Origin: an uncultured Gemmatimonadota bacterium | GTDB taxonomy: Bacteria; SM23-81; DAOVCL01 | Length of the DNA: 64,000 bases | NCBI GenBank assembly: GCA_964626665.1 | Contig: CAZVGK010000002.1 | Location: 96,001-160,000, forward strand | Direction: 5' to 3' | Shown: piece after piece, positions 1-64,000 of the stretch | Layout: each line of letters starts with the position of its first letter | Numbering within the stretch: position 1 is the first letter of the stretch | Position numbers and translations under genes: made by a program | Notes under the pieces: generated by a model | What the model was told of the DNA's origin: nothing | Database searches by the model: none | What the model saw: the letters and a program-made list of their open reading frames with translations, nothing else

Positions 1-303
1 GAGAGATACTTGGGTGTTCTGGCGACCATAGCTGCTGTGGCTCCTCTCTTGGGTTTTTTGGGGACAGTTACCGGAATGATCAAGGCATTTATGCGCATTG
101 AAGCTTTAGGGGGGAATGTGAACGCCACCGTCCTGGCTGGAGGGATCTGGGAGGCTTTGGTGACCACCGCTGCCGGCCTTACCGTGGGGATACCGGTCTT
201 GATATTCTACAATTATTTCCAGGGAAAGGTAGATAGGTTCGTCTATGAGATGGAGGAGAGTTCCAGCAAACTCCTGGAGACCTTGGGCAAGAGAGGAGGC
301 TAA
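1..303 (+). CDS. exbB: MotA/TolQ/ExbB proton channel protein (5' partial)
   Basis: Frame open from base 1; motifs APLLGFLGTVTGMI and GIWEALVTTAAGL; followed by exbD and tonB. Confidence 0.9.
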   Translation, partial: ERYLGVLATIAAVAPLLGFLGTVTGMIKAFMRIEALGGNVNATVLAGGIWEALVTTAAGLTVGIPVLIFYNYFQGKVDRFVYEMEESSSKLLETLGKRGG

Positions 304-305
304 TT

Positions 306-704
306 ATGGATTTCGGCCCTACTCGCAAGCTAATAACCACCTTCAGCACAATCTCCTTGGCCGATATTATCCTCCTTCTGCTCATCTTCTTTCTCCTCTC
401 CTCCTCCTTCATTGTGCAACCTGGTATAAAGGTTAACCTGCCCAAAACCTCCGCTTCCCAGGTAGAGTCAAAGAAGAGAATCTACCTGACCGTTACCAAA
501 TCGGGCAGTCTCTATCTAAATCAGGAGAAGGTAGGGAAGGGGGAATTAGGAGCCAAATTGCGGGGGCTTCTCTTAGAGAACCCGGGGGAGTTGGTGGTGA
601 TTAAAGCGGACAAGGAGCTTACCCTGCAGGAGATGATAAAGATAATGGATATAGCCAAGAATGCCGGGGCACAGAGGTTCCTCATTGCCACCCAACCGGA
701 ATAG
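306..704 (+). CDS. exbD: ExbD/TolR biopolymer transport protein
   Basis: SLADIILLLLIFF transmembrane segment with conserved Asp; VNLP and IKADK motifs. Confidence 0.9.
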   Translation: MDFGPTRKLITTFSTISLADIILLLLIFFLLSSSFIVQPGIKVNLPKTSASQVESKKRIYLTVTKSGSLYLNQEKVGKGELGAKLRGLLLENPGELVVIKADKELTLQEMIKIMDIAKNAGAQRFLIATQPE

Positions 705-707
705 GCT

Positions 708-1448
708 ATGAAGTGGTTTAACTTAAAATTCTCCTTTTTGATTTCACTCCTCTTTCATTCTTCACTCTTTTTTATTTTTCTTTGGATAAAGGTCATCCCC
801 CAGATTGAGCCTCCTCCTGCTGTGGAGGTGAGCTTTAGTAGCCCACCAGAGGCCGAGGGAAAGGTGGCTCCGGCCCCTACCCTCCCTGGGGAGAAGCCCA
901 AAAGGGGAAAGGAGGGAGGGGAGGAATTGGTCAGGCTGCCCAAGCGTCGGATGGAGGAGAAGGAGTTACCCCTTCTTCCCTTGCCTCAGAAGGGGAAGCT
1001 CACCCCTGAGCTAAAAGGAAAGGAGGAGGTTCCCCATTTGATGCAAGAGGAGGGGAAAGAGGCCCTCTCCCCTGGTTTGGGGGAGAAGGAACTTCTCGCC
1101 CCTGGCCCTTTGGGAAAGGGGGAGAAGGGAATCCCTCCTCTGACTCCTGTGGGGAAAGGGCCGGGTCAAGCCTATAAGATTGAGGGGCCAGCGGCTCAGA
1201 GAACCGTTCTCTTTCAGGTTTTTCCCAAGTATCCTCAAGGGTTGGGGAAAGAGGCTAAAATCAAAGTGAGCTTTTCCGTCCTCCCAGATGGGTCAGTGGG
1301 TATGGTGATGCCCCTGCAAAAAGGGGAGCCCCTTTTAGAGGATTTGACCTTGGATGCCTTGCGGCAATGGAGGTTTAACCCCCTTCCCCCCCAGAAGCCC
1401 CAGGTCGAACAGAGGGGGATCATCACCTTTATCTACAGGCTTAGATGA
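708..1448 (+). CDS. tonB: TonB family energy transducer
   Basis: N-terminal TM with SxxxH (SLLFHS), Pro/Glu/Lys-rich linker, C-terminal PKYP...V.PDGSV...ALRQWRFNP domain. Confidence 0.85.
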
Positions 1449-2650
1449 TCTGTGTGTTGAAGTATGGGGGGAGTTCCTTGGCTACCCCCGCACTGATCAA
1501 AGGGGTAGCCCGCCAGGTCGTCTCCCGAAAGAGGGAAGGAAAGGATGTGGTGGTGGTGGTTTCGGCGATGCGGGATACAACCGATGAGCTCCTCAAATTG
1601 GCCCATCAGGTGGCCGAAGACCCTCCCCAAAGGGAGACCGATATGCTCCTCACCGTCGGGGAGAGGATCTCAATGTCCCTCCTCTCTATGGCCATAAATT
1701 CCTTGGGGACTGCGGCCATATCCTTTACCGGCTCCCAATGTGGCATCATTACCGATGACCATCATACAAATGCCCGCATAAAGGATGTGCGGCCCTTCAG
1801 GATAGAGGAGGAACTTGGTAAGGGGAAGGTGATTGTTGTGGCTGGATTTCAGGGGGTATCAGAGCAGAAGGAGGTGACCACCCTGGGTCGGGGGGGATCG
1901 GATACCACTGCTGTGGCCTTGGCCTATGCCTTGGGGGCCAAAGAATGTGAGATACTCACCGATGTGGATGGGGTCTTTACCGCTGATCCCCAGATTGTTC
2001 CTCAGGCCAGGAGGTTGCCCTGGCTTTCCTACAAGGAGATGTTGGAGTTGGCCAGTTATGGAGGGAAGGTCCTCCACCCCCGTTCGGTGGAGCTGGCTCA
2101 GAGGTTTAAGATACCGCTAGCGGTGAGGTCAAGCTTCTCCTCAAAGTTGGGAACAGTTATCAAGGAGGACGGGAGAATGGAGGAGATATGCGTGCGCGCT
2201 GTGGCCTGTAGAAAGGGAATGGGGGTTGTCCTGATCAGGCCATTTTCCCAGGGGGCCCAGGGGGTCTCCCATATATTCCGCAGCCTATCAGATTTCGGAG
2301 TGAACATCGATCTCATTGTCAAAGGGGAGGGAGGGGAGATAGCCATCACCCTGGAGAGGGAGCAGTTGCCCATAGCGCAGAGGGTCCTGGTGAGGCTAAA
2401 AGGGGAAGGTGAGATCGAGGATATAACCGCGATTGCTGGGTTGGCCTCCGTCTCCATCATCGGCAGTGGAATAGGGGAGAGCCCCGGGATAGCCACTAAG
2501 CTGTTCTCTGTCTTAGAGGCTGAGGGCATAAGGGTAAGATTTGTCAGCTCCTCCCACCTATCCATAACTTCGCTGGTCAAAGAGGAGGCCGCGGAAAGGG
2601 CCACGAGGGTTATTCATCGGGCGTTTGGCCTGGATAAGGCGAAGGAATGA
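1445..2650 (+). CDS. lysC: Aspartate kinase
   Basis: [33 protein letters not shown] motifs; two ACT domains. Confidence 0.95.
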
Positions 2651-3645
2651 GGGAATTTTCCCTGGCCATAGTGGGGGCCACAGGTCTGGTGGGAAAAGAG
2701 ATGCTCAATCTATTGGAGGAGAGGGATTTTCCCCTTTCCCGGTTGAGGCTTTTTGCCTCAGAGAGGTCGACTGGGTTAGCCCTACCCTTTCGGGGCAAGG
2801 AGTTGAAGGTAGAGAGGCTGGAGAAGGGCTGTTTTCGGGGGATAGAACTGGCCCTCTTCTCTGCAGGAGCTCAGGTGAGTTTAAAGTATGCCCCGCAGGC
2901 CCAAAGTGATGGGGCAATCGTCGTAGATAATAGCGCTGCCTTCAGGATGGAGCCCCAGGTTCCTTTGGTGATCCCGGAGATAAATTCTGGTGATCTTGCG
3001 GACCAAAGGGGTTTGGTGGCCAATCCTAACTGTTCCACCATTCAGATGCTTTTGGCCCTCTATCCCCTCTATTTGGCCGCAGGGGTGGAGAGGGTTTTTG
3101 TCTCCACCTATCAGTCCGTCTCCGGAACTGGTCAGGATGCCTGGGAGGAGCTGACCAGGCAGAGCAGGGACCTGCTCAGGGGGAGGAAGCCCCATCCCTC
3201 CGTTTATCCCCACCAGATAGGTTTCAACCTCATCCCCCAAATAGGGGATTTTGACCGTAAAGGTTACTCCATGGAGGAGATCAAGTTTGCGCAGGAGACC
3301 CAGAAGATCCTTCACGACCCGAGGATTAGGGTCTATGCCACCACTGTGAGGGTTCCCGTCTTCCGAGGTCATTCCGAGGCGGTAAGCTTGCAGACTAGGA
3401 AGAGGCTCACCGCCTCCCAGGCAAAAGAGCTTCTCTCCCAAGCCCCTGGGGTTAAGCTTAGCGAAGGGGAGGACTATCCCCTACCCCTTGACTGTGTGGG
3501 AAGGGATGAAGTTCTGGTAGGCCGGGTAAGGGAGGGGGGAGAGGGGGAGAACATCCTCCAATTATGGGTGGTAGCTGATAATCTGCGCAAAGGGGCAGCA
3601 TTAAATGCGGTGCAGATAACTGAGCTGCTTAAGGATGAGCTCTAA
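2647..3645 (+). CDS. asd: Aspartate-semialdehyde dehydrogenase
   Basis: [46 protein letters not shown]. Confidence 0.95.
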
Positions 3646-3782
3646 GATAAAACTATAAAGGTTTTAAAAGAGGCCAACAGGGATAAGAGAAGATCTTAAA
3701 ACAACAGGAAACCAACGATGAAAAGGAAAGATACTTTTTTCTTCTCATCCAATCCCTGGCTCAATCATAGAAGGAGGGAAGG

Positions 3783-4448
3783 ATGAGGGTACCAGTATTT
3801 AGGACCTTTACAAGATCTCCCTTTGACGGATTGCTTAAACACGCGGCCAAGGTGAAAGAGTGCGTTACCGTCCTCCAGGAGGCGTTGGAAGTGTACTCCA
3901 AAGAAAGATATGGGGAATTTAAAGGTTTAGCCGATAAGGTATCAAAGTTGGAGGAGGAGGCCGACTGGATCAAGGGAAATATCAGAAATCACCTCCCGCG
4001 CGGGATCTGGATGCCGGTGGACAAGGCCGATTTTCTTATGGCTCTGAAGGAACAGGATGCCATACTGGACTTTGCCGAGGATGCAGTTGTCTGGCTCTCC
4101 TTTCGCCAGACGCCAATTCCAGAGGAGCTAAGGGAGAGATTTCTGGATCACCTATCAAAGGTAGTGGAAACGGTTATCATCCTGGAACAGGTAATGGAGA
4201 ATGTTAAATCCCTGGTTACTTCCCCGCGCAGAGGGGACAGGGAGCGATGCAAGGAGAGGTTGAAGGAGGTTCACCACAAGGAATGGGAGGCCGATCAGGT
4301 AGAGAGGAGATTGGCCCTTGATCTTTTTAACAACGAGTTAGACCCCATCTCCCTCTTCCATCTGCTAAAAGTCGTTGATTTGATAGGGGATATAGCCAAT
4401 CATGCCGAGAATGTCGGAGACAGGGTAAGGGCCATGATGGCCAGATAA
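3783..4448 (+). CDS. DUF47/TIGR00153 phosphate transport regulator (PhoU-like)
   Basis: Repeated E..AD and D..ED motifs (EEEADWIK, QDAILDFAED, EWEADQVE); directly upstream of a Pit transporter. Confidence 0.85.
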   Translation: MRVPVFRTFTRSPFDGLLKHAAKVKECVTVLQEALEVYSKERYGEFKGLADKVSKLEEEADWIKGNIRNHLPRGIWMPVDKADFLMALKEQDAILDFAEDAVVWLSFRQTPIPEELRERFLDHLSKVVETVIILEQVMENVKSLVTSPRRGDRERCKERLKEVHHKEWEADQVERRLALDLFNNELDPISLFHLLKVVDLIGDIANHAENVGDRVRAMMAR

Positions 4449-4463
4449 TGGGGAGGAAGTAAG

Positions 4464-5687
4464 ATGGAATTTGGGACCCTGTTCTTCATAGCCACCGCGC
4501 TTGTTGGGCTCTATATGGCCTGGAATATAGGAGCCAATGATGTCGCCAACTCTATGGCCTCTGCGGTGGGGGCTCGGGCGATAACCATCAGACAGGCGGT
4601 GGTAATAGCGGGGATCTTGAACTTGGCTGGGGCAGCCCTTGTTGGCTCTCATGTGACCCATACGGTGACCAGGGGCATCGTCAGCCCTGAGGCAATAGCC
4701 AGCTCACGAATGGTCATCTTGGGCGCCTTCTCCACCCTTTTGGCAGCCAGCGGATGGGTCTTTTTGGCTACCTGGAAGGGCTTCCCGGTCTCCACCACTC
4801 ATTCCATCATCGGTGCCCTCATCGGTTTCGGTCTGATAGCCGGGAATGCCTCGGCCATAAGATGGGGGAAGTTGGGGGAGGTGGTAGCCAGTTGGATCAC
4901 CTCACCGGTCCTTAGCGGGGTCTTGGCATACCTTCTCTTCAAGGCCATAGAAAAACTTTTCCTCCGAAGCGGGAGGGAAAACCTTAGACGGTTGAGCCCC
5001 TACTTTGTGGGGGCGACATTTCTGATAGTAGGGCTTTCCCTTTTCCTGAAGACCTCCTTGGGCGATAGCTTAGGTATAGGTACATCGGGTAAGATCATCC
5101 TATCCCTTCTCTTAGCTGTCTTGGCCGGGGGGGGAGGGTGGGTTTGGGTCAGCCTCTATCTGCGACGAGAAGAGGGGAGGGGAGTAGAGGATGTCTTCCG
5201 CAACCTCCAGATAATGACCTCCTGCTATGTCGCCTTTGCCCATGGAGCCAACGATGTGGCCAATGCGGCGGGGCCTATGGCCACCGTTCATTCGGTGATT
5301 GCCAACGGGGGTATCGCCGAAAAGGTAGAGGTCCCCTTTTGGCTCTTAGCCTTCGGCGGGGGGGGGATAGCTCTGGGCATCCTCACCTGGGGTTACCGGG
5401 TGATCAAAACGGTTGGTTCTAAGATAACCAATCTGACTAACACCCGCGGGTTTGCCATAGATTTTAGCACAGCCACAGTAGTTCTTCTCTCCTCCAAACT
5501 GGGCCTTCCCGTTTCCACCACCCATGCCTGTGTCGGGGCAGTTGTGGGGGTGGGTTTGGCGAGGGGACTGGAAGCGGTAGATTTTAGGGTGGTGAAGAGG
5601 ATAATTGTTTCCTGGATGGTGACCATTCCTGTGGCCGCCCTTTTGGCTATGGGGTTCTATGGTCTCCTGGCCAGGTTTATGCTTTAG
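4464..5687 (+). CDS. pit: Inorganic phosphate transporter, PiT family
   Basis: Two GANDVAN signatures and two PVSTTH motifs. Confidence 0.93.
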   Translation: MEFGTLFFIATALVGLYMAWNIGANDVANSMASAVGARAITIRQAVVIAGILNLAGAALVGSHVTHTVTRGIVSPEAIASSRMVILGAFSTLLAASGWVFLATWKGFPVSTTHSIIGALIGFGLIAGNASAIRWGKLGEVVASWITSPVLSGVLAYLLFKAIEKLFLRSGRENLRRLSPYFVGATFLIVGLSLFLKTSLGDSLGIGTSGKIILSLLLAVLAGGGGWVWVSLYLRREEGRGVEDVFRNLQIMTSCYVAFAHGANDVANAAGPMATVHSVIANGGIAEKVEVPFWLLAFGGGGIALGILTWGYRVIKTVGSKITNLTNTRGFAIDFSTATVVLLSSKLGLPVSTTHACVGAVVGVGLARGLEAVDFRVVKRIIVSWMVTIPVAALLAMGFYGLLARFML

Positions 5688-5696
5688 GAGGGATTC

Positions 5697-8600
5697 TTGT
5701 ACCTTTCTCGGCTCCAGATATTTGGTTTCAAGTCCTTTCTTCAAAGGATGGATCTCAAATTTGATGGCCAAGTCTGTGCTTTGGTGGGACCTAACGGCTG
5801 CGGAAAGACCAACATAGTGGATGCCATTAGATGGGTCTTAGGGGAACAGAGGCCCTCCCTCTTGCGCGGGGAGAGGATGGAAGGGGTTATCTTCCACGGG
5901 ACTAAGGTCAGAAAACCTTTGGGGATGGCTGAGGTCACCCTGACCATAGACAACTCCGCCAATCTGCTGCCCACGGAGTTTACCGAGGTGACCCTTACCC
6001 GCCGGCTCTTTCGTTCTGGGGAGAGCGAGTACCTGCTTAACGGGGTTTCCTGCAGGCTCAAGGATTTCCATCAGTTGCTCTTTGATTCCGGAATGGGGGT
6101 AGGTGCCTATTCCATATTGAGCAGGGAGCAGATCGACAGCCTGCTCAGCTCCAAGGAGGAGGAGAGGAGAGCCATCCTGGAGGAGGCTGCGGGGATCACC
6201 AGGTACAAGTCCCAGAGGAGGGAGGCCCAGAGGAAGTTGGAATTGACCAAGAAGGACCTGGTAAGGATTGCTGACCTCATCTCGGAGGTGGAGAAGAGGA
6301 CTTCCAACCTGGGCCGTCAGGCGAGGTTGGCCCGGCGGTGGGAGGAGAGGAAGAAGGAAATTAATAGGCTATCCCTCCTCCTGACCCGCAGGGACTATGG
6401 GAAACTGAAAGCCAGGTTGAATCAAATTGGGGAGGAGATGAAGGCCCTGCGGGGGGAGATCTCTCAGGAGGAGGGCCGGGGAAATAAGATTTCCCTGAGA
6501 TTAGATGGGATTGCCGCGCAGCTTAGGGAGAAGAGGGAGGAGCTCTCCCGCCGCAGGGAGAGGTTGCACGAGTTTTCCCGCAGGGTGAGCGCTCTGAAGG
6601 GGGAGGTATCCCTCAGGGAGGAGAGGATAAGGAACCTTAGGGAATTGGCCCGGCGGGAGAGGGGGGAGGAAGAGAGGTTAAGGGATAGGTTGGCGCAGAC
6701 CCAGGGGGAGAAAGAGGATATCGAGAGGGGATTGCAGGTTTTAACCCCTCAGATTAGTAAGCTTGCGGGGGAGGGTGAACGGCAGGAAGTCTCCCTCTCC
6801 CAATTAGAGGAGAAACATCTAAGCCTAAAGGGAGAAATTGCTGCCCTGAGGAGGGAGCTCGCTGGCCTGATGGAGGGTTATGGAACCAGGCTAACCGAGA
6901 AGGAGAGGTACACTGCCGAATTACAGGGGATAACCAGTCAGGAGGAGAGGCTAAAAGGGGAGGGAAAGGAGATTGAAGAGAAGTTAAGGGCCAGTGAGAG
7001 GAGGAGAAAGGAAGCAAGGGCTAATGTGCAATCGCTAACCGCCAAGCTGAGGGAGATAGAGGAAGAGCTGAGAGGTGAACAGGAGGGATATGGGGTTGCC
7101 CAGGAGAGGCTGAAGAAGCTGACTGCCAAGAGGGATGAGTTGCAAGGGATGATCTCCTCCCTTGATTCTCAGATCAGGTTTTGGAAACAGTTGGTGAGCC
7201 AAAGGGAAGGTCTCTCCAACGGGGCCAAGGCCCTATTGGAGAAGGGAATCCCGGAGGTGCGGGGAGTGGTGGCAGATTTAATCAATGCAAAAGAGGGCTA
7301 CGAGACGGCCATCGCCGGTGCTTTGGGACCCATGGCCTGCGGGCTCATTGTAAGGGATTTGGCTTTGGCTCAGGATTGTCTTCTCCTCCTGAGGGATGAG
7401 GGGTTGGGGAAGGCTTCTTTTATTCCCCTCAGGGGAATTCCCAGACCGCGGCCGCTCCCCCCCCTTCCCCCGGGAGCCAGCGATTGGGCCAGGGATCTGG
7501 TGGGGTGTAACCCCCAATATAGCCCAATTTTGAACTTTCTGCTTGATAGATGGGTGGTGGTGGAGAAAATCCCCTCTCATCCAGGGGGGGATCTCAACTG
7601 GGTGAGCTTAGATGGGGAGACCCGTCTGGCCTGGGGGATGGTGAGCGGAGGCTCCCCGGATGTTGCCCCCCCTCTTGTGGGGAGGGAGAGGAAACTTGCG
7701 CAATTTCTCTCCGACCGGAGAGGCTATGCCGAGGAGGAGAGGAAGATTGTACTGAAGGTGGAAAGCGCTCAGGAGGAATTGGAAAGGAAGAGGGAGAGGA
7801 TAGGGATTTGGGGGGGGGAGAGGGAGGAGATAAGGGGAAGGTTGCAGGAGGTTGAGAGGGAGTTGGACAGGGAGGAGTTTTTCTCCAAGGAGCATGCAGA
7901 GAGAGAGAAGGAGATAAAGTTTAGGCTCCAGGAGAACAGGGAGAGGGGAAAAGAGTTAAGGAATCTATTGGCTCCCCTCCTGGAAGATCTCAAGGACCTG
8001 GAGGCGAAAAGGAGGGGGATAGAGGAGAAGCTGTGGGAAAGGGATGTTCAGTGGGAGAGGGTCAACGGGGAGCGGAGGGAGCTCACCAGGGATCTGAACG
8101 AAGGAAGGATGAAACTGATTAGCTTAGAGGGGAGAAGGGGAGAGTTAATATCCAGGTTGGGACGGATAGATGAACTCCAGGCGGCGCTTAAGGAAAATAT
8201 TCGGGAGAGAAGGGAAGAGGGGGAAAGGATTCAAGGGGAGAGGGAGAAGCTTGTGGGGGGGAAAAGCGAGATGGAGGAGCAGCTTGCCCAATTGTTCTCC
8301 GAGGAGAGTGGGAAGAGGAAGGGGATGGAGAAGATCGCCGACCAGGAGAGGAAGCTTGGCCAGGAACGGGAGAAGGGGGAGGTCCAGTTAAAGGCCCACC
8401 AGGGAAAGGCTGCGGAGATGGGGCTTAGGCTCCATCAATTGGAGGTGGAGTATGCCCAGGTGGAGGCCCAGGTTAAGGGCTTGAGAAAGAGGGTGCAGGA
8501 TGATTTTAGGGTGGAGATAGATCAGGTTCAGGAACCCGTCCAGGTGGAGGTAACCCAGGAGGGCATTGAGGCTTTAAAGGAGAGATTGCGGAGGCAGGGG

Positions 8601-9194
8601 CCGGTAAACCTTTTGGCCCTTGATGAGTACCAAAAGGAGAAGGAGAGGTTGGACTTCCTGCGGACGCAGAGGGATGATTTGCAGGAGGCAGAGGTTTCCT
8701 TAGAGAGGACGATTGCCAAGATAGACTACACGGCCCGGGAGAAATTTCTGCAAGCCCTGGAGAGGGTCAATCTTCACTTTCAGGAGGTCTTTGGCGAGCT
8801 CTTCTCCGGGGGTGAGGCCTGGCTGAGGCTGAAGCCAGGTGCCGATCCCTTAGAGGCTGAGGTGGATATATCGGTCAGCCCAAAGGGAAAGAGGCTTTTC
8901 AGCCTGGGACAGCTTTCCGGGGGGGAGAAGACATTGACCGCCATAGCTTTGCTTTTCTCCCTCTATTTGGTTAAACCCAGTCCCTTCTGCATCTTAGATG
9001 AGGTGGATGCTCCTTTGGATGATGGGAATGTGGAGAGGTTCCTGAGGTTAGTGAGGAGGTTTTCTCAGAATTCTCAGTTTATTATCATCACCCATAACAA
9101 ACGCACAATGGCAGAGGCCAACGTCCTCTATGGGATAACCATGGAGGAACCAGGTATTTCCAAATTGGTCTCCGTAAAGGTGGAGGGAAGTTAG
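5697..9194 (+). CDS. smc: Chromosome segregation protein SMC
   Basis: FGFKSF, Walker A GPNGCGKT, long coiled coils with hinge, LSGGE signature, ILDEVDAPLD Walker B. Confidence 0.96.
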   Translation: MYLSRLQIFGFKSFLQRMDLKFDGQVCALVGPNGCGKTNIVDAIRWVLGEQRPSLLRGERMEGVIFHGTKVRKPLGMAEVTLTIDNSANLLPTEFTEVTLTRRLFRSGESEYLLNGVSCRLKDFHQLLFDSGMGVGAYSILSREQIDSLLSSKEEERRAILEEAAGITRYKSQRREAQRKLELTKKDLVRIADLISEVEKRTSNLGRQARLARRWEERKKEINRLSLLLTRRDYGKLKARLNQIGEEMKALRGEISQEEGRGNKISLRLDGIAAQLREKREELSRRRERLHEFSRRVSALKGEVSLREERIRNLRELARRERGEEERLRDRLAQTQGEKEDIERGLQVLTPQISKLAGEGERQEVSLSQLEEKHLSLKGEIAALRRELAGLMEGYGTRLTEKERYTAELQGITSQEERLKGEGKEIEEKLRASERRRKEARANVQSLTAKLREIEEELRGEQEGYGVAQERLKKLTAKRDELQGMISSLDSQIRFWKQLVSQREGLSNGAKALLEKGIPEVRGVVADLINAKEGYETAIAGALGPMACGLIVRDLALAQDCLLLLRDEGLGKASFIPLRGIPRPRPLPPLPPGASDWARDLVGCNPQYSPILNFLLDRWVVVEKIPSHPGGDLNWVSLDGETRLAWGMVSGGSPDVAPPLVGRERKLAQFLSDRRGYAEEERKIVLKVESAQEELERKRERIGIWGGEREEIRGRLQEVERELDREEFFSKEHAEREKEIKFRLQENRERGKELRNLLAPLLEDLKDLEAKRRGIEEKLWERDVQWERVNGERRELTRDLNEGRMKLISLEGRRGELISRLGRIDELQAALKENIRERREEGERIQGEREKLVGGKSEMEEQLAQLFSEESGKRKGMEKIADQERKLGQEREKGEVQLKAHQGKAAEMGLRLHQLEVEYAQVEAQVKGLRKRVQDDFRVEIDQVQEPVQVEVTQEGIEALKERLRRQGPVNLLALDEYQKEKERLDFLRTQRDDLQEAEVSLERTIAKIDYTAREKFLQALERVNLHFQEVFGELFSGGEAWLRLKPGADPLEAEVDISVSPKGKRLFSLGQLSGGEKTLTAIALLFSLYLVKPSPFCILDEVDAPLDDGNVERFLRLVRRFSQNSQFIIITHNKRTMAEANVLYGITMEEPGISKLVSVKVEGS

Positions 9195-10130
9195 ATGGGG
9201 AGGCTTTCATCAGGTCTTTTCAAGACCCGTGAGCTTTTCTGGGGAAGATTGGCTAAGGTGTTGGGCAGATCCCAGATCAACGGGGCGGTTTGGGAAGGGA
9301 TGGAGGAGGTGCTCATGCTCTGCGATATCGGTCTGGAGGCGACTACCCGGCTCTTGATTGAACTCAAGGAGAGGGTAAGCAAGGAAAGGCTGCAGGATCC
9401 CTTCCTTTTAATTGAGGCCTTGAAGGGAAGGTTAAAGGCCATTATGAGGGAGGGCGGAGGGGACGATCTCAGGCCACGGACCAAGCCCTGGGTGATAATG
9501 GCGGTGGGAATTAACGGAACAGGAAAGACGACCACTATAGGAAAACTCTCCCATCTCTACCACAAGGAGGGCTATCGGGTTTTGCTGGCTGCCGCGGATA
9601 CCTTTCGAGCCGCAGGAACTGAGCAGTTGTCCCTCTGGGCCCAGCTTTCTGGGGCGGATGTGGTTAGGAACCTCCCGGGGGCCGATCCGGCTTCCGTGGC
9701 CTATGATGGCTTGGAGGCGGCCATAATTAGAGGTTACGATCTGCTTATTGTGGATACGGCAGGAAGGCTGCACACCAAGGTAAACCTGATGGAGGAACTG
9801 CGGAAGATAAAGAGGGTTCTGGCGAAAAGGCTTCCGGGGAGTCCCCATGAGGTTTTGCTTGTCTTAGATGCCACCACCGGTCAGAATGCCATCTCCCAGG
9901 CCAGGCTTTTTCACGAGGGAATAGGGATAACCGGGTTGGTGCTGGCCAAACTGGATGGGACCGCCAAAGGGGGGATAGTGGTGGCCATAAAGGAGAAGCT
10001 GGGGCTTCCTGTGCGGTTTGTGGGCACAGGGGAGGGAGTGGATGATCTGGAATCCTTTGATCCCGATGAGTTCATCGATGCCCTCTTTGAGGGAGCCCAA
10101 GTGGACCTAGGATCGAAGAAAAGCAGTTAA
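9195..10130 (+). CDS. ftsY: SRP receptor FtsY
   Basis: GINGTGKTTT, DTFRAAG, DTAGR, LDATTGQNA, KLDGTAKGG. Confidence 0.95.
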   Translation: MGRLSSGLFKTRELFWGRLAKVLGRSQINGAVWEGMEEVLMLCDIGLEATTRLLIELKERVSKERLQDPFLLIEALKGRLKAIMREGGGDDLRPRTKPWVIMAVGINGTGKTTTIGKLSHLYHKEGYRVLLAAADTFRAAGTEQLSLWAQLSGADVVRNLPGADPASVAYDGLEAAIIRGYDLLIVDTAGRLHTKVNLMEELRKIKRVLAKRLPGSPHEVLLVLDATTGQNAISQARLFHEGIGITGLVLAKLDGTAKGGIVVAIKEKLGLPVRFVGTGEGVDDLESFDPDEFIDALFEGAQVDLGSKKSS

Positions 10131-10242
10131 ATTCACTGGGGGGGGATCAAATCTCCAGGAGGGGTAACACAGATAGCGAAGCTTCGAATTGTAAAATGGA
10201 AAGTGCAAAGTGTAAAAATCAAATAGCTTCCACGCCTGCTAA

Positions 10243-10296
10243 GGTAGCCGCAACCTTTAGGTTGCGAAAATACGCAGACTGAAGTCTGCGGCTACC
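10243..10296 (+). repeat. REP doublet (REPIN-like, GTAG family), left flank of RAYT
   Basis: GGTAGCCGCAACCTTTAGGTTGCG-aaaata-CGCAGACTGAAGTCTGCGGCTACC; two inverted GTAG-footed hairpins. Confidence 0.85.
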
Positions 10297-10314
10297 AGGG
10301 GGAAACCAACGCAA

Positions 10315-11354
10315 ATGAAACGTATGAATCCGAATACTTCCATTAGAGAGAAAGGACATCGGCTGCCCAGAGAGCTTTATCGAGGGCAAATAGCTGTTGC
10401 TTTCACGCTCTGTACTACACTTTTGCAAGATCTTGTTTTTTTGATAAACTTTTTTCAGGGTGCCTTAAGGGAATCTTCAGTTAAAGCTGAGAGGCGCAAG
10501 ATTGCTTCGTCGTTTCACTCCTCGCAATGACATATTCCTTTGCCTGTCATTGCGAGGCTTGCCTGAGCCGAAGCCCTGAACGAAGCGAGGTGGCAAGCCG
10601 AAGCAATCTCCTGCTTCTACTGCACTTTAATGCGAGTTACTATGGAGTGCGTCAACTCCTGTTGACGCATGCTGTGACAGGAGTCACAGCACTCCAAAAG
10701 GGGCTAAAGCCCTATCCACCCCAGCTAAAGCCGGGTAGAAAAAAGCTCACCCTGAGCTGTCAGACCCTCCCCGAGCCGTCAGAACCCCAATTCTGACGGC
10801 AGAAAGAGGTGGTGGCAGAATCGGGGTTCTGCCACCTCAACAAGAGAGATCGCAGTGAATAGGAACGTTTTCTTATCTATTCGTGTTCTATCAGTGTAAT
10901 CGGTGTAATCCGTGGCCCTTGTTTGGTTACGGCTTCGCTGCGCTGTGTAAAAGGTAAATTTTCTTTCCTGGAGAATCCGCAGATAGCAGAGATTTGCATC
11001 GAATTTTTAGAAGAGACTGCGTCCCTTTCTGGATGCATTGTGGTAGTATATCGTTTTATGCTTGATCATGTCCATTTTATTCTTTCTGGTATAAAAGACG
11101 ATGCTAACCTATGGGGAGCCGTAGTGCGTTTTAAACAAAAGACAGGGTTCTACCTGAAGAGACGCAATGGTCTATTTCAATGGCAAAAGGATTTTTACGA
11201 TCATATAATTCGTCAAAACGAAAATCTAATAACGCAGGTTAGATATATTCTGGATAATCCTGTACGGAAAGGATTAGTGAATAACTGGAATGATTATCCC
11301 CTTAAGGGGAGTATAGGCATTAGGTTAGAGGAAGTGTTGCGGGGATGTCTATAA
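10315..11354 (+). pseudogene. REP-associated tyrosine transposase (RAYT/TnpA-REP, Y1 HUH) split by an insertion
   Basis: N part 10315-10413 (HRLPRELY...AFTLC) joins in frame to 10947-11354 (VKGK...MLDHVH...WQKDFYDHIIR...YILDNPVRKGL), giving 168 aa; REP doublets on both sides. Confidence 0.88.
10414..10946. mobile_element. 533-bp non-autonomous insertion with asymmetric ends
   Basis: CTGT at both junctions (10410-10413, 10943-10946); precise removal restores the RAYT frame; both ends recur at 63461-63635. Confidence 0.8.
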
Positions 11355-11368
11355 CCGAGTATTACTAT

Positions 11369-11423
11369 GGTAGCCGCGACCTCGTAGGTTGCGAAAATAC
11401 GCAGACTGAAGTCTGCGGCTACC
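11369..11423 (+). repeat. REP doublet, right flank of RAYT
   Basis: Near-identical to 10243-10296. Confidence 0.85.
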
Positions 11424-11455
11424 AGGGGATTTTGAATTAAATTAAAGGATTGATT

Positions 11456-11677
11456 ATGCCTAAAAATAACGCAAAAGCAAATGAGGTCAACCAGACTGGG
11501 CTTTACTGGCCAGGGAAGCGAACGGAAATAGAAAGGGTTATCCTTCCCTTTCAGGTAGTAGAGACCATCAATGAGTCCAAGGCAGACAGGGAGAAAGCCC
11601 AGAGGGATGCCTGGAGCAGGGGCCTGGATTCCTATCTCCAGATGATGTATGATCGGCGGTGCTGGCTAAACCCGTAA
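11456..11677 (+). pseudogene. Remnant of a type III Mod-like site-specific DNA methyltransferase
   Basis: LYWPGKRTEIERVILPFQVVETINES (Mod-like N-terminus) fused to RDAWSRGLDSYLQMMYDR (normally after the catalytic DPPF/Y motif); catalytic and SAM motifs absent. Confidence 0.6.
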
Positions 11678-11691
11678 GCAGGGGGTAAAGG

Positions 11692-12819
11692 ATGGCTAAA
11701 CTTGAGCAGATTATACTACAGCTCCGGAAAGAATTACAAAAATGGCGTGGTAAATCCATTAAGGAGAAATCTACCTGTATGGTATTTATCGAACCGCTTT
11801 TGGAGGCTTTAGGTTGGGATACCAGAGACCTAAATGAGGTGGAGCCTGAATATACAACGGTAGACGGAAAACAAGTAGACTATGCATTAAAGATTACAGG
11901 AAAACCAGCCCTCTATTTAGAAGCTAAACCCCTGGACGATGACCTGAAAGACCTTAAAGCCATTACGCAAATTGTCAATTACGCTAATGCTGATGGACTT
12001 GATTGGTCTGTGCTGACTAATGGGGTTCGGTATCAAGTTTATCGAAGTTCCGAAAAAGTTCCCGCACCAGACAAACTTCTCTTTGAATGTTCGTTAGACT
12101 CCAAGGATAATCCAGGAGTCCCCATCGAGGAGATCGCTCGCATGCTTAGCCGCTTATCAAAGGAGGCGATTGCTGAGGGAAAACTTGATTCTTGGGGTAA
12201 AGCCATATTTACAGATATGAAAATCCGGAAGTCCTTAGAGCAGATTTTCATGGATCCTCCTCGTGCGTTACTCAACCTGGTGAGGACAGTAAGCGGTGAT
12301 CCTTCCCTCCAGCCTAAGGAAATTAGGGAGTCCTTCGTGCGAATTTGGCAGGGGACTCAAGAAGGTCAGAACGCAGAGTTGGCTTTCAAGGCCCAAAGAG
12401 TGCAGGAGTTCGAGACGGCAAAAGTAGGGAAAGGTGTGAAACCTCAGTATTCTCTGGAACAACATATTCAAGGGAAACCTCAAGCTACTGTGGAGTTGTT
12501 CCGTCGGCTCGATGGAGCAATTTTGGCATTTGCTCCAGGAGGGATCCAAAAGCAACCTCGCAAGCATGTGATAAACTACCTACACAATGGGAAGATCTTC
12601 TGTGGTTTGCATATACTGAAGAGCAGCTTGAGAATCTGGGTAAAACTTAGATATGAGGATTTGGCCAATCCGCCCGATTTCGTTCGTGATGTGAGCAAGA
12701 TCGGCCACTGGGGTGTGGGAGAGACTGAGATCGACTTAAGCGACGAAGGGCAACTGCAAGCAACTTTGCGCTTAATTCGTGATAGTTTCGAAAGGAGGCT
12801 GGAGACAAACGTCCTATAG
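11692..12819 (+). CDS. Putative restriction-type nuclease: HsdR_N-like PD-(D/E)xK domain plus C-terminal DUF5655
   Basis: FIEPLLEALGWD, VEPEY, VDYAL..LYLEAK, Q..NY, LTNG..Y; C-terminal RDVSKIGHWGVGETEI. Confidence 0.75.
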   Translation: MAKLEQIILQLRKELQKWRGKSIKEKSTCMVFIEPLLEALGWDTRDLNEVEPEYTTVDGKQVDYALKITGKPALYLEAKPLDDDLKDLKAITQIVNYANADGLDWSVLTNGVRYQVYRSSEKVPAPDKLLFECSLDSKDNPGVPIEEIARMLSRLSKEAIAEGKLDSWGKAIFTDMKIRKSLEQIFMDPPRALLNLVRTVSGDPSLQPKEIRESFVRIWQGTQEGQNAELAFKAQRVQEFETAKVGKGVKPQYSLEQHIQGKPQATVELFRRLDGAILAFAPGGIQKQPRKHVINYLHNGKIFCGLHILKSSLRIWVKLRYEDLANPPDFVRDVSKIGHWGVGETEIDLSDEGQLQATLRLIRDSFERRLETNVL

Positions 12820-13055
12820 GGTCATACTTGAAATGGTTCTGGGTCAAAGTAGCTATATAGCCCAGTATATGCATAGGCTTAGAGTTTCCCCTTTGTGCCT
12901 CTCCTGCTGTGTGATTATCGGTGTTGAACTATCGAGGAAAACTGAAACCTACTGAGGTTTCTCGAAGTAGATACCTTGGAAAGGAAGCTGGCCTATGGTA
13001 AATTTTGTAGTGAGGTGGTGGGGTGGGAAAATTCAAACCTTATCAGGGGGTTAGA

Positions 13056-14999
13056 ATGAAGAGAGTTTACTGGGTTTTCCCCTTCCTCCTATTGGGGCTT
13101 CTGGCCTGGGGCTGTGCTGCCCAGCGCCAAGCGATTCCAACGGGGATGGTGCAAACTCTAAAAGGGATCCAGGGCGAGAAATATCCGGATGCTAATGCGG
13201 TGGTCGTTTTTGATAGCATAAGAGTAGACCTTCAGCCCTCGGGGAAATATGTCCAGAGGGAGCACAAGCTGGTCAAGATACTCACTGAGCAGGGAAAGGA
13301 GAACTACAGTCAGGCCAATTTCGGCTATTTCAGCCTTTACGATACCGTCATAGTGGCTATGGCTCGGGTCGTGGGACGAGGGGGGACAACTATCAATGTC
13401 CCCGCGGAGGAGATTAAGGACATTCCCCTTCCTGTCTTTGGGAAGTTTTTCCTACCCAATGTGAGGGAGAAGATCATTACCTTCCCTAACTTAGTCCTGG
13501 GTTCTTCGGTTGAGTTTATCACCAAAGACATAATGAGGAACCCACCAATGGAGGATAATTTTGACACCTACCTCCTCTTTGAGGGGATGGATCCCCTCTC
13601 CTGTCAGGTATTTGAGCTCATAGCACCCAGGGGAATGGAGGTCAAACATCTGGTGAAAAATGGGAAACTAAATTTTTCCCGCCAGGAACTGGGAGATAAA
13701 GTACTCTACCGCTGGGAGGCAAGAGGTGTCCCCCGAGTTATCCGTGAGACCGGTATGCCACCACTATGGGATGTGGCAACTAAACTCCTGATCACCACTG
13801 TCCCCTCCTGGGAGGATTGGTCCAGATGGTATTACGAGGTGGCCAGCCCCACCTTTGAACCCGATCAGGCCATAAGGGATAAGGTGACCGAATTGACCTC
13901 AGGTCTGCAGACAGAGGAGGAGAAGATCAGGGCCCTCTACTATTTCGTATCCCAGAAGATAAGATATGTGGGCACCTCTATGTCCGGGAAAAAGTCTGGA
14001 TTTAAACCTTTTCCTGCACCTAAGACCTTCAAACAACAGTTTGGGGTCTGTCGGGACAAGGCGGCCCTCTTGGTCTCTATGCTCAAGGTTCTGGGGGTGG
14101 ATGCCTATATCGTCCTGACCAATCCTGTTATCCGTGTAGAGAAGGAACTTCCAGCGGATCAGTTTAATCACGCCATAGTGGCTATAAAGAATTCCGAGGG
14201 AAAGTTCTGGTGGCTCGATCCGACTGCAGAGGATACCAGAGAGTTTCTCACCCCCTTTGAGCAGGACAAGGCCGTGCTGGTCTCCAATCAGCAGGGGGAG
14301 GACTTAGAGTTTACCCCTGTAATACCACCTACCGATGGGATGGCCCATATAGTGGCTGTATCCTCTCTCAAACCCGACGGCAGCTTGGAGAGCCAGGTGA
14401 CCATGGAGCCGCATGGGTCCTATGATGTTGTCTTCCGCTCCTGGCTGAAGCGGATACCTCCAATGCAGAGGGAGATGATGTTTCAAGGCCTCCTCCAATC
14501 GGTCTCCCCCGGGGCAATGGTAAAAAACATAGAGATCTCAGACCTGAGCGATCTCTATACCCCAGTGAAGATAGAGATCGACTACACAGTTGCTGACTAT
14601 TGGATGAAAGCCGGCGACTACTATCTCTTCTCAGCCCCTACTGCCGTGGGGACATTCGACTTTCTCTCCTTTGCCTTCCTCAGGGGGGCAAGTTTACCCC
14701 AGAGGAATTATCCACTGAATATCAGGACCACTTTTGGTTCCTCCATTGAGGAGGAGATCAATCTCCCCCCGGGCTTTATCCTGAAGGCCATTCCCTCGGC
14801 GATAGAGAGTTCCTATCCTCATTTTTCCTTTCAAGCCTCCTATCAGACCCAGGGAAAGAAGGTGCGCTTCACCAGGAGAGTCCTCTATAATCAGCCAAAG
14901 ATTTCCCTCGCTGAGTATGGGGATCTGAGGGATATGTTACAAGGAGTGGAGAGATCTTCTAAGGGGAAGATCATATTAGTGGCTAAACAAAATTTATAG
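13056..14999 (+). CDS. DUF3857 plus transglutaminase-like lipoprotein (catalytic triad intact)
   Basis: Lipobox LAWG-C after likely ATG 13056; GVCRDKA, FNHAI, WLDPT. Confidence 0.85.
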   Translation: MKRVYWVFPFLLLGLLAWGCAAQRQAIPTGMVQTLKGIQGEKYPDANAVVVFDSIRVDLQPSGKYVQREHKLVKILTEQGKENYSQANFGYFSLYDTVIVAMARVVGRGGTTINVPAEEIKDIPLPVFGKFFLPNVREKIITFPNLVLGSSVEFITKDIMRNPPMEDNFDTYLLFEGMDPLSCQVFELIAPRGMEVKHLVKNGKLNFSRQELGDKVLYRWEARGVPRVIRETGMPPLWDVATKLLITTVPSWEDWSRWYYEVASPTFEPDQAIRDKVTELTSGLQTEEEKIRALYYFVSQKIRYVGTSMSGKKSGFKPFPAPKTFKQQFGVCRDKAALLVSMLKVLGVDAYIVLTNPVIRVEKELPADQFNHAIVAIKNSEGKFWWLDPTAEDTREFLTPFEQDKAVLVSNQQGEDLEFTPVIPPTDGMAHIVAVSSLKPDGSLESQVTMEPHGSYDVVFRSWLKRIPPMQREMMFQGLLQSVSPGAMVKNIEISDLSDLYTPVKIEIDYTVADYWMKAGDYYLFSAPTAVGTFDFLSFAFLRGASLPQRNYPLNIRTTFGSSIEEEINLPPGFILKAIPSAIESSYPHFSFQASYQTQGKKVRFTRRVLYNQPKISLAEYGDLRDMLQGVERSSKGKIILVAKQNL

Positions 15000-15008
15000 G
15001 GAGGAAAA

Positions 15009-16973
15009 ATGTGGAGGAAAATAGGCTTGGCGATTATCTCCCTCTGCTTGCTCATTGGGGGAGGAATAAAGGGTATAGCTCAAGGGGAGAGCATCCAGGA
15101 GATCGTGAGAAATTCACCCTCTGCCTCCGACTATCCCCAGGCCGGAGCCCTTATCCTTTTGGATGATACCAGGGTTGTCCTCACAGATAAAGGAAACATA
15201 ACCCAGAGACATCTTTTGGTTAAGCTCTTTAAGAAGAGGGGAATTGAGAAGTGGGGGGATATAAAGCAGAGGTATGACAAATCCCACCAAAAGGTGAAGA
15301 TCGATATGGCCCGCACATTTAAGCCGGACAGTTCAATAGTGGAACCGCCAGCCGATGCCATTTCCGATGTCAGTGCGCCTGAGGTGCAGTGGGCCTCTGC
15401 CTACTCCAATGCGATGATGAAGGTCGTCTCCTTTGCCGGCCTGGAGCCGGGATCGGTGATAGACTATAAATGGGAGGTCAGATCGGAGAAGAAGGGGGGT
15501 GGCTTATTATCCAAGTTCTTCGGCTGGCTTAAGGGAAGGCATAAAAAGGATTTCTGGACTGGGACTAGATTTCAGTCCACAGATCCTATTGTGAAGAAGA
15601 GCTTTACCTTCGATGCCCCGGCAGATTTCCAGTTTAAGCCGGCCGTTCTCAATGGGGATATAACCCCTCAAAAAAGAGAGGAGGGGAAGAGAGTAGTTTA
15701 TACCTGGGAGGTAAGTGATAAAAGGCAGATAATTGAGGAGCCCGATATGCCTCCTCTGGCCCGGATTGTCCCTCGCCTTCTCATTACCACATTTGGAAAT
15801 TGGGAGGATGTGGCAAAGTGGTTCGCCAAGAAGTTTTATCCTCAGGTTAAGCCGACTGGCCAGGTAAAAAGAGAGGCTACAACCCTTACCTTTGGGGATA
15901 CAACTGAGAAGGAGAAGATAAGAGATATCTTTCTTTTTGTGGTCAAAGAGATTAGGACCGTCTATCTCCCCTTAGGCCAAGCGGGATATAAGCCAAATTC
16001 AGCTTCCCAGGTCTTGGAGAACAGGTATGGTGACTATCGGGATAAGGCCGTCCTCCTGGTTTCCCTGCTTAAAGGGGTGGGAATAGAGGCCTATCCGGCT
16101 TTTGTTAACCACTCTCAGGTGGAAATTGATGAGGATTTGCCTTCTCCAGGCCAATTTAATGATTTGATTGTCGCCGTCCCGCAGGCTAAAGGAGGCTACC
16201 TCTGGCTCGACCCTGCGGCGGAAAACTCAGGCTGGGGTTATCTCCCCCCTGAGGAGCAGGGAACCAAGGCCTTGGTGGTCAAACCGAACGGAGGGAAGAT
16301 AGTGGACATTCCCCTGCTTCCCCCGGAAGAGAACAGGTCGTTAGCTTCGATGAAGTTTGATCTGGCCTCAGATGGCAGTCTGTCCGGAGTGGTGACCAAT
16401 CGGTTAAAGGGGTTCATCGATCAAAGGGCCAGATCTGCACTTAAGGACAAGACACCTCAAGAGTTGGAGAAATTCTTCCAGGAGGCAGCAAACCGTGTCT
16501 CCCAGGGGACCGAGCTTGTCTCCGATAGCCTCACCGATTTGAAGAACTTAAATACCCCGGTGAGGGTTAAGGTGTCCTTCAAATCCCCCCAATATGCCAT
16601 TTTAGAGGGGCAGATGATGCTCTTTGAGATTCCCTCGAATCCCCTCTCCTTCTTCGGGGTTTTCCCTACCCTTCCCTTCAGGAAATATGATATGCTCATC
16701 CCCTCCCCGGTGAGAATGGAGGAGAGAACGACGATTGAGATCCCCCCTGGCTTTATGGTGGCGCATCTCCCTGCAGAGATGAAGATCGATAAGCCTATGG
16801 GGGAATTTAGCCTTAGCTGCCAACAAAAGGGGAGGCAGATCATCTACACCAGAAAGCTTACCCTAAAGGTAAAGAGGGTGGGAAGGGGGAGGTACTGGGC
16901 CTTAAAGCAGATGTTTGATAAGTTGGCCAAGCCCCAGACAAGGCTGGTTATCTTGGAGAAGGAGGCCGCATAA
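15009..16973 (+). CDS. DUF3857 plus transglutaminase-like secreted protein (triad degenerate)
   Basis: Signal peptide; paralog of the upstream gene but with GDYRDKA and FNDLI. Confidence 0.85.
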   Translation: MWRKIGLAIISLCLLIGGGIKGIAQGESIQEIVRNSPSASDYPQAGALILLDDTRVVLTDKGNITQRHLLVKLFKKRGIEKWGDIKQRYDKSHQKVKIDMARTFKPDSSIVEPPADAISDVSAPEVQWASAYSNAMMKVVSFAGLEPGSVIDYKWEVRSEKKGGGLLSKFFGWLKGRHKKDFWTGTRFQSTDPIVKKSFTFDAPADFQFKPAVLNGDITPQKREEGKRVVYTWEVSDKRQIIEEPDMPPLARIVPRLLITTFGNWEDVAKWFAKKFYPQVKPTGQVKREATTLTFGDTTEKEKIRDIFLFVVKEIRTVYLPLGQAGYKPNSASQVLENRYGDYRDKAVLLVSLLKGVGIEAYPAFVNHSQVEIDEDLPSPGQFNDLIVAVPQAKGGYLWLDPAAENSGWGYLPPEEQGTKALVVKPNGGKIVDIPLLPPEENRSLASMKFDLASDGSLSGVVTNRLKGFIDQRARSALKDKTPQELEKFFQEAANRVSQGTELVSDSLTDLKNLNTPVRVKVSFKSPQYAILEGQMMLFEIPSNPLSFFGVFPTLPFRKYDMLIPSPVRMEERTTIEIPPGFMVAHLPAEMKIDKPMGEFSLSCQQKGRQIIYTRKLTLKVKRVGRGRYWALKQMFDKLAKPQTRLVILEKEAA

Positions 16974-17042
16974 AGGCTTTGTAATCCACCGAGGGTGGAG
17001 TCAAGGTTGGCCCAAGCTTTGCTCGCGGTTTGGCCAGCTTAG

Positions 17043-17107
17043 CCAAGGGACTTCGGAGGAGGAGTATTAGCCCTGATAGCCTGGCGCAGGCCTCCGAAGC
17101 CCCTTGG
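17043..17107. repeat. Long intergenic hairpin
   Basis: CCAAGGG-A-CTTCGGAGG ... CCTCCGAAG-C-CCCTTGG. Confidence 0.5.
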
Positions 17108-17132
17108 TTTAGCGGGAAAAGGGGATGTAAGG

Positions 17133-17630
17133 ATGATCTTTTATGAGGAGATATTGAGGTCGTTTCAAAAACATGAGGTTAAATATCTACTCGTGGGCGG
17201 TTTTGCTGTCAATCTTCTTGGTTCAATGCGCAGCACTGCTGATTTAGATATTCTCGTTGAGCTAAGCGATGATAACCTCAGAAAGATCGTCAAAATTTTA
17301 ATAGAACATGGTTATCGGGTAAGACAACCTGTTGACCCAATGGAAGTTGCAGAGGGGGAGATACGAAGGGATTGGATTGAAAATAAGCATATGAAGGCTC
17401 TTAACTTCTATAAAGAAAATGAGTTAAAGGAAGTGGATATAATCATAGAATCTCCTGTCTCCTTTGAGGAGGCTCGAGAAAGCTTTATACCTATGAAGAT
17501 TGATGATTTGGTTTTGCCCGTAATCTCTATAGATAAGCTAATCAAGATGAAGCAGAGCACAGGAAGAACTATTGATAAATTGGATATAGAGGAGTTAGAA
17601 AAGATCAAAAAACTAAAGGAGAATATGTGA
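17133..17630 (+). CDS. Nucleotidyltransferase-fold protein (DUF6036/AbiEii-like)
   Basis: YLLVGGFAV..G..RST.DLDI motif; LIKMK..TGR..D..DIE at C-terminus. Confidence 0.8.
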   Translation: MIFYEEILRSFQKHEVKYLLVGGFAVNLLGSMRSTADLDILVELSDDNLRKIVKILIEHGYRVRQPVDPMEVAEGEIRRDWIENKHMKALNFYKENELKEVDIIIESPVSFEEARESFIPMKIDDLVLPVISIDKLIKMKQSTGRTIDKLDIEELEKIKKLKENM

Positions 17631-17788
17631 TTACTAAGTGGGAGACGGAAGAGGAGCGTCTTCTGAGACTTATGAAAATACCTCCCAAGAAAAAGTTGGA
17701 GTGGCTCAGGCAGATGAATGAATTCCTTGTAAAATCCTCATCGAAACGCGACAAGCTAATTAGATGGGAATTGAGGAAAATGCGATAG
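17627..17788 (+). CDS. Small 53-aa partner protein (not in ORF track)
   Basis: GTG overlaps the upstream TGA; MITKWETEEERLLRLMKIPPKKKLEWLRQMNEFLVKSSSKRDKLIRWELRKMR. Confidence 0.65.
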   Translation: MITKWETEEERLLRLMKIPPKKKLEWLRQMNEFLVKSSSKRDKLIRWELRKMR

Positions 17789-17914
17789 TTTTGTTCAACA
17801 GGTCAGTATTTTATGAATGGGAAGGTCTTTAGTCCGACCTATTCATAAATTTCCAATGGATTGGTGCAATCTTATGTCGCCTTGGAAATTAGGGATAACC
17901 CCATCGGCAAAATT

Positions 17915-18280
17915 GAGGGGGCAGAACCCTGTTCTGCCCGGTCAGATCAGGGGATCTGACCCTCTGCTTGGCAATTTGCAGCTACTGTGCAGATTTTTAT
18001 GATAGACTGCACTGCAAAAAGGTCGAAAAATTAGGTAGCCGCAACCTTTAGGTTGCGTAAGTAGTGTCTGTCCGGGATTCCAGTTTTGAGGGAAATGTCA
18101 TTGCTCGCCCTGTTAGATATCAATAACATCTTGGCAAGAACCAAAAATTATGGGGCTTATCTAACAGGGCGAGGAGTGAGGAACGAACGACGAAGCAATC
18201 TTTCTATTCTTAGGAGATTGCTTCGCTCCTTTCAGTCGCTCGCAATGACGGATATTTCAATTTTGGTAGTTTCCGGGCAG
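17915..18280. repeat. Cluster of nested palindromic repeats
   Basis: GGCAGAA..TTCTGCC/GTCAGATC..GATCTGAC (17915-17960); single GTAG REP (18034-18057); GTCATTGC..CGAAGCAATCT..GAGATTGCTTCG..GCAATGAC (18097-18249) with nested CTCGCCCTGTTAGATA..TATCTAACAGGGCGAG. Confidence 0.75.
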
Positions 18281-18340
18281 CCATTAAGTAGTTGATTTGT
18301 AATTTGAGATAAAAAATAGGAAGTGTCCCTATTTTAAGAG

Positions 18341-19705
18341 CTAAGTGGGGGAGAGGCCATATCTCTCTATCTTCCGGTAGAGGGTCGATGGATCAACCCT
18401 GAGGATCTCTGAGGCCTTGCTCTTTTGCCATTTCGTCTCCTTAAGCACCCAATAAATGTAGGCCTTCTCCACCGCCTCTATTGTGGGTAGAGAAGGCGGT
18501 TCCCTGCGAACCAACTGGGGTGAAGGGGGGTTGCTGAGGTTCTCAGGCAGCTCATCTGGCTTGATCTCGTTGCTTCGGGCCAAGATCACTGCCCTCTCCA
18601 AGACATTCTCTAACTCCCGCACATTTCCCGGCCAGGAATAGCCCAGCATAAGCTCCAGGGCCTCCGGGGAGAGGTTTTTCTTCTTCCCGGTTGCTTGGGC
18701 ATACCTCTGGAGAAATACATTGGAGAGGAGTTCTATATCATCCCTTCTCTCCCTGAGAGGGGGGATGCAGAGGGGGATCACATTTAGCCTGTAGAAGAGG
18801 TCGGGCCTGAACTTTCCCATCTTGATCATAGCCTCCAGGTCTGCGTTGGTCGCCGCTATCAATCGCACATCCACTGGGATTGGTTTCGTCCCCCCCACGG
18901 GCATAATCTCCCTCTCCTCCAGCACCCTGAGGAGCTTGACCTGAATGGAAGGTGAGGTCTCTCCTACTTCATCTAAGAAGAAGGTTCCCTTATCGGCCAC
19001 CTTAAAGAGCCCATCCTTATCCCTCACTGCTCCGGTAAAGGAACCCTTGATGTGACCAAATAGCTCACTCTCCAAGAGGTTCTCCGGTAGGGCAGCGCAG
19101 TTTATGGAGACAAACGGGCCGGAGGATCGTTGGGAACCATTATGGATGGCCCTGGCGATAAGCTCCTTTCCTGTCCCACTCTCCCCATAGATGAGAACCG
19201 TGCTTTCGGTCTGGGCTATCTTCTGAGCGGTCTCCTTCAACTCCTGGGCCTTCTGGCTGTTGCCGATGAAGTCACTGAAGTCAAAATCTCGCTTGATCCT
19301 CCTCTTTAGCTCCCTGTTCTCTTGAGTTAGCCTTTTGTGTTCCAGGGCCCGGCTTACGGCTAACTTTATCTCCCCCACCTTGAATGGCTTGGTGATGTAA
19401 TCGTTTGCCCCCATCTTTAAGGCCTCTATGGCCGTATCCAAGGAGGCAAAAGCGGTGAGAACTATGAAGCCAAGTTCGGAGTCCATCTTCCTCACCTGGG
19501 AGAGCAACTCCAGTCCGCCCATTTGAGGCATCCGCAGATCGGCGATCACCAGATCAAAGGGGGTTTTGCCCAGAAGTTTCAGGGCCTGCAGGCCGTCTGA
19601 GGCCGTAACAACATCATAATTCTCCTTTCTTAGGGTAAACGACATTACCTGGCAGAGGCTCTCCTCGTCGTCTACAACCAAGATTTTCCCTTTAGCCTCG
19701 GGCAT
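18341..19705 (-). CDS. pilR: Sigma54-dependent response regulator, PilR-like (REC-AAA+-HTH)
   Basis: ILVVDDE, GESGTGKE, ESELFGHIKGSFTGA, WPGNVRELEN; downstream of pilC and a sensor kinase. Confidence 0.85.
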   Translation of the reverse strand: MPEAKGKILVVDDEESLCQVMSFTLRKENYDVVTASDGLQALKLLGKTPFDLVIADLRMPQMGGLELLSQVRKMDSELGFIVLTAFASLDTAIEALKMGANDYITKPFKVGEIKLAVSRALEHKRLTQENRELKRRIKRDFDFSDFIGNSQKAQELKETAQKIAQTESTVLIYGESGTGKELIARAIHNGSQRSSGPFVSINCAALPENLLESELFGHIKGSFTGAVRDKDGLFKVADKGTFFLDEVGETSPSIQVKLLRVLEEREIMPVGGTKPIPVDVRLIAATNADLEAMIKMGKFRPDLFYRLNVIPLCIPPLRERRDDIELLSNVFLQRYAQATGKKKNLSPEALELMLGYSWPGNVRELENVLERAVILARSNEIKPDELPENLSNPPSPQLVRREPPSLPTIEAVEKAYIYWVLKETKWQKSKASEILRVDPSTLYRKIERYGLSPT

Positions 19706-21335
19706 ATCCTTCCCCTTCCAAGGTGATAAAGAAGATTGTTCCCTTTCCTGGCTGGCTCTCCACCTTTATCTGGCCGCTATGTTCCTCAACGATCCTCTCG
19801 GCTATGGAGAGGCCTAACCCAGTCCCCCCTTTCTTGGTGGAGAAGAAGGGCTGGAAGATCCTCTCCCTGTCCGCGGGGGCTATCCCCCGGCCATTGTCCC
19901 TGATGGACAATCTCACCTCGCCGTTTTTTGCACCAGCCACCTCAAACCGCACCCACCCCTCTCCCTCCAAGGCCTCCAAGCCATTTAGGCCTAAGTTGAG
20001 GAGGGCCTGCTTCAGTTGATCCTCGTCACCCCTTACCCAAAGGGGCACATCCCCCAATTTGGCCTCTATCTTTCCCCTTTTGGGGCTCCCCGCATCCCGC
20101 CGCAGGAGGGCAGCCACCTCAGCGGCCAAATTCCTCAGATCCAGGGTTTTAAACCTCCCCTTGCCCGGCCTGGCGAAGGAGAGGAAATCCTGGAGGATTC
20201 CATTTAACCTGTCCGACTCCTTGATGATGAGGTCCATCAACTTCCCCTCTTCTCCCGTCAATTTGAGCTCGCTCTGCAAAACCTCCACCGATCCCCTGAT
20301 GGAGGAGAGGGGATTTCTGATCTCATGGGCCACATTGGCCGAAAGCTGGCCTACAGCGGCCAGCCTGTCGGCCTTCCTCATCTTCTCCTCCAACTTCTTT
20401 ACCTCCGTAAGATCTTGAAACACGGCGATTATCCCCCTTACCCCCCCCTGGTTATCCTTTAAAATGGAGGTGTTTATCCCCACCGGCCTCTCCCTTCCCT
20501 TATCCCTGATGAGCAGTTCCCCCCGGGATTCCCCCTTCCCGCTGTAAAGGGACTGCCTCATCAACTCACCTAATTCTGGGAATTGAGGGGAGATAACCTG
20601 CTCAAATCCCCTGCCCACGATCTCTTCCCTCTTTCTCCCCAGAATCTCCTCTGCCGTGTGATTGAAGTAGGCTATCTCTCCATTCCGATCCAGGGTGATG
20701 AGGCCACTTCTCATATGTTGCAGGATGTCGTCTGTCTCCAGCTTGGCCCTGCTCAGTTGGATGGAGGCGCTCTTTAGTTGCTCTGCCCTCTCCTTTAACC
20801 TCTCGGCCAAGAAGCCGCTAAGAAAGGCGGTGAGAAAGAAGAAGCAGATGTAGAGGTAAAGGGCCAGGAATATCTTATCGCTGGGATAGGAGATTGCCCC
20901 CGCGGGGCTAAGCAGTATCCCCTTGCTCTCCAGCCAGATGATCAGCTCATAGAGCACACCAGCCCAGGTGGCCACTAAAAGCCCGCCCTTTAACCCAAAG
21001 AGTATGCTTCCACTGATGATGGAGAAGACAAAGAGAAGGATAAATGGACTGTTTACCCCACCGGAGTAGTGAACTATCCCCCCCTCCAAGACCACCTCAA
21101 AGAGGAGCTGAAATCCCAAAAAGCCGGGGTAAGGTGTATCCCCCACCTTCCTCCCCCGACGGAGGGCAACAAGGTAGACCAAGGTCCCCATACCGTAGAG
21201 GACCAGAAGGGGATAGAGAAAGCTCTCCTCACGGAGGAAGAAAAGGATAGCCCCGGAGATGAGGAGAAAAATCACCAGTCTGGAGACCAACAGCCATCTA
21301 AACCTGCTTAAATCGTCCTCCATCTGGATTTTCAT
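19692..21335 (-). CDS. pilS: Membrane sensor histidine kinase, PilS-like
   Basis: About 6 N-terminal TMs with SGGVNSPF, PAS, AHEIRNPL, PFFSTK.GGTGLGL. Confidence 0.82.
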   Translation of the reverse strand: MKIQMEDDLSRFRWLLVSRLVIFLLISGAILFFLREESFLYPLLVLYGMGTLVYLVALRRGRKVGDTPYPGFLGFQLLFEVVLEGGIVHYSGGVNSPFILLFVFSIISGSILFGLKGGLLVATWAGVLYELIIWLESKGILLSPAGAISYPSDKIFLALYLYICFFFLTAFLSGFLAERLKERAEQLKSASIQLSRAKLETDDILQHMRSGLITLDRNGEIAYFNHTAEEILGRKREEIVGRGFEQVISPQFPELGELMRQSLYSGKGESRGELLIRDKGRERPVGINTSILKDNQGGVRGIIAVFQDLTEVKKLEEKMRKADRLAAVGQLSANVAHEIRNPLSSIRGSVEVLQSELKLTGEEGKLMDLIIKESDRLNGILQDFLSFARPGKGRFKTLDLRNLAAEVAALLRRDAGSPKRGKIEAKLGDVPLWVRGDEDQLKQALLNLGLNGLEALEGEGWVRFEVAGAKNGEVRLSIRDNGRGIAPADRERIFQPFFSTKKGGTGLGLSIAERIVEEHSGQIKVESQPGKGTIFFITLEGEGYARG

Positions 21336-21340
21336 CTTCT

Positions 21341-22540
21341 TTATTGGATGACTCCGATGAGGTCAAACATCGGAAGATACATTGCAATTAAGACGAAGCC
21401 GATGACTGCTCCCATCACCACTATCACCACAGGTTCTATTATCGAGGTGAGGGCACCAACCGCCGCATCTACCTCATCCTCGTAGAAATCGGCTACTTTT
21501 CCTAACATCTCGTCAAGGCCTCCCGTCTTCTCTCCTACGGAGATCATCTGCACCACCATAGGGGGGAAGACGCCAGTTTCCTGCAGGGGCTGGGCGATGG
21601 TATCCCCCTGGGCAATTGCCGTTACCGCTTGGCGAACCGCATTGTAGATAACCTTGTTGCCAGCGGTCTTGGCGGTAATCTCTAAGCTATCCAGGATAGG
21701 AACTCCACTGCTTAGCAGGGTTCCCAGGGTTCTGCTGAACCTGGCGATTATGCTCTTGCGCAGCATGTTCCCTATGATAGGGATCTTCAGTTTAAACTTG
21801 TCTATGATCAGCCTCCCAGAGGGGGTCTTGGAAAAATACCTATAGGCTATGCCCAACCCAATCAGGAGCACAATACCCCAAAGAATGTTTGACCTGAGGA
21901 TGCCGCTGAGAGCCAAAACTATCTTGGTGGGGAGGGGAAGTTCAGCCCCAAATCCCTGAAAGAGTCGGGCGAAGACGGGGACGATAAAGGTGATCAGGAA
22001 AAGGGTCGCCCCCGCAGCCACCACGCTGATCACCGCCGGATAATACATTGCCCCCTTGATCTTCCTCTTCAGGGCGTCAACCTTTTCCCGATAGCTGGCC
22101 AACCGCAAAAGGATTGTATCCAGAGCTCCTCCTATCTCCCCGGCCTCCACCATATTGACGAAGAGCTCATCGAATATCTTGGGGTGTTTGCCCAGGGCCT
22201 CGGCCAGGGTTGAGCCGCTCTGTACCCTTTCCCTCACATCGTTCAGGGCATTCTTTAAAGCAGGGCTCGTTGCCTGATCAGAGAGGATCTCCAGGGATTG
22301 CACCAGGGGAAGTCCGGCCTCAATCATCGTGGCAAACTGCCTGGCCATCCTGGAGATCTCCGTGGATTTGACCCTTCTGCTTATATGGAGGTGGATCTCC
22401 CTGGGCTTGGATCGGGCCTCGGTAACCAAGATCCTTTTCCTTCTCAGGATCCTGCGGACTTCATCCTGGGAGCGGGCGGCTATCTCCCCGGTCACCTCAG
22501 AGCCGGAGAGCGTTTTTCCCACATATTCAAAGACTGGCAA
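21341..22540 (-). CDS. pilC: Type IV pilus platform protein PilC
   Basis: RQFATMIEAGLPL, EAGEIGGALD, GEKTGGLDEML, AMYLPMF. Confidence 0.95.
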   Translation of the reverse strand: MPVFEYVGKTLSGSEVTGEIAARSQDEVRRILRRKRILVTEARSKPREIHLHISRRVKSTEISRMARQFATMIEAGLPLVQSLEILSDQATSPALKNALNDVRERVQSGSTLAEALGKHPKIFDELFVNMVEAGEIGGALDTILLRLASYREKVDALKRKIKGAMYYPAVISVVAAGATLFLITFIVPVFARLFQGFGAELPLPTKIVLALSGILRSNILWGIVLLIGLGIAYRYFSKTPSGRLIIDKFKLKIPIIGNMLRKSIIARFSRTLGTLLSSGVPILDSLEITAKTAGNKVIYNAVRQAVTAIAQGDTIAQPLQETGVFPPMVVQMISVGEKTGGLDEMLGKVADFYEDEVDAAVGALTSIIEPVVIVVMGAVIGFVLIAMYLPMFDLIGVIQ

Positions 22541-22682
22541 AATATACCCCCTTTCCAGTAAGAGCTAAAAATTGAAAATTGTAAAGTGCAAAAGTTAAAC
22601 TGATCTTTTCTTTCAATTCGGACAAAAGTTCACCCCAGTATCTCACCAAAGTCCCTGCCGTCAATGCGAAGCTTCGCTAAGC

Positions 22683-23750
22683 CTATATTGCTCGTCTGCG
22701 GGCCATCATCTCCTTCAGTTCCTGTGGATTTGTGCTGCGAGAGAGGGCATCCTCTAAGCTTATCTTCCGCGCCAGATGGAGCTCCATCAAGGATTGATTC
22801 ATCGTCTTCATTCCATATTTTTGACCAGCTTGGATAAGGCTATATATCTGATGAACCTTACCATCCCTGATCATAGCCTTGATCGCCGGGGTGCAGATCA
22901 TCACCTCCAGGGCCAGGACCCTTCCCCCCCCGATTTTGGGGATGAGCTGTTGAGAGACCACTGCCTGGATAACAAAGGAGAGCTGGATCTTCACCTGTTC
23001 CTGCTTTTCCTTGGGGAAAACATCAATGATCCTCTTGATGGACTCTATCGCCGATCCGGTGTGCAGGGTGGCAAAGGCCAGATGACCGGTTTCAGATATG
23101 GTTAAGGCTGATTCCATAGTCTCCAGATCCCTCATCTCGCCGATCATCACCACATCGGGGTCCTGTCTCAGGGCATACTTCAAGGCTTGGGCAAAGGAGT
23201 CGGTGTCCGCCTTCACCTCCCTCTGATTTATCAGACAATTGTTGTGTTTGTGTAGGTATTCAATGGGGTCCTCCACGGTGAGGATGTGCAACTTCCTTTC
23301 CCTGTTTATCTTGTCCAGGATGGTAGCCAGGGTGGTTGATTTTCCGGACCCAGTGGGCCCGGTGATCAGGACCAATCCCTGAGGGAGGTTGGCCAAGTCG
23401 GAGACCTGTTTAGGGATACCCAACTCCTCAAAGGAACCTATCTTAAATGGTATCTGCCTGATGGCCGCGGCCACACATCCCCTTTGCAGGTAGATGTTGC
23501 ACCTAAACCGGGACATATTTTCCAGGCCAAAGGAGAGATCGAGCTCCTTGCTCTCCTCGAACCTCTGCTTCTGCTTCTCGGTCATTATGCTATAGGAAAG
23601 CCTCTTGGTGTCCTCCGAAGTGAGGGGAGGATGTTGAGATTTATTCAGCGCTCCATCCACCCGGAACATCGGCGGGGCTCCAACTGTGAGATGAAGATCT
23701 GAGGCTTTTAGCCTGAACATCTCCTCTAACAGTTCCCTGAGAGTCAACAA
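22683..23750 (-). CDS. pilT: Type IV pilus retraction ATPase PilT
   Basis: ASDLHL, GPTGSGKSTT, EDPIEY, LRQDPDVVMIGEMRD, AIKAMIRD (AIRNLIRE-like). Confidence 0.93.
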   Translation of the reverse strand: MLTLRELLEEMFRLKASDLHLTVGAPPMFRVDGALNKSQHPPLTSEDTKRLSYSIMTEKQKQRFEESKELDLSFGLENMSRFRCNIYLQRGCVAAAIRQIPFKIGSFEELGIPKQVSDLANLPQGLVLITGPTGSGKSTTLATILDKINRERKLHILTVEDPIEYLHKHNNCLINQREVKADTDSFAQALKYALRQDPDVVMIGEMRDLETMESALTISETGHLAFATLHTGSAIESIKRIIDVFPKEKQEQVKIQLSFVIQAVVSQQLIPKIGGGRVLALEVMICTPAIKAMIRDGKVHQIYSLIQAGQKYGMKTMNQSLMELHLARKISLEDALSRSTNPQELKEMMARRRAI

Positions 23751-23799
23751 GTTAAACTCCTTTTTTAATTTGCCTATTTGTAATTACTTACCACTGACA

Positions 23800-23949
23800 A
23801 CCACGGACTAACACAGAAATGGTCAATGATCAATGAACAATTATCAATGAAAAATGGCACCTACCTCAGGATTTTCTGGCGTCATTTCATTTTAACTTGC
23901 CAATTGTTAATTGATCATTGATGATGGTCCATTCCACCAGATTCCGTGG
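23800..23949. repeat. ~150-bp MITE-like repeat, copy 1
   Basis: Ends ACCACGGA..TCCGTGG; internal CAATGAT-like heptamers; homologous to 33122-33270 (inverted) and 60421-60534. Confidence 0.7.
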
Positions 23950-23979
23950 GGAATGTTACATAAAATTCAATTGGTCTTC

Positions 23980-25674
23980 TTACAGATTTCCTGCCGTTTC
24001 CCCTAAGACCTCTTCCACTGTGGTTATCCCTTGTTTTAGTTTCTGTAAGCCAGCTTCCCTGAGGCTGAGCATCCCCTCCTCATTGGCGGCAACCTCCAGT
24101 TCCTGAGATGATTTCCCCTCTAAGATCAATTTCTCCAGCCTTCCAGTTATGGGCATCACCTCATAAGCTGCCGTGCGGCCAGAGAAGCCCGTGTTGTTAC
24201 AGGTAGGGCATCCTTTCCCCCGATAGAACTCCATCCCCTTGAGCTCCTGAGGGGGGAGGTCTAGTCTCCCTAAGATCTCCGCGGGGATCTCTACCTTCTC
24301 CTTACAATGCACACATATCTGGCGAAATAACCGCTGGGCGATGATCATCCTCACCGAAGAGGCTACCAAAAAGGAGGGAATTCCCATATCTACCAGCCTG
24401 TTTATAGTGCTGGGGGCATCGTTGGTGTGCAGGGTGCTGAAGACCAAGTGCCCGGTGAGGGCAGCTCGAATGGCGATTTGGGCCGTCTCCAGATCCCTTA
24501 TCTCTCCAACCATAATTATATCCGGATCCTGCCTTAAGAATGAACGGAGGCTGGCGGCAAATGTCAGACCTATCTCCTGGTGCATCTGGATCTGGTTTAT
24601 CCCTCCAATGTTATACTCCACCGGGTCCTCTGCGGTCATTATGTTTACATCTGGTTTGTTTAATTGGCTTAAGGCCGAATAGAGGGTGGTTGTCTTCCCG
24701 CTTCCGGTAGGCCCGGTAACCAGGATCATCCCATAGGGTTGATGGATGGCGTAATCGAACTGCTTGAGGGAGCCTTCAGGAAAGCCCAATTTGGTAAGAT
24801 CAAGCATTAAGCTCTTGGGATCCAAGATTCTCATCACCACCTTTTCCCCAAATATGGTGGGAATGGTGGAGACCCGTAAGTCGATCTTCCTTCCGGCAAC
24901 CTTTACCTTTATCCTGCCATCCTGAGGCCTTCTCCTCTCCGATATATCTAAATTGGCCATTATCTTTATCCGGGAGACGACGGCTGCCCGCAGCTTGTAG
25001 GGAAGGGGAGCCATCTCCTGCAGGATCCCATCTATCCTATATCTGACCCGTAACTTTTTCTCGTAGGTTTCTATGTGGATGTCACTGGCCTTTCTTCTGA
25101 TGGCATCTGTAATCAAGCCATCAACCAACCTAACCAGGGGTTTGTCCTCGATGGCCGACTTCAGCTCCTGCTCGTCTAAACTCTCTTCCTCAACGATCTC
25201 CAGGTTACCCACATCCAGATCCTTCATCAACCTGGAGAGGGATTCTGATTCGTCGTAATATTGATCTAAGGCACCCTTTATGTCATTTTCATTGCTGATC
25301 ACCAGTTGCACATTAAACCCGGTAATGAACTTGATCATATCCATTACGAATATGTTCTCTGGGTCGGAGATGGCCACAATCAGGGTTTTGCTTAGCTTGC
25401 TCACGGCGATGACATTGAATTTGCGGGCGATGTCCACGGGGATGAGTTTGACCACCTGGGGGTTAAGTTCAATCTCTGTAAGGTTCAGTGTTCCGATATT
25501 TAGCTGGCGGCCCAAGAATTCTGTGATCACATTTTCATCCTTGACCACCCCCATCTCCACCAGGATCTGGCCTATCTTCCCCCCTTTCTCCTTCTGGATG
25601 GAAAGGGCCTTCTCCAATTGCTCTTGGGTTATCTTGCCAGCCTTTACCAGCAGGCTGCCTAATTTACTGGCCAC
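23980..25674 (-). CDS. pilB: Type IV pilus assembly ATPase PilB
   Basis: N-terminal MshEN-like KLGSLLVKAGKIT, ASDIHIE, GPTGSGKTTT, CxxC..CxxC zinc motif. Confidence 0.95.
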   Translation of the reverse strand: MASKLGSLLVKAGKITQEQLEKALSIQKEKGGKIGQILVEMGVVKDENVITEFLGRQLNIGTLNLTEIELNPQVVKLIPVDIARKFNVIAVSKLSKTLIVAISDPENIFVMDMIKFITGFNVQLVISNENDIKGALDQYYDESESLSRLMKDLDVGNLEIVEEESLDEQELKSAIEDKPLVRLVDGLITDAIRRKASDIHIETYEKKLRVRYRIDGILQEMAPLPYKLRAAVVSRIKIMANLDISERRRPQDGRIKVKVAGRKIDLRVSTIPTIFGEKVVMRILDPKSLMLDLTKLGFPEGSLKQFDYAIHQPYGMILVTGPTGSGKTTTLYSALSQLNKPDVNIMTAEDPVEYNIGGINQIQMHQEIGLTFAASLRSFLRQDPDIIMVGEIRDLETAQIAIRAALTGHLVFSTLHTNDAPSTINRLVDMGIPSFLVASSVRMIIAQRLFRQICVHCKEKVEIPAEILGRLDLPPQELKGMEFYRGKGCPTCNNTGFSGRTAAYEVMPITGRLEKLILEGKSSQELEVAANEEGMLSLREAGLQKLKQGITTVEEVLGETAGNL

Positions 25675-25683
25675 ACTTCCTCC

Positions 25684-26160
25684 TTAATCCCCGAATATCT
25701 GGTCCAATCTCTCGTTGGCCTGATCGGTGAACCCTGTCCCGATCCCTTCCACCTCCTCGGGCTTGCTCTTAAGAACCTCCTCCAACTCCGCCTCGGCCTC
25801 CCGTACATAGAGCCGGACCATCCCGATGGTCGTGCGGTCATCGAAGACCACCCCCAGAATGCTTCTCTCCCCCACCAGGGAGACTAGGATGTTGTCCCTC
25901 TTGCCCTCATGGAAGAGAACACTGAATTCTGACTCCCCCAAGAGCTTGGCCATCTCTTTGGTGGAAGCAAAGCTCCCTGCCAGGAGGGCGGCCAGGCTGG
26001 TAGTGTCTAAGGAATGGGTAAAGCCCTGTTTGGCAATGAGGTGACCGTCCTTGTCCACCAAGAGCGAGCATTTGGCCTCACTCTCCCGGAGGAGTTTCTT
26101 CAAAACCTCCTCTATCCTTTCGAATTGTCCTTTATGGATAATAGAAAATCCTTCATTCAC
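25684..26160 (-). CDS. mglB: MglB roadblock/LC7 GTPase-activating protein
   Basis: LLVDKDGHLIA, DTTSLAALLAG, EFSVLFHEG, TTIGMVRL, C-terminal LDQIFGD helix. Confidence 0.9.
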   Translation of the reverse strand: MNEGFSIIHKGQFERIEEVLKKLLRESEAKCSLLVDKDGHLIAKQGFTHSLDTTSLAALLAGSFASTKEMAKLLGESEFSVLFHEGKRDNILVSLVGERSILGVVFDDRTTIGMVRLYVREAEAELEEVLKSKPEEVEGIGTGFTDQANERLDQIFGD

Positions 26161-26176
26161 TTTCTGCCTCCTCTTT

Positions 26177-26353
26177 TGAACTTAGCTCCCTTCGGTCGCT
26201 AACTTCCCATAGGGTCTCCCGACCCTCTGGCGCTCCGCAATCCTACGCTTGCTCGGATTGCTCCGCTGTCCAGATTGAATCCCGCACTTATGCATAAGCG
26301 CGGGACTTCAAACAACCCCCAAAGTTTCGGAATTTCTTAGAATTTCCGAAACT
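26177..26353. repeat. ~175-bp multi-hairpin intergenic repeat, copy 1
   Basis: Highly similar to 31966-32138. Confidence 0.8.
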
Positions 26354-27158
26354 TAAAGATCCGCCAGAGGAAAAAGCCCTTCTTTTTTGGTTTCTCCTTA
26401 GGTTTGGGTGGCTGCGCAACCCAGGGAGGGGTGAACCGCAGTGGGCTTATTCTGTGGGGATGGTAATCCTCCCGAGGGATTTTGGGGATCGCCGGGGAAG
26501 GGGTGGGCTCCATTGCTCTGCTTTGCACTGGCTTTGGCTGAGGAGGAACCGTTGGCTCCGGTGGAGGCATCGCATCCCGGGTGGTGGTCTTTTCCAGCAC
26601 TATCTTGGATATGGACTTTAAGGTATCAAAAACCCCTATCCCCTTGTTGGCCGCCGCCTCAAAAGAGGGAACCCCCCTATAATTGAGGAGTTTGTTGAGT
26701 TCCGCGACGGATGCCCGGTCGGGCAGATCCCTCTTGTTGTATTGGAAGACCAGGGGAATGTCATCCAACCTATATCCATATTCCTGCAAATTCTCCCCTA
26801 AGTTTTGCAGACTCTCCATATTTTCCTTCATCTTGCCCCTCTGAGAGTCTGCCACAAAGACTATGCCATCTACTCCCCGCAATACAAGCCTCCGGGTGGC
26901 GTTGTAATAGACCTGCCCCGGTACCGTATAGAGCTGAAACTTGGTGGCAAACCCCTGGATTGACCCTAAATCCAGGGGGAGAAAGTCGAAGTAGAGGGTT
27001 CTGTCCTTCTCCGTGGCCAAGGAGATCAACTCACCCCTTCTCTCTCTGGGTATCTTCTGATGGACCCATTGCAGATTGGTCGTCTTACCGGAAAGTCCAG
27101 GGCCATAATAGACTACCTTGCAAGATATTTCCCTAAAGGCATAATTTATGGAGACCAA
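26337..27158 (-). CDS. mglA: MglA small GTPase with Pro-rich C-terminal extension
   Basis: KVVYYGPGLSGKTTNL, DRTLYFDF, LYTVPGQ, NKRD. Confidence 0.95.
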   Translation of the reverse strand: MVSINYAFREISCKVVYYGPGLSGKTTNLQWVHQKIPRERRGELISLATEKDRTLYFDFLPLDLGSIQGFATKFQLYTVPGQVYYNATRRLVLRGVDGIVFVADSQRGKMKENMESLQNLGENLQEYGYRLDDIPLVFQYNKRDLPDRASVAELNKLLNYRGVPSFEAAANKGIGVFDTLKSISKIVLEKTTTRDAMPPPEPTVPPQPKPVQSRAMEPTPSPAIPKIPREDYHPHRISPLRFTPPWVAQPPKPKEKPKKKGFFLWRIFKFRKF

Positions 27159-27511
27159 TTCTCCTCCTCCTGAAACCTTGCATGCAACCGCTGTAGGGTA
27201 TTCTTTAACTCCAGCCAGACAAGCCCCAGATTGGCTTCTGGCTCGGTGAGGGCTATCAACAGCCCCAACTCCGCCCCCACAAAGAGCACCTTACCTAACT
27301 CCCCGGAGATCATCCCCTTGATGACGGGTCCAGGATCTAAGTTGGAAAGCGATCTTTCTGAGGTTTGCAGGAGAGCAATCGTTTCAGCGGCCACAACCTC
27401 CTGATTTATCCCTTCCTCCACCTCAGAGGCGATGATCATCCCATCTCTCCCCACCACCATACTTCCCCTCACCCCACTCGTTTTATTTAACTGTGTGAGC
27501 ACCTCTTCCAC
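27146..27511 (-). CDS. Roadblock/LC7 domain protein
   Basis: GVRGSMVVGRDGMIIAS; ANLGLV at C-terminus. Confidence 0.85.
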   Translation of the reverse strand: MEEVLTQLNKTSGVRGSMVVGRDGMIIASEVEEGINQEVVAAETIALLQTSERSLSNLDPGPVIKGMISGELGKVLFVGAELGLLIALTEPEANLGLVWLELKNTLQRLHARFQEEENWSP

Positions 27512-27513
27512 CC

Positions 27514-28284
27514 TTAGCCTCCTCTGATGGTCTCGAGAGCTTTTCCCACTTTAAGCTTAATGGATGCGGGGGAGATCTCCTTCTCTGTGAAAAGGATAAG
27601 ATAGCCAAACGAGGAGTCGAAGAGCCAGATCCTATGGGCTGTGGTGACGAGCTCTATCTCTTGGGTAGCCCCGAACTCCATCCTCTTCATTCCATTCTGG
27701 GCTAAATTGTAGATGGCTGCCCCAGCCACAGCCAGTTCTTCGGGTTTCCCTTCCGTCAAGTTTCCTCCGAAGAGGAGGCCCTCCTTATCCACAAGGGTCA
27801 CACCGGCAACTCCAGGATCCTTATAGAGTCCGTCTATCACCTCGGTCAGCAACTTCCCCCCCCTTCTCTCCCTTCTGGCCCTCTCCTCTGCCACTCTGAG
27901 CAGCCCGGTTATCTGTTGGTTGCCGGGTTGGGAAAGGGAGAGTTCCTTGAGCATCTCCTTTGCCTCGTTTATCCTTCCCCTTTTCAGAAGCAGGCTAGCC
28001 AAGAGCGGGCCCACGGTGTCCTGGGGGAGGCCATGATCGCTAACCCAGTCGACCTCGTATGCGGCCTCATCAAAAAGGTTCATATCCAGGGAGATCTTGG
28101 CCATAACCAAGTGGGCCAACCCATAGTGAGGGTGAACATTTAGTCCCGCCTCGCAGACCTTGTGGGCCTTGTCCAACATCCCCTTCTTCCGGTAGGCATC
28201 GGCCAAGGAGGCAAAAATTGTGGAGTTGGGGTTCTGGGCCAGTATCCTCTGGCAGGTTGCTATCCTTTGGCTAAGTTGGTCCAA
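27514..28284 (-). CDS. TPR plus roadblock/LC7 protein
   Basis: N-terminal TPR (FASLADAYRKKG..A..C..GL..HP.Y); C-terminal GVAGVTLVDKEGLL. Confidence 0.8.
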   Translation of the reverse strand: MDQLSQRIATCQRILAQNPNSTIFASLADAYRKKGMLDKAHKVCEAGLNVHPHYGLAHLVMAKISLDMNLFDEAAYEVDWVSDHGLPQDTVGPLLASLLLKRGRINEAKEMLKELSLSQPGNQQITGLLRVAEERARRERRGGKLLTEVIDGLYKDPGVAGVTLVDKEGLLFGGNLTEGKPEELAVAGAAIYNLAQNGMKRMEFGATQEIELVTTAHRIWLFDSSFGYLILFTEKEISPASIKLKVGKALETIRGG

Positions 28285-29002
28285 TCCCCTCTCCTTTCCC
28301 CAACCTCTCCAGGGCCCTCTGTAGGCTTATCCTGAGCCTATCAGTTGCCTGAGCTAACTTTCCTATCTCATCCCCGGAATTGGTGGGTATCCTTTCCTCC
28401 ATATATCCCAGGCTTACCCTCTCGGTGATGAGCGCCAACTGGAGGAGCCTTTTGGACAACCTGTGAGAAAAGAGGAGGACCAAGACCCAAGAGAGCAGGA
28501 GGGATCCGCCAAGGAATACCCCAGCAGTTACCCAGTAACCCCTTGGATTTTGGGCTAGTGAGGAGAAACCTAAATAGATGGTTCCCAGTGTCCCCTCTAA
28601 GATAGGGATGGTTAACTCATATCCTGGACCCTGAGCAGATTTAACTGCCTTAACCACCTCAGCATCCTGTTCCCCCCCCTGGATGATGGACTTTATCCTC
28701 CTCTGATCCTTGAGGGTGTTGGCCCTGATCTTTCCCTTCTGGTCGGTTATCAGGATGTAGGAGACCCCCTTTATGCCGGCAAACCTCTCTACCAGGTCCC
28801 GCAGCTCTATATCTGACCCTCTTACCAGAAATCCCTCGCTCTGTAAGGCCAAATCCCTTCCCAATATCCTTCCCTCTTCAATTGAGTCATTCAATAAAAT
28901 CCTCTCGTGGGTGAGTCTGAGTCCGGTTAGGCCGGAGAGTGCAATAAAGGTGGTCAAACTCAAACCGATAAGGATAAATTTTCCCTGTACTCCCAATTTC
29001 AT
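28271..29002 (-). CDS. Two-TM Cache-like sensor with HAMP domain and no output domain
   Basis: Two TMs flanking a YILITDQKGKI domain; HAMP DEIGKLAQATDRLRISL ends the protein. Confidence 0.75.
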   Translation of the reverse strand: MKLGVQGKFILIGLSLTTFIALSGLTGLRLTHERILLNDSIEEGRILGRDLALQSEGFLVRGSDIELRDLVERFAGIKGVSYILITDQKGKIRANTLKDQRRIKSIIQGGEQDAEVVKAVKSAQGPGYELTIPILEGTLGTIYLGFSSLAQNPRGYWVTAGVFLGGSLLLSWVLVLLFSHRLSKRLLQLALITERVSLGYMEERIPTNSGDEIGKLAQATDRLRISLQRALERLGKGEGIGPT

Positions 29003-30126
29003 ATCTCCCCCTTAGAGAATTCTATGGGGACGGTGGTCCAGAACCTTACCCTTTTCCCCTGGTAGGTGCCAGGAGAAAACCTCCATCTCTTAACAAGCCC
29101 CAAGGCCAGGTTCTGACAGTCTCCATCAAGGTCAGATCTCTTTACTTTTGTTCCCGTGACTTTCCCCTCCTCATCAACCCAGGCTTCAACTAAAACCTCT
29201 CCGAGGCATTTCCCATTGGTGGGAAGGGGAGGTCGCCCAATGATCCGGGGTAAGCTGTCCAACATCCCCACCGCGACAAGGTTGGGTTCTCCTTGGTTTG
29301 ACCCTTCCCCTCTGTCGGCAAGAGGGGGGGAAAGGGAGGCGAAGATGACCTCCCCCAAGTTACTATCCTCCTCATCGTCATATATCCTTTTATCGATCTC
29401 TGATGGCTGGCCCTCCTTCCAGAGATTCCCTTGGGCCTGAATCTGTAGGGGGGAGAGATTGTAGATATCATATAGGGTGTTGCTGTGGATCTGATTGCCT
29501 CCCCCTTCCTCCGGGGAACCCAAGGAAGGGCAGGAGTAGTCCAGTATCACAACTCCATAGCGGTTTGCCCTAATCTGGCAACCGCGCACAATGGGACGAG
29601 AGAGGTACTTGCAGAGGATGCCCTCCTCTCCATTCCCCCATAGCTGGCAGTTCTCCACCAGGGGGGAGGAACGGTTGACACAGGCTATCCCCCCCCTCAG
29701 GTTCTGACAGATGATATTCCCTATGAGTTTAGGCGAGGAGGCCAGACAGAATACCCCATAGCGGCCATATTCAATGAGGCAGTTCTGCAGAATGGAAGTG
29801 GAATCTGATGATCTGAATTCTATCCCCCACCAATCTCCTGGCTGGGGTTGGGGGGAGGACGAGGTGAAGATAATCTTCCCCTTATCCTCTCCCTTGGCCA
29901 CCAATTTCCCCATTACCAATATCTTCAATGGCTCTTTCCGGGGGACAAATTTGACTACCGTCTTAGGGGCTAGGGTGAGGGTTACCCCTGAGGGTATAAT
30001 CAGATCAGAGCCTACTACCACTTCGCCTTTCCAGGCAGTATCCCCCTGGAGCATCATCGATTTCCCTCTCCCTGTTGCCCCAAAAGCTATTAGAAGAAAA
30101 GAGATAGCCAGTGTTCTTCTCATCAT
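28999..30126 (-). CDS. Secreted right-handed beta-helix protein with C-terminal TonB_C-like domain
   Basis: Likely start ATG 30126 (ATGA overlap), signal peptide, IIFTS..PQPGDWWGI, repeated GI.C..SSP.I.N units, V.VEAWVDEEGKV..WRFSPG. Confidence 0.75.
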   Translation of the reverse strand: MMRRTLAISFLLIAFGATGRGKSMMLQGDTAWKGEVVVGSDLIIPSGVTLTLAPKTVVKFVPRKEPLKILVMGKLVAKGEDKGKIIFTSSSPQPQPGDWWGIEFRSSDSTSILQNCLIEYGRYGVFCLASSPKLIGNIICQNLRGGIACVNRSSPLVENCQLWGNGEEGILCKYLSRPIVRGCQIRANRYGVVILDYSCPSLGSPEEGGGNQIHSNTLYDIYNLSPLQIQAQGNLWKEGQPSEIDKRIYDDEEDSNLGEVIFASLSPPLADRGEGSNQGEPNLVAVGMLDSLPRIIGRPPLPTNGKCLGEVLVEAWVDEEGKVTGTKVKRSDLDGDCQNLALGLVKRWRFSPGTYQGKRVRFWTTVPIEFSKGEI

Positions 30127-30710
30127 ACTCCCTTGAGGGTTCCCTTTTTGAACTCCTCCCTCTTTTCCGGGGTGGGTATCTCCTCCAACAACCCCTCTAT
30201 GATTTCCCCTTTCTGGGTGGCATTTAGGGGGACTGAAAAACCCTTCTTCCTTTCCTCTAAGATGTAGTCGGCAATGGGCCCAATCGCCCTTTTTAACCCT
30301 TCCTCTATGGATGCCCACCATACCTCATCTCTCTCGGTGGCCTGCTTAGGGGGGGCAACTCCTTTCCGTAGCCTGTTTTTTAAGTCGGAGATCTGTAAGC
30401 CGGTGGAGAGGCGAAGGAGAACGGGGTTTATCTTTGGGCTATAAAATAGGCAGAGGATTCCCCCCTCTAAGTTCTTGATTAGGGCCTTCTCCTTTTGAAA
30501 GCTAATTTCCATCTCCTCTACCTCCTCACCAATCCCCTCGAGGCCAAAGATGGACCTGGCCAGGATGGAGGAGGCCTTAGCTACCTCCTCCTCTCCCCTG
30601 TGCTCTTTGAGGGAGGAGGCTAAGAGCCTACCCTCCCTATCACTGAGGAATATCTCAGTTATCCCTGGGATAGCCCCTATCCTCTTTACTATCTCCTCCA
30701 TTTCACTCAT
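30123..30710 (-). CDS. Roadblock-like protein with C-terminal helical domain
   Basis: IPGITEIFLSDREGRLLAS, INPVLLRLS; C-terminal LKRAIGPIADYIL. Confidence 0.7.
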   Translation of the reverse strand: MSEMEEIVKRIGAIPGITEIFLSDREGRLLASSLKEHRGEEEVAKASSILARSIFGLEGIGEEVEEMEISFQKEKALIKNLEGGILCLFYSPKINPVLLRLSTGLQISDLKNRLRKGVAPPKQATERDEVWWASIEEGLKRAIGPIADYILEERKKGFSVPLNATQKGEIIEGLLEEIPTPEKREEFKKGTLKGV

Positions 30711-31953
30711 CCTTTAAGATATTCTTCACCTCAGTCTCTAGCTTCTCCTTTTGGGTTCCCTCCTCGAGGAGAAGGCCCAAATAAAGGCACCTTCCTTCCA
30801 TAATGAGGACTTGGCCATCTTGCACTTGAACCCAACCGGATCTCAGGCCGTTTAGGCCCAATAGATCCGAGACCTGGGATATCGCCCCACCCAAATAGAG
30901 GGATGTTGCTCCCCAGAGGTCTGTGAGGCGGGAGGAGTCGGGCCCCTCTATGCTGGAGCCTAAGACAACTCCATCCTTGGCGACAATGACCGCTCCCCTT
31001 ATCCCCTTTAGCCCTTTGAGTTCATAGGAGAGATCAGCATATCTTGTCTTCCCTTTTCTCTGGGATGTCTCCTGGGAGGAGGGCTCTGAGGGAGGAGTCT
31101 CCTCCAGGGTGGGCCCCGGGGTAGGGGAGGGTGGAGGGGGAGGCTCTGAGGGTGATGTCCCCTTCATTCTGTGGTTTACCCCCGCTATTTTGGACTCCTC
31201 CAAGTGAGGGACCTCTGTGGGGTTGCCATCCTCATACCTGATGGCCTCTCCCTTCATATTCTCATCTAAGACCTGGCTTCCTCTTAAGAGAAGACTTTGC
31301 CAGTCAGAGTCAATCGTCTTTGGAGGGGTGGTGAATTGATCCCTGGTCTCAAATTTCCCGTTTTGCCAGCCTAAGATTTTGAAAAAGGCTTCCTCCCCGG
31401 TCAATTCCCCGCATTGGGAATGGATTATCTCCCCTCCCTGGAAATAGATCTCCCCCTCCTCCCTGGCTTGGGAGACCTTGAGGGCGCAGGTTAACTTCCC
31501 CAGGCAGTTTATCTGGATTATGTCGGTGAGCTGAAGGTTGTTTGGCTTGTCCTTTAAGGCCCCCTTATGAGGGGGCCTCTTCTTCAGGGCCTTATCTATT
31601 AGTTCTTCCATTTCCTCAATCTCAAAGGGTTTCTCTATGTAATAGAGGGACCCGGAGGTTACCGCCTCCTGCTGGACCTGTGAGGAACCATAAGCGGTCA
31701 TCACGATCACATCGACGGATGGATAGATGGATTTCGTCTTGCTTAAGAGCTTGAGGCCGTTCATTCCGGGCATCCTTATATCGGTGATCACTATGTCAAC
31801 TGGGGTCTTCTCCAGTATGCTCAATGCCTCCTCACCGCTGTTTGCGCTGAGGATCTCCAAGTTGCTGCGGGCTTTAGAAAGGCTTTTGGACATACCCCAG
31901 GTGAGTGTCTCCTCATCATCTACGATCAAGACCCTATTTTTAACCTTGCTCAT
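30703..31953 (-). CDS. Response regulator: REC - DUF4388 (PatA_N-like) - Pro-rich linker - roadblock
   Basis: VLIVDDE..TDIRMP..KPF; LTDIIQINCL..GEIYFQGGEIIH..GEEAFFKILGW..G.F; GIRGAVIVAKDGVVL. Confidence 0.85.
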   Translation of the reverse strand: MSKVKNRVLIVDDEETLTWGMSKSLSKARSNLEILSANSGEEALSILEKTPVDIVITDIRMPGMNGLKLLSKTKSIYPSVDVIVMTAYGSSQVQQEAVTSGSLYYIEKPFEIEEMEELIDKALKKRPPHKGALKDKPNNLQLTDIIQINCLGKLTCALKVSQAREEGEIYFQGGEIIHSQCGELTGEEAFFKILGWQNGKFETRDQFTTPPKTIDSDWQSLLLRGSQVLDENMKGEAIRYEDGNPTEVPHLEESKIAGVNHRMKGTSPSEPPPPPSPTPGPTLEETPPSEPSSQETSQRKGKTRYADLSYELKGLKGIRGAVIVAKDGVVLGSSIEGPDSSRLTDLWGATSLYLGGAISQVSDLLGLNGLRSGWVQVQDGQVLIMEGRCLYLGLLLEEGTQKEKLETEVKNILKDE

Positions 31954-31965
31954 CTATCCCCCTTC

Positions 31966-32138
31966 TGAACTTAGCTCGCTTCGCTCACAAAGTTTTCCAT
32001 AGGGTCTCTCGACCCTCTGGCGCTCCACAATCCTGCGCTCGCTCGGATTGCTCCGCTGTCCAGATTGAATCCAGCACTTATGCATAAGTGCGGGACTTCA
32101 AACTACCCCAGACATTTTGAAATTTCTAACAAAATGTC
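31966..32138. repeat. ~175-bp multi-hairpin intergenic repeat, copy 2
   Basis: Highly similar to 26177-26353. Confidence 0.8.
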
Positions 32139-32754
32139 AAGCAAAGACCTGAACTGTATCTCCCTCTTTTGCACCCAACTTCTTGGCGTCATGGACAAGC
32201 ATCTTTACGGTTCGGCCCAGCCCTTTCTTTCCTACAACCCTCAGGAGCTTGACCTTTCCCCCTTTCCTCACCGATGCCTTATGGCTACTACCCTTCCCTT
32301 CTAGCCCCCACCCCCTAACCAGCTCTTCATCTACCCAAATCCCTCCACCCTTGAGGGTTAGGCCCTTCATATACTCCACCCTCAACTCTAAGGGTTCGAA
32401 TTTTGACTCCTTGGCTGATTCCAACAGCTGCTCTATCCTCTTGGCGGCAACTTCGGCAGTGAGGTTCAAAAGGGGAATGTTAATATCCCTGCTACATAAT
32501 ATGACCAACATACCTGGGCCAATTAACCTGGCTATTACCCGGCCCTTTCCAAAGGAGAGGTCAAACTCATCTGGGTTGAGGTGGGCAAACCCCAGCGATC
32601 TGGCTGCCTGAAAGATCTCCTGGCTTACTCCCCCTAAGGATCCTGCCGGGAAATTGGTTTCGCCAACGGAGGAGAGAACCTTCCCTTTCCCATCCGCCAC
32701 AAATGACCCTTGCACCCCCACCATCGCATTTATGTCCCTTAAGATGTCTTTCAT
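32137..32754 (-). CDS. Roadblock-like protein with C-terminal beta-rich domain
   Basis: VGVQGSFVADGKGKVLS, INIPLLNL; C-terminal DAKKLGAKEGDTV. Confidence 0.7.
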   Translation of the reverse strand: MKDILRDINAMVGVQGSFVADGKGKVLSSVGETNFPAGSLGGVSQEIFQAARSLGFAHLNPDEFDLSFGKGRVIARLIGPGMLVILCSRDINIPLLNLTAEVAAKRIEQLLESAKESKFEPLELRVEYMKGLTLKGGGIWVDEELVRGWGLEGKGSSHKASVRKGGKVKLLRVVGKKGLGRTVKMLVHDAKKLGAKEGDTVQVFA

Positions 32755-33086
32755 CTTTTCTCTTTGCCCCCCAACTCTACTTCTACCCGGTCCTCAATGA
32801 GCGATAAGGAGGCTTCAGGTTTAACGAACAGCCCCAGGCTGTGGTCCCCCTGGCCGTAGATTAATACCCTCCTTCCCTGACCATTAAAGGTCCCCTTCTC
32901 AAATCTCCCGTAATTCAATGCTTCCCCCACCCTTTGGGCCATCTGAGCGACAAAGACGGTAAGGGCGGCTGCCTCCTGAGGATTTCCCTTTCCACCCTGA
33001 GCCAAGACTATCCCCTCTGGAGAGGATAAGACCACTCCTTCCACCTCCTCCAGTTGGGATAGAGCCCCAGTTATCTTATCGTTCAT
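32751..33086 (-). CDS. Roadblock/LC7 domain protein
   Basis: ATG 33086 with AGGAGGT RBS; VEGVVLSSPEGIVLA. Confidence 0.8.
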   Translation of the reverse strand: MNDKITGALSQLEEVEGVVLSSPEGIVLAQGGKGNPQEAAALTVFVAQMAQRVGEALNYGRFEKGTFNGQGRRVLIYGQGDHSLGLFVKPEASLSLIEDRVEVELGGKEKR

Positions 33087-33121
33087 GCTTTGACCTCCTC
33101 TGCCTATCACCTGTAACAGCT

Positions 33122-33270
33122 AACCACGGGACCTTAGGGGACTAAAGAATGAAAAATTATACAATGATCAATTAGCAATTAACATTTAGCAAGTTAAAAC
33201 GGGATGAAATCAGAGAATCTGGAGTGCCATTTTCCATTGGTCATTGGCCGTTTCTTCTTCGTCCCTGGTG
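33122..33270. repeat. ~150-bp MITE-like repeat, copy 2 (inverted)
   Basis: Reverse complement aligns with 23800-23949 (TTTTAACTTGC, AATGGCAC blocks). Confidence 0.65.
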
Positions 33271-33292
33271 GATTATTGTTATTTGCTTATTC

Positions 33293-33308
33293 TGCAAAAT
33301 CTATGCCA
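33293..33308 (-). promoter_or_regulatory. Sigma54 -24/-12 promoter for the roadblock/mgl/pil operon
   Basis: TGGCATAGATTTTGCA (GG-N10-GC). Confidence 0.75.
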
Positions 33309-33500
33309 TTCCTCCATCTGGGTTTGGTTCACTAAAAGTCCTGTTTTTACAGGGAGACAAGGTGGTTATCTCCACTTCCAGAACCTCTTCCTGATTGAAA
33401 TTAGACCATAAATCCTTGGGCCCCAAAAATAAAATCCAGCTTAATTGCTGGGTTTTCAAAGGGTTAAATAAAGAAGCCTTTGTGTGCGAGAATCGAACGC

Positions 33501-34223
33501 TTACTTCTCCCGTAGTAACTTTACCAGTCTTCCCTCCTCCATTTTGGGGATAAGATTAAGCAGATTAAGGCGACTACAGTAGGGGAGATCGTCCTCGAAG
33601 CCCAATTCAATCAAGTATTTGCCATGGCTTGAGCTCTGTAGCATTCCCAATATGTCTGGGGAGTGCTTTTGGTAGAGGGCCTGAGCGGCCATGGCCCCAT
33701 CATTGAGCTCCGCCAGCGGCAGATGGTTGACGAACATACCTCCGCCTACGGCATCCTCCAGGGCGAATTTCCCCAACTTTCCCGCACAGATAATGGCCAG
33801 ATCGGCCTCAAGCTTGGAGAGGTAACGGAGGACCGCTCTAAAGTTGAGGAAGGAGCCAACCAGTACGGTGCTGGCCCCTTGGGCCCGGACAATGGCCTTC
33901 GATCCATTGGTGGTAGCAAAGATGAGGATTTTGCTATCAACCAACTTTTTCTTAAACTCCTGGGGTGAATTGCCCAGATCGAACCCATCAATTCTCCTTC
34001 CCTCCCTCTCTCCACAGAGGAGGACATTCTCCCTCCCCAAGGAGTGGGCCAATTCGGTTGCCTCATCAACGCTTTGGGTGGGGATAATCCCCCGCGCTCC
34101 GTTCTGTAGTGCCCTGATTATGGATGCACTGGCCCGCAGTATATCGACCACCACTACGGTCTTCCCAATTATTTCCTCCTCTGAGATCTCCGAGGGGGTA
34201 AAATAGAGGTCGATCTTTCTCAT
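33501..34223 (-). CDS. comB: 2-phosphosulfolactate phosphatase family protein
   Basis: VVVDILRAS, GERxG, FDLGNSP, TTNGS, FALED. Confidence 0.9.
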   Translation of the reverse strand: MRKIDLYFTPSEISEEEIIGKTVVVVDILRASASIIRALQNGARGIIPTQSVDEATELAHSLGRENVLLCGEREGRRIDGFDLGNSPQEFKKKLVDSKILIFATTNGSKAIVRAQGASTVLVGSFLNFRAVLRYLSKLEADLAIICAGKLGKFALEDAVGGGMFVNHLPLAELNDGAMAAQALYQKHSPDILGMLQSSSHGKYLIELGFEDDLPYCSRLNLLNLIPKMEEGRLVKLLREK

Positions 34224-35323
34224 TTATGAGATCCGTTCTTGTAAAATGGGGATTTAACCACTTTCCCGGCGGCCAGTTTTCCCCTAATCTTCACTTGAAC
34301 TTTAGTTCCTATCGCTGCAGCCTGGAGGGGGAGATAACCCAAGGCAATTCCTCTATTTAGCGAAGGGGAGAAGATGCCGCTGGTGATATTCCCCTGCTCT
34401 TTCCCAGCGAAGTAGATTGGGTAGCCTTTGCGGGGGAAGACCTTACCTTCCAGTTCTATACCTACCAACTTTCTTCCTATTCCCCTTTCCTTCTGAGCCA
34501 GCAAAGCCTCCTTGCCGATGCAATCCTTAGCCTGTAGCTTGGTTATCCATCCCAGCCCGGCCTCTAAGGGGGTAGTGGTTTTGTCTATGTCATTCCCATA
34601 GAGGCAGTATCCCATCTCCAAGCGAAGAGAGTCCCTGGCCCCCAGGCCGATTGGTTCTATTCCGTACTTCCTTCCGGTTTTTTCCACCGCGTCCCAAAGC
34701 TGGCCGGCGAACTGGGGGGGGGAGTAGAGTTCAAAGCCATCCTCTCCAGTATAGCCTGTCCGGGAGAAGAGCATCTCCACCCCATCTACCTCTCCCCTTA
34801 TGGCCCAGTAGTATCTCAATGACCCCAAATCGGTCTTGGTTAGCTGGGCTAAAACCTCCTCAGCCCGCGGGCCTTGAATGGCTAAAAGGGCGGTCTGGTC
34901 GGATCTGTTCTCCAGTTCTGCATCTTCCTTTAAGTTTTCCTGCAACCAGTTAAAGTCCTTAGCGATGTTAGTGGCATTAACTACTAAGAGGAAATAACCC
35001 TCCAGCCTGTAGACCAAGAGGTCATCGACTATGCCACCATCAGGGTAGCAGAGAGCTGAATATTGTGCCTGATAGGGGGCGAGTTGGGCAGCGTCGTTGA
35101 TGGTTACTTTCTGCACAAATTGGAGGGCATCTGGCCCTCTTACCTCGACCTCCCCCATATGGGAGAGGTCAAACATCCCCACAGATGACCTTACCTTTCT
35201 GTGTTCCGTCAGTATGCTGTGGTAGAAGATAGGCATAGCAAAGCCGGCGAAGTTCACCATCCTACCACCATTTCCGATATGCATCTCATAAAAAGGGGTC
35301 CTCTCGCCTGCGGTCGCCATCAA
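34220..35323 (-). CDS. gcvT: Glycine cleavage system aminomethyltransferase T
   Basis: FDLSHMGE, SRTGYTGEDGFE, GLGARDSLRLEMG..LYGND. Confidence 0.96.
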   Translation of the reverse strand: MMATAGERTPFYEMHIGNGGRMVNFAGFAMPIFYHSILTEHRKVRSSVGMFDLSHMGEVEVRGPDALQFVQKVTINDAAQLAPYQAQYSALCYPDGGIVDDLLVYRLEGYFLLVVNATNIAKDFNWLQENLKEDAELENRSDQTALLAIQGPRAEEVLAQLTKTDLGSLRYYWAIRGEVDGVEMLFSRTGYTGEDGFELYSPPQFAGQLWDAVEKTGRKYGIEPIGLGARDSLRLEMGYCLYGNDIDKTTTPLEAGLGWITKLQAKDCIGKEALLAQKERGIGRKLVGIELEGKVFPRKGYPIYFAGKEQGNITSGIFSPSLNRGIALGYLPLQAAAIGTKVQVKIRGKLAAGKVVKSPFYKNGSHK

Positions 35324-35348
35324 CCCTCCCTCTTAAATTTCACCTGGG

Positions 35349-35377
35349 AATATAAGTTGACCTCTCCCCTCTGTCAA
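35349..35377 (-). promoter_or_regulatory. Sigma70-type promoter of gcvT
   Basis: TTGACA-N17-TATATT. Confidence 0.65.
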
Positions 35378-35409
35378 GGTATTTGTGGGAGGATTGTCTG
35401 ATAGTCACT

Positions 35410-35748
35410 TTTTGAACTTAGTTCCACAATCCTACATTTGTGGAATTCGTCTTCAAAGCCTCATCAAAATGAGGTGGCAGAATCCCGATTCTGCCACTTG
35501 GGGGAGGGGCCTCCAGACCTTTCAAGAGCTGTCAGCCCCGTTCCGACGGGATTCCTGGCGGAAGAGGTAACTCCTGACAGCACACTTTTTATTGTGCTTG
35601 GTAGGGCCTTTGCCCTCAAGGAGTCCACTTCCTCAGCCTAAACCCTAAAGGCTGAATTCCTACTAACGGAATCCAGCCTTTAAAATATCGCGGTGGTAGC
35701 CACAACCTTTAGGTTGCGAAAGGACGTAGACTGAAGTCTGCGGCTACC
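35410..35748. repeat. Palindromic repeat cluster including a GTAG REP doublet (35695-35748) and GGTGGCAGAA..TTCTGCCAC (35471-35497)
   Basis: Same units as around and inside the RAYT locus. Confidence 0.75.
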
Positions 35749-35795
35749 TGGGGAAAGGGGTAAATAGTAGGGGGGTTACCAACCTGTTTTTCTTT

Positions 35796-37097
35796 TCAGG
35801 GCCTGGCCGTAACCGAGGTATATTCGTAGATAACCTTAGGTCTGCCGACCATAAAACCGATTACACCTCCCAAGATAGCAGGGAGGCTGAAGCTGAATCC
35901 GAATACCTCAATACAGATGACAATGCTGGCGATGGGGACATTTAATATGGCTCCTAAGGAGCCGGCAATCCCTACCACGATAAGGGCCAGGTGGGTGCCA
36001 GGAGCGGTGACCCCAAAGGAGATGGCCACCAGGTCACCGGCCAATGCTCCTAATATTATAGAGGGAAAGGTAAAACCCGCACTCCCCCCAGAGCCAATGG
36101 TAAAGGCGGTAGCCAAAATCTTACCCAGGAGAAGCAGAACGATAGAGAAAATGGCAAAAAGGGTAAATGTTGACCTTGGTTGCATAATCTCCTTTAGGGT
36201 GGTGATGCCCACCCCCATCACCCTTATCCCAATGGAGAGGCCAATGAGACCACAGCCAATCCCTCCCAGGGCGGGCTTGAGGTCGTCACTTACCTTTATC
36301 CTCCTCAAGAAGGCGGAGACCTTCTCATAGACGGAGATGAAAAGAAGCCCTGTCCAGCCGGTGAGGACGGCAGCGAGGAGGAAAAGGGGGATCTCTTTTG
36401 GCCGGAAGGAAAAGGCCATCCTCCCCCAAGGGGGAGTGAAATCGGTTAGCAAACCGTAGATTGTGTACCCCAGGCCGCTCGATAGGATTGCCGGGAATAG
36501 CTTACGGTAGTTAATAGAGGCGGCATAGAGAATCTCCACGGCGAAGATGCCCCCACCCAGAGGGGCCTTCAACAGGGCCCCCAAAGCTCCAGCAACACCA
36601 CATACCGTCGCTGTGTGTAACTCTTCCCCTCTGAGATAGAAAGGATGAGAGAGCCCTTTCAGCTTTCTGGATAGGAATGAGCCCACACCTCCGTTTACCA
36701 GAGCCATAGGTCCCACAAATCCCCCGCTTCCCCCAAAGCCCAATGTAAACAGACCAGCGAGGTATTTGAGAAGGGTCAACCTAAGGGGGACAAACCCGCT
36801 CTTTTCATTGACGATTTGGATATAGGTGGGCATTCCCTCCCCTCTGGCCCTGGGCTCTATTCGGTAGATGAAAAGCCCTGTTATCAGTCCGCCCAAAGCT
36901 GGCCCAGCATAAGTCAGGATCTGCAGACTGGGGAGTCGGGAGAGGAAGAGGACCGCGCTTTTAAACAGGTAAACCACCAGGCCGCTTGTCGTGCCTATGA
37001 TGAAGGAGGTCAGAGACCACCTCAATATATGGTTGAGGGTGCCCTCATTTTTTATCCCAAAGACATTCCACCGATCACTAACGGTTGCAGTTTTCAT
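35796..37097 (-). CDS. ClC-family chloride channel/transporter with atypical motifs
   Basis: Multi-TM; GGSGG, GALLKAPLGGGIFAVE, GSGGSAG, NVPIAS. Confidence 0.85.
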   Translation of the reverse strand: MKTATVSDRWNVFGIKNEGTLNHILRWSLTSFIIGTTSGLVVYLFKSAVLFLSRLPSLQILTYAGPALGGLITGLFIYRIEPRARGEGMPTYIQIVNEKSGFVPLRLTLLKYLAGLFTLGFGGSGGFVGPMALVNGGVGSFLSRKLKGLSHPFYLRGEELHTATVCGVAGALGALLKAPLGGGIFAVEILYAASINYRKLFPAILSSGLGYTIYGLLTDFTPPWGRMAFSFRPKEIPLFLLAAVLTGWTGLLFISVYEKVSAFLRRIKVSDDLKPALGGIGCGLIGLSIGIRVMGVGITTLKEIMQPRSTFTLFAIFSIVLLLLGKILATAFTIGSGGSAGFTFPSIILGALAGDLVAISFGVTAPGTHLALIVVGIAGSLGAILNVPIASIVICIEVFGFSFSLPAILGGVIGFMVGRPKVIYEYTSVTARP

Positions 37098-37128
37098 TTA
37101 GCTTTTTATCCTTTGTGGATGTCAAAAA

Positions 37129-37772
37129 GAGGGGGCAGAACCCCGATGCTACCGCCTCACGGGGATACTCCCGGTCTGATCAGGCATCTGACCGCTCAAT
37201 AAAAACTCTCTCCCCTTGGTAGCCGCAGACTTCAGTCTGCGTCCTTTCGCAACCTAAAGGTTGCGGCTACTTGCCTTTATAGGGGCAAGCCCGCAAGATC
37301 GGGTCGCATAAACGCGACCTTCTATACTTCTACCCAGCTTTAGCTGAGGGTTTTTGGGACTTTAGCGCGTATACAGGGTCAATGGGGACAGGTCTTGCTT
37401 TTTGCTATCTTATGTTCCTGTAGGGAGAGTCTTGTGCCTATCCATTTCCCTTGGACATGCTTAAGGACCTGTGCCTACCGTATTCGTAGGGAGTCAAGTC
37501 TGTCCGATTTCCCTTCGCCCTTCAAAGTGAGGTGGCAGAACCCCAATTCTGCCACTGTCAGATCAGGGGATCTGACCGCTCAATGGATCGCATAAATGCG
37601 ACTCCTACCTTCCTATGCCGTCAGAGTAAAGGGCGTTGTCATTCCGACCGAAGGGAGGAATCTGTATGAACACCGCTCCTAAAAGTGAGGTGTTCGTTAG
37701 AATTTAGTGTTTTGTTGCCAAAAGGATTTTGCGCGGAATTTATCCTAAGGAACGAAGGGCTCGAAATGACAC
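37129..37772. repeat. Palindromic repeat cluster including an inverted GTAG REP doublet (37218-37270)
   Basis: GGTAGCCGCAGACTTCAGTCTGCG..CGCAACCTAAAGGTTGCGGCTAC; TCGCATAAA(C/T)GCGA twice; GGTGGCAGAA..TTCTGCCAC; GTCATTCCGA..GAAATGAC. Confidence 0.75.
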
Positions 37773-37890
37773 ACATGGAACAGGGTTCACTGAATTTTTA
37801 CGGGGTAAGGTCCCCTGACCTTGATTATCGGCATCAGGAGATGCCTCCCACAGATTAAAAACCTGAGGTTTATGCTAATCAAGCTGATGA

Positions 37891-40539
37891 CTACCTGGCA
37901 TCCAAGACTTCCCTTACCTTGTGGGATATTTCCTCCAGAGAGAATGGCTTATGGAGGAAGTCTTTTACCCCAAGATCCAATATCTGCTGGGCAGCACTAT
38001 CCTGGGAGTAGCCACTGGCCAACAATGTCTTTACCTCGGGGTTGATCCGCCTGAGCTCCTGGTAGGTTTCCCTTCCTCCCATCACAGGCATCATCATATC
38101 AACGATTACCAGGTCAATTCCCTTCTTTTGTTTCCGGTATATCTCCACTGCCTCCCGCCCATCAGAGGCTAACATCACCCCATATCCCAAATCCTCCAGT
38201 ATATCCTTCATCAAATTGCGCAGAATCTCCTCGTCATCAATCACCAGGATAGACTCCGAGCCAGAAATTGGCTCTACCCTCCCTTTTCTGGGCTGGGACA
38301 AAGCCCTCTGAGCAAGAGGAAGATAAACCTCAAAGGTTGTCCCCTTCCCCAACCTGCTGTGACAAGAGATGTAGCCACCGTGGTTCTTCACGACGCCATA
38401 GACCATAGCCAGGCCCAGTCCTGTGCCCCTGCCCTGCTCCTTGGTGGTGAAGAAGGGATCAAAGATCTTGGCCATCGTCTCCTCATCTATCCCCATACCT
38501 GTGTCTGAGATACTTAACCTCACATAGTCCCCTGGGGTGGCCCCCAAATGCTTGGAGACAAACTTCTTATCCAGATGGGCCACCTCGGAGCAGATAGATA
38601 GCTCTCCCCCGCCGGGCATAGCATCCCGGGCATTGACACAAAGGTTCATCAGCACCTGCTCCAGTTGATTGAGATCTCCCTTGGCGCAGGGATTCTCCCC
38701 ACATAGCTCTGTCTTGATTTTTATCTTCTTGTCTATAGAGGCGGAAAGCAGTTCCACCACCCCGCGGATCAGTTGATTGACATCCACAGGCTTCACCTCA
38801 TACTTGCCCCGGCGGGCAAAGCCAAGCAGTCTGTTGGTCAACTCAGCAGCCCTATTGCCTGCTCTCTCAATAAGCTCCACATATTTGCGGTTGGTATCCT
38901 CGTTAGGCAATTTGCTCAGAAGCAAGGAGGAATAGCCCAGGATACCTCCCAGCAGGTTATTGAAATCGTGAGCGATGCCACTGGCCAGGGTGCCTATGGC
39001 CTCCATCTTCTGAGACTGGCGGAGCTGATGCTCCAGCTTTGCCCTTTCCTCCTCGGCCCGCTTGCGCTCGGTGATGTCCCGATAGATGGCGTAGCCGGCC
39101 TTTCCCCTTTTTCCTACATTTATTGGCGTGCCTAAGATGGAGACTTCAACTGAGGTTCCATCCTTTCGCCGTCGCACCCCCTCCAGGAAGATCTTTTCTC
39201 CCCCTAAGACTTTCTTGGTGAGGGAGAGGGCCTCTTGGCTGAGGCCCTCCGGGGCGAGTAGTTTATCAATCAGCTTACCAAGTGTCTCATCTGCTTCATA
39301 GCCGAACATCTTGCTAAATTCGCTGTTTACCCTAACCACCCGGCCATCTCCATCGACCACGACAATCGCCTCTGGGGAAGATTCAAACAACCGCTCGAAG
39401 TATGCCTTTTCTACCTGCAGTTCCTCTTCCGCCCTCTTGCGTTTGGTGATGTCGGCGAATATGGTGCCAAACTCCCCTTTATTGAGAGAAAAAACGGAGA
39501 TACTGAAATGCTTCTTCATCGGCGGAAAATAAGTCTCGAATTGGGTAGGCTGACCTGTTTCCGCAACTTGTGAGTAGACTTCCAAATAAGGAGCTTTCCT
39601 GGTGCCATAAAGCGCTGTAGCCCTTTGGTCAAGGGCCTCTTCTCGTTTGATCCCCATAATTGATTCAAATTGTGGGTTCACATCCTTGATGACATAGTCG
39701 ATGGGTTTCTTCCCTGCATCATAGAGGAGCTTATGCACCGCTACCCCTTCATTCATATTGACAAACAATCCCCGGTACTTCTCCTCACTTCTCCTCACCG
39801 TGGCGAGCTTGTCTTTCAGTTCCTTTTTTAAGTAGAGCGAGGGGATTTCATACCTTTTGGCCCCCTTGGTAATCCCATGACCTTGCCTTAAATATTCCTT
39901 GATGTAGCCCTCTATCTTTGTCGGTGGGGCCATAATAAACCGGCATTGCTCATCGCCCTTTGCCCTGCAGGAGATCTCGGAGGCGATGAGTTCAATGCCA
40001 AAGGACTCCTCACACCATCCGGAAGAATATCCGGCATTCATTATGCAGACGGGGAAATCCACCTTCCTCCCGGACTTTATCCAGGATGCCGCCTCAAAGG
40101 AGTAGGGATGGTCATAGATAAGATAATAGTTCTCGTCGGCAACAGGGTTGGATGCGGGGAGAATGTTCACAAATGCCCAGCCCATATAGGCAAAATGGAT
40201 GGGACCTGCTGAGAGTTTCTCCACAGGGTCCTTAAGCCCCATCCTCTTATGAAAGTCCCTGGCATCTGCCTTGCCTATGGAATGGGCTATGTCAAAGAGC
40301 AGATCCCTGGCTATCCTCAGAGCCTCTTGCTCCCCGTCCTCCAGGTATAAGTTCTTTACCGCCTCGAAGAACTCCACCGATAGAGCGGCTGCCCGCACCA
40401 TTACATACCTCTGTCCGCCGATATCAATTGAGCCTTTTTCCGGCAACTCCCTTTTCTCCCCAAAATACCTGGTTACATACTCCTGGGCTTGCCTAAAGAT
40501 CGGCTCAAACTTTTTGGGGACTTGCACCGTGTTCAACAT
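37891..40539 (-). CDS. Hybrid sensor kinase: V4R/XylR-N-like - PAS - PAS - HisKA - HATPase - REC
   Basis: [55 protein letters not shown]. Confidence 0.88.
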
Positions 40540-40643
40540 TTTATGGTCTCCTGCTCTCAGCTAAAATTGGCTTGGTTTGGGGCTCATCTAACGCGGCAAA
40601 ACCCCTTCCCTGGATTTTTACCTTTTGGCCGCATCTTCTTTTT

Positions 40644-40670
40644 ATATCGGCTGATTTGCCAAGAACTTTA
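40644..40670 (-). promoter_or_regulatory. Sigma28 (FliA)-type promoter of the hybrid kinase
   Basis: TAAAG-TTCTTGGCAAATCA-GCCGATAT (TAAA-N15-GCCGATA). Confidence 0.7.
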
Positions 40671-40861
40671 GCGTTTTCTCCCCTGTGGTATATTGTCCTA
40701 TGTAGCGAAATACCCCATTCTAAGGAAACCTTGTGTGGTTGTTGAAGATAACGAAGCCCTGTCCGTTTTCTGTGGCCTTTTGCCCCATTTCTTAACCTGG
40801 TAAAAATTACCCTGTGGTAGTAAGTTATTGCCTACCTGTGGATTACCTAACTGATGGATGT

Positions 40862-40877
40862 TGGTATGGTATTTGCT
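40862..40877 (+). promoter_or_regulatory. Sigma54 promoter upstream of the PilZ-HK-RR genes
   Basis: TGGTATGGTATTTGCT; upstream palindrome GGTAAaaaTTACC at ~40799. Confidence 0.65.
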
Positions 40878-41022
40878 TATAGGGGGAAATGGGGTTTGAC
40901 AAAGGGTTTCTTTCCGCAGGGCAGAGGCCCGGGAAGCACAGCGGATGACAGCGAAATAGGGGGAAGCAAAATTTGGCTTCCCTTCAACGGTTTTCGCCCT
41001 TTAATAGATAATTTGGGGGAGA

Positions 41023-41643
41023 ATGTTATTTAAACTTGAGCAACTTCTCCTAATGCAGGTCGGCGGCAAGGATTACCCTGTCTGGATAAAGGAGATGAAG
41101 GGGAAGGGGTTAAGGGTTAGCCCTCCGGTGGAGAGGGGGGATTGGGTGAGGGTAAGGGTAGGGGAAAAGGTGAACCTATGCCTGCTGGCTGATGAGGCCA
41201 CCTTCTTCTTTCGCGCTGAGGTCTTAGATCTTCGCTACCTGGATGAAGAGTCAACCATCCTTATCTCCTTTCCCCAGGAGTTGGCCAAGAAGGCAATTAC
41301 GCGTGGTGGTTTCAGGCTCAAGGGGGAGGTGAAGGTGCGCTGTTTCCCGCAAAGGGGAGAGGTGTTGGGGACGAGTGAGGATATAAGCAACAAAGGAGCC
41401 TTGCTTGCCGGGTTCCGACGGGGGGAGATCGGAAAGGGGGAGAGGTTTAAATTGGAGATACTCCTTCCTGATAAAGAGCCCATCCCTGCCTTGGGTCAGG
41501 TGAAAAGGTTAATAGACCAAGGGGAGAATAGGGTAGCTGCGGCTATAGAGTTTTTGGTCATCACCAAAAAGGACAGGGAGAGGCTCACCCACTACCTCTT
41601 TGAGCTCGACCGCTTACAGAGGAGGGCTAAAAGTTGCCGGTAG
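41023..41643 (+). CDS. YcgR-like PilZ domain protein
   Basis: N-terminal YcgR-like barrel; RGGFR (RxxxR) and DISNKG (DxSxxG). Confidence 0.8.
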   Translation: MLFKLEQLLLMQVGGKDYPVWIKEMKGKGLRVSPPVERGDWVRVRVGEKVNLCLLADEATFFFRAEVLDLRYLDEESTILISFPQELAKKAITRGGFRLKGEVKVRCFPQRGEVLGTSEDISNKGALLAGFRRGEIGKGERFKLEILLPDKEPIPALGQVKRLIDQGENRVAAAIEFLVITKKDRERLTHYLFELDRLQRRAKSCR

Positions 41644-42698
41644 CAGTGAGGGGATTGGAGAGAAAGTTAGGGGGAGGGAATGGGATTTTCTCCTGGACTG
41701 GAGAGAGGGAGTATTTTATCCGGGCCATCATCAAGGGGATGGAGAGTGGTCTGCTCATCCTGAACAGGGAAGGGAGGATAGTGGAGTGCAATAGGGCGGC
41801 CCAGATGATTAGCGGCTATCGTAAAAGGGAGATTTTGGGAAAATTCTACCAGGATGTCTGGGGTGCTGATCTTCCGGTAGCACCTCAGGAGAGGGAGATA
41901 CCGGTTGGGAATAAGGGAACTCTTATTAAATCGAAGATCTTTCCAGTTACCGGGGCGCAGAGGGAGCTTTTGGGTTGGGTGGAGATATTTCAGGATCACT
42001 CTCAATTGAAGGAGAGGATGGCTCTGGCCGAGGTGGGCGAGGCTACTGCCCAGGTGGCTCACGAGATAAGAAACCCCTTGGGAGGGATAAGGGGATTTGC
42101 CAGCCTCCTGCAAAGGGAGGCAAAGGAGGAATCCCAGGAGAGGTTGATATCTCGCATAGCTGATGGGGTGGCTAACATAGATAAGTTGGTGAATGACCTC
42201 CTTGACTTTACCCGCCCGCAACCCCGTTCCCAGGGACTTGTCAATCTAAATTTAGTGGTTCAGGAGGCGCTGGTATACTTAACCCAGGAGGTGGGGCTTG
42301 CGGGGATAGATGTGCAGAGGCGGTTAATGAAGGGGGGGGTGAGGGTGAAAGGTGATGGTTTCAAGCTGAGGCAAGCCCTTTTGAACCTGTTCTTAAATGG
42401 AGTGCAGGCTATGCCCCAGGGGGGGAAGTTGACTATAAAGACCTTCCAAAGGGGGGGAAAGGTTTGCCTCTCTGTCTCCGATACAGGCTGTGGCATTCCC
42501 TCCCAGTTTAAAGCCCAGATCTTTAAGCCTTTCTTTAGCAGAAGAGAGGGGGGCACCGGCTTAGGCTTGGCTTTGGTGAGAAAGATAGTTGTTGCCCATA
42601 AGGGTGAGATCTCAGTTTGGAGCCGGGTGGGGAGGGGGACCACCATCTCCCTCTCCTTCCCCTTGGCCAGGGCATCAGCAGGCAAAGAGGGACCATAA
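41634..42698 (+). CDS. Cytoplasmic PAS histidine kinase (FleS/FlgS-like)
   Basis: PAS, AHEIRNPLGG, LNLFLNG, GTGLGL; start uncertain. Confidence 0.85.
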   Translation: MPVAVRGLERKLGGGNGIFSWTGEREYFIRAIIKGMESGLLILNREGRIVECNRAAQMISGYRKREILGKFYQDVWGADLPVAPQEREIPVGNKGTLIKSKIFPVTGAQRELLGWVEIFQDHSQLKERMALAEVGEATAQVAHEIRNPLGGIRGFASLLQREAKEESQERLISRIADGVANIDKLVNDLLDFTRPQPRSQGLVNLNLVVQEALVYLTQEVGLAGIDVQRRLMKGGVRVKGDGFKLRQALLNLFLNGVQAMPQGGKLTIKTFQRGGKVCLSVSDTGCGIPSQFKAQIFKPFFSRREGGTGLGLALVRKIVVAHKGEISVWSRVGRGTTISLSFPLARASAGKEGP

Positions 42699-42798
42699 TC
42701 GCTCGATACTGAGGGGGTTTCCACCTTTTGACCTCTTTCTCGTAAGTTAAGGGAGAGCAAACCGTCTTTAGAACTTACAAACCAAGGGGAGGAAAACT

Positions 42799-44166
42799 TT
42801 GGATCCTATTAATTTGCTTGTTGTTGAGGATGATGTGCTGATGAAGGATTTTATCTATCAGACCTTGTCACAAGGTCCCTATGTTGTGGAAACCGCATCC
42901 AAGGGAGTAGAGGCCCAGAAGATGATCCAGAGAAAGTCTTATCATCTGGCGCTTCTCGATGTGAAATTGCCCGATCTCAGTGGGCTGGATCTCCTCTCCC
43001 AGTTAAAGAAACTCTCCCTCTCTACGGAGGTGGTGATGATGACCGCCTATGCCACCATCGAGGGAGCAGTCCAAGCAATGAAGATGGGGGCATCAAATTA
43101 CCTTCGTAAACCGTTTTCAACTCAGGAGTTAGAGGCAACCGTAGAAAAGACATTGGATTATCGGAAACTTAAACAGGAGAATAGAAGGCTCAAGGGACAG
43201 TTGGACCTCCAATCTGGATATGGGATGATGGTGGGAAAGGACAAAAAGATACAGGATGTCTACAAATTGATTGAGCTGGTAGCCCAAAGCCATTCTACGG
43301 TTCTCATCCAGGGGGAGAGTGGCACGGGAAAGGAGCTAGTGGCCAGGGCCATCCACCAGGTGAGCCCTCGCCGGGAGAGGTCATTTATCAGCATAAACTG
43401 CGCCGCTGTGCCCGATAACCTCTTAGAATCTGAGCTCTTCGGCCATGAGAAGGGGGCTTTCACCGGGGCCATTTCCCGACGGAAGGGTAAATTCGAACTG
43501 GCCGATGAGGGGACCATCCTTTTAGACGAAATTGGGGAGATGAGCCTCGGCTTACAGGCGAAGTTACTGCGGGTTTTGCAGGAGTTCGAGTTCTATCGGG
43601 TGGGAGGTTCCGAACCCCTCAGGGTCAATGTGCGGGTAATAGCCACCACTAACCAGAATCTCCAGCAGGCAATAAAGGAGGGGAAATTTAGGGAGGATCT
43701 TTTCTTTAGGCTGAATGTGGTCAAGATCTCCCTTCCTCCTTTGCGGGAGAGGCGCAATGATATTCCCCTTCTTGCTAAACATTTCCTAAGTAAATACAGG
43801 GACTTATATCACAAGGAAATGTCCTCTATCTCTAAGGAAGCGATGGAGATACTCCTTAAATATGACTGGCCGGGCAATGTCAGAGAGTTGGAGAACCAGA
43901 TGGAGAGAGCCGTTGTCCTCAACTCCACTCCAGAGGTGATGCCCGATCATCTTAGCCTCCAGTACAACCTCCGATTGGAAAAGGCCAACTCATTTTCCGG
44001 ATTGGTAGGCCTTTCCCTGAGAGAGGTGGAGAAAAACCTTCTCCTGAAGACCTTGGAAGAAGGGGGCGGGAATCGAACCAGGACTGCCAAAGTATTGGGC
44101 ATAACGGTTCGCACCCTGAGGAATAAGCTCAAGGAGTACAGAGAGGAGGGGTGGACGGGAAAATAA
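42799..44166 (+). CDS. Sigma54-dependent response regulator (FleR/FlgR-like)
   Basis: REC, GESGTGKE, GHEKGAFTGA, C-terminal LGITVRTLRNKLKEY. Confidence 0.9.
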   Translation: MDPINLLVVEDDVLMKDFIYQTLSQGPYVVETASKGVEAQKMIQRKSYHLALLDVKLPDLSGLDLLSQLKKLSLSTEVVMMTAYATIEGAVQAMKMGASNYLRKPFSTQELEATVEKTLDYRKLKQENRRLKGQLDLQSGYGMMVGKDKKIQDVYKLIELVAQSHSTVLIQGESGTGKELVARAIHQVSPRRERSFISINCAAVPDNLLESELFGHEKGAFTGAISRRKGKFELADEGTILLDEIGEMSLGLQAKLLRVLQEFEFYRVGGSEPLRVNVRVIATTNQNLQQAIKEGKFREDLFFRLNVVKISLPPLRERRNDIPLLAKHFLSKYRDLYHKEMSSISKEAMEILLKYDWPGNVRELENQMERAVVLNSTPEVMPDHLSLQYNLRLEKANSFSGLVGLSLREVEKNLLLKTLEEGGGNRTRTAKVLGITVRTLRNKLKEYREEGWTGK

Positions 44167-44269
44167 GGCTATGTTGAGGAAAAATCTGCCGCAACCTTAG
44201 CCCCCGGAAGATCTGCGTTTTCCTAAACCCGTTCAGATGTTTAAGCCATTTTGGCTTATCGGACCTTTT

Positions 44270-44285
44270 AGGTATGGTATTTGCA
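44270..44285 (+). promoter_or_regulatory. Sigma54 promoter upstream of flgB
   Basis: AGGTATGGTATTTGCA; core identical to the 40862 promoter. Confidence 0.65.
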
Positions 44286-44575
44286 GGCAAAAAGAGTAAG
44301 ATTCTAACCTTCCCGACACGGAACAAGCGGGGTAAAAAGAGGATCTGGTAGAACCTCGCTGAAATGAGAGCCTGTCAAGGATCGCATTTTGCGGCCTGAG
44401 CTATGCGGGCTCCGATAAGATCGGGCCTCACAGGATTCAATGGCCCCGTCTCTTTGTGGATGCTAACATCCAGCTCTTAGGGATCAGGCAAAATCTCTGA
44501 CAACTGGTAACCGACAACTGTTTATAGGCTGAGAGCTGACCTTTGGTCCCCTTAAACTGCCTAAAGGAGGGAAAT

Positions 44576-44986
44576 TTGGGTGAATTCATCTTCAACGACC
44601 TCTCCATCCCCTGTTTGAAGCAGGGAATGGATGTCTATGCTTTAAGGCAAAGGGTAATAGCCAACAATATAGCCAACCTGACTACCCCCGGTTTCCATGC
44701 AGAGAAGGTTAAGTTTGAGGAGATGCTCTCCTCCCAGCTCAAGATGAGACTGGGGGTTAAGGGGAGAAGGACCGATCCCCATCACTTACCTATCGGCAAA
44801 CGGGATATAAAGGGGGTTACGCCTCAGGTAGTGAAGGAGAGGACTGACTACTTCAATGGGGCCAACGATGTAAATGTCGACAGGGAGATGGCCAATTTGG
44901 CCCAAACAACAATAGCCTTCGATGCAGCAGCCAAACTCCTCTATGTAAAATACCAGATCCTGCAGAAAAGCATCAGGGGTAGGTAG
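44576..44986 (+). CDS. flgB: Flagellar basal-body rod protein FlgB
   Basis: RQRVIANNIANLTTPGF, NDVNVDREM; TTG start at 44576 after AAGGAGG. Confidence 0.88.
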   Translation: MGEFIFNDLSIPCLKQGMDVYALRQRVIANNIANLTTPGFHAEKVKFEEMLSSQLKMRLGVKGRRTDPHHLPIGKRDIKGVTPQVVKERTDYFNGANDVNVDREMANLAQTTIAFDAAAKLLYVKYQILQKSIRGR

Positions 44987-45031
44987 GAGAAGCTCTTGGT
45001 TAGAAAGAGCCTCGAATCTCTGGTGTAATCG

Positions 45032-46687
45032 ATGAGCAAAAAGGAGAAATTGAAGAGTTTAGTTGACCAGTTCTTAGAAGAGGCCTGGAAGGCAAACCCG
45101 GTTAAGGCTACCTCCCTGGGAATCCACAAATATGACAGTGAGTTAGGTAGTTTCAATAAGGAGGCTGTTTACGATAGGCTTAGCTCATTGAAAGGGTATG
45201 GCAGAAGGCTAAAAACCCAGATCGAGCAAGCCGATCTCGCTGCCGATGAGATCCTCGACTATCGACTTCTGAAAAATGGAATTGATGAAGAGATACTAAA
45301 TCTGGAGGTCATCAGGGATTGGGAGAGAAATCCAGGTTTCTATCTGGATTTAGCCCTTGATGGGTTGTTTTATCTCCTGGTGAGAGAATCTGTCTCCCTT
45401 CAAGAAAGGGCAGAGAACATAATATCCCGATTAGAAAAGATCCCTGAGCTCTTATCCAATGGTCAGAAAAATTTGGTCAACCCGCCGAGGGTTTTCACCC
45501 AAACGGCCATTGATGTTACCAAGGCAGGCCTAAAGTTTATCTCCACAGCTATACCTTCTTTGACTAAAAGAACGAAGGGACTGGGGGCTCCCCTTCTGAC
45601 TTCTCGGGAAAAGGCCCTGGTTGCATTTGAGAAGTATCTTAATTTCCTGGAGAATGAGCTCTATCCCAAGGCCAGCGGCAGATTTGCCATTGGCAGGGAG
45701 GCTTTTATCTATCGCCTTAAATATGGACAAATGCTCGATTATACCCCAGAGGAGCTTTCGGATCTGGCTCAATTCTACCTTGCAGAAACAGAAGAGAAGT
45801 TAAATGAATTAGCTAAGAAAATAGATCCCTATAAAAGCTGGCAGGAGATCTTCTTGGAGATGAAGGGAGAACACCCGGAAAGGGAGGAGGTGATCCCCTT
45901 TTATCGAGTCACGGTTAATAGAGCTCGTAGGTTCGTTATAGATGAAAATTTGGTCTCCATACCCCAGAATGAGTGTTTAAAAATAGTTCCTACGCCGATA
46001 TACCTTAGACCTACCCACCCCTACGCCGCTTACGAACCACCGGCTCCCTACGAAGCAGACCAGACAGGTTTTCTCTATGTCTCCCCGGTTGATGAAAACC
46101 TCCCTCCAGAGGAGCAAGAGGCTAAGCTTAGCTGGCCCGGAGTTTACGGAGTCGACTCTGTTGTAGCCCATGAAACTTATCCTGGGCATCATCTGCAACT
46201 TACCTTAGCCAACTCGATAAGCTCAAAGGTACGGAAGCATTTTACCACCTCACAATTTAAGGAGGGTTGGGCTCTCTATTGCGAGGAGATGATGGGAGAG
46301 CAAGGATTCTATTCCCGAAAAGCTCATATCTTTCAGTTATGGGCTCAATCTGTTAGGACGCTAAGGGTGCTTCTGGATGTGGGATTACATTGCTTTGAAA
46401 TGGGGCTTTCCCAAGCAGAGGAAACCCTCAGGACTAAAGGAGTGATGGAAAGATCTGCCGCTGTCGCAGAGGTAAAACGGTATGCACTTAAGCCCACTCA
46501 ACCATTGAGCTATTTAATTGGCAAATTGGAGATCTTGAAATTACGCAAGGAATATAGTAGGAAAGTTGGTAGAGGATTCAATCCAAAGGATTTCCATAGT
46601 AGATTGCTCAGTTTCGGTTCAATCCCTTTGAGATTGATTCGGGAGGGGTTAATTGGCAAGACGGAAAGAAATATTGAAAACATCTAG
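45032..46687 (+). CDS. DUF885 family protein (putative metallopeptidase-like)
   Basis: P..ATSLG.H.YD, HETYPGHHLQ, EGWALYCE, P.Q.LSY..GK. Confidence 0.9.
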   Translation: MSKKEKLKSLVDQFLEEAWKANPVKATSLGIHKYDSELGSFNKEAVYDRLSSLKGYGRRLKTQIEQADLAADEILDYRLLKNGIDEEILNLEVIRDWERNPGFYLDLALDGLFYLLVRESVSLQERAENIISRLEKIPELLSNGQKNLVNPPRVFTQTAIDVTKAGLKFISTAIPSLTKRTKGLGAPLLTSREKALVAFEKYLNFLENELYPKASGRFAIGREAFIYRLKYGQMLDYTPEELSDLAQFYLAETEEKLNELAKKIDPYKSWQEIFLEMKGEHPEREEVIPFYRVTVNRARRFVIDENLVSIPQNECLKIVPTPIYLRPTHPYAAYEPPAPYEADQTGFLYVSPVDENLPPEEQEAKLSWPGVYGVDSVVAHETYPGHHLQLTLANSISSKVRKHFTTSQFKEGWALYCEEMMGEQGFYSRKAHIFQLWAQSVRTLRVLLDVGLHCFEMGLSQAEETLRTKGVMERSAAVAEVKRYALKPTQPLSYLIGKLEILKLRKEYSRKVGRGFNPKDFHSRLLSFGSIPLRLIREGLIGKTERNIENI

Positions 46688-48210
46688 ATATTCTTGACTT
46701 CCTTTCTCTCCTTTTCCAGTTCCTTTATCCTCCTCTCTGCTGGTCCCTTTCGGTCTAAGCCGAACCTCAATCTGAGTTCTTTCATCTTCATAACTGCCTC
46801 ATAGCTCACATCTACGATCTCCTCTCGGCTCATCGACTCTGTCTCATAGTTAAGCATCAGCTTCCATTCGGGACTTGTGATTGCCTCTATATGATCCTCT
46901 AAACTCCTGAAGAGAAGCCTGTAACCATACCTCTCTGGATTCTCAAAGGCTGGGCTGCCCGGGTCAATAAATGGTTCCAGTGGGGCAATTACTGGCTCTA
47001 TCCTCTGGGGATACCTCTTTTTATATCTTTCCAGAAGGGTTTCTGCATAATCGATGGTCTGGTGGACCGATTTGCGGGTTTGGTGGGGCAGCCCGATCAT
47101 AAAAAACAGTTGAACCTTTGCCGCCCCCGCCTTCAATGCATTTTTGATGGTCTCCTCTAAGCTCTCATTGCTGTAATTTTTCCCAAAGAACTTTCTTATT
47201 CTCTCATCGTGGGTTTCTGGGGAGAGTGAGATGACAAATCTGGGGGTGGCTGAACCTATCTTCTTGAGGAATTCCAACTTTGCTCCCCAGAAAAGCTCAT
47301 ACTTCACCCTGTTTTTAACCCTCTTTTTCCTGATTGCTTCAAGTAACTCCTCTGAGTTGCCCATCCTGATGTCTCCATAAAGGACGATATCAAATGGTGA
47401 AAAGTGGCTAATGATATCCATCTCTTTGGCTATGATCTGAGGGCTTCTCTGGCCTATCTTCTTTCTTCCCAGGGCCCAATTTGATCCTCCACAAGTTACA
47501 CACCTTAAGAGACAGCCTCGACAGGTGATAAGAGCGCTGGCAAATTTCATTGGCCACCTGGTTCCGGTAAGGAGGTTGCCCCTCAGGTCCCTATATTTAA
47601 ATATTGATTTTAAAAGGCTTTTGTAGTTAATCATAATATGCAATTCTTCTGGCAGATAAGAGAAGGGATTGGTGTGGGTTTTGTCATTTTCCTTCCAGGT
47701 CAGATTGGGAACCCGGTGGGGAGATTTGCCGCTTTCGATACATCGCAAAAGTTCAAGTAATGGCCCTTCAGTGGAATCACCTCTGAGCACATAATCAACA
47801 AACGGATATTTGATCAAATCACGGTGATAATAGGATGCCGATAGCCCTCCGAGGATCATCGGGGTCTGGGGATGAACTCTCTTCACTATTTTGGCCACCT
47901 CCAAGCTCCCCTGGGCATGGACCAACCAGTGTAAGTCAAGGCCAAAGGCCATAGGATCAAGCCCCCTGATGAATTTCTCCACAGCGAATTTAGGATGACC
48001 CTTCATCTTAACGGCTAAGTTGACAATCCGTACGGAGAAGCCGTTTCTCTCCAAGAAATCCATTATACTCAGGAATCCGATAGGGAAATACTCAAAGATA
48101 GGGGAACTGGCAATGGTTCCACCAATTAACCCCCAATTTGTCCTCTTCTGGCGGAAGTCATAGAGACTGGGAGGATGAAGCAAGATCAGGTGAGGCGATT
48201 TTCCTTTCAT
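46684..48210 (-). CDS. B12-binding domain/radical SAM protein (TIGR04190-like)
   Basis: LLHPPSLYDFR, DLHWLVH..G, GGLSASYY, CLLRCVTC; likely ATG 48210. Confidence 0.85.
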   Translation of the reverse strand: MKGKSPHLILLHPPSLYDFRQKRTNWGLIGGTIASSPIFEYFPIGFLSIMDFLERNGFSVRIVNLAVKMKGHPKFAVEKFIRGLDPMAFGLDLHWLVHAQGSLEVAKIVKRVHPQTPMILGGLSASYYHRDLIKYPFVDYVLRGDSTEGPLLELLRCIESGKSPHRVPNLTWKENDKTHTNPFSYLPEELHIMINYKSLLKSIFKYRDLRGNLLTGTRWPMKFASALITCRGCLLRCVTCGGSNWALGRKKIGQRSPQIIAKEMDIISHFSPFDIVLYGDIRMGNSEELLEAIRKKRVKNRVKYELFWGAKLEFLKKIGSATPRFVISLSPETHDERIRKFFGKNYSNESLEETIKNALKAGAAKVQLFFMIGLPHQTRKSVHQTIDYAETLLERYKKRYPQRIEPVIAPLEPFIDPGSPAFENPERYGYRLLFRSLEDHIEAITSPEWKLMLNYETESMSREEIVDVSYEAVMKMKELRLRFGLDRKGPAERRIKELEKERKEVKNI

Positions 48211-48377
48211 TGTAGCTATCCTTTCATATTCAGGGCCAAACCGAATTTCAGGGGGTATGGAGCTCCTGACGAAAGATAACCTACATTGCCATTTTGTCAA
48301 GCTCTTTGGGCTCCTTGGATCTTCAGGTAGTTAACCTTTGACATTTTGGAATTTCTCAGAGAATTCGAAGCATCCTG

Positions 48378-48523
48378 ATGAGACCCACCAGGTTATTGAG
48401 GCAAGCGAGAACGACAGGAATTCTGTAAAAGTGACCACCCATCCTACGGCACACCATTACATCTCCCCCCTGGACCATTAGGAAATTATCGGGCCACACT
48501 CTACCGGCCCTCGCTTGCCTCTT
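48378..48523 (-). ncRNA. Candidate structured RNA, copy 1 (family unassigned)
   Basis: 12-bp closing stem GAGGCAAGCGAG/CTCGCTTGCCTC; conserved blocks shared with 54428-54578. Confidence 0.55.
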
Positions 48524-48569
48524 CTCCATCAACTTAGTCCTTGACAAATCAGACGAGCTTCCCTATCTT

Positions 48570-48605
48570 TAAAAAGCAAAGGCCACCGTTGCTGGTGACC
48601 TCTGC
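48570..48605 (-). terminator. Intrinsic terminator after the large secreted protein gene
   Basis: GCAGAGGTCACC-agcaac-GGTGGCCTTTGC-TTTTT. Confidence 0.7.
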
Positions 48606-48629
48606 GCCCAAGCCGGATCTGGGTCGGGG

Positions 48630-51600
48630 CTATCGCAAGAGCAACATCTTCCTGGTGAAGATGTAATCACCCGCCCGGATCCGGTAAAAGTAAATTCCAC
48701 TGGCCAGACTTTTCCCTTTAGCACTTCTTCCATCCCAGGTGACCCTGTGGATTCCCGCCTCCTTTTGCCCATCTACCAAGGTAACTACCCTTTGACCGAG
48801 CAAATTATAAACCTCCATTTTGACATAGACGCGGTGGGAGATGCAGTATTCTATGTTAGTCGCCGAGTTGAACGGATCTGGATAATTCTGACCCAAGGAG
48901 AAAGTAATTGGCTGTTGATTCTGAGGGTGGGTTTCCACCTCCGTCTCCTCTACTACCTCGAATACCCCATCAACCAAGGTTGGGCGATCCACAGGACTGT
49001 TGTCATAGCTGGCCAGGTCGTTAAAGTAGTATCGGGACTGGTCAAATACAACGGGGTAATCTCCCAATGGAGCATCAGGCGAGATGGTGAACACCACCTT
49101 AGCTATAGGACCAGATCCTATAGGCATTGGATAGCAGGTATCTGAACTCCAGTCCTCATAAATGCCCAAGACATTGACCACTCCAGAATCAATTCGGACT
49201 GAAAAGATTTTAAACGAATCCGTGCGAGTGGTGCGTTCCACCCTGGTAGCAGTTAGTATTGAGCTGTCAAAGGCAATCTGGAAATCAAATGCCGCAAGCA
49301 CAAAGGAGTTGACCAAGGAGACAGGTAGAACAATCCCTGTATCCCCTGGAGAGCCCGTGGCACCTTCCACTATCAGGCTATCCTTATCGCTGGGATCACC
49401 CATCATAGCAAGGCTCCCAGAGGATTTCTCCTCCTGAGGGGGGCCGACTGAACCATTGATGATATTCACCAGATAACAAAGGTCAGCAATAGTCCAGTAA
49501 TGTCCATCTCCATTCAGATCAGAGGCAATTTCCTGCTCCTCATCTGGACAGTCATCATCGGCAATATCAATGTGTTCCTTAATATATTCTATCCAAAACA
49601 CAGCATCATCAACTGTATATGCCTGCCTATCACAGTTCACATCGCTCAGGATATATGGGTATTCGGGAATGCCATGTGCCGCCCAAAGATTCCTCATCGC
49701 CTCCGAAGCACCATATATATCAGACCAGCCCGTGCAGAATTGCCTGATGTTGTAGGGGTTGTGGTCGTTAACCTTGAATACATCCAGGACAGACCATATC
49801 GTTAAGTAGATCTCGCTAACCCCCACATCATTATTGCAGTCATCCACATCGTCATCAGAGTCATACATATCCCACAAAAGGGCAGTTACCTGGGCCTCGA
49901 TGCTGTCACCGGGAAGTGGACAGGGTTCGGTTCTGCCACTGGGACAGGGCTCACCCACCGGCATCAGAGTGTCACAGCAGTTCTCACCGTTCATACAATA
50001 ATAGAACCCCTCATTTGCCATTCTATTCAAAAATCGCGGATCATCATTAACCGCCATACTGAAGAAGTTGGCCCATCCCTCACAGTATGCACTGTTTGGA
50101 TGTTGAGGCTTAGACCAATAGTGAGTTCCACCAATATGGGGAGGAATACTACTACCCCCATACCCGAACATAACATAGTGACCATATTCATGATAGATCG
50201 CGTTCTCATCCCATTGATCCTCATCTCCGGCATCAGAACGAATCGTTATCACGCGGTCACTTAGTCTATATCCGCTCCCGTGGATTTCTGGCCCCCACTC
50301 AACCTCAACCCTATCCGGCGGTGTCCCGATGGTGGCAAAATCTCTGGCGATCCCGGTTGTCCGACAGATGTTTAGCGCCGAAGAGATATTCCAGTCCGAC
50401 TCACAAGTCCAGGTTCCCCAGTCTAAAATGTCATTGTCAGGGATTAACTGGGCAACATTTTCGCAATAAACATACCTCCCCCAGACATGGTCATGATCGT
50501 CATTTACAAAGACATCAGCCGCTTCTGCCTGTGAGATAATCCAAACCTGGACGTAGCAAATGTTAACATTCTCAAATGTCCAATGGCCGGTGTTGTCGGT
50601 ATAAGTCACCTCTACCTGTTCACCAGTATCACCATCAATCAACCTGATCTGAGTATTGGGACAGACCCGGGTATCTCCTGGTTCTTTCCCATAAACATAT
50701 TGGTAAATACCATGCAGAGAAAAGTTGGCGATAACCCGCACACTTCCTCCATAATAATCCTGTCCTCCGTAGGATGCCCAGATTTCTCCTGTTCCCGCAG
50801 AGCTCCCAGCGTTGAGTATGGCCTTGTGAGTAGTAAGATTCTCCTCCACGCTTCCTAAACTGGATGGCGTTACCCACCAACTATCCATATCCACCACATT
50901 CCCCCATTGATCTTCAAACCAGAATTCTACGGCGGATGGATGGTTGACAACAGCCTGGATGTCATAGCTCCCCTTGGGAGATGACTCATTCAGCTTGAGG
51001 GGTATCCCGATGCCCGGGTTCTTTTTTCTCCATAGTTCATGCGATAAGCTATCATACTCCTGCTGCAGGCTGTCCAGGAGAGCGCTGAGGCTGTCTTGGT
51101 CAACAGAGTCACAAGGAGCTATTTCCCTGCCCTTGGCATCAAGTCGCGGGGCAACATTAAGCAAGGGCGGTCCCCACCTAACCCCAGGGGGATGCCCACT
51201 TGTGTCCTTTGGCACCTTACCCTCCTCAACCTCTTTCAGCTCCTTCTTCAGTTCCTCAATCGCCTTCTTGATCATCTTAACCCTGGGGTCCGGAGCACCC
51301 TTAACCTTGATCTGGATTACTTTATCACCAAATCCAGAGACGGAATACTTTTTTTCTCCACTGGGATAATAACCCTTAACATCGAAATAACCATAGCATA
51401 GAAAGCGTTCCCTCTCGACCGGTTTAATCACAATCTCTCGTACAACAGTTTCACCCATGCCTGCAGCCCCGCTCCAAAGGGTATCCCCGCTTATGACTTC
51501 CATTCCTCCTGGTATTTTAAATCTGATAGTTGCCTTTTCTGCCACCAGTCTGCCGCCCGCTGAACATTCCAACCGAAGGGTTACCTCCTCATTTAAGTCG

Positions 51601-51791
51601 GGATTTATCTCTGTGGCAAAAAGTTTGATCTCAGGCCCTGTGCTTGAGCCTCCTATATCAGAATAGGGAAACTTGGGATTGGTAGTGGCAGTGTCGGAAT
51701 TGGAGGTCTCAGAAGTGATGATTGTAGCCAGGGTTTGCACTGACAATACCAGTGCAAACAGGACGATCAATAAGTTTAAGACCCGTTTCAT
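48630..51791 (-). CDS. Secreted multidomain zinc metalloprotease-like protein with dockerin-like, cohesin-like and FlgD-Ig/T9SS-type C-terminal domains
   Basis: Start ATG 51791 with signal peptide; HEYGH..EGWANF (gluzincin-like); SDVNCD/SDLNGDG repeats; LPVSL..FDFQIAFD; QNYPDPFN..WDG..SGIYFYRI..KMLLLR. Confidence 0.85.
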   Translation of the reverse strand: MKRVLNLLIVLFALVLSVQTLATIITSETSNSDTATTNPKFPYSDIGGSSTGPEIKLFATEINPDLNEEVTLRLECSAGGRLVAEKATIRFKIPGGMEVISGDTLWSGAAGMGETVVREIVIKPVERERFLCYGYFDVKGYYPSGEKKYSVSGFGDKVIQIKVKGAPDPRVKMIKKAIEELKKELKEVEEGKVPKDTSGHPPGVRWGPPLLNVAPRLDAKGREIAPCDSVDQDSLSALLDSLQQEYDSLSHELWRKKNPGIGIPLKLNESSPKGSYDIQAVVNHPSAVEFWFEDQWGNVVDMDSWWVTPSSLGSVEENLTTHKAILNAGSSAGTGEIWASYGGQDYYGGSVRVIANFSLHGIYQYVYGKEPGDTRVCPNTQIRLIDGDTGEQVEVTYTDNTGHWTFENVNICYVQVWIISQAEAADVFVNDDHDHVWGRYVYCENVAQLIPDNDILDWGTWTCESDWNISSALNICRTTGIARDFATIGTPPDRVEVEWGPEIHGSGYRLSDRVITIRSDAGDEDQWDENAIYHEYGHYVMFGYGGSSIPPHIGGTHYWSKPQHPNSAYCEGWANFFSMAVNDDPRFLNRMANEGFYYCMNGENCCDTLMPVGEPCPSGRTEPCPLPGDSIEAQVTALLWDMYDSDDDVDDCNNDVGVSEIYLTIWSVLDVFKVNDHNPYNIRQFCTGWSDIYGASEAMRNLWAAHGIPEYPYILSDVNCDRQAYTVDDAVFWIEYIKEHIDIADDDCPDEEQEIASDLNGDGHYWTIADLCYLVNIINGSVGPPQEEKSSGSLAMMGDPSDKDSLIVEGATGSPGDTGIVLPVSLVNSFVLAAFDFQIAFDSSILTATRVERTTRTDSFKIFSVRIDSGVVNVLGIYEDWSSDTCYPMPIGSGPIAKVVFTISPDAPLGDYPVVFDQSRYYFNDLASYDNSPVDRPTLVDGVFEVVEETEVETHPQNQQPITFSLGQNYPDPFNSATNIEYCISHRVYVKMEVYNLLGQRVVTLVDGQKEAGIHRVTWDGRSAKGKSLASGIYFYRIRAGDYIFTRKMLLLR

Positions 51792-51811
51792 TTCAAACAC
51801 CTCTTTCCTTT

Positions 51812-51874
51812 CTAAAAGGTTAACAACCCTGGATACCCTGATTGAGCATCCGCTACCTCCTTGAGCTTCTCCAT
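51812..51874 (-). CDS. Candidate 20-aa leader ORF MEKLKEVADAQSGYPGLLTF, copy 1
   Basis: AAGGAGGT SD 4 nt before ATG; conserved in three copies. Confidence 0.45.
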   Translation of the reverse strand: MEKLKEVADAQSGYPGLLTF

Positions 51875-52013
51875 CCACACCTCCTTTCAATTGAGAGTTT
51901 AAGGTTTACTTTTCCTTTTGATTTACAAACCAGATAATTACAAAGTGTTCTTATAGTTGCTCTATCTATGAAGCTCTTCTCTTAAAAATACAGGATATTT
52001 ATTGATGTTCTCT

Positions 52014-52868
52014 TTAAGATTTAAGGAACTGTGTTCTTTTGACTTTACCCTCTCCTACCGCCTGGAGATCATAGCTCCCCTTGGGAGATGACTCATTAAG
52101 CTTGAGGGGTATCCCGATGCCCGGGTTCTTCTTCCTGTATAGTTCATGCGATAAGCTATCATACTCCTGCTGCAAGCTATCCAGGATAGCTCTCAAGCTA
52201 TCAGGGATAAGAGTATCAGCGGGGACTACTTCCACTCCGCTGGGGGTAAGCTTTGGAGCGCCAAATAAGGGCTCGACAATTCTAAACCCAGGGGGATGCC
52301 CACTTGTGTCCTTTGGCACCTTACCCTCCTCAACCTCCTTCAGCTCCTTCTTCAACTCCTCAATCGCCTTTTTGATCATCTTTATCCTGGGATCCGGTGT
52401 GCCTTTAACAATAAAATCTAGTGAGCGACACTCTGCAAGTCCCCGCTTTCCTTCTGAAAAGACAAATCCCCCAAAGATCCGGAAACGCCGTCTTTGGGTT
52501 GGTTTTACCACGAGTTCTCTAACTGCCTTTCCCCCCTTCTCCATATTAACTGTCCAAACAGTGTCATTGCTTACAACTTCAACCCACGAAGGAATCCTGT
52601 AAAACAGAATAGTTGAGTTTGGGGCATTAATAAGAGGGCTGCATTCGAGTCTAAAAGTAATTAGCTCATTAAGATCAACCTCCATTTTCGCTCTATCTGC
52701 AGAAAGCTTAATTTGTACTGGGGCCACCTGCATTTCACCGCCACCACTATCTACATAAACAAACTCGGTTTGGCTCTTTTTCTCCGTTGAAATCCCATCA
52801 AGTGCCAGGGTAGCCTGCACTGGAAAAAACAGTACTACCAATATGATTACCACCAAGACCCGTTTCAT
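52014..52868 (-). CDS. Secreted protein, stand-alone homolog of the protease N-terminal region (variant N-domain)
   Basis: Signal peptide; shares KAIEELKKELKEVEEGKVPKDTSGHPPG and LDSLQQEYDSLSHEL..SPKGSYD with 48630-51791. Confidence 0.75.
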   Translation of the reverse strand: MKRVLVVIILVVLFFPVQATLALDGISTEKKSQTEFVYVDSGGGEMQVAPVQIKLSADRAKMEVDLNELITFRLECSPLINAPNSTILFYRIPSWVEVVSNDTVWTVNMEKGGKAVRELVVKPTQRRRFRIFGGFVFSEGKRGLAECRSLDFIVKGTPDPRIKMIKKAIEELKKELKEVEEGKVPKDTSGHPPGFRIVEPLFGAPKLTPSGVEVVPADTLIPDSLRAILDSLQQEYDSLSHELYRKKNPGIGIPLKLNESSPKGSYDLQAVGEGKVKRTQFLKS

Positions 52869-52888
52869 CTTAAACACCTCTTTCCTTT

Positions 52889-52951
52889 CTAAAAGGTTAA
52901 CAACCCTGGATACCCTGATTGAGCATCCGCTACCTCCTTGAGCTTCTCCAT
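52889..52951 (-). CDS. Candidate 20-aa leader ORF, copy 2
   Basis: Identical to copy 1. Confidence 0.45.
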   Translation of the reverse strand: MEKLKEVADAQSGYPGLLTF

Positions 52952-53090
52952 CCACACCTCCTTTCAATTGAGAGTTTAAGGTTTACTTTTCCTTTTGATT
53001 TACAAACCAGATAATTACAAAGTGTTCTTATAGTTGCTCTATCTATGAAGCTCTTCTCTTAAAAATACAGGATATTTATTGATGTTCTCT

Positions 53091-53978
53091 TTAAGATTTA
53101 AGGAACTGTGTTCTTTTGACTTTACCCTCTCCTACCGCCTGGAGATCATAGCTCCCCTTGGGAGATGACTCATTAAGCTTGAGGGGTATCCCGATGCCCG
53201 GGTTCTTCTTCCTGTATAGTTCATGCGATAAGCTATCATACTCCTGCTGCAAGCTATCCAGGATAGCTCTCAAGCTATCAGGGATAAGAGTATCAGCGGG
53301 GACTACTTCCACTCCGCTGGGGGTAAGCTTTGGAGCGCCAAATAAGGGCTCGACAATTCTAAACCCAGGGGGATGCCCACTTGTGTCCTTTGGCACCTTA
53401 CCCTCCTCAACCTCCTTCAGCTCCTTCTTCAGCTTCTCAATCGCCTTTTTGAGCATCTTCACCCTGGGGTCTGGAGCGCCCTTAACCTTGATCTGGATTC
53501 CCTTATCACCAAATCCAGAGACGGAATACTTCTTGCCTCCATTAACATAATAACCCTTAACATCGAAATAACCATAGCAGAGAAAGCGTTCCCTCTTGAC
53601 CGGTTTAATCACGATCTCTTGCACAACAGTTTCATCCCTGGCTACAGCCCCGCTCCAAAGGGTATCCCCGCTTATGACTTCCATTCCTCCTGGTATTTTG
53701 AATCTGATAGTTGCCTTTTCTGCCTCCACTCTACCACCAGGTGAACATTCTAATCGAAGGGTTATCACCTCATTTAAGTCGGGATTTATCTCTGTGGCAA
53801 AAAGCTTGATCCTCGGCCCTGTGCTCGAGCCCCACTTAGCAGAATAGGGAAACTTGGGATTGGTAGTGGTAGTATAAGACTTGGTGGATGTGGACTTAGA
53901 TGTGTCCACTGTAGCCATAGCTTGCACTAAGAATACCAGTGCAACGAGGACAATCAATAAGCCTAAAATCCGTTTCAT
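53091..53978 (-). CDS. Secreted protein, stand-alone homolog of the protease N-terminal region
   Basis: N-half closely matches 48630-51791; C-half identical to 52014-52868. Confidence 0.78.
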   Translation of the reverse strand: MKRILGLLIVLVALVFLVQAMATVDTSKSTSTKSYTTTTNPKFPYSAKWGSSTGPRIKLFATEINPDLNEVITLRLECSPGGRVEAEKATIRFKIPGGMEVISGDTLWSGAVARDETVVQEIVIKPVKRERFLCYGYFDVKGYYVNGGKKYSVSGFGDKGIQIKVKGAPDPRVKMLKKAIEKLKKELKEVEEGKVPKDTSGHPPGFRIVEPLFGAPKLTPSGVEVVPADTLIPDSLRAILDSLQQEYDSLSHELYRKKNPGIGIPLKLNESSPKGSYDLQAVGEGKVKRTQFLKS

Positions 53979-53998
53979 CTTAAAAACCTCTTTTCTTT

Positions 53999-54061
53999 CT
54001 AAAAGGTTAACAGCCCTGGATACTCAAATTGAGTATCCGCTACCCTCCTGAGTTTCTCCAT
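53999..54061 (-). CDS. Candidate 20-aa leader ORF MEKLRRVADTQFEYPGLLTF, copy 3
   Basis: Diverged, but same length, SD, start and stop. Confidence 0.45.
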   Translation of the reverse strand: MEKLRRVADTQFEYPGLLTF

Positions 54062-54179
54062 CTGCACCTCCTTTCAGTTGGGTTTCCCCCCATACAGCAC
54101 CGCCTTCCTATATCTAAGCATCAAAAATGGGATTAGTCAAGATGTTTCCAAGCACTGGGAATATAGATAGTATAATCCA

Positions 54180-54341
54180 CTACCAATCATCCAAGTCCTT
54201 CCATTTCCCTTCCTCTGAGGCCCTCCTCTCTAGTGCATTGGAGATAAGCCTTTTGATCTTTTGCCAAAGGCTTTTCTTGGAGGGTTTCTCCTGGTCAAGC
54301 TCTAACTTTGGTTTCGGCTTTATCTTAGGATCAGAATTCAT
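54180..54341 (-). CDS. Small basic hypothetical protein (53 aa)
   Basis: MNSDPKIKPKPKLELDQEKPSKKSLWQKIKRLISNALERRASEEGKWKDLDDW; GGAGGAG upstream but at long spacing. Confidence 0.45.
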   Translation of the reverse strand: MNSDPKIKPKPKLELDQEKPSKKSLWQKIKRLISNALERRASEEGKWKDLDDW

Positions 54342-54427
54342 AGTGAATGTAAGACTCCTCCTACAACAAAAGGTGGAAGGTGTATGGTTAAAAGTAATAG
54401 GGGACCTGGCGGGTCCCAGACCCCTCA

Positions 54428-54578
54428 ATGAGACCCACCAGGTTGTTGAGACAATGCGAGGGCAAACCGGAATTCTGCGTGACCAAGCTCATCCGAGGGC
54501 ACTCCACCTCACAATAGCTCCCCCCTGGGATATAAGGAGGCTATTGGGTCACCTCTACCCTGCCCTCGCTTGCCTCTT
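54428..54578 (-). ncRNA. Candidate structured RNA, copy 2 (family unassigned)
   Basis: Same fold as 48378-48523 with compatible and G-U substitutions. Confidence 0.55.
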
Positions 54579-54614
54579 GGTGACAGTTCACCACGGAACC
54601 TCACAGGAAAAAAG

Positions 54615-54892
54615 CAATTAAGAATTAAAAATGAAATTTTCCTGTGCTGGTAGGATGGGAAACCCTTAGGGCTGGAAAATGGAAATTTAGTCTGAGCTGG
54701 TAGGTGCTCTCATCTGACAGTACCACCACCGAGCCGTCAGAACCCCGATTCTGACGGCAAAGGTAGATGGCAGAATCAGGGTTTTGCCACCTCATAATCT
54801 AACCGCAAAGACGCAAAGAACGCAGAGTTTAACGATCTACGAACTACAATCCTCTTATTCGTGAAGATTCGTCCATTCGTGCCATTCGTGTT
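54615..54892. repeat. Pile-up of several palindromic/short-period repeat families
   Basis: GAGCCGTCAGAACCCCGATTCTGACGGC, TGGCAGAATC..TTGCCACCTC, CGCAAAGACGCAAAGAACGCAGAG, ATTCGTG tandem units. Confidence 0.7.
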
Positions 54893-55065
54893 CCTTATTG
54901 GAAGGGGTGGCAGGCAAGGGAGAGCCTACGGGGCATCTCCGCTATTTTATGTTTCCCAAAATGCTGCTTCCAACCACCAAGCAAGAACAAGGCAGCATCG
55001 ACCCTCTCCTTGCCCGCCTTTTAAGCCACGGACATAAGCGGAGACATTTACATTTTTATTCATGT

Positions 55066-55081
55066 AGCAAAAAGTGTGCCT
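55066..55081 (-). promoter_or_regulatory. Sigma54 promoter facing the RNA motif and secreted-protein genes
   Basis: AGGCACACTTTTTGCT (GG-N10-GC). Confidence 0.75.
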
Positions 55082-55196
55082 GAATTGGCCGAAAAAATAA
55101 AAAAGCACTTAGCGAACTAAGTGCCTCAAAAACATAGAGATATTCAACTTGTGAAAAGATGGTTATATCAACTCTTATTAAAACAAAAGCCTATTC

Positions 55197-55297
55197 GTCC
55201 ATTTTTGGACATCATTTTTTGGGCTTACAGAATATCTGTTTATTTAACAAATAGTTAGGAGCGACCAAAAAAGAACGCTATTTGACCAAATTTGGAC
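55197..55297. promoter_or_regulatory. Pair of palindromic candidate enhancer (UAS) sites
   Basis: GTCCAtttTTGGAC (55197-55210) and GACCAaatTTGGAC (55284-55297), 115-215 bp upstream of the sigma54 site. Confidence 0.6.
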
Positions 55298-55315
55298 ACT
55301 CATCCAATAGAATCC

Positions 55316-58261
55316 TCACTCGCCTTCGGTATAAATATTGAGCTTTTTCATTTTGTTGTGTAAGGTAGTGCGTGGAACTCCCAACATGTTTGCCGCTTCA
55401 GTAATCTTCCAATTGCTCTTTTCCAAAGCCGTTAAGCACTCCTCTCTCTCCATCAAAGCTATCTTCTCAGGAAGGGAACCCCCCTTTGGTGGAAGAACAG
55501 ATGCTCTTTTCTTGCCAATCTCCACCAGAGATGGTGTTATTATATCCCCATCTGCCAAGGTTACAGCCCTGCGGATCAGGTTCTTCACTTCCCGCACATT
55601 TCCTGGAAAATCATACTCCATCAGCTTCTCCATGGCCTCTGGGGTCATAATCTTCTTGTGGTGATTCTCTCGGTTAAATCTCTCCAGAAAATAGTTCACT
55701 AATAAAGGCATATCCCCTTTCCTCTGGCGTAAGGGAGGAAGCTCTATGGGAAAACAGTTCAACCTGTAGAAAACATCCTCTCTGAATCTCCCTGCATTCA
55801 CTTCAGCTTGCAAATCCTTGTTGGTGGCTGCAATTACCCTTACATCCACTTTTCTCCACCTGTTATCACCTCTCCTCTGCATCTCTCCTTCCTCCAATAT
55901 CCGCAAGAGCTTTACCTGAAGATCAGGCTTCAAAGTGGAGATTTCATCTAAGAAGATACTTCCCCCATTTGCCTCCTCAAATTTCCCCCTCCGCTCCTGA
56001 GTGGCCCCGGTAAAGGCTCCCTTGATATGGCCAAACAGTTCATCCTCTAGCAGTGACTCCGTTATGCTTGCACAATCCACCGTAACAAATGGCCCCAAAG
56101 CCCTCTGGCTGCTATAATGAATCAGCTTGGCTATCAGCTCCTTGCCAGTCCCAGATTTCCCGGTTAGCAATACCCCCTCCAGCGCGTCTTTTATCTTTTC
56201 TACTACCCTGAGAACCTCCTTCATCTTTTTGTCATCGGTTATCAGCCGGGAAAATCCATAGCTGTCCGCTATCTGATAAGCTTTCAAAACCAGGTTCTCA
56301 GCCTCCAAGCCCTCTACCCTTAGCTCGTCAACTACCCTGTGTATATGCTCAGATGCCGCTACAAAGAATTGCACATCCTCCTGCCTCCACCCTCCCCGAT
56401 CAGGCTTTTGGGCCAGATACAGTATCCCATCCAGCCTCTCCTTTAACCCCAGGGGCATAACCAACAGGGCCCCCACCTTAAGGGAGGAGAACTTCCCATC
56501 GGCAGAGAGCTTCACTGTAAGCCTCCCAGGTTCAAAGGAATTGGTAGCCAAAAGATGCAGTACCTTCTCAGCTTCTTCCTCCCTCAACTTCACTCTCTCC
56601 GCTACCTTTAGACCATCGGTCTCCCTGTAGGCAACAAAGCCCTGATCTGCCCCCACCCTCTCGGCAATGGTATGAAGGAGGCTTTTTAAATGATTCCTCA
56701 ACCCAGCCTCAGATGTGGGCTTGAAGGATAGCTCCTTAAGAAGCAGGTAGGGGTTCTCCTCGGAGTCGGTGGCGCTATCAAGCCGGCTCTCCACCTGAGA
56801 GCGGAGCCTTGCCGTCACTTTCAGAGCCTCTTTCTCACCCAACAGAGTCTCAGCTTCGGCTATGAAATTTAAAACCTCATCGGAATGGGAGAAGAGGAGC
56901 TCAACCCGGGCCATCTCCAGCTTAGCCAAACCACGGTAGTGTCCACATCCAGGCCCCATATCAGAGAACAAACGATCAGCCTCCTGGAGGAGCTCCAGCC
57001 CCCGTTCCCTTTCTTTGAGTGCGGAGGCGGTGAATCTGCCCTGTTCCAATAATGTCCTGCCTAGTTCGAACCTGTCCTCTATGGACTCCAGAACCCTAAC
57101 CGCTTTCTGAAAACTTTCCTTGGCTCCATCTAGGTTGCCCTGAGCCTCAAAGATAAGAGCCTGCACTCTGTAACAACAACCCTCTTCAAACTTATCCCCT
57201 AAAGATTGAGAGATCCTGAGGGCTTCTTGAACACATTCTGAGGCTTCATCAAGGCCTTTTCCCTCAGCTAAGAAAAGCTCTGCCCTTCTCCTCTGCACCT
57301 GGTTTATCAAATCCTTCTGCCCCAGCCTTCTCCCTATGTCCAATGTCCTCTGGTAGCAGTCCCTGGCAAGCCCAAGATCTCCTCTCTCCTTGGCCACATC
57401 TGCCAGGGATTCAAGAGACATCGCTTCAGCCCTTTCATAACTGTGGGCTTGACTTAAAGCTAAGGATTTTTTCAGCAATTCTTCTGAGCCGCCAAGGTCT
57501 CTTTGGAGAGCCTTCAGACGTCCAAGGGATATATATCCATGAGCTAAATGAATTGGATCGCTCATTTTTTTCTTAATCTTAAGACTCCGATTTAAGTAAT
57601 CCTCTGCCTTTGCCCACCTCCCCGTTTTCCGGTAAAGCATTCCTATATTATTCAAGATAAGGGCTTCATTCCGCTTGTTTTCCCTTTTTTGAGCAATGCT
57701 TAAGCCCTCTTTTAAATTGACAAGAGCCTGTTTATAATCAGAGGTGGCGAAGTCTACATTGGCAAGGTAGTTATAGACAATCAACATCTCCATTTCATCA
57801 TCTGCACGACGGAACGTGGATAGGCTATCCTGGAGGAATTTCCTTCCCCGCAAATAATCGCCCAACTGAGCAAATGCTCGGCCAATGAATTTCTGACAGA
57901 GCCCTACAATTTTATGCTGGGCTGTCCCTTTGTAGGATTCATAAATCTTCATGCTGAGATCCTTGGCCTCTTCATCCCTCCCCATCTCCAGTAATACCCT
58001 GGTGAGAAGCAGCCGTGTTCTGGCCAATTCTATCTCATCTCCCAACCGAGCAAAGCTCTCTTCTGCTTCCCTCGCCTCTTTGAGGGCTGAGTTCAAGTCT
58101 CCACTTCTCAGATAACAATAGGCCAACTCCCCCTTAATCTTTGCCTTCTCTTTAGGCTTTGCCTTCTTAAGGGCCTTTTCGTAAAGCCCTATCGCCTGGG
58201 AGAACTTCCCAGAGTCTATGTAATTGGTAGCTGACTTAAGCAGATTCTCAAAGCTATCCAT
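55316..58261 (-). CDS. TPR - GAF-like - sigma54 AAA+ - HTH enhancer-binding protein (no receiver domain)
   Basis: About 480 aa of TPR repeats; GKSGTGKE, GHIKGAFTGA, FLDEI, FPGNVRE, LGVPRTTLHNKMKK. Confidence 0.9.
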   Translation of the reverse strand: MDSFENLLKSATNYIDSGKFSQAIGLYEKALKKAKPKEKAKIKGELAYCYLRSGDLNSALKEAREAEESFARLGDEIELARTRLLLTRVLLEMGRDEEAKDLSMKIYESYKGTAQHKIVGLCQKFIGRAFAQLGDYLRGRKFLQDSLSTFRRADDEMEMLIVYNYLANVDFATSDYKQALVNLKEGLSIAQKRENKRNEALILNNIGMLYRKTGRWAKAEDYLNRSLKIKKKMSDPIHLAHGYISLGRLKALQRDLGGSEELLKKSLALSQAHSYERAEAMSLESLADVAKERGDLGLARDCYQRTLDIGRRLGQKDLINQVQRRRAELFLAEGKGLDEASECVQEALRISQSLGDKFEEGCCYRVQALIFEAQGNLDGAKESFQKAVRVLESIEDRFELGRTLLEQGRFTASALKERERGLELLQEADRLFSDMGPGCGHYRGLAKLEMARVELLFSHSDEVLNFIAEAETLLGEKEALKVTARLRSQVESRLDSATDSEENPYLLLKELSFKPTSEAGLRNHLKSLLHTIAERVGADQGFVAYRETDGLKVAERVKLREEEAEKVLHLLATNSFEPGRLTVKLSADGKFSSLKVGALLVMPLGLKERLDGILYLAQKPDRGGWRQEDVQFFVAASEHIHRVVDELRVEGLEAENLVLKAYQIADSYGFSRLITDDKKMKEVLRVVEKIKDALEGVLLTGKSGTGKELIAKLIHYSSQRALGPFVTVDCASITESLLEDELFGHIKGAFTGATQERRGKFEEANGGSIFLDEISTLKPDLQVKLLRILEEGEMQRRGDNRWRKVDVRVIAATNKDLQAEVNAGRFREDVFYRLNCFPIELPPLRQRKGDMPLLVNYFLERFNRENHHKKIMTPEAMEKLMEYDFPGNVREVKNLIRRAVTLADGDIITPSLVEIGKKRASVLPPKGGSLPEKIALMEREECLTALEKSNWKITEAANMLGVPRTTLHNKMKKLNIYTEGE

Positions 58262-58276
58262 TATCTCCCTTTAGAT

Positions 58277-58630
58277 CTATTTGTTGAAGATCATCTGCCA
58301 GAGAAAGAGAAGCTTTAGTTTCCAGTTGAGGAATGAATCCCTGTTCTTGGTGGTATTTTGGCGCTCCCTCTGATAACTGCTTGTCTGAGTCGAACTGCTA
58401 AGGGAATGTTTAGTTACAGAATGGTTGGCAGGATCAGATGTTGCCTGGTTGTCTCCTCCCGCTGATCCTGAACCACCTTTACCTGAATGATACTCCCAAT
58501 CCCACGGCTCGGCGGCCATAAGCATCCGTCTCTCTTCTTCACTGGCAGATGCCTTTCTCACCGGCAAAAAGCTAACTATGGAAAGAAGAAAGGCTATAGT
58601 CAATAGGATAATACCCAACTTTTTCATCAT
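58277..58630 (-). CDS. Small secreted protein/pre-peptide
   Basis: Signal peptide ending ASA; AEPWDWEY then low-complexity G/S/T linker and hydrophobic C-terminus; ends 15 bp before the activator ATG. Confidence 0.75.
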   Translation of the reverse strand: MMKKLGIILLTIAFLLSIVSFLPVRKASASEEERRMLMAAEPWDWEYHSGKGGSGSAGGDNQATSDPANHSVTKHSLSSSTQTSSYQRERQNTTKNRDSFLNWKLKLLFLWQMIFNK

Positions 58631-58679
58631 CAATCACCTCACAGGGGAAATGTTTCCCAGCAGATTCAAATCAAAACCA

Positions 58680-58708
58680 AATATAACAATCTCAGCCCCC
58701 AAAGTCAA
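58680..58708 (-). promoter_or_regulatory. Sigma70-type promoter of the peptide-activator pair
   Basis: TTGACT-N17-TATATT. Confidence 0.6.
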
Positions 58709-59092
58709 GGATTTTTTTGAAGGTAACCTGCGTTTGAGGGAGCTTTTGTGTTCTATTGACTGGGAGCTAAGTTCCATAAATATCCTCGTTTACCCGGACT
58801 GTAGGAGTTGATGGGTAGGATTTTGTGTGTAATCCAGGTTAATATCTTCCTCAATGGGATTACCGATTCCTTAGATATAATCAGCGGGTAAAAGAGGAAC
58901 CTGAAATACCTTCTCCGGCTAGTTAGGACATAACTTCTTGATTCATAAAAAGAAAAAGGCAATCATTTTCAATTTTAAAAAAAACTTAAAAATAAAACTT
59001 GACTTTTAAGCCCCTGTTGAGTTAATATAAGGCTTAATTCTGTGAAAAGAGTTAAGGACAAAACCAGAAGCTAAGTAGAAAGGAGGAGAAAG

Positions 59093-60346
59093 TTGAAAGC
59101 CAACCTGCGTTTCGATTTCCGGGATGTCTTTAAGTCAGCCAGATTTGGATTGGCCGGAAAGAAGGTTTGGGTGCAGTTCTGCGGCATTCTCTTTGGCTAT
59201 ATTGTCTATCTTATTTTCAATTATATCGCCTTTCTTTCCAAGGGGATGAATATTGGGGAGATTTGGAAATTATTTGGGCTCTTCCCCCTTCCCTTCTTGG
59301 GATTCCCTTGGTTTGGTTGGGTGATATTTGGAGTGGGCGCGGCCATAGCGCTAGCTATTTGGCTTTTGGCCTCCAGCGCTGTGGCCAAGATAACCTATCA
59401 GGAGTTGAAGGGTGACGATTTTTACTCCGTAAGCGATTCCCTTGGCTTTGTCAAGAAAAATTGGAAGCCTGTTCTCCTCTCTCCCCTAACCCTGATAGGT
59501 ATGATCGTTTTCTTCCTGGCTGTGGGGGCGCTGATTGGACTCATAGCCAAGGTTATTCCCTATGTGGGGGAGATTGCCTTCTCCCTGATCTTTGGCATCC
59601 CCATAGTGGGGGCTGCCGTATTTACCGTTTTTATGGCCGTAATTTTTCTCTTCTCCCTAATTTTGGGTCCGGCCATTGTGGCCACTACTGGGGAGGATAC
59701 CTTCGAAACGGTCATCCAGCTCTTCTCTACCATTTGGAATCAACCCTGGAGGCTGGTTGTTTACCAGATTGTCCTTAAGTTCACCGAATTTTTGGCAGTG
59801 GGCGTGATGGCCTGGTTTACTGTAAAGGGACTGAGGGTCATCCGTCTCGTTATGGGTTGGTCTATGGGGGTTAAACTTGATAAGCTTCTTGGCTCGGCAG
59901 CGGGACTTTTACCCAAATTCCACTTTCCGATTTTGGGTGAGTCCCAGCTCCTTCCCCATTTCTCCACCCTCTGGGCCAATTTGGGCAATCCCGGCCCTAT
60001 GGTCTGGACGATGGATGTTGCTGGCATCATCATCGGAATTACCCTCATCTTAATTGGCTTCTTTATTTTTGCCTATGGTGGAGCAATACTTAATGCTGGG
60101 CAGACCCTCATCTATATCATTTTAAGGTTGAAGAAAGATGAAGAGAACCTCTTAGAGAGGAAGGAAGAAGAGGAAGAGGAGACGTTTCCAGAGGAAGAAG
60201 GGGGGAAAAAGGAAGAGGAGGAAAAGGTAGAGGGCAAAGAGGAGGCAAAGGAGCCAAAGAAGACGGAAGGGGAGAAGAAACCGAAGAAAGAAGAGGAAGA
60301 AAAGCCAAAGAAGGAGGGGAAAAAGAAAGAAGGGGAGAAGAAGTAA
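59093..60346 (+). CDS. Hypothetical multi-pass membrane protein with E/K-rich C-terminal tail
   Basis: AGGAGG RBS, several hydrophobic segments, YIILRLKKDEENL followed by a charged tail. Confidence 0.8.
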   Translation: MKANLRFDFRDVFKSARFGLAGKKVWVQFCGILFGYIVYLIFNYIAFLSKGMNIGEIWKLFGLFPLPFLGFPWFGWVIFGVGAAIALAIWLLASSAVAKITYQELKGDDFYSVSDSLGFVKKNWKPVLLSPLTLIGMIVFFLAVGALIGLIAKVIPYVGEIAFSLIFGIPIVGAAVFTVFMAVIFLFSLILGPAIVATTGEDTFETVIQLFSTIWNQPWRLVVYQIVLKFTEFLAVGVMAWFTVKGLRVIRLVMGWSMGVKLDKLLGSAAGLLPKFHFPILGESQLLPHFSTLWANLGNPGPMVWTMDVAGIIIGITLILIGFFIFAYGGAILNAGQTLIYIILRLKKDEENLLERKEEEEEETFPEEEGGKKEEEEKVEGKEEAKEPKKTEGEKKPKKEEEEKPKKEGKKKEGEKK

Positions 60347-60368
60347 AGCCTCTCAGATCTTTTCTTTT

Positions 60369-60409
60369 AAGCCATCGAATTCCCTCAAGGGTTCGGTGGC
60401 TTTAATTTT
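60369..60409 (+). terminator. Intrinsic terminator
   Basis: AAGCCATCGAATT-ccctcaa-GGGTTCGGTGGCTT followed by a T-rich tract. Confidence 0.6.
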
Positions 60410-60420
60410 AGGTGATAATT

Positions 60421-60534
60421 CACCACGGACTGACCAAAAAATGGTCAATGGTCAATGAACAATTATCAATGGAAAATGAAGTCTTCGCCTTTATCCCATT
60501 TTAACCTGCTAATTGTTTAGTTGACCATTCCGTG
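60421..60534. repeat. MITE-like repeat, copy 3
   Basis: ACCACGGACT..AATGGTCAATG.TCAATGAACAATTATCAATG..TTCCGTG as at 23800. Confidence 0.7.
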
Positions 60535-60561
60535 CTAAACCAATCTCAGAAGGGGGATGGT

Positions 60562-61548
60562 GTGAAGTTATATAGGTTGAGACGGGATGAACCAGATTTG
60601 TTAGAGGGGAAGAGGATAGCCATCATTGGCTATGGGAACCAGGGTCGGGCCCAGGCCCTCAACCTGAGAGATGGGGGTAAGGATGTGAAAATAGGGCTTT
60701 ATCCGGGGAGCCCATCCTGGAATAAGGCGAAAAGAGATGGTTTTCAGGTCCTTAAGGACGAGGAGGCCACGGAGTGGGCGGATTTGATCTGCCTTCTTCT
60801 TCCTGATGAAAAGCAACCTCAGGTCTTCCAAGAGGTTATCAGGCCTCATCTGCAGAAGGGTCAGGCCATCCTCTTTGCCCATGGTTTCTCCTTCCATTTT
60901 GGCCTCATCTCCCCCTTAGAGGGGGTTGACCTGATTATGGTTGCCCCCAAAGGACCTGGTCAACTGCTCAGGGAGGCCTTTACAATGGGGAAGAGTCTTC
61001 CCTGTTTGGTGGCCATTGGGAGGGACTACTCTGGAGAGGCCAAGCCCTTAGCCCTCTCCTATGCTCAGGGAATAGGGGGCCAAGAAGTAACCATTGTAGA
61101 GACGACATTTGAGGAGGAGACGGTCACAGATCTTTTTGGTGAGCAGGTAGTTCTCTGTGGAGGATTGGTAGAACTGGCCAGAGCTGCGGTGGAGGTACTC
61201 GTTGAGGCCGGTTTCTCCCCGGAAAATGCTTATTTTGAATGCGTCTATGAATTGGGTTTCATCATTGACCTTCTTTTAAGGTATGGATTGGTGGGGATGA
61301 GGAAAAGGATAAGCAACTTGGCGGAGTATGGGGCTTACTTAACCGGTCCCAGAATAATAGATGAAGGGATTAAGAATAGGATGAGAGCTGTTCTTACCGA
61401 GATAAGGAAAGGCGAGTTCGCTCGTAGATGGATGGAAGAGGACAAAAACAAGAAAAAGGAATACCTTCTTATGAGAGAAAAGGAAAAGAAAAACCTCCTC
61501 AATAGGATTTGGAAGAGGCTCTCACCTTTTATAAAAAGGAGGGCATAA
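60562..61548 (+). CDS. ilvC: Ketol-acid reductoisomerase
   Basis: IIGYGNQGRAQALNLRD, FAHGF, MVAPKGPG, TDLFGEQVVLCGG; likely GTG 60562. Confidence 0.95.
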   Translation: MKLYRLRRDEPDLLEGKRIAIIGYGNQGRAQALNLRDGGKDVKIGLYPGSPSWNKAKRDGFQVLKDEEATEWADLICLLLPDEKQPQVFQEVIRPHLQKGQAILFAHGFSFHFGLISPLEGVDLIMVAPKGPGQLLREAFTMGKSLPCLVAIGRDYSGEAKPLALSYAQGIGGQEVTIVETTFEEETVTDLFGEQVVLCGGLVELARAAVEVLVEAGFSPENAYFECVYELGFIIDLLLRYGLVGMRKRISNLAEYGAYLTGPRIIDEGIKNRMRAVLTEIRKGEFARRWMEEDKNKKKEYLLMREKEKKNLLNRIWKRLSPFIKRRA

Positions 61549-61798
61549 GTTCTGAGAAAACTCTCTCCACCACAAACTGTAAAGGGTTTTTACAGCCACC
61601 TTCGGCATTTTGTCCTTGCTATTTCCGCAAAGCGGAAGGTCACGGCAAGTTGCCTCAGCCTCCGGGGGCAACCTTCATTGGAGAATTGTTAAAGGTTTTT
61701 CAGAATTACACCCTCCATCCTAAGTTTAACAAAAAAACCATCGAAAAGCAAGCACTTTTTTTAGTCTGAGGGGAAAATCTAGCTAAATTTGTCTTCCC

Positions 61799-63046
61799 TC
61801 ATCTCCCCAGTTTCGAGTCTAAGGGGTTATGAGGGGGTTTCGCTCCTCCCCTGCTCAGGCTCCAGGAGAGGATGAAGGAGAGAAGACAGAGACCTCCCAC
61901 TAAGCCAAAGAGAAAGATATAGGAGGAGATGTTAATTATCAAACCGCCCAGGGCCGAGAAGAAGACAGTGGGGGAGACTATTGTGTTCATAAACCCCACA
62001 TAGGTGGATCTCTCCTCCTGAGGCGCTATCTCCAAGAGGTAGTTGTTATAGCCTATGTTTAAACCGCTTGTCGTAGCCCCTAAGAAAAAGAAGACCAAGC
62101 GAAAACTGACTGGCGAAGGGGGAAAAGCAATAGCCAATAAGGGGGAGAGCAGGCCGGAGATAGAGGTGAGGCTGAGGACAAACCTATTATCCCCCTTGTT
62201 GCTCAACCTCCCCCAGATTACATTGGAGAAGATCAATCCGGCCATCTCAAAGGAGATATATGATCCAATTAGCTTATCCTGCCCACCCATAATCCTTTGG
62301 GCGTAGAGGATATAGAAGGGCATTCCCAGAAGATATGTGCCCAATAAGGTCCTTACGAAGAAGAAACGACGGTAGTTTGCATCCTCTTTGAATATTTGGG
62401 GCCCTTTGAGCAGTGCATCCCTGAGGTTTCTCCTCTCCCCCTGGAGCCATGGTTCCCTGACAAAACAGAAGAAAATAAGGGCAATGGTGATGGAGATGAA
62501 GGCCAGGGTGAAGATGAGGCCAAAGTTGGTTGGAAAGGAATTGTGCACCATTATCTTCTCTACTATCCATCCCCCTCCTATCCCTAAGAGGCCACCGAAG
62601 AACGTCCTCATCCCAAAGAAGGATCCCCTCCTCTGAGGGGGGATTGTTTTTCCCACGATCTCCATAAAGGGAACGCCGGCTATCCCTCCAGCCACAGCAT
62701 AGAGGGTGAAAAGGGAGAAAAAGAGCGGAAGCATAAGCCCTTTCTGGTTACTGAAGAGGAAGATGGAGATGGTTAACCCGGCAAAGAAGATGCTTCTTAA
62801 GGCAGCCATCCAGATGTAGAGGGGGAGTTTTTTCCCTCTATGTCCCACCAGCCCAGCCACCAACATCTGCGGGAGAAACCAGGCGGCCGCTCCCAAATTG
62901 GAGGAGAGGCCAATGAGCACTTTAGAGGTAGTTAGTTGGGAGAGGAAGGCGGGGAGGACGGATGAGCCCCGGATAAAGGCTGAGGCCAGGTTGAAGAGGG
63001 CTCCATTTAGGACACCCAAGGTGAAGTTTCTCCGCTGGCGGTCCAT
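61799..63046 (-). CDS. MFS transporter
   Basis: About 12 TMs; IPPQRRGSFFG, WGRLS, LEIAP.EER.TY; likely start ATG 63046. Confidence 0.85.
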   Translation of the reverse strand: MDRQRRNFTLGVLNGALFNLASAFIRGSSVLPAFLSQLTTSKVLIGLSSNLGAAAWFLPQMLVAGLVGHRGKKLPLYIWMAALRSIFFAGLTISIFLFSNQKGLMLPLFFSLFTLYAVAGGIAGVPFMEIVGKTIPPQRRGSFFGMRTFFGGLLGIGGGWIVEKIMVHNSFPTNFGLIFTLAFISITIALIFFCFVREPWLQGERRNLRDALLKGPQIFKEDANYRRFFFVRTLLGTYLLGMPFYILYAQRIMGGQDKLIGSYISFEMAGLIFSNVIWGRLSNKGDNRFVLSLTSISGLLSPLLAIAFPPSPVSFRLVFFFLGATTSGLNIGYNNYLLEIAPQEERSTYVGFMNTIVSPTVFFSALGGLIINISSYIFLFGLVGGLCLLSFILSWSLSRGGAKPPHNPLDSKLGR

Positions 63047-63460
63047 AGAAAGGAAAAGGAAGGGCCAAATTACCCTTCTGTCAACCCATTTCTCCCAAAA
63101 TGTGAAAGTTCGTGGGAGATTCCATCTTCTCCGGACTCCTACATTCTCCCGGGTGTAATGGAAGGGTTTACTCGGGATTTGGGCTGTTATGTCAAGGGGA
63201 TGGGGGGAAGTTGCTGGAGAGAAAGGGATAACTTGCAAAGTGAGGTGATATCCCGATAAATCGGGATGTCGAGGTCAGTAACCCTCAAAACCGGTGGCCG
63301 CAGAAGTTTTTATGTGGGAATTAGCAAAGGTTGGTGCCTTGGTGTATTTACTTTATATTTTAGGCTCAGGGCCGAGGAGGGGACTGAAGTCACAAAGCCT
63401 GAAGGAACCAGTGGCAATAAGAGGCCATACTTTCTGAGTTAAGTTGATCGGGCGCCCTGT

Positions 63461-63635
63461 ACTACAATTTTGCAAGATATTGTTTTTTTTGACAAAGTTT
63501 TTCGTTCCAACCGCAAAAACGCTAAGATCGCAGAGGAAAGCAAAAGGGAAATAAAACGATTAGTTAAAAATCTTTAAACTTTGCGTCCTTTGCGACTTTG
63601 CGGTGAATTATTTGGCTGCGGCTCTGCCGCGCTAT
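63461..63635. mobile_element. Second, shorter member of the insertion family found inside RAYT
   Basis: CTGT|ACTACAATTTTGCAAGATATTG... and ...TTTGGCTGCGGCTCTGCCGCGCTAT; different interior (CGCAAAG-type repeats). Confidence 0.7.
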
Positions 63636-63676
63636 GGAAACATATTACTGGTAGGCTACGAAACCAAAAGAATAGT

Positions 63677-64000
63677 TTAATGGATGAAGCCCTGGAGGGA
63701 GACATCAATAACTGGCAGTTTTTTATCGTTTGTATAAAGGTGTAGCTTTTCCATAAATGATCCAACTGGGGCGTCTGGCTTGACCTGTACCTCTATCTGG
63801 TAATTTTGATGTAGTTTTTCTTTCTGGAGAAGGGATATTGTCGCGGTCACATATCCCAACTCATCCTTGGCCCTTAATAGTTTAAATTCCTTTCTCTCCC
63901 CCACATTTACTGTAAGTTTAAGGGTTCTCTTATGCCCCCGGTGACAGCCGAAGACCAGCTCCTCTGGACTTGTCCAGATACCTCCCCTGATGGTGCCAAT
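63677..64000 (-). CDS. Ig-like/DUF1573-like protein, C-terminal part (5' partial)
   Basis: Frame open to the window edge: GTIRGGIWTSPEELVFG...GSFMEKLHLYTNDKKLPVIDVSLQGFIH. Confidence 0.6.
   Translation of the reverse strand: MGTIRGGIWTSPEELVFGCHRGHKRTLKLTVNVGERKEFKLLRAKDELGYVTATISLLQKEKLHQNYQIEVQVKPDAPVGSFMEKLHLYTNDKKLPVIDVSLQGFIH

Follow-up and report, generated by a model that had tools for sequence, protein, structure and literature searches.

Non-autonomous Helitrons, rolling-circle elements of eukaryotes, have conserved, unlike ends and unrelated interiors, carry a hairpin ahead of a 3' CTRR and insert without duplicating their target. Elements of the IS200/IS605 design, such as IS608 and ISDra2, insert 3' of a 4-5-nt target, also without duplication, and have unlike ends with subterminal hairpins; in IS608-type elements both ends are read by one TnpA site. 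One-ended transposition of IS91 leaves conserved origin ends and variable far ends. To our knowledge, the gene-less elements with non-inverted ends that have been tied to an enzyme belong mostly to IS200/IS605 and to the RAYTs, with occasional fragments of IS801.

The portions of two accounts of the IS91 family on which we draw (PMC13181058, PMC3189936) describe members that lack terminal inverted repeats (TIRs) and target duplication (TSD) and that insert beside a tetranucleotide adjoining oriIS; this end bears one or two subterminal palindromes, and terIS bears one, beside a cleavage tetranucleotide that is the target itself or resembles it. According to the same portions (PMC13181058, PMC3189936), the target tetranucleotides of IS91 always have T at position 2, CTGT accounts for 1 of 292 IS91 insertions, IS91 mini-elements with 89 + 82 bp of ends are mobile in trans, and miniature IS801 derivatives are transposition-competent. 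The targets named for the family in the relevant portion of PMC13181058 are CTTG, GTTC and GTCC. For IS621, the sections of PMC11208160 used here state that a 22-bp donor suffices and that the bridge RNA acts in trans.

The element described here was found in a 64,000-nucleotide stretch of DNA (the window, analysed as a whole) from a source genome of 3.17 Mb in 63 contigs (G000), and was compared with two genus-mates, G001 and G002. It shares with the IS91 family the absence of TIRs, two unlike ends and the absence of a TSD, and in architecture only it also shares a tetranucleotide abutting a palindrome-bearing end and a far end with a G+C stem-loop beside a target-like tetranucleotide. As a gene-less element it resembles the short, end-only derivatives of IS91 and IS801 that are mobile in trans in the portions of PMC13181058 and PMC3189936 cited above, and its target, CTGT, keeps the T at position 2 but differs from the three family targets named there. 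Unlike IS91 elements, it has ends with no sequence homology to those of the family and no linked Y2 transposase, its copy number of tens per genome is far above that of IS91 mini-elements, and its termination-type ends are in excess (113 right ends vs 69 left ends), which is the opposite of the one-ended IS91 prediction.

With Helitrons it has in common unlike ends, unrelated interiors, a hairpin a few bases ahead of a CTRR-like end (here CTRT) and the lack of duplication, but its host is bacterial, its site is T|G and not A|T, its 5' end begins with AC and not TC, and it comes with no Rep/helicase gene. REP/REPIN-RAYT systems and TIR-type miniature elements (MITEs) are likewise high-copy, gene-less and lineage-specific, with an enzyme that may be encoded elsewhere. 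In contrast to REPs and REPINs, the two ends of our element are not GTAG-footed hairpin doublets and the repeats beside seven Y1 genes are different ones; in contrast to the TIR-type, DDE-driven MITEs, it has neither TIRs nor a TSD. Strictly speaking, it is therefore not a REPIN, and not a MITE either.

An interrupted RAYT gene and the ends of the insert

A RAYT gene in the window is split by a gene-less insert of 533 bp (10414-10946; Table 1). The RAYT portion of the open reading frame at 10315-10530 stops at ...AVAFTLC, the rest being insert sequence, and RAYT reading restarts at VKGKFSFLEN in the frame at 10923-11354, which contains a Y1_Tnp (IS200-like / RAYT) domain (25.2 bits; Pfam, cut-off 23). 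The junctions read ...GCTTTCACGCTCTGT|ACTACAC...(533 bp)...GCTGCGCTGT|GTAAAAGG..., and the CTGT that forms the last four bases of the insert is also found directly before it, at 10410-10413. When the insert was removed in silico, FTLC was joined to VKGK with the frame kept, as the preliminary description had reported together with the CTGT at both junctions. Congruently, the orthologous gene on contig C78 of G002 (~85% nucleotide identity) is intact and encodes FTLCVKGK; its empty site reads ...AAFTLCVKGKFSFLEN... and the G000 flanks abut exactly on it. Given this uninterrupted ortholog, the RAYT insert is a real and precise insertion. The start had originally been placed at 10410, which takes in the flanking CTGT, and we have moved it to 10414. 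Doublets of the GGTAGCCGC... type lie on both sides of the split gene, as is the case for RAYT genes, and the same REP doublets border the G002 ortholog, while in G001 the entire RAYT gene is absent at the corresponding locus.

Table 1. Coordinates, within the window, of the split RAYT gene and of the two element copies
Feature	Position	Strand	Basis
REP doublet (GGTAGCCGC... hairpins), associated with the RAYT gene and not with the insert	10243..10296	+	also downstream; flanks G002 ortholog
5' portion of split Y1/RAYT gene (MKRMNPNTSIREKGHRLPRELYRGQIAVAFTLC)	10315..10413	+	ORF and G002 alignment
CTGT target of copy 1	10410..10413	+	end of RAYT 5' portion
Inserted non-autonomous element, copy 1, 533 bp	10414..10946	+	end profiles, pairing, G002 empty site
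Left end (LE) of copy 1	10414..10469	+	nhmmer C2:106414-106471, E 2.6e-12; 62 aligned LEs
Variable interior of copy 1, mosaic of other short repeat families	10470..10886	+	blastn vs genome
28-nt hairpin within copy 1 interior, many exact copies elsewhere	10811..10838	+	blastn vs genome
Right end (RE) of copy 1	10887..10946	+	nhmmer C2:106889-106946, E 6.6e-14; 90 aligned REs
3' portion of split Y1/RAYT gene (VKGKFSFLEN...)	10947..11354	+	ORF, Pfam Y1_Tnp, G002 alignment
Second REP doublet of the RAYT gene, downstream	11369..11423	+	sequence reading
CTGT flank of copy 2	63457..63460	+	sequence reading
Copy 2, 175 bp, in 170-185-bp class	63461..63635	+	end patterns, inverted-repeat scan

The family consensus of the LE begins with ACTACAATCTTGCAAGATCTTGTTTTTTTGACAAAG... 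and contains two palindromes that overlap, ATCTTGCAAGAT and CAAGATCTTG, with a run of T behind them. The RE is laid out as a short AATCYGTG-type decamer array, the sequence CCCTTGTTTGGTT, a hairpin (10929-10941 in copy 1) and GCTGT. This hairpin, whose presence had been claimed beforehand and was recovered in our alignment, is GCGGC-TTT-GCCGC in the consensus and ACGGC-TTC-GCTGC in copy 1, and stands five bases ahead of the terminal CTGT or CTAT. It is perfect in 31 of the 90 copies and contains A:T pairs in 3 of 450 cells, and no compensatory changes were found among the 90 copies.

The recurrence of the same ends around an unrelated interior, proposed for positions 63457-63635, is real for the element part, 63461-63635: patterns of the LE and of the RE matched twice each in the window (10414 and 63461; 10946 and 63635), with 0 matches expected from 100 shuffles. 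Copy 2 consists of an LE, a mini cassette with inverted CTTTGCG-type arms (63510-63535 and 63579-63604) and an RE that ends in CTAT; when folded as single-stranded DNA it gave uninformative z values of -1.4 and -1.35. None of the 18 inverted-repeat pairs of copy 1, and none of the 3 of copy 2, connect the two termini. The element thus has no TIRs, and the statement that its ends are not inverted repeats of one another stands.

Target site, copy number and distribution

Profiles of the two ends matched 69 LEs and 113 REs in G000 (nhmmer). A downstream RE on the same strand was found for 43 of the 69 LEs, at spans of 160-742 bp in 41 cases, of 1287 bp in one (its RE being common with another copy) and of 2150 bp in one. 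The preliminary description took the ends to come in pairs, which is what these 43 LEs do, but for 26 of the 69 LEs and 71 of the 113 REs a partner is lacking within 8 kb, in some cases at contig ends. Many solo REs are located at the end of 'cacgg'-type decamer-armed cassettes, so that the RE module is perhaps part of another system.

The four bases flanking the 62 aligned LEs were C in 50, T in 58, G in 52 and T in 53, with a preference for T one base further out (41 of 62), and the first base flanking the 90 aligned REs was G in 82. Among 42 LE-RE pairs, the left flank was exactly CTGT in 25, where the background rate is 0.3% per position, and G followed the RE in 38, which bears out the CTGT preference that had been suggested from two copies. 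The RE of these pairs ended in CTGT (16), CTAT (6) or CTGG (5), among other 4-mers. In 32 pairs either the flanking or the terminal 4-mer deviates from CTGT, and the two were identical in only 1 of them; the terminal CTRT is therefore borne by the element and is not a duplicated target. Copies of the element lie between CTGT and G, without target duplication and without inverted termini. Many are found within AATCTGTGG-type decamer arrays, which are a source of CTGT|G sites.

Presence and absence at orthologous sites among the genus-mates was observed at three sites. The first is that of the RAYT insert. At the second, G001 (C73) and G002 (C98) both lack the copy found at C54:7574-7758, the empty site in G001 being CCCCTGT|GCGG, with a single CTGT, and at the third G002 lacks the copy found at C54:9434-9778. 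This comparison of empty with filled sites, one of the checks originally put forward, placed the boundaries of all three at the same LE and RE termini. The flanks of copy 2 are on separate contigs in G001 and G002. For the locus itself, 24 public runs were listed, with no RNA run among them, and 20 runs contain at least half of its sampled words. In the Logan contigs of four salt-marsh runs the filled left junction was present in 2 runs and the right junction in 4, and these contigs, which cannot show rare forms, contained neither the 10413-10947 joint of a precise excision nor an RE-to-LE joint (...GCGCTGT to ACTACAAT...).

To describe the spread of the family we used a search allowing up to 3 mismatches, in which reversed-pattern controls gave 0 matches. 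It returned 49 LEs and 79 REs in G000, 34 and 38 in G001, 1 and 3 in G002, and 0 of either in four other genomes of the phylum. The LE pattern was present in 3 of 401 genomes, every one of them in this genus, and the family was not found in the 398 other genomes searched. The lone LE of G002 is a degenerate remnant, and no gene follows it. The element family is specific to the genus, with many copies in G001 and nearly none in G002.

Nested interiors and the search for an enzyme

The interior of copy 1 gave 450 blastn matches in the genome, which tile separate segments and correspond to several unrelated short repeat families that also stand alone elsewhere; many internal hairpins are present, REP-like ones included. 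In the 170-185-bp class, an LE of ~45 bp and an RE of ~35 bp enclose a mini with inverted CTTTGCG-type arms that matches both flanks of the PDDEXK_3 gene at C15:61338-61688, and further copies contain REP-like hairpins with a TTCTAC foot. A second element, with at least 8 copies that are all at contig ends and whose interior is unassembled, opens several LE/RE copies; its ends break at least 8 contig ends on each side. The combination of conserved ends with an unrelated interior is thus a result of nested insertions, and the unlike, conserved ends and variable interior of the preliminary description can be restated as a pair of ends with other small elements nested inside. The genome also contains repeat-armed cassettes in which decamer/heptamer arrays surround four-helix-bundle or PD-(D/E)XK genes.

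The 2150-bp copy (C4:20506-22655) contains an IS110-family gene (DEDD_Tnp_IS110 and Transposase_20) with one in-frame TAA, at a place where an intact ortholog on a metagenome contig (L028; 87% identical) has Y. Both L028 and contig ends of G002 match the C4 copy only over ~190-1997, and the IS110 element has its own ends, bounded by ...CT-GGTATAAT and GCTGGT-CT-ACAA...; it is therefore a nested passenger, and as the autonomous parent of the family it was ruled out. Its relatives in scans of genome contigs and of metagenomes comprise one close ortholog, the rest being at most 49% identical and of no bearing on the LE and RE. A search of Rfam with the C4 region gave no match at E up to 1, and the leader of the IS110 gene folded as RNA had an uninformative z of -1.2.

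None of the 43 paired copies in G000 encloses a transposase of its own, in concordance with the proposal that the element is non-autonomous, and the recommended search for paired ends around a transposase returned only the passenger IS110 gene of the C4 copy. No IS91-type gene was found inside an LE-RE pair among the G001 and G002 matches (at most 3 mismatches). G000 contains eight Y1_Tnp matches. Seven of these genes were inspected; their flanking inverted repeats differ from gene to gene and in no case resemble the LE or RE. A Y1 gene with a DnaA_C domain on contig C58 has its own TIRs, and nhmmer with the LE and RE on that contig gave only E > 1. TnpB (PF07282) and resolvases or serine recombinases had 0 matches in G000, the 16 matches to tyrosine recombinases are not linked to the element, and the two assembled IS110 genes, that of C36 included, have ends unrelated to the LE and RE.

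The single IS91-type gene of G000 (C21:56668-57348) is truncated. What is left of it is a Zn finger and the first part of Y2_Tnp, up to and including the HUH motif, and its surroundings contain neither an LE nor an RE. Y2_Tnp had no match in the other six genomes of the phylum (G001, G002 and four more), and an intact Y2/IS91 transposase was found in none of the seven. Relatives of the C21 fragment matched in 19 of 401 genomes, all at 39% identity or less besides G000's own. We read the flanks of eight such loci, and one of them, L088, has TGCAAGAT near a GGGGCTTTGCCCC hairpin upstream of the gene, a resemblance that is possibly a coincidence. A non-systematic literature search turned up no account of a comparable high-copy, gene-less family of the IS91 or IS110 type.

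Candidate mobilisers and the meaning of the family

Since the design of its ends matches the descriptions of the IS91 family, we tentatively favour the reading that an HUH nuclease that acts on single strands, of the IS91 or rolling-circle type, moves the element in trans, and we regard an HUH / IS91-like enzyme as the most likely mobiliser. The LE would be the origin end (oriIS-like), with its subterminal palindromes and directly adjoining the target tetranucleotide, while the RE would be the termination end (terIS-like), with its G+C hairpin five bases ahead of a target-mimicking CTGT or CTAT. The enzyme would nick after the left-flank CTGT and after the terminal CTRT; one strand would then be freed as a circle and pasted behind another CTGT, preferably where the DNA is single-stranded or prone to form hairpins, as in the AATCTGTGG decamer arrays around many copies. 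The transposase gene may have been lost or left unassembled, the truncated gene on C21 being the only IS91-type one visible in G000. Measured against local GC skew, LE-bearing copies modestly favour one strand (33 vs 15, p = 0.013), and this bias is confounded with gene orientation (skew vs gene strand, r = 0.90). The preliminary description had offered either an HUH-type or an IS110-like mobiliser; the end design fits the former best, although no intact partner gene was found, and the latter is not supported, the IS110 gene being a nested passenger.

An IS110-type DEDD recombinase acting in trans with a bridge RNA, with its CT core inside CTGT, a donor of GCCGCG-CT-GTACTACAAT and a target of AAT-CT-GTGG, strikes us as improbable, even though the genome contains at least two CT-core IS110-family elements (the one nested in C4 and the unassembled one with at least 8 copies) and CT is present in both junctions of the miniature element. 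The non-coding left end of the C4 IS110 has GGAGCCCCT, matching its own left target and core at 9 of 9 positions, and GTAG for the right side, following the rules given in the consulted sections of PMC11208160. Those sections also describe a lack of TIRs, a short CT core at both junctions and a taste for repeated targets, all of which our element shares with IS110/IS621, and a possible action in trans on a minimal donor (PMC11208160). Joining of the RE to the LE would make TTGCGG-16 nt-TACAAT, which resembles a junction promoter. In contrast to IS110/IS621, however, the element has no recombinase or bridge RNA inside and is too short and too variable for a bridge RNA, and only ~6 target bases are conserved (T-CTGT-G), where 11-14 would be expected from guide pairing. 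No guide-like GCCGCGCT ... GTAGTACAG locus was found outside the elements among the first 40 of 66 loose matches; moreover, the two IS110 elements use different donors, the site that they target being the CTAC foot of REP hairpins (TCCCTACAA, 62 times), and G002 has several C4-type IS110 copies (at contig ends) but almost no miniature elements. Equally doubtful is a Y1 HUH transposase (IS200/IS605 TnpA or RAYT-like) that would peel and paste a single strand 3' of CTGT. Insertion 3' of a tetranucleotide without duplication and unlike ends with subterminal hairpins are common to our element and to IS200/IS605 elements and PATEs, whose targets are 4-5 nt long, and a gene-less family with a single-copy enzyme is the REPIN-RAYT pattern, in a genome with eight Y1_Tnp matches. 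On the other hand, the hairpins of the LE and RE are unrelated in sequence (ATCTTGCAAGAT vs GCGGCTTTGCCGC), no TnpA or TnpB partner accompanies the element, the genome has no TnpB at all, the inspected Y1 genes are flanked by repeats of their own, none LE/RE-like, and one RAYT gene was itself a victim of the insertion.

The LE and RE could instead be modules of repeat-armed small cassettes, moved by the cassette machinery or by array recombination, a reading to which we give as little credit as to the two preceding ones. The subterminal AATCYGTG decamer array of the RE resembles the 'cacgg' arms, many solo REs terminate cassettes, and copies of the 170-185-bp class enclose a miniature version of the C15 PDDEXK_3 cassette. 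At least 10 LEs and ~13 REs stand at one fixed position in a larger repeat, the outer parts of which are mutually inverted decamer arrays, and the genome has 16 PF05635 and 8 PF13366 matches, with own repeat arms at 11 of the 11 PF05635 genes inspected. However, the RAYT insert and copy 2 have no outer arms and were inserted as a bare LE...RE, the two ends are not inverted copies of each other, and no cassette gene lies between any LE and RE. It is very improbable that the element does not move as a unit and that illegitimate recombination with, or gene conversion from, another repeat-rich locus gave rise to the RAYT insert: the mosaic repeat interior could promote recombination and the Logan contigs of the four runs, in which rare forms are invisible, contained no excision or circle junction, but the three independent presence/absence sites have boundaries at the same LE and RE termini, and the 42 pairs have identical termini and a flanking CTGT|G in unrelated contexts. 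Somewhat less doubtful, although still speculative, is the idea that LE...RE units are bacterial mobile elements of a new kind: Helitron-like shells in high copy number that would move as single-stranded DNA after CTGT by means of an enzyme outside the catalogued IS families or of the machinery of the repeat-armed mini-cassettes, and on which REPs, IS110 elements and miniatures of nuclease cassettes would preferentially land and accumulate.

Gene-less elements without inverted ends are easily overlooked. Here, a salt-marsh, uncultured lineage contains a high-copy family, with tens of copies in two of three genus-mates, that has precisely defined boundaries, a sharp CTGT|G target and empty sites at three loci. 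If an HUH/IS91-type enzyme drives it, the family would be a bacterial counterpart of the swarms of non-autonomous Helitrons; if no HUH enzyme does, it would be a pointer to an undescribed route of mobilisation. Its shells also collect other small mobile repeats, and the RAYT gene inactivated by the insert is an instance of one selfish element disabling the enzyme of another.

The nested IS110-family element and a multi-copy element with similar ends

The IS110-family element that lies nested as a passenger within the 2150-bp LE...RE copy carries a gene with one in-frame TAA, at a position where an intact ortholog with 87% identity has a tyrosine. An extended −10 (TGGTATAAT) lies in its left non-coding region, together with a stem that opens into an internal loop. 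The 5′ side of this loop holds GGAGCCCCT, a 9/9 match to the element's own left target plus the CT core, and its 3′ side holds GTAG, which is complementary to the right-hand CTAC. The structure looks like the readable target loop of a bridge RNA directed at the CTAC that forms the foot of REP hairpins.

Similar ends (…TCTACAAT / CCCTTGTATATT…) delimit a multi-copy element of the source genome, with at least eight ends of each kind, all located at contig ends and with an interior that is absent from the assembly. It adjoins GGACAGG…CCTGTCC-type REP hairpins, and TCCCTACAA, which occurs 62 times, is presumably its uninterrupted target.

Features of the source genome and their locations
Feature	Location	Strand	Remarks
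IS110-family element, ~1.8 kb	within C4:20506-22655 (L001, locus handle, 1007-3156)	minus	nested; outside the window
Multi-copy element, one side	ends of C5, C35, C11, C16, C41, C43 (both ends), C50		
Multi-copy element, other side	ends of C15, C18, C20 (both ends), C25, C27, C33, C39		
PDDEXK_3 gene	C15:61338-61688		CTTTGCG-type repeat arms on its flanks
Y1_Tnp fused to DnaA C-terminal helix-turn-helix domain	C58:3349-4350		
Truncated IS91-type transposase gene	C21:56668-57348		Zn finger and start of Y2 domain, through HUH motif
REP doublets bracketing the interrupted RAYT gene	window 10243-10296, 11369-11423		gene at 10315-11354

Repeats and cassettes associated with the LE...RE family

A larger repeat (~170 + 40 bp) forms the left flank of at least 10 LEs (e.g., C1:109506, C6:34735, C29:597) and the right flank of ~13 REs. 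Its outer parts consist of decamer arrays in inverted orientation to each other (CCACAAGATT… / …AATCTGTGGTTAT…GCATATTTTGGG). Within this repeat, the LE...RE element occupies one fixed CTGT|G position, and one copy (C6:1281) lacks the element. This fixed position may reflect repeated site-specific insertion or the amplification of a composite.

In the element's 170-185-bp class, the interiors are gene-less miniatures of the PDDEXK_3 cassette (window 63510-63604 in copy 2). The source genome also has 8 matches to PF13366 and 16 to the four-helix-bundle family PF05635; all 11 PF05635 genes whose flanks were read have 7-10-nt repeat arms of their own.

HUH-type genes and the RAYT unit

The Y1_Tnp-DnaA gene has GGGTCAGGTCTTCATTCTA inverted repeats on both sides and is followed by GGATTTTGTGT repeats similar to DnaA boxes. 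The IS91-type gene, followed at its cut-off end by an ATP-grasp-like gene, is the sole Y2_Tnp match among seven genomes of the phylum.

The whole unit of RAYT gene and REP doublets is intact in one genus-mate (G002) and missing from the same ftsY-adjacent locus in another (G001), indicating that the RAYT unit itself has been gained or lost within the genus.

Follow-up and report, generated by a model that had tools for sequence, protein, structure and literature searches.

The two copies of a structured motif on the minus strand of the window (the whole 64-kb stretch of DNA analyzed here) belong to no Rfam family and, judged from their sequence, represent a real, new, and narrowly distributed candidate leader RNA. 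Both copies had been named in a preliminary description of this DNA, and their places and strand were confirmed by reading and by the cores that a covariance model delimits (Table 1). Alignment of copies 1 and 2 together with their flanks showed a similarity that begins with the closing stem and does not extend beyond the tail. When the entire 3.17-Mb genome was searched, copy 2 matched copy 1 with an E value of 1e-18 and a third copy, located on another contig, with an E value of 5e-16; the remaining 12 of the 15 places listed had E values of 1.55 or higher. The blocks singled out in the preliminary description were all found, namely the closing stem (P1), GGTAGAG, CAGAATTCC, the GTGRCC/GGTCAC stem, the CTCC..GGAG hairpin, GGATG, and the CCTGGYGGG tail. 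They are shared by all, or almost all, of the 12 full copies compared, which represent three species.

The motif had not been assignable to any known family, and this held in an Infernal/Rfam check. A scan of the whole window against Rfam 15 gave no match at the gathering score. At E ≤ 10, the region 47500-55500 yielded 10 weak matches (E values of 0.0085 to 7.9), none of which overlapped copy 1 or copy 2. The single match between 54370 and 54600 (E = 9.5) was on the opposite strand, at 54578-54593, outside the core of copy 2.

Table 1. Features in the window that are related to the two motif copies
Feature	Position	Strand	Remarks
Sigma-70-like promoter match between copy 1 and the B12/radical-SAM gene	48273..48300	-	10 of 12 consensus positions
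Motif copy 1, core (type II variant)	48378..48522	-	Covariance model R1, 117.5 bits
Terminator-like hairpin of the gene for a 1086-aa T9SS-tailed protein, upstream of copy 1	48576..48605	-	12 pairs, T-run
Small ORF, first gene after copy 2	54180..54341	-	53 aa, ends in DW
Alternative hairpin GGGACC/GGTCCC of copy 2	54401..54424	-	9 pairs, loop of 6, tail CTATTACTTT, consensus scan
P5 of copy 2	54405..54442	-	14-bp hairpin, 5' strand CCTGGTGGGTCTC..
Motif copy 2, core	54428..54577	-	Covariance model R1, 167.8 bits
Leader spacer of genome-wide short repeats	54578..54903	-	REP-like palindromes, 39-nt repeat, 55-nt repeat
Module A, another conserved leader element with folding potential, immediately downstream of the sigma-54 site	54904..55047	-	alifold -52.8, 5 copies
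Sigma-54 promoter-like site	55066..55081	-	GG and GC elements at -24/-12 spacing, 2 mismatches to 16-nt consensus
Terminator-like hairpin at the end of the activator gene, close upstream of the sigma-54 site	55102..55127	-	
Sigma-54 activator	55316..58261	-	981 aa; TPR, GAF, Sigma54_activat (E = 2.9e-64), HTH_8

The motif was found in a single genus

Beyond the three copies of the window's own genome, 12 more full copies were detected in sister genomes and metagenome contigs. A blastn search of copy 2 against 61 genomes gave matches only within the window's genus, whose three genomes contained 3, 3, and 8 places; in genome G002, two of these span just the first ~45 nt. The covariance model R1, built from 12 full copies (alignment A4, 34 pairs), had 12 strong matches (E ≤ 7e-29) and three weak ones in these three genomes and no match in the four other genomes of the phylum (7 in all). 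Among 151 relatives, R1 matched in the genus only, apart from a 54-nt match (E = 0.005) that consists of a simple hairpin with an end resembling the tail and appears to be due to chance. The motif was not found in the 148 other genomes searched.

Exact-pattern scans returned 16 loci from genome contigs and 13 from metagenome contigs; the pattern requires three exact blocks, and divergent relatives would escape it. R1 confirmed copies in 13 of these 29 loci. The loci of Tepidimonas, Anaerolineaceae, Arthrobacter, and Equihabitans had no covariance model match. The confirmed genome records carry the title Candidatus Zixiibacteriota bacterium or just "bacterium" (MAGs). Two metagenome loci had scores identical to those of the window's own copies and were not counted as independent. 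Three copies were added, L073 (a metagenome locus) as well as L046 and L050 (one further MAG). In the material searched, the motif was not found beyond this genus.

The copies fall into two subtypes that are ~75% identical to each other. Type I comprises copies 2 and 3, three copies of G001, and one copy of G002, and type II comprises copy 1, five copies of G002, L073, L046, and L050. One leader of G002 (L021) harbors a tandem pair, two full copies 316 nt apart, the first of which is a hybrid of both subtypes. Copy G2_b is a hybrid of type I and type II, showing that the copies recombine. At L028 and L029 (G002), just the first 60 to 70 nt (up to P3) are kept, followed by unrelated sequence. 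We also noted a weak model match (19.8 bits) in the window's own genome, on the minus strand of contig C28 (C28:40951-41070, corresponding to L040 1501-1620). It contains a P3-like hairpin and partial loop blocks and may be a badly decayed fourth copy or a chance match.

The conserved unit is predicted to fold into five helices

Anchored folding of each copy gave one architecture in 13 of 14 copies; in the exception, G1_c, the P3/P4 region folds differently. The closing helix P1 measures 12 to 16 bp across the copies (16 bp with one bulge in copy 2). It is followed by an internal loop with invariant GGTAGAG and (C)AGAATTCC, which in copy 2 is GGTAGAG/CAGAATTCC. Neither a K-turn nor another named loop motif fitted this loop by eye. 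P2 (6 bp) opens into a junction that carries the hairpins P3 (9 to 11 bp) and P4 and contains GGATG as a junction strand. The small fourth hairpin that had been reported (GG..GTG.CC) is present as P4, but it is poorly defined (3 to 5 bp, uncertain register) and weakly supported. Altogether, ~30 unpaired bases are invariant (GGTAGAG, CAGAATTCC, GGATG, and GTGCC). As a side observation, the 5' strand of P3 reads CTCCTT, like the end of the genome's own 16S rRNA (contig C22).

Directly after P1 lies P5, a GC-rich hairpin of 13 to 14 bp that was found in 13 of 14 copies and is absent from copy 1 alone. The conserved tail constitutes the 5' strand of P5, and the 3' strand is located downstream of the interval originally reported. 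Thus, the 3' tail of the preliminary description is indeed conserved but is not free, being one strand of a hairpin, and the conserved unit comprises ~190 nt instead of 150 nt when P5 is included.

Pair substitutions support the fold and its strand

In single-sequence folding, copies 1 and 2 were just mildly better than shuffled sequences (z scores of -2.3 and -2.5; 4 of 200 shuffles were as good), and therefore the case for the fold rests on conservation and pair substitutions. The majority structure (49 pairs) was evaluated on the MAFFT alignment A6 (14 distinct rows, 661 cells). The covariance-model-fitted alignment A5 had register slips in P1 and P3, and therefore the anchored folds and A6 were used instead; the slips that A6 keeps in P1 and upper P3 were counted against the structure. 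In A6, 89.3% of the cells were paired, compared to 40 to 50% with partners slid by 1 to 3 columns, and 1 of 500 shuffles reached this value. Changes on both sides were seen in 21 cells (0 to 8 when slid), and the covariation score was 0.187 (0.055 to 0.089 when slid); neither value was reached by any of the 500 shuffles. At the level of pairs, 6 of 49 changed on both sides (0 to 5 when slid), a count that 105 of 500 shuffles reached.

Position 4 of P2 is A-U six times, G-C six times, G-U once, and A-C once, the last in a hybrid copy. Four pairs of P3 change on both sides, with G-C/A-U at two positions and U-A/C-G at another. For P5, 96.2% of the cells pair in A6, and position 10 is C-G in five, U-A in four, and U-G in four cases. 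P1 shows no double-sided change; it has one-sided (wobble) changes and a few mismatches. P1 to P3 are thus backed by wobble-compatible and compensatory changes, and P4 is weak. Since the alignment contains ~14 closely related sequences in two clades, the covariation figures are supportive and not a proof.

The minimum free energy (MFE) of the forward strand was 8 to 21 kcal/mol below that of the reverse complement in 14 of 14 copies, and 89 of the 710 pairs in the per-copy structures are G-U. This agrees with the earlier remark that the G-U changes favor the minus strand. The RNA, if made, would therefore run in the direction of the downstream genes. A conserved reading frame was not found, as each of the six frames has stops in some of the 14 copies, and the core lengths (147 to 159 nt) differ by non-multiples of three. 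The motif is not protein-coding.

These data also bear on the idea that the motif acts as DNA and not as RNA, for example as a site for the activator or another DNA-binding protein. It contains short palindromes, such as GAATTC within CAGAATTCC, and is located between the activator gene and the genes presumably controlled by the activator. We nevertheless regard a DNA-level site as highly improbable: the strands are asymmetric, with G-U pairs that would be A-C mismatches on the other strand, and long-range compensatory pairs are present, neither of which is expected for such a site, and the motif is downstream, not upstream, of the sigma-54 promoter-like site.

P5 and its alternatives

A pseudoknot between CCAGG in the P3 loop and CCTGG in the tail had been proposed. 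Pairing between CCAGG and the tail is possible in copy 1 and the type I copies, 7 of 14 in total; the P3 loops of the other 7 folded copies are devoid of CCAGG, and a C-run takes its place in L073, L050, and the G002 copies of type II. The energy of the loop-tail duplex was matched by 0.9 to 78% of shuffled loops, and in just 2 of 14 copies, both from G001, was it reached by <5% of them. Moreover, the same tail bases are engaged in the first five pairs of P5. Based on the shuffle test, the absence of the pairing from the type II copies of G002, and the engagement of the tail in P5, the pseudoknot was rejected as a defining feature. It is unproven and is at most an alternative to P5. By eye, a loop/tail double change in copy 3 keeps the pseudoknot possible in type I.

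The GGGACC/GGTCCC hairpin described after copy 2 was recovered by the consensus scan and is terminator-like; this hairpin and P5 are mutually exclusive. By eye, its T-run is not kept in other copies, and the hairpin is terminator-like in copy 2 only. P5 has no T-run and is not listed as a terminator by the consensus scan. A conserved output device was not found, and the ribosome-binding site is 60 to 180 nt away.

The motif is part of a presumed, modular sigma-54 leader

The gene order comprises a sigma-54 activator gene, a promoter-like site, module A, repeats, the motif, a small ORF, and variable secreted proteins. In agreement with the earlier assignment of copy 2 to a sigma-54 leader, a promoter-like site was detected 504 nt upstream of it. 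Using a 16-nt consensus that we take to be that of sigma-54 promoters, sites with 0 to 2 mismatches were detected 272 to 661 nt upstream in 12 of 15 copies. The genome encodes rpoN and 16 strong activator homologues.

Module A forms a long helix with an inner hairpin and a possible crossing pairing, and it had no Rfam match with an E value below 1.1. It is present in the leaders of L019, L017, L020, L018, L026, L027, L073, L046, and L050, and two copies contain an insertion of ~170 nt in the hairpin loop. In the window's own genome, module A occurs twice, in the leaders of copies 2 and 3 only.

The small ORF behind copy 2 has a homologue of 49 to 59 aa, on the same strand and always ending in DW, after 13 of the 15 copies; the copies without it are copy 1 and one copy at a contig end. 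The ORF starts 77 to 185 nt after the core in 12 copies and 448 nt after the first copy of the tandem pair. In the encoded proteins, the N-terminal half is Lys-rich (basic) and the C-terminal half is acidic. They match no Pfam family, and a collection of 5.8 billion proteins contained just two matches, one of them the query itself. The DW protein could be an RNA-binding or regulatory partner.

Between module A and the motif, the leaders are mosaics of genome-wide repeats. The REP-like palindrome (CAGAA, a spacer of 5 to 7 nt, and TTCTG, with flanks) is present 178 times in the genome, for example at 54736-54755. The 39-nt repeat and the 55-nt repeat have dozens of genome copies each, and the latter directly abuts the type I copies (~54579-54640 in the window). 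C-rich CTATCACCT-type repeats were also seen just upstream of GGAGG ribosome-binding sites (e.g., in the C12, C15, C9, and L018 leaders). These repeats are similar to the anti-Shine-Dalgarno end of the 16S rRNA encoded in the genome itself (contig C22) and might hide the ribosome-binding site or serve as Rho entry sites.

Given this surrounding, the motif might itself be a low-copy intergenic repeat module that has no RNA function and was spread or homogenized by recombination or gene conversion, its helices being incidental palindromes. Like the REP/MITE-like repeats of the same genome, which belong to several short interspersed families including the 178 REP-like palindromes, it is multicopy, intergenic, and hairpin-rich, and shows signs of recombination. 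Hybrid, tandem, and truncated copies exist, the leaders are mosaics, the motif is optional for the cassette, and copy 1 sits where no promoter is predicted. In contrast to those repeats, the motif has just 3 copies in the genome (35 to 178 for the REP/MITE-like repeats, and tens to hundreds for true repeats), has a length of ~150 to 190 nt with five helices and conserved unpaired blocks, and keeps its gene context, being placed and oriented in the same way with respect to the small ORF in 13 of 15 copies. Further, its ~75%-identical subtypes keep the unpaired blocks and change the stems by wobble or compensation, the strand asymmetry is strong, and the motif is better conserved across species than the adjacent coding ORF (see below). 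We consider a mere repeat module quite unlikely.

Copy 1 resembles a leftover of a former leader

Copy 1 contains P1 to P4 and the tail but lacks the P5 partner strand, and just a 7-bp mini-hairpin is possible. Its R1 score is the lowest among the 12 full copies, and its likeness to the other copies stops inside the would-be P5 loop. The statement that copy 1 lies after a terminator fits the terminator-like hairpin upstream of it (Table 1). The sigma-70-like site on its other side is no more than a match to the consensus; the scan gave 11 sites of this kind, and 10.4 were expected from shuffles. No sigma-54 site was detected within 900 nt of copy 1, and a search for remnants of a small ORF after it gave a 10-nt identity that was not significant (E = 1.3). 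Copy 1 thus looks like a truncated, promoterless leftover of a former leader. The two copies had been said to bracket the secreted-protein cassette, a view that we do not retain: copy 2 is a leader element, copy 1 is devoid of the P5 strand, the small ORF, and the sigma-54 site, and the arrangement is incidental.

The motif is better conserved than its neighbors and is optional

In two cross-species leader pairs, the core was 86 to 87% identical and P5 80 to 84%, compared to 61 to 63% for the small ORF and 48 to 59% for the upstream leader; this comparison assumes orthology of the leaders, and gene conversion could inflate the identities. As the leaders are repeat mosaics and the copies recombine, some of the similarity might stem from gene conversion instead of selection. 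The motif looks to be under selection. The spacer after P5 was 27% identical in one species pair and 89% in the other.

Module A, the repeats, and the motif could together form a stable trans-acting noncoding RNA driven by the sigma-54 promoter, with P5 as a protective 3' hairpin or a terminator without a U-tract and the genes transcribed by read-through or separately. Some sigma-54-dependent sRNAs are encoded beside their activator genes, as in CrcZ-CbrB, Qrr-LuxO, and GlmY-GlrR. The gene order here resembles theirs (activator gene, terminator, sigma-54 promoter, structured noncoding sequence), and the likeness is restricted to gene order. P5 is very stable, GC-rich, and 13 to 14 bp long and forms the 3' edge of the conserved block, after which conservation falls in the species pair with the 27% spacer. 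However, in the other pair the spacer is 89% identical, P5 lacks a T-run, and the scan lists the alternative hairpin and not P5. Unlike in the known sRNA loci, module A and not the motif is directly behind the promoter, the promoter-like site being 272 to 661 nt away, and co-oriented ORFs follow the motif without a clear terminator; repeats of a protein-titration motif were not noticed either. The second full copy in the tandem leader of G002 requires read-through of P5, and the small ORF is kept at a fairly constant distance (77 to 185 nt, 12 copies). On balance, a trans-acting RNA seems unlikely, although it is the strongest of the rival explanations.

The small-ORF family has five members in the genome, and just two of them are associated with the motif. 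The three motif-less cassettes, at C12:3708-3875(-), C15:68022-68189(+), and C9:86474-86629(-), each have an activator and a sigma-54 site. They lack module A and share a different first leader module, which is also present in one leader of G002, indicating that the leaders are modular. Because three of the five small-ORF cassettes lack the motif, it is dispensable, an optional add-on to this cassette type.

A cis-acting leader RNA domain as the tentative reading

We tentatively read the motif as a lineage-specific, cis-acting domain of a leader RNA, giving this reading a little less than an even chance. It would be transcribed as part of an untranslated leader of 0.6 to 0.9 kb, which would start at the sigma-54 promoter, be fired by the activator encoded just upstream, and run into the DW small ORF and then into the genes for variable secreted or T9SS proteins. 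There, the motif may act in cis on the share of the sigma-54 transcript that reaches the downstream genes. The ~30 invariant unpaired bases could provide a binding pocket or surface for a factor, which might be a small molecule or else a protein, for instance the basic product of the small ORF. The output would be exerted via the P5 region, by an effect on elongation, termination, Rho access, or RNA processing. Counted against a cis-acting leader domain are the modest covariation, the lack of an output device, the optional presence in the cassette, and the fold of copy 1, which is kept without a promoter-like site.

If the motif is such a cis-acting domain, a sensing switch and a constitutive element (a stabilizer or anti-termination element) are about equally probable. 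A sensing switch would agree with the conservation of the junctions, with the alternative pairings around P5, and with the presence of a tandem copy. The absence of a conserved helix for a terminator or ribosome-binding site and the strong P5 fit a constitutive element equally well, which might serve stability, processing, or anti-termination through the repeat hairpins.

Riboswitch aptamers generally combine a helical junction with a 3' switching strand. Like them, the motif is a multihelix conserved domain in a presumed 5' leader, on the sense strand of the downstream genes, with invariant unpaired junction bases and stems that vary by compensation; its 3' boundary strand is able to adopt alternative pairings (P5 or the neighboring hairpin), and one arrangement is tandem. 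In contrast to known aptamers, it matches no Rfam model, the genes behind it encode diverse secreted proteins and not a metabolic or transport set indicative of a ligand, no conserved terminator or helix sequestering the ribosome-binding site is tied to it, and the pseudoknot is not above chance. We consider it improbable that the motif serves as the aptamer of a novel class of riboswitches, or as a novel leader that senses a protein, and gates sigma-54-activated secretome cassettes. If this were true, a second, RNA-level input would be added to activator control, possibly a second messenger or an envelope-derived signal, and module A would be a further regulatory RNA in the same leader.

Processive anti-termination leader RNAs, such as EAR of Bacillus eps operons and put of phage HK022, offer another comparison. 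Like these RNAs, the motif would be a cis-acting structured RNA in the leader or between the genes of long operons for exported products, and stable repeat hairpins, which could hinder RNA polymerase, abound in the leaders described here. Unlike them, copy 1 is located after, not before, a terminator-like site, and the motif showed no similarity to an Rfam family.

A full-text literature search retrieved no paper linking Zixibacteria with sigma-54 or riboswitches. If functional, the motif would constitute a new family of structured leader RNAs in an uncultured lineage labeled Candidatus Zixiibacteriota. The layout would be unusual, with long sigma-54 leaders made of at least two conserved RNA modules and genome-wide repeats, followed by a conserved tiny protein and variable secreted or T9SS cargo. 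Such cassettes would be a compact system in which enhancer-dependent transcription is combined with RNA-level control of the secretome. Their value is limited by the narrow distribution in one uncultured genus.

Genes downstream of the small ORF

The small ORF is followed by a gene for a signal-peptide protein of varying kind. In the window, there are three secreted paralogues, the largest of which has a cohesin domain and a T9SS tail; the secreted proteins of the window either match no Pfam family or have this combination. A gene for a B12-binding radical-SAM protein is also annotated in the window. Near-identical stretches were noted on the minus strand upstream of the real starts of the secreted paralogues, at ~51790-51890 and 52870-52967, with a similar one near 54064, and the predicted frames of the paralogues begin with an identical 32-residue prefix. 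These similarities suggest that an intergenic or ribosome-site region was duplicated by tandem gene duplication.

Follow-up and report, generated by a model that had tools for sequence, protein, structure and literature searches.

Organization of the cassette

The cassette described here lies within a 64,000-nucleotide stretch of DNA (the window) from an uncultured bacterium of salt-marsh sediment, and all of its genes are on the minus strand. A small exported protein of 117 aa is encoded first, followed by a 981-aa activator, two palindromes, a terminator and a sigma-54 promoter (Table 1). An alternative TTG start would give the small ORF 118 aa (58277..58633). A preliminary description of this DNA placed both genes correctly and overlooked the terminator between the palindromes and the sigma-54 promoter. 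The sigma-70 promoter that it put ahead of the small ORF is found as a consensus match only, and is weak on its own because shuffled sequence already yields 4.8 +/- 1.6 such sites and the region holds 8.

Table 1. Positions of cassette features and of the sigma-54 transcription unit within the window.
Feature	Position	Strand	Remarks
Sigma-70-like promoter of small-ORF/activator operon	58680..58708	-	TTGACT-17-TATATT with TG, 10/12 matches
Small exported protein, 117 aa	58277..58630	-	from first ATG at 58630
A-E-P-W motif of small protein	58513..58502 (aa 40-43)	-	part of AEPWDWEY
Activator, 981 aa	55316..58261	-	starts 15 nt past small-ORF stop
TPR sensor domain	56762..58261 (aa 1-~500)	-	13 helix pairs
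Covarying TPR residues R211-K212	57631..57626	-	paired with motif residue x
GAF-like region	56342..56689 (aa ~525-640)	-	weak Pfam support
AAA+ sigma-54 interaction domain and lid	55526..56245 (aa 673-912)	-	GAFTGA intact
Fis-type HTH_8 domain	55340..55459 (aa 935-974)	-	Pfam 7.9e-11
Distal palindrome GTCCA-AATT-TGGTC	55284..55297	-	one arm mismatch; candidate enhancer ~210 nt upstream of -24
Proximal palindrome GTCCA-AAAA-TGGAC	55197..55210	-	perfect; candidate enhancer ~129 nt upstream of -24 element
Intrinsic terminator of small-ORF/activator operon	55092..55127	-	11-bp stem and T-run
Sigma-54 promoter AGGCAC-N5-TTGC	55066..55081	-	one mismatch to TGGCAC-N5-TTGC
Structured leader RNA, class I	54903..55047	-	5' end of sigma-54 transcript
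Mini-ORF, 53 aa	54180..54341	-	no leader; lysine- and glutamate-rich; ends D-D-W
Cargo genes	48630..53978	-	two paralogous secreted proteins and one 1086-aa protein

The activator combines a long TPR array, an intact GAFTGA and an HTH, as first described. Its TPR domain matches TPR_12 in five stretches (1.1e-36) and TPR_MalT (2e-25), and AlphaFold2 confidently predicts a superhelix of 26 helices (pLDDT 89.7), with the TPRs of LGN/Pins and kinesin light chain, both of which bind peptides in their groove, as the nearest solved structures. The GAF-like region is weaker (GAF_3 24.1 bits against a cut-off of 27; GAF 22.4 bits, at its cut-off), and PF01590 is precomputed on some activator homologues. 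The AAA+ domain matches Sigma54_activat (2.9e-64, residues 673-840) and AAA_lid_14 (1.1e-21). No receiver domain is among the Pfam matches listed (25 of 28 families), and rpoN is present in the host genome.

Palindromes, promoter and transcript

Both GTCCA palindromes noted earlier are present, with a spacer of N4 rather than N3 and a mismatch in one arm of the distal copy. Their support comes from comparison and not statistics, because 14-mer palindromes with <=2 mismatches are not rare in shuffles (13/100 gave >=2 matches). Paralogue L049, whose HTH is nearly identical to that of the window activator, has the same palindromes: the proximal site is identical, at -132, and the distal one is kept as a perfect block. 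HTH and palindromes are shared between C2 and L049 despite an identity of 36% in the TPRs and 49% in the AAA+ domains. In the TPR orthologue L055/L058, whose HTH differs, TGTCAA-N6-TTGACA takes the place of the GTCCA palindrome. In these comparisons HTH and palindromes go together.

The terminator stem is conserved in sequence among modules, and all 3 occurrences of the hairpin C[A/G]CTTA[A/G]..[C/T]TAAG[C/T]G in the 3.17-Mb genome lie 35-46 nt ahead of a module promoter. Paralogues carry the same sigma-54 element at the same place. Sigma-54 promoter-like sites lie 170-470 nt past the activator stop codon in the 17 modules examined, so the reported position of this promoter, right after the activator, is borne out in every one; strict sites number only 33 in the whole genome, counting both strands, and 4 of these stand behind module activators.

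The RNA motif reported downstream is real. The class I leader RNA has 7 copies and 45 predicted pairs, 3 of them with compensatory changes, a weak covariation signal because the copies are close in sequence, and it matched no Rfam family. The mini-ORF matched no Pfam family; its tblastn matches in the host genome (E<=0.004) fall only in modules C2, C39, C15, C9 and C12, it also occurs in modules of the congener G001, and its paralogues end D-P-S-D-W. The cargo pair (295 and 317 aa) consists of secreted paralogues with an identical C-terminal part, and Cohesin and FlgD_ig domains are found in the 1086-aa protein together with a type IX secretion tail (TIGR04183, 7.6e-10). The genes first described as proteases are not recognizable as such, since none of the three proteins matched a protease family or domain. 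Across the family, modules put out a leader RNA or sRNA, a D-W mini-ORF and mostly type-IX-secreted cargo, while C41-type modules have the small protein and activator with RNA as their only output, and neither mini-ORF nor cargo.

The small exported protein and its pairing with the activator

The small protein begins with a Sec-type leader (aa 1-29) comprising an MMKK n-region, an 18-residue hydrophobic core and an A-S-A site. The leader is followed by a conserved block ending A-E-P-W, a low-complexity linker and a C-terminal aromatic amphipathic helix. AEPWDWEY had been described as the only complex mature segment; the segment is present, and the C-terminal helix proves to be conserved as well. 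No Pfam or NCBIfam family was matched. Family members are 101-122 aa long and conserve the reading frame, the C-terminal helix and the Sec-type leader with its A-x-A site, the last in all members. With 14-19 residues, the leader's hydrophobic core is long, and the leader may act as an uncleaved anchor. A40, P42 and W43 do not vary among 21 sequences, and a profile of the small protein found 18 matches in 1.84 billion representatives, with [E/W]PW in 18/18.

The preliminary description had proposed looking for the small ORF beside activator homologues, for a conserved P-W motif and for covariation, and each was found. The small ORF lies directly 5' of the activator in 30/30 loci with readable upstream DNA, namely 6 in the host genome, 16 in two congeners (13 in G001, 3 in G002) and 8 metagenomic, with gaps of -35 to +24 nt. 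In the host genome 5/5 matches to the small protein adjoin an activator, and no orphan copies were found there. Each genome carries 6-13 mutually diverged pairs, and the family is strongly mosaic, with output halves exchanged between paralogues. Divergence of the small protein appears to track the TPR domain (Mantel r=0.71, p=0.0005) and not the AAA+ (r=0.14, p=0.07) or HTH (0.14, p=0.08) domains, a result for which linkage alone can account because the small gene adjoins the TPR-coding end. Linkage gives no account of the two-column covariation described below.

Covariation of the motif with the TPR domain

In the small-protein motif x-P-W, x is either E or W, and its identity covaries with TPR residues 211-212: x = E goes with R followed by K, R or H, and x = W with I or L followed by F, L or V. 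The rule was derived on 16 pairs and then obeyed by 14/14 held-out pairs (30/30 overall), and motif and receptor co-switched in 7/7 phylogenetically independent contrasts (sign test p=0.016), on a tree that is approximate because the family is mosaic. Only columns 211 and 212 of 441 TPR columns separate E-type from W-type partners, and 0/500 label shuffles yielded any separating column. The chemistry is complementary, pairing acid with base and aromatic with aliphatic or aromatic. Since the small protein and the TPR sensor have changed in step, they very probably bind each other directly, to judge from these sequence comparisons.

Patchy gene conversion between paralogues might instead have produced the covariation as a by-product, with the small protein not a regulatory ligand and the TPR domain sensing the acidic-Trp C-terminus of the mini-protein (as feedback), a cargo precursor or a GAF-bound metabolite. 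The mosaic family fits such an origin, and one six-residue block of the receptor is shared by L048, L054 and L077, which sit at three places in the tree; this looks more like the transfer of a patch than like point mutation. The mini-ORF is confined to modules, and its cytoplasmic product has a Trp-acidic tail (D-D-W or D-P-S-D-W) of the kind that TPRs of kinesin light chain type bind, C-terminal motifs included, according to PMC6214655. We nevertheless regard this reading as improbable. Transfer of a receptor patch would leave the ligand codon, ~880 nt away, unchanged, whereas L054 and L078 differ both at x and in residues 201-220 (55% identity); they are 94-95% identical flanking the receptor site and 95% in the small-protein tail, so one long conversion tract also fails as an explanation. 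That only 2/441 columns associate, with complementary chemistry, also speaks against this reading. The mini-ORF tail is nearly invariant and therefore cannot give paralogue specificity, and C41-type modules manage without a mini-ORF.

The export leader, together with the type-IX-secreted or outer-membrane proteins that end most modules, could also mean that the small protein is an envelope helper or the first cargo of the secreted-protein locus, merely co-operonic with the regulator. This is very improbable: the small protein stays with the activator while cargo differs between TPR orthologues (the window and L058), C41-type modules are entirely without cargo, and covariation with a cytoplasmic TPR domain would go unaccounted for.

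Proposed mechanism and route of the ligand

We propose that one two-gene operon, transcribed from the sigma-70 promoter, encodes both the Sec-exported small protein and the sigma-54 activator, which would reside in the cytoplasm and fold in its N-terminal half into a 13-repeat TPR superhelix. The small protein, or a fragment of it, would dock x-P-W in the TPR groove with x against residues 211-212, where Glu would meet Arg-Lys/Arg, and Trp would meet Ile/Leu-Phe/Leu/Val. Ligand occupancy would decide whether the TPR/GAF module restrains the AAA+ domain or lets it go. Once freed, the AAA+ domain would assemble at the palindromes that lie immediately 3' of the activator gene and differ between paralogues, and would open the adjacent sigma-54 promoter. 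The resulting output would be a structured leader RNA, the 53-aa mini-protein with its acidic-Trp tail and mostly type-IX-secreted cargo; some paralogues would make, in place of the leader, no more than a terminated sRNA of ~110 nt.

Like the binding itself, the direction in which control runs and the path taken by the ligand are inferred. In the route we favour, the small protein would be exported and trimmed in the envelope, and a peptide bearing the motif would then be taken up, possibly through an OPT transporter; we put the probability of the whole chain, export and re-import included, as an RRNPP-like system with many orthogonal channels, at roughly 0.45. The leader and A-x-A site in all members speak for re-import, as do the many diverged pairs and the E<->W switching between close relatives, which resemble pherotype families. 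All 3 genomes of the genus (99.65%, 97% and 90% complete) also encode an OPT oligopeptide transporter. Opp binding proteins (PF00496) are absent from all three, compared with 4-8 in each of 4 sister-family genomes, and PTR2 is also absent, which leaves the OPT-family transporter as the only one of the three kinds present. A truly extracellular signal would have to pass the outer membrane of this diderm cell on the way out and again on the way in. The gene encodes 101-122 aa, the C-terminal helix is conserved and there are 13 TPRs, so that what binds may be an extended stretch of the protein or all of it; the conserved frame, helix and 13-repeat groove agree less well with a pheromone of 5-10 residues.

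A scheme in which no importer is needed would sit well with the lack of Opp and PTR2. Following FlgM/sigma-28 logic, the full-length small protein would, during its synthesis, bind the TPR groove in the cytoplasm, acting as an anti-activator or co-activator that Sec export removes, and output would report the rate of export or retention rather than a re-imported peptide. The gaps of -35 to +24 nt suggest coupled translation, which would yield small protein and activator at ~1:1. The wholly conserved frame, C-terminal helix included, and the 13 repeats fit a long bound segment, and the covariation supports binding and is silent on compartment. In recombinants such as L077 the small-protein tail and first TPR repeats change together, which may be plain linkage because both are adjacent on the DNA. 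We consider this scheme rather unlikely. Long hydrophobic leaders favour co-translational SRP targeting, which would leave the small protein little cytoplasmic dwell time, and the scheme explains neither why 6-13 diverged pairs per genome should all read the same Sec flux nor why the contact residue flips between E and W in close relatives.

Relationship to known signaling systems

The route by export and re-import can be likened to RRNPP signaling, of which the cassette does not appear to be a member. RRNPP(A) pairs (Rap-Phr, NprR-NprX, PlcR-PapR, Rgg-SHP, PrgX and AimR-AimP) belong to Bacillota and phages. As PMC10075063 describes them, they too have a cytoplasmic TPR receptor encoded beside a small Sec-leader gene, many diverged pairs per genome, ligand-receptor covariation and control of neighbouring genes. 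Their receptors, however, have 250-500 aa, against 981 here, and act through an N-terminal XRE-type HTH or as a phosphatase; output here is that of a sigma-54 activator of the AAA+ type, whose HTH is Fis-type and C-terminal. The ligand gene here is 101-122 aa with its motif near the N-terminus of the mature part, and the host is a diderm of a genus without an Opp binding protein. No RRNPP structure is among the Foldseek matches to the activator TPR listed to rank 50, and profile searches score Rap at 2.4e-8 against 1.5e-24 for LGN, consistent with no specific sequence or fold relationship to RRNPP receptors. Of the quorum-sensing-like circuit first suggested for this locus, the pairing, the P-W motif, the TPR covariation and the activator's own promoter stand; release of a peptide and its re-import are putative, and an Opp route, RRNPP kinship and the proteases are unsupported.

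Kinesin light chain shares TPR_12-type repeats with the activator (KLC1/2, 1e-15 to 1e-11 in profile search). Its TPRs bind Trp-acidic and Tyr-acidic motifs; Trp flanked by acidic residues sits in a concave groove, with an electrostatic component, and ligand binding relieves intramolecular inhibition, as set out in PMC6214655. The likeness extends to fold and ligand type only. Kinesin light chain serves eukaryotes as a motor adaptor and drives no transcription, and the residue before P-W may here itself be Trp.

In bacteria, LuxO-Qrr of Vibrio and QseE/QseG/QseF-GlmY of Enterobacteriaceae are systems in which sigma-54 activators drive small RNAs, and QseG is a small exported lipoprotein. As in those systems, the activator here adjoins the sigma-54 promoter of a structured RNA, which is the only output in C41-type paralogues, and an exported small protein is part of the circuit. 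LuxO/QseF-type activators are response regulators fed by membrane kinases, whereas the cassette has neither receiver nor kinase and its exported protein covaries with the sensor domain of the activator itself. In FlgM-sigma28, PspA-PspF and NifL-NifA, too, a transcription factor is governed by a protein partner dedicated to it, and for FlgM the export of the partner, through the flagellar apparatus, is the signal. Those partners have no Sec leader, and those systems have neither a TPR sensor nor multi-paralogue diversification.

The cassette is best explained as a self-contained signal-receptor-output unit, present in 6 copies in the host genome. If binding holds, it would constitute a peptide or protein signaling circuit of a type reported to date from Gram-positive bacteria alone.

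Organization of the cassette

The activator encoded at this locus combines a long TPR region (TPR_12, 1.1e-36; TPR_MalT, 2e-25) with a weak GAF match, at or just under the Pfam cut-off, a sigma-54 activation domain with its lid (Sigma54_activat, 2.9e-64) and a C-terminal, Fis-type HTH (HTH_8, 7.9e-11). No receiver domain is present among the Pfam families listed. Its GAFTGA loop is intact, while some paralogues carry GSFTNA or GAFTDA, and its 981 residues compare with ~930-1010 in the paralogues. The genome also encodes rpoN (Sigma54_DBD, 2.3e-56, contig C12). The protein is a bona fide sigma-54 activator, or bacterial enhancer-binding protein, with an unusual sensor; such activators usually take their input from kinases or small molecules. 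All results reported here are computational.

Features of the locus in window coordinates
Feature	Position	Strand	Remark
Sigma-70-like promoter	58708..58680	minus	5' of small ORF; such matches are common in the region
Small ORF, 117 aa	58630..58277 (from first ATG)	minus	ORF reading
Activator ORF, 981 aa	58261..55316	minus	15 nt 3' of small ORF
Two palindromes, GTCCA-N4-TGG(A/T)C	55297..55284, 55210..55197	minus	3' of activator
Intrinsic terminator	55092..55127	minus	Between palindromes and sigma-54 promoter
Sigma-54 promoter, AGGCAC-N5-TTGC	55081..55066	minus	3' of activator
Mini-ORF	54180..54341	minus	Module-specific, within sigma-54 transcript region
Genes for 295- and 317-aa secreted proteins	52014..53978	minus	Cargo
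Gene for 1086-aa type IX secretion protein	48630..51890	minus	Cargo
B12-binding radical SAM gene	46684..48300		Next after 1086-aa gene; Pfam

The ORFs, the TPR-sigma-54 architecture, the promoters and the palindromes are as the preliminary description had them, with three amendments: the palindrome spacer is four nucleotides, an intrinsic terminator had been overlooked, and no protease genes could be recognised downstream. For the 295-, 317- and 1086-aa products, the sole matches are to type IX secretion tail, FlgD_ig and Cohesin models; with no protease family among them, a protease cargo is rejected. The last ~100 residues of the 295- and 317-aa proteins are identical, and the start region of the 1086-aa gene resembles the genes of both at the DNA level.

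A family of paired genes

The cassette, comprising the small exported protein gene, the activator gene and the sigma-54 promoter 3' of them, is a multi-copy element. The window's own genome (3.17 Mb, 99.65% complete) holds five full-length activator paralogues and one split over two contig ends, and a small-protein search finds paralogues only directly 5' of those activators, the most diverged copy (contig C41) being recognised by reading ORFs. Two congeneric genomes contribute 13 and at least 3 further modules, and a metagenome scan queried with an 8-row alignment (A3) adds 8 more loci, two further matches having been left out as the window's own genome. The four sister-family genomes contain no full-length activator relatives.

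The preliminary description proposed that the small ORF would be conserved beside activator homologues. It lies directly 5' of the activator in 30 of 30 loci with readable upstream DNA, several of these pairs being orthologues of one another and one locus (L041) being excluded for the missing 5' part of its activator gene. Among 1.84 billion clusters, a profile of 21 small proteins matched only 18 representatives, all of 74-120 aa and all with [E/W]-P-W; TPR-specific relatives amount to ~25 clusters. The genome-bearing sequencing runs are 24 DNA runs from salt-marsh and related metagenomes, with no RNA run among those listed.

The small exported protein

All members begin with a basic K/R start, followed by 14-19 hydrophobic residues and an A-x-A-type site; this signal peptide is judged by eye, and its long core might instead act as an anchor that stays uncleaved. 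Next comes a conserved block, typically N-T-G-x-E-R-..-M-L-C/M-A-A-x-P-W, that leads into acidic or aromatic residues. A40, P42 and W43 are invariant, and the P-W motif predicted to be conserved proves invariant both in the aligned small proteins and in all 18 profile matches. The middle is a variable low-complexity Ser/Thr/Pro/Gly/Gln linker whose indels preserve the frame, and the C-terminus combines a basic segment with an amphipathic, aromatic helix. Conservation of this helix and of the reading frame shows that the small ORF is translated in full. Its length is 117 aa in the window and 101-122 aa across the 21 aligned members.

The small protein belongs to no family in Pfam or NCBIfam, and its look-alikes in the ESM Atlas (up to 0.80) are at chance level. 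As the small protein lacks a lipobox, a lipoprotein reading is rejected. The E-P-W motif, the C-terminal helix and the sigma-54 link prompted a comparison with PEP-CTERM proteins, in which a P-E-P motif is followed immediately by a transmembrane helix and a basic cluster at the C-terminus; here x-P-W stands directly after the leader, 50-60 residues N-terminal to the C-terminal helix, and this reading too is rejected. Module locus L077 also contains, at 451..672, the remnant of another small ORF, which has no leader and lies 5' of the intact copy; its motif reads A-A-K-P-W, the variable residue being Lys.

The putative TPR receptor

AlphaFold2 models residues 1-~500 of the activator as a confident superhelix of 26 helices, or 13 TPRs (pLDDT 89.7, 16-row alignment). 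The nearest solved structures and sequences are LGN/Pins, then the kinesin light chain TPRs, with AfsR and Rap phosphatase far lower. Foldseek matches listed to rank 50 comprise LGN/Pins, OGT, APC/C subunits and similar proteins, and include no entry of the RRNPP group, the Gram-positive cytoplasmic TPR receptors for re-imported secreted peptides (Rap, NprR, PlcR, Rgg, PrgX, AimR). In a PDB profile search Rap (6t3h) scores 2.4e-8, far weaker than LGN at 1.5e-24.

LGN/Pins and kinesin light chain TPRs hold extended peptides in their concave groove. Five invariant polar residues of the activator (N164, N205, R248, E284 and R365) recur at the same position in successive A-helices and probably line such a groove; TPR geometry would place residues 211-212 on its rim. 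Two TPR motifs at window ~57302..57167, N-Q-V-Q-R-R-R-A (aa 320-327) and F-E-E-G-C-C-Y-R (aa 358-365), are strongly conserved and invariant in alignment A3, the latter containing an adjacent Cys-Cys pair. According to PMC6214655, kinesin light chain TPRs bind "W-acidic" motifs, in which Trp is flanked by Asp or Glu, partly through electrostatics, and ligand binding relieves an intramolecular inhibition. The small-protein motif A-E-P-W-D-W-E is of this W-acidic type, as is the C-terminus of the mini-protein encoded downstream.

Small-protein motif and putative receptor covary at two adjacent positions

The strongest indication of a ligand-receptor relationship comes from residue 41 of the small protein, immediately before P-W: 21 pairs have Glu there and 9 have Trp. 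In a discovery set of 16 pairs, only two columns of the TPR/GAF half have non-overlapping residue sets for the two types, and these columns are adjacent: Glu-type small proteins are partnered by R211 and K/R/H212, Trp-type ones by I/L211 and F/L212. All 14 held-out pairs keep the rule, with V also seen at position 212. Across the 30 pairs, 2 of 441 columns qualify, and none of 500 label shuffles yields any such column. A plain mutual-information scan is dominated by clade structure, and disjoint-set and independent-contrast tests were used instead. On a TPR tree built without the two columns, residue 41 changes at least 7 times, and both receptor positions switch class with it in 7 of 7 independent contrasts (sign test p=0.016), trees of such mosaic sequences being approximate. 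The covariation between small-protein motif and TPR domain that the preliminary description had called for is found in 30 of 30 pairs.

Could a single conversion tract have moved both sites together? We checked this because the family is mosaic and the two sites lie ~880 nt apart. Loci L054 and L078 share 94-95% identity on both flanks of the receptor site and 95% in the small-protein tail, yet they differ at residue 41 and in receptor residues 201-220 (55% identity); between these two loci, one tract cannot have carried both sites. At L077, a small protein and first repeats of the Glu clade are joined to a receptor block of the Trp clade, and residue 41 is Trp. L049 and L051 have identical Trp-type small proteins and very different middle repeats, yet each has hydrophobic residues at 211-212. 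Direct contact would predict just such a pairing of acid with base, and of Trp with aliphatic or aromatic residues, and on this evidence the small-protein motif very probably docks directly on TPR residues 211-212.

Sensor and output halves have separate histories

Small-protein divergence tracks that of the TPR region (Mantel r=0.71, p=0.0005), that of the GAF region to a lesser degree (0.35), and not that of AAA+ (0.14) or HTH (0.14); linkage contributes to such patterns, the small gene lying directly beside the part that encodes the TPRs. TPR and AAA+ divergence themselves correlate at only 0.27. Among individual pairs, the window's activator and that of L028 are 80% identical in AAA+ and 40% in TPR, L052 and L053 100% and 67%, and L049 and L057 91% and 44%. 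Such values indicate that paralogues have exchanged their C-terminal output halves recently. The window's activator and L049 have a near-identical HTH in common, and with it both palindromes at matching distances; L055/L058, the orthologue of the window's TPR region, has a different HTH and the site TGTCAA-N6-TTGACA. The HTH type travels with its candidate DNA sites.

Outputs of the modules

In all modules examined, a -24/-12 element follows the activator stop at 170-470 nt, with the palindromes, as candidate binding sites, 80-220 nt 5' of the sigma-54 promoters. Strict sigma-54 promoter matches number 33 in the genome, counting both strands, and 4 of them lie in modules. Many module promoters are preceded at 35-46 nt by a terminator hairpin with a conserved stem, C[A/G]CTTA[A/G]...[C/T]TAAG[C/T]G, which occurs three times in the window's genome, in modules only (the window and contigs C9 and C12). 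This stem is conserved among paralogues with unconserved flanks, and it might also serve as a palindromic site for a protein.

The sigma-54 transcripts begin with conserved structured leaders of three classes, whose sequences are too close for strong covariation. Rfam returns nothing at the gathering threshold; three matches with E>0.3, to eukaryotic families, are chance. In the class named for contig C41 (L019, and also L047 and L023), a conserved ~110-nt RNA is closed by a GC-rich terminator hairpin of its own, and no ORF comes after it; at L019, on C41 itself, this RNA lies ~170-300 nt 3' of the activator stop. The output of this class appears, from its layout, to be an sRNA alone, free of mini-ORF or cargo. 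The remaining leaders are interrupted by the genome's dispersed REP-like repeats (>150 blastn matches; window ~54600..54900, minus strand).

After the leader comes a mini-ORF of 52-59 aa, highly charged and restricted to modules (L016, L017, L018, L021 and loci of congener G001). Its product belongs to no known family, has the core L-E-L-D-Q-E-K-P-P-K-K-K-G-x-W-Q and ends in D-P-S-D-W, or D-D-W in the window copy; it may act as a feedback ligand of the TPR domain. The cargo that follows consists mostly of type IX secretion tail proteins, replaced in L058 by an outer-membrane-like protein.

How the ligand could reach its receptor

RRNPP systems need an Opp binding protein for peptide re-import. 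None of the genus's three cassette-bearing genomes encodes this protein (PF00496); all 4 sister-family genomes do, at 4-8 copies each, as do 11 of 14 control genomes. The sister family with PF00496 lacks cassettes, and the genus with cassettes lacks PF00496. PTR2 is also absent; the transporters present include one OPT-family transporter and CstA. Export, trimming and subsequent uptake of the ligand is the favoured, still tentative route, one consistent with leader conservation, with the number of diverged pairs and with Glu-Trp switches among close relatives. The newly made small protein might instead be captured by the TPR domain before export, with export acting as the off- or on-switch. 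Such capture needs no importer and suits a long ligand and a long groove; it explains the multiplicity of modules less well, and we consider it the less likely of the two.

Comparison with RRNPP systems

As set out in PMC10075063, RRNPP_detector looks for a propeptide of 10-100 aa with a Sec signal and an adjacent gene for a TPR-containing receptor of 250-500 aa. The cassette resembles this arrangement in the TPRs of its receptor and in the direct adjacency of the two genes at all 30 loci. It differs in a small protein marginally over the 100-aa limit, a receptor of 981 aa in the window, an output through AAA+ and a C-terminal HTH_8 in place of an N-terminal HTH or phosphatase, a receptor with no specific sequence or fold kinship to Rap, NprR, PlcR, Rgg, PrgX or AimR among the matches listed, and a genus whose three genomes lack the Opp binding protein. 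Functionally the cassette resembles an RRNPP pair, yet it falls outside the group on most criteria for membership: receptor length, output domains, homology, Opp and, by a small margin, propeptide length. With its default settings (PMC10075063), the detector would have missed it.

The abstracts of PMC10075063 and PMC12998947 present cytoplasmic TPR receptors of secreted peptides as a Gram-positive speciality. Full-text literature searching, judged by abstracts, found no description of a TPR-sigma-54 activator paired with a secreted peptide. This analysis adds paralogy in many copies, covariation at two residues, recombination between sensor and output halves, and a mini-ORF. Taken jointly, the observations may represent a peptide-pheromone system that follows RRNPP logic, evolved independently and the first in a diderm lineage. 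It would comprise 6-13 orthogonal channels per genome, with every Glu-Trp "pherotype" switch balanced by two changed residues in the groove, sigma-54 wiring to a small RNA and type-IX-secreted surface proteins, and sensor and output halves reshuffled by recombination. To this reading as a whole we assign a probability of roughly one in three.

For this uncultured diderm sediment lineage, the finding is a TPR sensor, predicted to bind a peptide or protein, fused to a sigma-54 engine. Already from the sequence data, ligand residue 41 and receptor residues 211-212 emerge as the likely contact pair. The modules have diversified through compensatory switches in the sensor half and recombination between sensor and output, and the cassettes would form a natural set of orthogonal ligand-receptor-promoter modules.
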